NCBI GenBank assembly: GCA_038153405.1 | Contig: JAYOYH010000054.1 | Location: 1 to 15,303 of the forward strand | Source of the DNA: Gemmatimonadota bacterium | GTDB taxonomy: Bacteria; Latescibacterota; UBA2968; UBA8231 | Length of the DNA stretch: 15,303 bases | Reading direction: 5' to 3' | Part shown: positions 1 through 15,303 of the stretch, one piece after another | Layout of the letters: the number at the start of each line of letters is the position of its first letter | How positions within the stretch are numbered: the stretch's first letter is position 1 | Program-made: the position numbers and the translations under genes | The notes under the pieces: model-generated | Database searches by the model: none | The model's input: the letters and a program-made list of their open reading frames with translations, nothing else | Told to the model about the DNA's origin: nothing

Positions 1-422
1 CTACGGGAAAACGGACCCCTGTAAAATCGGAAACAGATTACTGCGCGACAACTCTGTTTTTATGGCATTGATCATGGATGCCCATCCTTGGTAAGTGGCG
101 ATGAGCGGCCCGTATGCAGGAATGCCGTTGGATTCCTCGTTCTCTACTCTCTGAAACCGGAACATTTCAACGAGGACGTGTACGATGGCGGCGGATCGGT
201 TTGTACTTTTGTTGGGCCTTCTAACCAAATCTGATGGCATGACCTGCGCCAAGCTCGCACAGGTGTGAATTTATTATCATGAGTTGGCAAACCAGATGCG
301 GATTGGGCGGTTTCATGAACAGCAACTTCCAGAACAGTTAATCTATCTGATTAAATAGATCGCTTAAATAATTAAGGTACATCAACTTAAAGTATATAAA
401 TATAGTGCAATTAAATATCGAT

Positions 423-454
423 ATACTAACGATAATACCTGTTATCGTTAGTAT
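423..454. repeat. Perfect 13-bp inverted repeat with 6-bp spacer; candidate tyrosine-recombinase core site
   Basis: ATACTAACGATAA-tacctg-TTATCGTTAGTAT. The inverted repeat is directly visible. The inner ATAA-N6-TTAT geometry matches Xer/dif-type sites; the functional role is inferred. Confidence 0.6.
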
Positions 455-499
455 TAGGTAAGGCCGGTATTATTCATTTAATGGGTTGATCGCCGCATC

Positions 500-2098
500 T
501 TATGAAGTTAAGTGGTCTACCACTATCGGAAGGCTGACGGTAAAGGTCGACCCGCTACCGAGTTTGCTCTTTACGGAAATGTTCCCACCCAACAAGCGGG
601 ACAACCGTTGGCTTATAGCCAGCCCTAGGCCAGTTCCTTCTTCCCTTAACTTTCGCGAACTACTGCGCTGTTCGTATGGGCTAAAAATCCCTTCGATGTC
701 TTCGTCAGAAATGCCTATACCTGAATCAGAAATATTAAAGTTTACCCACTGTTGGCGCGGCTTAGGCTCGAACGAAGCCTCAATTATCACCTCTCCGTTT
801 TCAGTGAATTTGCAGGCATTCCCAATAATATTGATCAAGACTTGGCGCAGTTTGCCTGGATCAACTCTGATTGAAATTGCCTCGTCTGGCAAATTCACTA
901 TGAGCCGATTTTGTTTTCGCTCGGCCAAAATATGTGCTTCGGGTAAAATATCCTCTAAAAATTGTTTCAATACGAGGTTTTGGGGCGCTAAGTCGATATT
1001 CCCTGATTCTATTTTGCTTATGTCCAGCACGTCGTTAATTTGATAGAGTAAATTAAGCCCAGATTGCCGCACATGACCTATATATGTGGCAATCTCCTCA
1101 ACATTGGAAAAATCGCCTATATCTTCTAACTCTTCCAAGCACAGTTCACTATAGCCAATAATAGCATTGAGCGGCGTGCGTAATTCGTGGCTCATATTGG
1201 CCAAAAAGGTGGTTTTTGTATCATTCGCTTTGATTGCTATATCGAGAGCATTGGATAGTTCAAATGTCCGTTTTTCAACTGTTTCCTCTAATTCCTGCTT
1301 ATTTTCGTAAATCCTTTCTACAAAGAGAGAAAAGTGACTTCGCAAATCGTCGATTTCAGTTATGGGTGATTGAAAGGTAAATTCGGGCTTGGGGCCTAGT
1401 TCATCTTCGTCGATGGCTAAGCGCGTTTTATCGGCGAGCTGTTTTATGGGGACTGCAAGCGTGCTCGTTTGCATGCGCCAAGAGGCAAAAACAATTACCC
1501 CAAAACCTATGGTGACAACGCCTGTTAGAATGAAAAACTGCTTCCAAATCACCTCTTGCTCTTTTCTATTGTCCTGAGAAATGAGCTCAATTTTTTCTTC
1601 TGTATCTCCAAACATATCTACCAACCGCTCTGTTGCCACCAAATAGAGTTTCTGTTGATCTTTTGGGGCTGGAACGCCTTGGGAATTCCCTGTAGATACA
1701 GTTGTAGATAATTGGATAGTTCGAGTGATTAGCTTAAGATCGCTTTCGAAAATCGGATCAACCAGTTTATACTGTGCGTTTGAATATGTCCGTAGACGCG
1801 AAAGACACTCTAAGGATTTTTCAACGTAGCCATAGGTTGCATTGGCTAAATATGTATTGCCGCCAGACAAGACGAGGTCTGCGCAGAGCAAGGCATTTGA
1901 GACATAGCCTCCGCATTCCTGTGTAAGTCGTAGCGCTTCCTGATCTTTTAAGGTTTTTTCTTGGAAGTTTATACCAAATAACAGGCGCCAAACAACTAGG
2001 CCAATGCCGATCAACCCGAATAAACACAGCATGAGATTGTGCCGCGCTAAATAAAAACCAATCTGAACGTGCGATGAGTCAGGTTTAGTTTTTGGCAA
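500..2098 (-). CDS. Membrane-bound sensor histidine kinase (2 TM, extracytoplasmic domain, HAMP, HisKA, HATPase_c), no receiver domain
   Basis: H-box FLANMSHELRTPLNAIIGY, N-box QVLINIIGNACKFT, G1 DSGIGI, G2 GTGLGL. Hydrophobic segments LMLCLFGLIGIGLVVW and FFILTGVVTIGFGVIVFASW. Start uncertain: TTG at 2098 or ATG at 2032. Confidence 0.93.
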   Translation of the reverse strand: MPKTKPDSSHVQIGFYLARHNLMLCLFGLIGIGLVVWRLLFGINFQEKTLKDQEALRLTQECGGYVSNALLCADLVLSGGNTYLANATYGYVEKSLECLSRLRTYSNAQYKLVDPIFESDLKLITRTIQLSTTVSTGNSQGVPAPKDQQKLYLVATERLVDMFGDTEEKIELISQDNRKEQEVIWKQFFILTGVVTIGFGVIVFASWRMQTSTLAVPIKQLADKTRLAIDEDELGPKPEFTFQSPITEIDDLRSHFSLFVERIYENKQELEETVEKRTFELSNALDIAIKANDTKTTFLANMSHELRTPLNAIIGYSELCLEELEDIGDFSNVEEIATYIGHVRQSGLNLLYQINDVLDISKIESGNIDLAPQNLVLKQFLEDILPEAHILAERKQNRLIVNLPDEAISIRVDPGKLRQVLINIIGNACKFTENGEVIIEASFEPKPRQQWVNFNISDSGIGISDEDIEGIFSPYEQRSSSRKLREEGTGLGLAISQRLSRLLGGNISVKSKLGSGSTFTVSLPIVVDHLTS

Positions 2099-2221
2099 AG
2101 AGATGATCTCGATATTTTACAAAGTACGTGCTATAAAGTGCGCATTGTAGAGTTGGCAAGTCCGCCGTTATAACGGTTGATTGGCACCTTTTATCGACTT
2201 ATCGACCTTTAAATGCATTTA

Positions 2222-2578
2222 CTAGCGGAAGCGTTCAATTTTTTCGATGAGTGATTCGATTATGATGGGCTTCGTCGTAAAGTCATCACACCCTGAAGCC
2301 AGTGCTGCAGTGCGGTCTGCTTCTAAAGCATGGGCTGTGACGGCAATTACGGGGATCGCACTCGTCTGGGAATTTGCCTTGAGCCTCCGCGTTGCTTCTA
2401 AGCCGTCTATGCCCGGCAGGCCTATATCCATAAGGATTACGTTGAACGGTGTTTCTAACACCAATTCGATGCCGTCCTCGGCTGAGTTCGCACAGGTGAC
2501 CGTATAGCCGCGCCTCAGCAGACGCTTTCTCAACATTTCAGTGTTGACAGGATTATCCTCTACCAATAACAGATGCAT
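2222..2578 (-). CDS. Single-domain response regulator (CheY/DivK-like receiver)
   Basis: 118 aa with acidic pocket LLVEDN, phosphoacceptor ILMDIGLPGIDG, conserved T in VTAHA and KP in TKPI; no output domain. Confidence 0.95.
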   Translation of the reverse strand: MHLLLVEDNPVNTEMLRKRLLRRGYTVTCANSAEDGIELVLETPFNVILMDIGLPGIDGLEATRRLKANSQTSAIPVIAVTAHALEADRTAALASGCDDFTTKPIIIESLIEKIERFR

Positions 2579-2606
2579 CGAATATTTGTCCTGTCTTTTT
2601 TAAATG

Positions 2607-2660
2607 AACGATCCAATAGGACCAATATATATAAACGATCTAATAGGACCAATATACATA
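2607..2660. repeat. Tandem 27-bp direct repeat, 2 copies
   Basis: AACGATCCAATAGGACCAATATATATA (2607-2633) and AACGATCTAATAGGACCAATATACATA (2634-2660), 2 mismatches. Confidence 0.9.
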
Positions 2661-2836
2661 ACAATTACATGCAGACGTAACTTTTTAAAATGTCTACGGA
2701 AAATTACAAAACTATACCGATGGCCTATCCATTTTCAACTCACCTTGAACTTTCACAATGAAAATTTCTGAGCACGGTGATTTTTCTCATTTGTTTAGTT
2801 CGCCATTATTTCTGTAGTGCGCAATAAACCCCGTAG

Positions 2837-2845
2837 TGGTATATT
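2837..2845 (+). promoter_or_regulatory. Possible extended -10 promoter element for the recombinase gene
   Basis: TG-G-TATATT about 50 bp upstream of the ATG at 2897; the -35 region (GTGCGC) is a poor match. Confidence 0.25.
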
Positions 2846-2896
2846 TGCCTTAAACATAGTATTTCAAATCGTCCCGTCCATCGGACCTTTCTTTAA

Positions 2897-3865
2897 ATGA
2901 GCTTGAATAAAAAAGGCAATTTAGTCCGCAGCACAACGCCTAATATACGCCCCGTTATCGCCGACGACCCCATAGAACAATTTCTCACCGGCCAGCTTAG
3001 TCAACGCACGCGCAGGGCCTACGAATCGGATTTGCGGCACTTTTTCTTTTTTTTGGAATTAGACGCGATAAACATCAGCCAACTGCGAGCCATCACGTTT
3101 CGCGAAGTTACGGCCTTTCGAAACCACTTAGCCGAACTTGGCTACAAGCGCACCAGCATCAATCGAAAGCTGTCTAGCCTCAAGGGGTTGTTCACATTGC
3201 TCGTAGCCACGGGCCATATTGAGACCAATCCGGCCGATTCCAATTTAGTTCGGGGTTTTAAAGTCGACGATGCGCTAGCGGGAAAAGCAATATCACCCCA
3301 GGCGCTTAAAGCTATTTTCAACGCGATAAACCAAACAGAAAACGAGCTGCTAAGAGCCAGAGATCGCGCTATTTTTCAATTGCTTATTTACGGCGGATTA
3401 AGGCGTTCGGAAGTGGCGAATATGCACTGGAAGGATATTCTGCAAGAAGGCGTATTTACTGTACTTTCCCTACCCGATACCAAATCGGGCACGGTGCAGG
3501 AAATCAAGCTACAAGATACCGTTATCCACTATCTCGACCTCTATCGCCAAACCCTCTTACACCACGGATACAGCGCCGAGAATGCCATTTTTATCAGTCT
3601 CGCACGCAACCACTCGCACGGCAAGCAGTTGACAGATCAATCAATTAACTTAATTGTAAAAAAGCACGCGCTAAGAGCCGGTGTCGATAGCAAAATTACC
3701 GCCCACATGTTTCGCCACACCTGCTGCACGTTAGCCATTGAAGGCGGAGCCAAACCACAGCAAGTTCAGGCACACCTGCGTCACAAGGATTTAAAGACGA
3801 CAATGCGTTATTACGAAAACCGAGAAAAATTAGTAGATAATGCTTCCGATTATATAAGGGTTTAA
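2897..3865 (+). CDS. Tyrosine recombinase/integrase, XerC/XerD-like, with N-terminal SAM-like binding domain
   Basis: 322 aa. N-terminal TRRAYESDL...SINRKLSSLK. Catalytic set: R (GGLRRSEV), K (DTKSG), HxxR (HMFRHT), H (HLRHKD) and Y (TTMRYY). Confidence 0.95.
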   Translation: MSLNKKGNLVRSTTPNIRPVIADDPIEQFLTGQLSQRTRRAYESDLRHFFFFLELDAINISQLRAITFREVTAFRNHLAELGYKRTSINRKLSSLKGLFTLLVATGHIETNPADSNLVRGFKVDDALAGKAISPQALKAIFNAINQTENELLRARDRAIFQLLIYGGLRRSEVANMHWKDILQEGVFTVLSLPDTKSGTVQEIKLQDTVIHYLDLYRQTLLHHGYSAENAIFISLARNHSHGKQLTDQSINLIVKKHALRAGVDSKITAHMFRHTCCTLAIEGGAKPQQVQAHLRHKDLKTTMRYYENREKLVDNASDYIRV

Positions 3866-3882
3866 TTTTATTTTTTCACATT

Positions 3883-3910
3883 CATTTACATAATTTTACA
3901 TATGTGTTTT
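3883..3910 (-). other. Degenerate dif-like site (11-6-11)
   Basis: Minus strand AAAACACATAT-GTAAAA-TTATGTAAATG. Right arm is identical to that of the 6843-6870 site; left arm is degenerate. Confidence 0.35.
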
Positions 3911-3920
3911 TTTTAAATTG

Positions 3921-3942
3921 GAGGATTACTTATTTGATCCTC
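3921..3942. terminator. Weak hairpin between the convergent recombinase and leuS genes
   Basis: GAGGAT(TA)...(TG)ATCCTC stem abutting the leuS stop codon; U-tract is poor. Confidence 0.3.
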
Positions 3943-6834
3943 TTAATTTCCCACGACAATATTCACAATTCGCCCAGGTACCACAATAAAACGCTTTATT
4001 ACAGCACTCTCGGGAATGAATTTTCGCACGTTTTCCATAGCGAGAACGCGTGTTTTTAAGTCTTCTTCGGATATATCTACCGGCGTTTCTATTTGACCGC
4101 GCATTTTGCCGTTAACCTGTATAGGCAGCGTTATCGTGTCCTCAGCCGCCAGGCCCTCATCGGCAATGGGCCATGCTCTATGTGCCAAAACGCCCTCGCC
4201 CCAACCCGCTCTCTGCCACAGTTCTTCGGCTATATGAGGAGCCATTGGGTTGAGTAAGGCAAGAAACGTTTCGGCGATTTCCGCCGGTATTGAATCCGTG
4301 CCAACGAGTTGGTTATTCCACTCGATCATGGCCGCAATGGCTGTATTAAATCGTAGATGTTCGATGTGATCGGTTACGCGTAGGATCGTCTGGTGCATTT
4401 GCTTGCGCTGATCGCCGGTTGCTTCTCCGGCAATTTTAACGGCCCCCTCAATATCGATAAAGTTGCGCCAAACGCGCTGCAAAAAGCGCTGCATGCCGCG
4501 AATGCCTTCCATACTCCAAGGCGTGCTGGCCTCCAACGGACCCATATACATCTCGTAGAGGCGCAGCGTATCGACGCCAAACTCTTCCCCCACTTCCTCA
4601 GGAGGGAGGCCATTCTTGTAGCGCTTGCCCATCTTGCCGGCTGTGCGCACGAGGCGAGCTCCACTTTCTCGGTGATATCCTTCGCCATCGCGCAGTTCCA
4701 CCTGGCGAATATCCACATAGACACCGCGCTCGTCTTGAAACGCATCCGCTGTAATCATGCCCTGGTTAAATAGCTTCTTAAACGGCTCCGGAGTGGAAAC
4801 GAAGCCCAGATCGTACAGCACCTTATGCCAGAAGCGCGCATAGAGCAGATGCAATACAGCGTGCTCAGCCCCCCCCACATACAGGTCGACGGGCATGAAG
4901 TATTGCTCTGCATGCTCACCGCAAAATGCGCTATCGTTATTCGGGTCAATAAAGCGGAGATAATACCAGCACGAACCCGCCCACTGAGGCATTACGTTGA
5001 GTTCGCGCTCGGCTATCGTTCCATCCTCTAATGCTAGGGATCGCCAGGCTTCCCCCGCCCGATAAAGAGGCGGTTGCACGGGACGATCGGGATCATCCGA
5101 AGTCTCCGGGCGAAAATCATCCATTTCGGGTAGCACAACGGGAGGATCAATCGCCACTGTATATCCATCTGGGTGGGCTGCGAGGGGAAAAGGTTCACCC
5201 CAATAGCGCTGTCGAGAAAAAATCCAATCGCGCAGTTTATAGTTGACTGCTTTCTTTCCCAATCCCTTAGCTTCCAAAAGTTCGGTAATCTTTGCCTTGG
5301 CCTCAGATGTAGCCAGCCCATTAATGTCAAAATCACTTGGGGCGTTCTCGGACGGCGAATTGATGCTGGAGCCCTGTCCACTATAGCAGCGATCTCTGCC
5401 GTCGCCGCCCTCTACAACGTCGACAATAGGCAAGCCATATTTCTCGGCAAATTCGAAATCGCGCTCATCGTGAGCGGGAACAGCCATGATCGCCCCGGAG
5501 CCATAATCCATGCTGACGTAATCGGCGACAAAAACGGGAATCGTTGCTCCATTGACGGGATTGCGTGCGTAAAAACCACTAAATACCCCCGTCTTTTCCC
5601 GCTCTTCTCTATCTGCGGCCGTTTTCTGTGCGGCCTGTTCCCCATAGCTCTCCAACGCACTGCGAATTGTTTGCTGTGGGTCATTGCCGCGCCAGCGTTC
5701 GTCCGTTTCGGCTGGCCAAGTCTCAGGAACATTATACATCTCGCTGGGGGAAGAAACGAGCGGATGCTGGGGAGCAAGGACCATAAACGTAGCGCCAAAT
5801 AGCGTATCGGGTCGAGTTGTGTATACGCGCAGCGAAGAGTGCACATCGTTTGTGTCGGATTTCAGTACATCAAATAACACCTCGGCACCTTCACTGCGAC
5901 CAATCCAATTGGCCTGCATGAGCTTTATCGCAACGGGCCAATCTAGCGTGAAGGGCTCTTGGTCATTTCCCTGGGCCAGCGGCGCTTCTAAATCTTCGAG
6001 CAGGCGGTCGGCATAAGCGGTTATGCGCATAATCCACTGCTTTAATGGGCGCTTGTATACGGGGAAATTTCCGCGTTCGCTCTTACCGTCGTTAGTGACT
6101 TCTTCGTTGGCCAGCACTGTGCCCAGACCAGGGCACCAGTTTACGACGATTTCGTCCTGGTAGGCTAATCGATAACCGTTTAAAACCGCCTGCTGTTGGA
6201 CCGTGCTGAGATCATTCCATGGGGTATCCACATCCCCAGCTAATACGCGGCAGTCTTCTGAGCTATAGGTGCGCTTACCGGCGGCGAAGGATTCGGCGAG
6301 TTTAGTAATGGGAAGCGCCTTGCCTTTAATGGGTCGCCCATTGGCGTCGGTCCATTCGTGATCAGCGTCGAAATAACTCGCGTAAAGGCGGGCAAAAATC
6401 CACTGCGTCCAGCGATAGTACTCTTCGCTGGAAGTGGCAATTTCGCGATCCCAATCATAGCCCAGTCCTAGGAACTGTAACTGCGCTCGAATCGCATTGA
6501 TGTTGTCTTCCGTTACGATGGCCGGATGAATATTGTGTTCTATGGCGTATTGCTCAGTCGGCAGGCCAAAGCTGTCAAAGCCCATTGGGTGCAAGACATT
6601 GAACCCCTGCATACGCTTAAATCGGCTGTAAATATCGCTGGCAATGTAGCCCTTTGGATGCCCAATATGCAGTCCGGCCCCGCTGGGATAGGGAAACATA
6701 TCGAGGACATAGCACTTGGGTTTTTCTGGATCAAACCCCTCGTCTTCGGGCCCCTGCGTGCGGAAGGTCTTTTGGTCCAACCAAAAGGTTCGCCACTTCT
6801 CTTCGATTTCTTGGAAATTGTATTGCCCACTCAT
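3943..6834 (-). CDS. leuS: Leucine--tRNA ligase
   Basis: 963 aa. MFPYPSGAGLHIGH (HIGH motif), editing domain YTTRPDTLFGATF and GAIMAVPAHDERD, DWIFSRQRYWGEP, YVGGAEHAVLHLLYARFW, KMGKR at the KMSKS position, C-terminal QVNGKMRG and VPGRIVNIV. Confidence 0.98.
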   Translation of the reverse strand: MSGQYNFQEIEEKWRTFWLDQKTFRTQGPEDEGFDPEKPKCYVLDMFPYPSGAGLHIGHPKGYIASDIYSRFKRMQGFNVLHPMGFDSFGLPTEQYAIEHNIHPAIVTEDNINAIRAQLQFLGLGYDWDREIATSSEEYYRWTQWIFARLYASYFDADHEWTDANGRPIKGKALPITKLAESFAAGKRTYSSEDCRVLAGDVDTPWNDLSTVQQQAVLNGYRLAYQDEIVVNWCPGLGTVLANEEVTNDGKSERGNFPVYKRPLKQWIMRITAYADRLLEDLEAPLAQGNDQEPFTLDWPVAIKLMQANWIGRSEGAEVLFDVLKSDTNDVHSSLRVYTTRPDTLFGATFMVLAPQHPLVSSPSEMYNVPETWPAETDERWRGNDPQQTIRSALESYGEQAAQKTAADREEREKTGVFSGFYARNPVNGATIPVFVADYVSMDYGSGAIMAVPAHDERDFEFAEKYGLPIVDVVEGGDGRDRCYSGQGSSINSPSENAPSDFDINGLATSEAKAKITELLEAKGLGKKAVNYKLRDWIFSRQRYWGEPFPLAAHPDGYTVAIDPPVVLPEMDDFRPETSDDPDRPVQPPLYRAGEAWRSLALEDGTIAERELNVMPQWAGSCWYYLRFIDPNNDSAFCGEHAEQYFMPVDLYVGGAEHAVLHLLYARFWHKVLYDLGFVSTPEPFKKLFNQGMITADAFQDERGVYVDIRQVELRDGEGYHRESGARLVRTAGKMGKRYKNGLPPEEVGEEFGVDTLRLYEMYMGPLEASTPWSMEGIRGMQRFLQRVWRNFIDIEGAVKIAGEATGDQRKQMHQTILRVTDHIEHLRFNTAIAAMIEWNNQLVGTDSIPAEIAETFLALLNPMAPHIAEELWQRAGWGEGVLAHRAWPIADEGLAAEDTITLPIQVNGKMRGQIETPVDISEEDLKTRVLAMENVRKFIPESAVIKRFIVVPGRIVNIVVGN

Positions 6835-6842
6835 AGTTTTTC

Positions 6843-6870
6843 CATTTACATAAATATATTTATATGAATA
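6843..6870 (-). other. Candidate dif site (XerC/XerD-type recombination site)
   Basis: Minus strand TATTCATATAA-ATATAT-TTATGTAAATG, compared by eye with the Firmicutes-type dif ACTTCCTATAA-TATATA-TTATGTAAACT: 8/11 and 9/11 arm identity with exact 6-bp spacing. Intergenic and AT-rich. Confidence 0.5.
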
Positions 6871-6893
6871 AACTCATGTTAGTTTCCGCTCTA

Positions 6894-8186
6894 TTAAGGG
6901 TATAACCTTTGCAGCATGCGCGGGAATGGGATCGTCTCCCGAACGTGCTTTAATCCGCAAAGCCAGGCTACGACCCGCTCAATCCCCATGCCAAAGCCGG
7001 CGTGGGGGACCGTGCCATAACGACGCAGATCGGTATACCACTGAAAAGCTTCCGGGGGCAGTTCGTGCTCGTTAATTTTTCGCTCGAGAACGGCCAATTC
7101 ATCTTCCCTCTGGCCTCCCCCGATAATCTCACCATAGCCCTCAGGAGCCAGCATATCTACACAAAGCGCCAAGCGACTATCGTCGGGATCTTCTTTCATG
7201 TAAAACGCCTTGACATCAAGTGGATAGCGATGCACTAGTATCGGTGCATCATATTGTTCTGAAAGGAGCGTTTCGTCGTCTCCCCCCAAATCGGCCCCCC
7301 ACTCGATATCGCTGCCCAAAGCTCTCAGTTGTACTAGCGCTTCGTCATAGGAAAGTCGGGGGAAAGGCAGGCTGATTTTTTCCAGTTTATCAATATCTCG
7401 CTCGAGCACTTTAAGCTCTTCCCGACGGCGCTCAAGGACCCGCTGCACGATATAGTAAACAAACTCCTCGGCAATCCGCATATCTCCGTCTAAATCGCAG
7501 TACGCCATTTCTGGCTCGATCATCCAAAACTCCGTTAGATGACGTCGAGTTTTAGACTTCTCTGCGCGAAAGGTTGGGCCAAAGCAATAAACATTGCCAA
7601 AGGCCATAGCCGCCGCTTCCATATAGAGCTGGCCACTTTGGGTCAGATAGGCTTTCTGATCAAAGTAGTCCGTTTCAAAAAGCGTCGAAGTTCCTTCGCA
7701 GGCGGCCGGCGTAAAAATGGGCGCATCGATAAGGGTAAAATCGCGCTCTTCCATGAAGTCCCGACACGCTTTACAGATTTCGCTGCGGACTTTGAGTATG
7801 GCATGAGGACGCGAAGAGCGCAGCCAGAGGTGTCGATGGTCAAGCAGGAAGGATACCCCGTGTTCTTTGGGCGTAATGGGATACTCGCCGCTTTCGCCCA
7901 CGAGTTCGACGCGGACAACGCCGAGCTCAAAACCAATCGGCGAGCGCTCGTCCTTGCGCACCACCCCCGAAACGACAAGGGATGATTCCTGCTGAAGCTG
8001 CGAGCACCGTTCAAATACATCGGGCTCTACGTCGCCCTTAAAAACGACACACTGGATAATACCGCTGCCGTCGCGCAGCTGTATGAAGTGCAACTTACCA
8101 CTCGATCGCTTGTTGTACACCCAACCGCAAAGCTGGACCTCGCAACTTTCATACTTTCCGATGTCTGCAATGCGCACTCGTTCCAT
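6894..8186 (-). CDS. asnS: Asparagine--tRNA ligase
   Basis: OB-fold [31 protein letters not shown], motif 2 [35 protein letters not shown], motif 3 [18 protein letters not shown] upstream. Confidence 0.97.
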
Positions 8187-8202
8187 AGGTTCTCCACTAT
8201 AT

Positions 8203-8236
8203 GGAAAAGACTATCGGATTTACCTCCGATAGTCTT
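8203..8236 (-). terminator. Probable intrinsic terminator downstream of pnp
   Basis: Perfect 12-bp stem AAGACTATCGGA (8207-8218) / TCCGATAGTCTT (8225-8236) with a 6-nt loop, ending in a short TTTT run on the minus strand. Confidence 0.6.
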
Positions 8237-8258
8237 GCCCTGTAGTTAAAAAGATGCG

Positions 8259-8292
8259 AACGCTCCCTCTGCCACTAGCGCGAGCGTTTTTT
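8259..8292. terminator. Second, imperfect hairpin just after the pnp stop
   Basis: AACGCTC...GAGCGTT stem with internal mismatches; its T6 run lies on the plus strand. Confidence 0.35.
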
Positions 8293-8300
8293 ATTGCCCG

Positions 8301-10373
8301 TTACTTGTCGATAAGTGCCTTATGGCTAAGTCGCATCTTGCCGCCGGTATCAATCTCGAGGACCTTGACCTGTATGGTATCGCCCTCGGAAACGATATCT
8401 TCGACCTTTTCAACGCGGCGATGAGCCATCTCAGAAATGTGTAACAGGCCTTCCTTGCCCGGTAGAATCTCGACAAAGGCGCCAAACGGCATAATGCGCT
8501 TTACCGTGCCGCGATATTCTTTGCCGATCTCCGCTTCCGCCGTAATCGCTTCGATCATGCGACGCGCCTCTTCGGCGGGTGCAGCCTCAACGGACGACAG
8601 GGTTATCGTACCGTCGTCATCGACGTTTACGGTGGCACCGGTCTTTTCGATCTCGCGAATCATCTTGCCACCTGGTCCGATAACGGCACCAATTTTGGAC
8701 ACGGGAATCTTGATATACTCGATGCGCGGTGCCCAGCGCGATAACTCGCTGCGCGATTGGCCGATCGTAGCATTCATAATATCAATGATGTGCTTGCGTC
8801 CGGCCTTGGCCCGTTCGAGGGCAAGCTGGAGGATATCAAAGCGAATCCCCTGGATTTTTATATCCATCTGAATGGCGGTAATGCCATCGTCAGTACCGGC
8901 CACCTTGAGATCCATATCGCCGAGGAAATCTTCCGCCCCCTGAATATCGGTGAGCAATTCCCACTCATCGCCCTCCATCACGAGGCCGACGCCGGCACCA
9001 CAAACGGCTGATTTGACCGGGATACCGGCATCCATCAGCGCCATCGAACAGCCACAGACTGTAGCCATCGAAGAAGAGCTATTCGACTCGGTAATATCGG
9101 ATACCAAGCGGATCGTATAAGGAAACGAATCGACCGTTGGTATAACCGGCTCAATGGCGCGTTCGGCCAGGTGCCCATGACCGATATCGCGACGCCCTGG
9201 ACCGCGTTCAAAACGCACTTCGCCCACGCTGTAGGCGGGGAAGTTGTAGTCCAAGTAATAGGATTTAAAGCTCTTGCCGCGCAAATCATCGACCAGGCGT
9301 TCATCGAGCTTGGTTCCCAGGGTGGCCACGCATAGCGCCTGCGTTTGCCCGCGCGTAAACAGCGCCGATCCATGCGTGCGCGGCAACACCTGATTTTCGC
9401 ATGTGACCTGACGGACCTCGTCGAGAGCTCTGCCATCAATGCGCCGCTTTTCCTTGATAATCATGGTGCGCATATCGGATTTGACGAGCTCGTAGACGGC
9501 GTCGCCAATTGCCTTGTCGGATTCGGGAAAGCGTTCGGCCAACGCCGCTTTTGTATCGGCCGTAAGTGCACTGATCAACTCATCGCGCTCTTCCTTGACC
9601 TTTGTGCGGTTGGCCTCTTTAACCCGCTCCGCACCGAACTCAGCCACGGCGGCAATCAGCTCTTCGTTGACCGGTTCCGGCTCTAAAACGAGCTTGGCCT
9701 TGCCGACGGCTGCGACCAATTCATTCTGAAAGGACACCAGTTGGCGAATGGACTCATGACCGAACTTCAGCGCATCAACGAGTTCCTCTTCGGAAACTTC
9801 GTGGGCGCCGCCCTCAACGCTGGCGATCGAATCCTCAGTGCCGGAAACAATCAGGTCCATATCGCTGTCTTCGAGCTGAGTATGGGTTGGGTTAATTACA
9901 AACTCGCCGTTTATCCTTCCCACGCGCACGGCCCCCATTGGGCCGGCAAAGGGTATGTCGGATACGCACAGGGCCGCCGACGCCCCCAGCATGCCCAATA
10001 CGTCGGCATCGTTTTCTCCGTCCGAGGAAAGGATCGAAATATACACCTGTATCTCGTAGGGAAACTTCTTGGGAAACATCGGACGTATCTGGTGGTCGGT
10101 CAGGCGCGCGCTCAGCGTCTCCTTTTCGGAAGGGCGACTTTCGCGCTTGAATATATTGCCCGGAATGCGACCACTTGCGTAGGCTTTTTCGCGATAGTCG
10201 ACGATCAGTGGGAGAAATCCGCGATCTTCAGGGGTACTGGTGCGACATGCCGTGACGAGGACTACGGTTTCGCCGTATTGAATCCACACAGCGCCATTGG
10301 CCTGCTTGGCAATACGCCCCGTTTCAAAGGATAGCGTGCGGCCACCCAATTGGGTTTCAAACTTTTGACTCAT
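8301..10373 (-). CDS. pnp: Polyribonucleotide nucleotidyltransferase (PNPase)
   Basis: 690 aa. ETGRIAKQANGAV, RIDGR, LPRTHGSALFTRGQTQ, GDMDLKVAG, KH domain IGAVIGPGGKMIREI, S1 domain FGAFVEILPGKEGLLHISE. Lies downstream of rpsO. Confidence 0.98.
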   Translation of the reverse strand: MSQKFETQLGGRTLSFETGRIAKQANGAVWIQYGETVVLVTACRTSTPEDRGFLPLIVDYREKAYASGRIPGNIFKRESRPSEKETLSARLTDHQIRPMFPKKFPYEIQVYISILSSDGENDADVLGMLGASAALCVSDIPFAGPMGAVRVGRINGEFVINPTHTQLEDSDMDLIVSGTEDSIASVEGGAHEVSEEELVDALKFGHESIRQLVSFQNELVAAVGKAKLVLEPEPVNEELIAAVAEFGAERVKEANRTKVKEERDELISALTADTKAALAERFPESDKAIGDAVYELVKSDMRTMIIKEKRRIDGRALDEVRQVTCENQVLPRTHGSALFTRGQTQALCVATLGTKLDERLVDDLRGKSFKSYYLDYNFPAYSVGEVRFERGPGRRDIGHGHLAERAIEPVIPTVDSFPYTIRLVSDITESNSSSSMATVCGCSMALMDAGIPVKSAVCGAGVGLVMEGDEWELLTDIQGAEDFLGDMDLKVAGTDDGITAIQMDIKIQGIRFDILQLALERAKAGRKHIIDIMNATIGQSRSELSRWAPRIEYIKIPVSKIGAVIGPGGKMIREIEKTGATVNVDDDGTITLSSVEAAPAEEARRMIEAITAEAEIGKEYRGTVKRIMPFGAFVEILPGKEGLLHISEMAHRRVEKVEDIVSEGDTIQVKVLEIDTGGKMRLSHKALIDK

Positions 10374-10402
10374 TATTAAACTCTCGTTTCGAATAAATTA
10401 AC

Positions 10403-10669
10403 TCAGCGCCTCAGGCCCAACTCTTTGATCATTTCCGCGTATGCTTCTGGATTCTTGCGCTGAAAATAGGCCTGCAACCTACGACGCTTGCCGATCAGCT
10501 TGAGCAGTCCACGGCGCGAGCCAAAGTCCTTCTTCTGCACGCGCAGGTGCTCGGTAAGGTTGTTGATGCGCTCGGTGAGAATGGCAATTTGTGCAGGGGC
10601 CGCACCCGACCCCTCTTCCTTGCCAAACTTTTCAACTATTTCCTTCGTTTTCTCTGCAGTTATAGACAC
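10403..10669 (-). CDS. rpsO: 30S ribosomal protein S15
   Basis: 88 aa with [16 protein letters not shown]...[20 protein letters not shown]...LGLRR. GTG start with GGAGG RBS. Confidence 0.98.
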
Positions 10670-10694
10670 GGTTACCTTCCTCCATCCTGATGAG

Positions 10695-11117
10695 TTATTC
10701 TTCTCTGCATTTGGTCATGAGTTGTCGCGTTCGCCGTATATCGTCAGCGATTTGCTCCTTTAGCTGCTCTGCGGATGCAAAGGCCTTTTCGGGCCGCAAA
10801 AAATCGGTCAGTTCGACGCGTAGATGACGCCCATAAATATCTTCAAAAAAATCAATTATGTGAAGTTCTAAGATGGCCTGGCCATCCGATTTAAACGTCG
10901 GCCGCCGTCCCCAATTGGCTACGGCGGCGTAGGCGACGTCCCCTTCGATACAGACGGAAGCAGCATATACGCCCAATGCGCGGTCAACAAGACCGTCGCT
11001 CCCATCGTCCACGCGCACATTAGCGGTGGGAAAGCCGATCTGGCGTCCGCGTCCATCGCCGCGGATCACTTGCCCGGCAAGAAGCAGCGCGCGGCCGTCT
11101 ACAGAGGGCAGCGCCAT
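10695..11117 (-). CDS. Monofunctional riboflavin kinase (C-terminal domain of RibF only)
   Basis: [61 protein letters not shown] at 11117 overlaps the truB stop (TGATG), giving 140 aa. Confidence 0.9.
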
Positions 11118-12034
11118 CAATGGACACCGGCCCATTGGCCGGTATTTAATACGACCGTGGGGTGCAAATAGCCCTCTTCCAAACGCCCCATCCCATAGAG
11201 CAACCCACTGGAGTCAAATACCGCGCAATCGCCCACCTGTCGGTTAATTTCGACGGGCACGACGTTGCCATGCTCAAAACGCTGCAGATCGCTGTCTATA
11301 CTCAGTTCGATGTGCTGAACCGCGCCGAGGGCCATACGCGTGCAATAGAATTGGTCAGCCAGCGTTCCCTCTTCAACATGGCGTTCGATCTGGGCGAGCG
11401 TCAGCGCATGTTCTACGCCCATCGCCCCAATGGCCGTGCGCCGTAGTCCGGACAGATGCGCTCCACAACCCAATTTATTTCCCAAATCGCGCGCCAATGA
11501 GCGAATATAGGTTCCCTTAGAACAGTGGACGGCCACTTCGAGATGGGGAAAGGCGAAGTCTAAAATGCTGAAATCGTCGATCCGCACGGTGCGCGCCTGT
11601 AGCGGAGTCTCTCGCCCGCTGCGCGCCAACTTATGACTGCGCACGCCCGCCACTTTTACCGCAGAATAAGCAGGAGGGACCTGCTGTATTTCGCCGAGAA
11701 ATTGTTCGGCGCATTCCTCGAGCATTGCCAGCGAAATATCCCCTTGGAAATCCGTGCTTTCCACTGCTCCTTCGGCATCGTCCGTAGTGCTGGTAGCCCC
11801 CAGTGTTATAGTGGCCCGATACTGCTTGTCGGCGGCCGTTAACCAAGGGTTGAGCCGGGTGTAATTACCGATGCACAGGACCATCAATCCCGTGGCCATT
11901 GGGTCCAGCGTGCCGCAGTGACCAATCCGCCGCATGCCCAGCAGTCGCCGCAGTGCCGCCACGACGTCGTGCGAGGTGGGCCCCTGCTCTTTGTCGACGA
12001 GCAGCAACCCCGTTTGCCCGTTGCTACTGCCCAT
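11117..12034 (-). CDS. truB: tRNA pseudouridine(55) synthase
   Basis: LLVDKEQGPTSHDVV, GHCGTLDPMATG (catalytic Asp), QVPPAYSAVKV, CSKGTYIRSLARDLG, LRRT. Start placed at ATG 12034, overlapping the rbfA end; the ORF track starts at 12058. Confidence 0.96.
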   Translation of the reverse strand: MGSSNGQTGLLLVDKEQGPTSHDVVAALRRLLGMRRIGHCGTLDPMATGLMVLCIGNYTRLNPWLTAADKQYRATITLGATSTTDDAEGAVESTDFQGDISLAMLEECAEQFLGEIQQVPPAYSAVKVAGVRSHKLARSGRETPLQARTVRIDDFSILDFAFPHLEVAVHCSKGTYIRSLARDLGNKLGCGAHLSGLRRTAIGAMGVEHALTLAQIERHVEEGTLADQFYCTRMALGAVQHIELSIDSDLQRFEHGNVVPVEINRQVGDCAVFDSSGLLYGMGRLEEGYLHPTVVLNTGQWAGVH

Positions 12035-12380
12035 TCTCGGCAACGCCCAGCTCATCAATCAGCGACAGCACGCGCGCAGCGCGCTCGGCTGTCTGGTCGT
12101 ATTCCACGCGAAATTCGGGGGCATAACGCAGGTGGATTCGCTGTGCGACCTCACTGCGTAAATGTCCCGAAGCCTTGCGCAGGGCTTTTAACGCCGAGCG
12201 CTTTTCCTCATCGTCGCCGATTAGGCTAATGTAAACCGTGGCGATACTCAGATCTTTCGTCACTGCGACATCGCAAATATTGACCCCTTGCACGCGAGGA
12301 TCTTTCATGCGCTTAACGATATCGCTCACTTCGCGCAGCATTTGTCCCTGAATCCTGCCCAATCGCTGTGGAGAGGCCAT
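12024..12380 (-). CDS. rbfA: Ribosome-binding factor A
   Basis: 118 aa with KDPRV, VTKDLSIATVY, ASGHLRSEVAQRIHLRYAPEFRVEYD; canonical position between infB and truB. Confidence 0.96.
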   Translation of the reverse strand: MASPQRLGRIQGQMLREVSDIVKRMKDPRVQGVNICDVAVTKDLSIATVYISLIGDDEEKRSALKALRKASGHLRSEVAQRIHLRYAPEFRVEYDQTAERAARVLSLIDELGVAENGQ

Positions 12381-12383
12381 GGC

Positions 12384-12665
12384 CTAGTACACCTCCATAT
12401 CGTAGGCAACCAATTCGATGCGCAAATCTTTCTCTAACAAATTAACCACTTTCGAGAGCACTTCGTTGGCATGCCGCACCTGATTGCTAACCGTTACAAT
12501 GCCCAGCGATGCTCTTTGCCACAACTCGTTATGATCGACCTCGGCTACGGCCACATTAAAGGCACTGCGAATTCTATCGACGAGGCTTTTTACGACGCGC
12601 CTCTTATCTTTTAGCGAGCTACTTTCCAGTAGATAGAGCTCGATATGACAGCCCATTACGATCAC
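12384..12665 (-). CDS. DUF503 (YlxP-like) protein
   Basis: 93 aa with SLKDKRRVVKSL...FNVAVAEVDHNELWQRASLG; typical position between infB and rbfA. GTG start. Confidence 0.9.
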   Translation of the reverse strand: MIVMGCHIELYLLESSSLKDKRRVVKSLVDRIRSAFNVAVAEVDHNELWQRASLGIVTVSNQVRHANEVLSKVVNLLEKDLRIELVAYDMEVY

Positions 12666-12683
12666 GCGAGTCAGACGTTCTTC

Positions 12684-15131
12684 TTATAGCGTACGCACGG
12701 TTTCGACCATGACGAGCGCTTGTATGATATCGCCTTCCTGAATGGCGTTAAAGCCGTCAATTCCGATACCGCACTCAAAGCCTTCATTGACCTCGCGCAC
12801 ATCGTCTTTGAAGCGCCGCAGGGAGGCGATAGAACCGGTAAATACGGCCTCGCCATCGCGCGTCACGCGCACCTGATTATTGCGAGTAATCCGTCCATTT
12901 TGCACCATGCACCCGGCAATCGTGCCCGCCCGAGAAGACGAGAAAACCTGACGCACTTCAGCACTGCCGACGACCTGCTCATCGAGGGAGGGGGTCAGAA
13001 GGCCTGACAGTGCGGCCCGAACCTCTTCGACGACTTCGTAGATTACTTTATAATTGCGAATTTCCACCCCTTCAAATTGGGCCATTTCCCGCGTGGCAGG
13101 TTCTGTCTGCACGTGAAAGCCCAAAATGATGGCATGGGAAGCCGAGGCCAATAGCACGTCTGACTCAGAAATGGCGCCCACGCCACTGTGAATTACGTTG
13201 ACCCGCACTTCATCATGGGTAATTCCGCCCAATTCCTGGGCAATGGCTTCGACCGAACCGTCCACATCGCCCTTGACTATAACGCGTAGCTCTTTTACGT
13301 GACCCTGCTGTATTTGGTCGTGCAGGTCGCTCAGGGTAACAGAGCGCATGCGACGGTGGTCTTGCTCGCGCTTGATGAGCTGGCGACGCAGGCTGAGTTC
13401 TTTCCCCTCGCGCTCGGAACGGGTGACGGCAAAGGTATCTCCAGCCTGGGGCACGCCCGGCAAACCCAGTACTTGTACAGGGGTGGATGGGCCCGCTTCT
13501 TTGACTCGCTCGCCGAGCTCATTCATCAACGCGCGAACCCTGCTACTGTATACCCCCGTTATAAAGGGATCACCTTCGCGCAGTGTGCCCTCTTGCACCA
13601 GTACGGTGGCAACGGGACCGCGGCCCTTGTCCAACTTCGCCTCGATAATCGTCCCGCGCGCCATTTTATCGGGGACCGCTTTCAATTCTAACAGCTCCGA
13701 TTCGAGCATGAGAACTTCCAGCAGCTGATCTATCGACTGGCCCGTTTTTGCAGAAATTCCTACACAGGGAACCTTGCCGCCCCATTCTTCGACTAGTACA
13801 TCGCGCTCGGCCAGTTCGCGCTTGATCTTGTCGATATCGGCAGTGGGCAGATCGATCTTGTTGATGGCCACGACAATGGGCACCTGCGCTGCGCGCGCGT
13901 GATCTATAGCCTCGATCGTTTGCGGCATAACGCTGTCGTCAGCGGCAACGACGAGAATGACTATGTCGGTGACGCGCGAACCGCGCGCGCGCATAGCGGT
14001 GAAAGCCGCGTGGCCAGGCGTATCCAAAAAAGTCACGGTGCCGCCATCGGGAAGAGCCACCGAATAAGCGCCAATGTGCTGCGTAATGCCTCCCGATTCG
14101 CCGGCGGCTACATTGGCTTTACGCAGATGGTCTAATAGGGACGTTTTGCCGTGATCGACGTGTCCCATAACCGTGACGACCGGGGAACGGGGTTCGGGAT
14201 TGCCGACCTCTTCCTCTTCCTGCAGGTCGTCAATTTCAACTTCTTCTTCCTCATCAACGGCAACGACGGTGTAGCCAAACTCATCGGCGACCGTCTGCAT
14301 GGTGTCCATATCGAGGCGCTGGTTAATGGTAGCCATGACCCCGAGTTGCAAACAGATGCCGATGACTTCATTTGGTTTGGCTCCAAGTTGCTCAGCAAAC
14401 TGTCCAAGCGTTATGAACTCGCTGATTTTAAGTTCTCTATTCTCCTGCTCTTCGCCCCCTTCATCTTCCCGCCCGCCGCGATCATACCGCCGGCGCACGC
14501 GCCCCTCGTTGAGCTGGGTAAGGGTACGACGCAGGTTGTCTTGGACTTCTTTAGCGTCAACCGTAGCACCGCCGCCACCGCCACCGCGACGCCGCTTAGC
14601 TCCCCCTCGGCGCCTACCTCCGCGATCATCGACTGGAGGTGCTGTGGAACGGGCCGTAACCTCGCGCTTCTCCGTCAGTTCTTCGCGCACCCCCTGAACG
14701 GGGTCGCCCTCGCGCTTTCCGCGACGCTTACTTCTCTTGCGCACCCCGTCTTCCTTTTCGGGTACGGGCGCGTTCACAGGCGCGTTCCCAGATCCGCCTC
14801 CACTCCGCCCACCACCGGCCGGCGCACCGCCTTCTCGACGCCGTGCTCCGCCCGCACTGGGACGGCTGCTGGCAGCGGCAGCGGGGGCCTTTTCGGCAAC
14901 CGGCACATCGCTTTGCTTGCGGCTCTCTTCTTTGGCCTTCTGCCGCTTGACCTCTTCAATCGAGCTCTGCTTTTCTTCCTGGATTTTCCGCGTGATAGCG
15001 CCGAGCATTTCCTCGCTGACTACGCTCATATGACTTTTGACTTCAAAGTTCATGTCCTTGAGCATAGAAATCAGGGCATCGCTAGAAAGTTTTTGCTCTT
15101 TTGCTACCTGATATACCCTGCGCTTTTCCAA
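12684..15131 (-). CDS. infB: Translation initiation factor IF-2
   Basis: 815 aa. N-terminal RVYQVAKE, G1 [19 protein letters not shown]3 DTPGH, G4 [15 protein letters not shown]-terminal [21 protein letters not shown] start with AGGGAG RBS. Confidence 0.98.
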
Positions 15132-15168
15132 GAATGCACTCCCTTTTTAGGTTCTCGTTACTACCAGG

Positions 15169-15303
15169 CTAGACAGCCGCTTGTTCGTCTTGGCTCGAGG
15201 CTTCACCGCTGTCCTGCTCGCTGGCATCCTCGCCATCTTCTTTGCCCGTTTCCGGAGCAGGTTCAGATACTGCATCCGCAGCGCTTTCAGATACCGTTTC
15301 CGC
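15169..15303 (-). CDS. 3' end of the upstream gene (acidic low-complexity tail), probably NusA
   Basis: Open frame from the window edge: AETVSESAADAVSEPAPETGKEDGEDASEQDSGEASSQDEQAAV then TAG at 15169-15171. Identity is inferred only from the usual nusA-infB order. Confidence 0.55.
   Translation of the reverse strand, partial: AETVSESAADAVSEPAPETGKEDGEDASEQDSGEASSQDEQAAV

Follow-up and report, generated by a model that had tools for sequence, protein, structure and literature searches.

The two short repeats that flank leuS in this Latescibacterota genome belong to a set of eight dif-like sequences, likely bound by XerC and XerD, that probably form a nested, inward-facing array at the replication terminus; leuS itself is an inherited gene. 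Positions are given in Table 1 for the window, by which we mean the whole 15,303-nucleotide stretch of DNA analyzed. The next array site beyond it is at C54:24112-24139, beside miaA.

Table 1. Features of the window
Feature	Position	Strand	Remarks
13-6-13 palindrome	423..454	.	perfect; one copy in genome; at GC-skew switch
Sensor histidine kinase	500-2098	-	GC 0.43, GC3 0.44
Response regulator	2222-2578	-	lower GC; with kinase in the 500..2578 block
Tyrosine recombinase	2897..3865	+	322 aa; family-specific; catalytic R-K-H-R-H-Y intact
dif-like site 1	3883..3910	-	right-hand inner site of array
leuS	3943..6834	-	963 aa; TIGR00396 over cut-off; only leuS found in assembly
dif-like site 2	6843..6870	-	inside 59-bp asnS/leuS gap; direct repeat of site 1
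asnS	6894..8186	-	ancestral leuS neighbor
Core block pnp to infB	8301..15131	-	right arm; pnp alone scanned against a library; rpsO, ribF, truB, rbfA and infB presumably so, from recognition of their translations

Both gaps beside leuS contain the same 11-mer (3883-3893 and 6843-6853) within a longer stretch in which 20 of 26 bases agree (3881-3906 against 6841-6866), and on the minus strand each site reads as an 11-bp arm, a 6-bp spacer and an 11-bp arm, just as the original prediction described. By a profile from 114 sites, the 28-mers have the 11-6-11 layout, the conserved XerD-type arm and the ATAA/TTAT core of XerCD dif sites, with one core change in the left arm of site 1; leuS is indeed enclosed as the DNA of an IMEX is, by a dif and a degenerate copy in the same orientation. 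Over 28 positions, site 1 agrees with the presumed left-hand inner site (C20:8179-8206) at 23 and with site 2 at 20. Taken alone, the match around leuS is only modestly above chance, since shuffling the two AT-rich gaps gave a common 11-mer in 269 of 20,000 trials (p about 0.013). What decides against chance, which had been entered as a caveat, is conservation among the 44 recombinase loci with a complete leuS: a site is found on both sides in 22 (mostly from one sponge-associated clade), on the 3' side only in 15, on the 5' side only in 3, and on neither in 4. The pair is a direct repeat in 22/22 two-sided loci. Nor is the 11-mer a common intergenic word, with 4 copies in the genome against 0.42-0.44 expected, 3 of them in a dif-like context. 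Between the spacers, GTAAAA and ATATAT, there are 3 mismatches in 6 positions, and in none of the 22 two-sided loci do the two sites have the same spacer, a divergence that likely shields leuS from excision, as was proposed.

A single dif per bacterial chromosome is the accepted picture, as extra copies risk deletion of essential DNA. The genome of the window has 8 dif-like sites by pattern, the leuS pair included, all on the G-rich strand, with 0 in the reversed control, and each of the 5 single-contig relatives has 5-6 within 29-44 kb, none of them farther than 45 kb from the recombinase gene. In those relatives, sites left of center are plus-oriented and sites on the right are minus-oriented, so that they face inward with the XerD-type arm first. 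At a score of at least 17, left sites are plus in 54/54 cases and right sites minus in 65/65, from 41 of 56 loci in a sample with a large share from one sponge-associated genus; the other 15 loci have no site at that score, hence the array is dispensable in some lineages. Exceptions to the polarity are weak sites (score 13-15) in plus orientation to the right of the recombinase in L073, L075, L078 and L080, one weak left-arm site of G009 in minus orientation, and direct repeats around the Cre-like gene of G024. Local shuffles of 1.15 Mb gave 0 matches at score 14. Similar sites separate other blocks of core genes, so the leuS pair is not special, and sites are retained at the same orthologous junctions in different genera, at protein identities of 43-78%. 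They extend to 100 kb from the center in G003; direct sites enclose cargo in G028, and on contig C66 of the window genome mcrBC has sites on either side. Since the arms of that genome lie on separate contigs (C20 and C54, with C66 unplaced), we infer its mirror arrangement from the relatives.

It is likely that the array surrounds the replication terminus, nested and inward-facing, in the window genome. The sites are intergenic, GC skew flips from plus to minus at the array in G042 and G009, weak or irregular as it is far from the locus, and pooled skew across the palindrome goes from +0.058 to -0.093. A gyrA-like gene, which we take as a proxy for the origin, is about half a genome away. XerD-model matches are found in 41/41 genomes; the window genome has a XerD on contig C19 at 344 bits (cut-off 329.6), a second Xer-like paralog at 259.5 bits on the XerD model (the presumed XerC, on C52), and a putative FtsK-like gene, by motif. 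Compensation for a missing topoisomerase IV was also considered and rejected, a second GyrA/ParC-family gene being present in 5/5 genomes.

A tyrosine recombinase does lie next to leuS, as was first noted. By its sequence, this enzyme is neither XerC nor XerD (far below both cut-offs), is set apart by scores from XerS (78/267 bits), XerA (113/220 bits) and XerH (a weak match, E = 7 × 10−6) rather than being an ortholog of any of them, and is vertically inherited. Of 56 recombinase loci, 52 have the palindrome, which mostly lies 150-200 bp upstream of the recombinase, although in the window genome and G004 the kinase and response regulator are inserted between the two as cargo. It is in 11 of 14 genomes with the recombinase, 0 of 10 family members without it and 0 of 16 outgroup genomes, and it carries the ATAA-6-TTAT core of tyrosine-recombinase sites. 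As in single-recombinase systems, the gene and a symmetric site go together at the terminus, as located by the skew switch, and the palindrome, rather than the 28-mers, is probably the target of the adjacent enzyme. Phage origin of the palindrome was rejected, 5 viral contigs having exact matches but neither recombinase in the flanks examined. The slot can hold a different enzyme: a Cre-like gene replaces the recombinase in four relatives (3/3 genomes of genus g16, and G024), with its own palindrome-like site of different sequence and the same 13-6-13 geometry, upstream of the gene in G022. On one versus two origins of this swap the tree has support of 0.81.

It is unlikely, in our estimate, that the adjacent recombinase is instead a Xer acting on all the 28-mers, like XerS or XerH, with the palindrome a mere regulatory operator. 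The gene does sit at the array center with a site following its stop in most loci, and the palindrome does lie in the promoter region and occur elsewhere without a recombinase, as in G015, which has two further perfect copies. However, the 28-mers lack symmetry, and they carry a XerD-type arm as the pdif sites in Table 1 of PMC13141974 do. Moreover, they persist in G022, G024, G082, G083 and outgroups where the gene is absent, the XerD matches in all 41 genomes indicate that XerCD has not been replaced, and both the palindrome core and the Cre-like genes' separate palindrome of equal geometry speak for a recombinase target.

In relatives, the central segment, enclosed by the innermost inverted pair, has undergone repeated flips. 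A 25-locus tree shows 6 changes in its orientation (mean after shuffling 7.6), and sisters 97-98% identical differ in it. Inversion breakpoints overlap the inner 28-mers in 5/5 pairs and strand-switch joints occur there in 2/4 runs; breakpoints on the 28-mers are indirect support for XerCD recombination at the predicted sites. Gene order implies that outer site pairs have recombined too. Identical spacers are found in 6 of 32 inner inverted pairs, a set that includes the mis-paired L042 (inner site with a 7-bp spacer) and L045 (without an inner site), versus 0 of 46 direct neighbors. The other 26 inner pairs have differing spacers, and no inversion joint is found in 5 runs near-identical to G042 (X1, X2, X3, X18 and X19, assembled as contigs with rare forms dropped; the runs are for relative L048 rather than the window, and X1 and X18 may be the source). 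Flipping is therefore slow or rare, and fast phase variation was rejected from the same five runs.

The history that we favor would run as follows. An ancestor would have had asnS-leuS beside one dif, and a cassette of palindrome and solo recombinase would have settled at the center, where it likely resolves chromosome dimers or serves as a backup for this, as engineered Cre/loxP replacing dif can. Inverted sites on the two arms, recombined by XerCD, would then give inversions symmetric about the terminus, which keep gene direction and are tolerated, and would create new sites of the same inward polarity. Recombination between direct repeats on one arm would delete essential blocks such as leuS, and is likely suppressed by spacer mismatch and by terminus-bound FtsK meeting the XerC arm first. 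This role of FtsK direction is complicated by Escherichia coli, whose FtsK halts at XerCD-dif approached from either side (PMC2800217). The likely reason for the retention of each site is that it can still recombine with its sister copy, for chromosome resolution or unlinking. A bolder version, possible but doubtful, has a two-tier terminus: an exchangeable cassette, a solo recombinase with a lox-like palindrome, would have taken over dimer resolution, its enzyme being either of two that are hardly related to each other, one of them Cre-like (a dif-to-loxP swap in nature), and the freed XerCD/dif sites would have multiplied into a polarized array among essential genes, gating FtsK and confining rearrangements to terminus-symmetric inversions.

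Alternatively, the outer sites could be polar XerCD-bound roadblocks that gate FtsK or forks as a Ter/Tus-like trap and organize the terminus, the inversions being accidental. The near-strict polarity and the retention of sites at orthologous junctions across divergent genera would suit such a trap, as would the outlying sites of G003, beyond the roughly 10-kb zone of dif activity (PMC2680272), and XerCD-dif stops FtsK without cleavage (PMC2800217). We nonetheless think this improbable, as PMC2800217 finds no orientation effect for full dif sites, birth through terminus-spanning inversion also explains the polarity, and the outer pairs appear to have recombined.

The original prediction was that leuS arrived or moves as a Xer-mobilized cassette, an IMEX or pdif module since locked in, and this now looks very unlikely. 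The two-sided direct repeats in half of the loci gave it substance. So do the several LeuRS types within the class, with G027 having a long type at the asnS-linked position where congeners have a shorter one, and G030 having asnS then dif with leuS elsewhere. From its sequence and surroundings, however, leuS is an inherited, single-copy core gene and not a mobile cassette. The linkage asnS-leuS is ancestral, found at 22 of 29 loci across families, and the outgroups G040 and G027 have it a few kb from a single dif-like site, the outgroup order being asnS-leuS-dif; in G027 the asnS-leuS gap is 17 bp and site-free. The LeuRS tree is largely congruent with the pnp, mutL and recombinase trees, with 10-15 strong splits in common. 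As all 3 strongly supported conflicts involve leuS, within one sponge-associated genus (g14), some local exchange may have taken place there. A separate tree, on the origin of the long LeuRS, was built without G012, G031, G032, G038, G040, the partial G002 and G008, or outside taxa. GC and GC3 of leuS match those of asnS. An empty allele of the kind foreseen does exist in G017, where asnS is followed by one site and the recombinase, and an unrelated LeuRS is encoded at another place in the genome; since G017 is nested within the family on the pnp tree, this is a later loss and not the ancestral state. Hence leuS is not the foreign, patchy cargo of an IMEX. It also has none of the inverse flanking sites and alternating C/D modules of pdif, which only the central segment has, and it is not found as one module in different plasmid and chromosomal contexts. 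Among 72,556 plasmids there is no LeuRS or recombinase match of at least 60% identity, and plasmid origin was rejected on best matches of about 49% (leuS) and about 32% (recombinase). No sequencing-run joint skipping leuS is among the joints listed for relative L048.

It is hardly credible that IMEX integrations and inversions in the past left the sites as neutral scars that have no function now: they are absent from some lineages and enclose cargo in G028 and mcrBC on C66, but both arms stay conserved at the same junctions across genera, and the local shuffles gave nothing comparable.

The family, then, keeps 5-8 dif-like sites between leuS, valS, infB, mutL and other core genes with near-strict polarity. 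As breakpoints of terminus-centered inversions, these would give symmetric inversions a site-specific origin, and in them nature offers a test of how direct-repeat dif sites are silenced by spacer mismatch and by the direction of FtsK. Candidates for new recombinase/site pairs are the recombinase and 13-6-13 palindrome on the one hand and the Cre-like alternative on the other. A literature search, with most subscription papers outside it, found nothing on Latescibacter Xer/dif, a Latescibacterota tyrosine recombinase or a mirrored terminal dif array.

Canonical XerCD/dif (PMC2673442; PMC2731167; PMC3025954) has the same 28-bp 11-6-11 site, with a conserved XerD-type arm and a variable XerC-type arm, in intergenic low-GC DNA at the skew switch, and here there are a XerD, a second Xer-like paralog and a putative FtsK-like gene. 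Its norm is one site per chromosome (matches are unique in PMC3025954, with two near the skew shift in some Vibrio), whereas here 5-8 lie between core genes, with mirrored polarity. Acinetobacter pdif/dif modules (PMC13141974; PMC12907356) are alike in having many XerC/D sites and inversion between inverted sites with matching spacers, and our central segment is formally a D module whose content is swapped between lineages. Those modules normally alternate C and D, contain accessory genes and are located on plasmids or islands, at a distance from the main dif. In the present array, which lies at the probable terminus, same-arm sites are all direct repeats and the blocks consist of core genes passed on vertically. 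An IMEX such as the gonococcal genetic island (PMC5357621) likewise holds DNA, stable against excision, between a dif and a degenerate direct-repeat dif, but the DNA enclosed here is leuS, native by composition and phylogeny. XerS/difSL, XerH/difH and XerL (PMC5357621; 10.1101/2021.09.12.459815) also pair one tyrosine recombinase gene with a near-symmetric site at the terminus. They stand in for XerCD, whereas the genome here has XerD, a XerC-like gene and dif-like sites in addition to a 13-6-13 site whose slot can hold a Cre-like gene. Finally, in E. coli engineered with Cre/loxP for dif (PMC2680272; PMC2800217), a Cre-type recombinase and a symmetric terminus site resolve dimers without FtsK activation; the arrangement here would be a natural one, with that function predicted.

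The repeat pair that the original prediction placed around leuS was borne out: the 11-mer is identical at 3883-3893 and 6843-6853 within a longer match at 20 of 26 bases, and on the minus strand both copies read as 11-6-11 sites, which lie among leuS, asnS, and the gene of a tyrosine recombinase of 322 aa. Because 269 of 20,000 gap shuffles have a common 11-mer in both gaps, the pair taken alone is weak evidence. The proposed genome-wide count found the 11-mer 4 times over 4.86 Mb, where about 0.43 would be expected, and a core search of the source genome found 8 dif-like sites, three on the window's contig, three on C20, and two on C66, with the G-rich strand carrying the reading direction of all 8. 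A degenerate pattern recovers exactly the same 8 sites in this genome, where the reversed control pattern has 0 matches. Under a profile iterated on relatives, the 8 score 23.5 to 33.6 and the next-best match 18.6; matches at score 14 are absent from local shuffles of 1.15 Mb, the 148 real matches not being an independent count since the profile was trained on the same loci.

Features at the dif-like sites (G, genomes, G000 being the source; L, loci; C20, C54, and C66, contigs of G000, C54 being the window's)
Feature	Position	Remarks
Palindrome	window 423-454	perfect 13-6-13, unique in G000
27-bp tandem direct repeat	window 2601-2663	with third partial copy; between response regulator and recombinase
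Adjacent (third) recombinase	window 2897-3865	plus
Site 1	window 3883-3910	minus
leuS	window 3943-6834	minus
Site 2	window 6843-6870	minus
Third C54 site		adjoining miaA
C20 sites		by mutL; flanked by two prs genes; flanked by ychF and rqcH-valS
C66 sites		flanking mcrBC and transporters
mcrB-mcrC, DASS transporter, DMT transporter	C66:11998-18643 (L003, G000)	between two direct-repeat sites; block and site also in G002, G004, G017, G042, G043
Oligopeptide ABC operon	C20:265-6384 (L001, G000)	between mutL and centre; also in G002
leuS 3' end, partly duplicated in tandem	L038 (G015:C1:1157979-1158532)	beside inner site
Contig ends ~20-300 bp from an inner site	L044:22, L060:49, L065:10939, L007:4407, L021:295	L021 (G019): apparent transposase gene abutting inner site
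HTH_17/MerR-like genes (140-220 aa)	L145:17074-17742, L173:12594-13217, L147:15225-15653, L153:17962-18438	each adjoining the dif-like site; outgroup families f2, f3, f4; domain scan of first three
Direct-repeat sites 9 kb apart	L153:8673-17944 (G028, family f3)	accessory genes between; IMEX-like

Relatives of the adjacent recombinase (56 loci, 56-71% identity, mostly titled Latescibacterota) usually have the gene order prs, hprK, mutL, recombinase, then leuS (head-on), asnS, pnp, infB. All sites of five single-contig genomes fall within 29-44 kb around the recombinase point, plus on the left and minus on the right, and the class-wide listing, mostly of the sponge-associated genus g14, has this order on every contig with both orientations. 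At a score of at least 17, the polarity rule holds for 119/119 sites (41/56 loci); weak exceptions are L073, L075, L078, L080, G009, and G024. GC skew passes from positive to negative at the locus in G042 and G009, with irregular skew far away, and a gyrA-like gene lies about half a chromosome from it. The array locus is most likely the replication terminus, and the HTH_17/MerR-like protein is a possible terminus-binding factor. The mutL-side C20 site and site 1 agree at 23 of 28 bases, more than site 2 shares with site 1, and C20 would be the left arm of the array in the source genome, its link to the window's contig being one we infer rather than find assembled. The oligopeptide ABC operon is further cargo of the central segment. 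At L046, L049, and L084 the leuS-pnp junction is without asnS, and the site is still present in the first two.

The dif-like sites appear to recombine. The segment with mutL and the recombinase is found in both orientations among loci, with 6 changes on a 25-locus tree (16 A, 9 B; L053, without mutL, left out) against 7.6 for shuffled labels, and opposite orientations occur within three sister groups, 97-98% identical. DNA alignment breaks fall on the inner 28-mers in 5/5 pairs, and the strand switches at the same inner-site places in contigs of two other studies. No inversion joint was found in contigs of five near-identical runs, so the segment flips look fixed within a species. The order miaA-site-rqcH-valS in G019, G042, and G043, against ychF-site-rqcH in G000, G002, G004, G006, and G017, implies a putative second inversion at an outer site pair. 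Spacers are identical in 6/32 inner inverted pairs and 0/46 direct neighbors, and at 20 sponge-clade loci inner-pair spacers are closer than permuted pairs (p 0.012).

leuS had been suggested as a possible Xer-mobilized cassette that arrived or moved and was then locked in by arm and spacer divergence. The spacers across leuS do mismatch in 22/22 cases (2-6 positions, mean 4.1), but arrival as a cassette is at odds with asnS linkage, native base composition, shared tree splits, and the nesting of the one empty allele. leuS was found as a single copy in the source genome with the GC and GC3 of asnS. At 22 of 29 loci, family f2 included, asnS comes before leuS. In outgroups G040 and G027, asnS-leuS lies 2-3 kb from a single dif-like site; hence, leuS adjoins the ancestral dif. 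A LeuRS tree comparison (38 genomes) gave strong splits common with the recombinase (10), pnp (11), and mutL (15), with 3 conflicts in total, all involving leuS and all inside the sponge clade. The empty allele that was sought exists in G017 (asnS stop, 35 bp, one site, then recombinase), but G017 is nested within the family on the pnp tree, and its LeuRS is unrelated and 670 kb away, a state that fits leuS loss after replacement, possibly via Xer excision. We conclude that leuS is not cargo. It has been repeatedly replaced within the class; unrelated LeuRS types apart from asnS are seen at L030 (G005), L031 (G017), and L027-L029 (family f3).

The source genome has a XerD over the cut-off and a second paralog. 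The adjacent recombinase scores 133 bits for XerC (cut-off 335) and 125 for XerD (cut-off 330), with all six catalytic residues kept in at least 55 of the 56 sequences. The palindrome, found in 52/56 recombinase loci and in most of them a short way upstream of the gene, is the candidate site of this third recombinase; pooled GC skew flips across it, and among 40 relatives its pattern occurs in 11/14 genomes with the recombinase gene and 0/26 without. Counter to this pairing, G015 has two extra copies, G021 has degenerate ones, and 5 viral matches have no recombinase close by. A lower-GC kinase/regulator pair is inserted between palindrome and gene in the source genome, and among close relatives (L035-L090) the 6-bp spacer has both orientations relative to the gene.

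Genomes G022 and G024 (single-contig) are without the adjacent recombinase and have another between leuS and mutL, between dif-like sites. Its solved-structure matches are only Cre and Cre variants (E = 2e-19), and it has 27% identity to the adjacent recombinase over 160 residues. The G022 congeners G082 and G083 likewise have the Cre-like gene and not the adjacent recombinase, which 5/5 other members of G024's genus do have. Upstream of the Cre-like gene, all four genomes have an imperfect 13-6-13 palindrome with a different sequence (genus g16 by eye), and a near-perfect one lies ahead of two copies elsewhere. The recombinase slot thus appears exchangeable, as judged from these genomes. G022 has 8 Cre-like family matches in scattered copies, so the terminus position could be opportunistic. 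For E. coli, PMC2680272 and PMC2800217 describe replacement of XerCD/dif by Cre/loxP.

The weakest step of the mechanism is the reason for keeping distant sites. Because FtsK activation is assayed from the XerD side (PMC2673442), XerD arms facing inward would be hidden from terminus-bound FtsK; counter to this, full sites halt FtsK from either side according to PMC2800217. A literature search returned no paper on a Latescibacterota Xer system and none on a mirrored terminal dif array. The Acinetobacter chromosomal dif clusters, as PMC12907356 describes them, differ in lying apart from the main dif and holding accessory genes. The array is real, and a variant form of Xer/dif organization.
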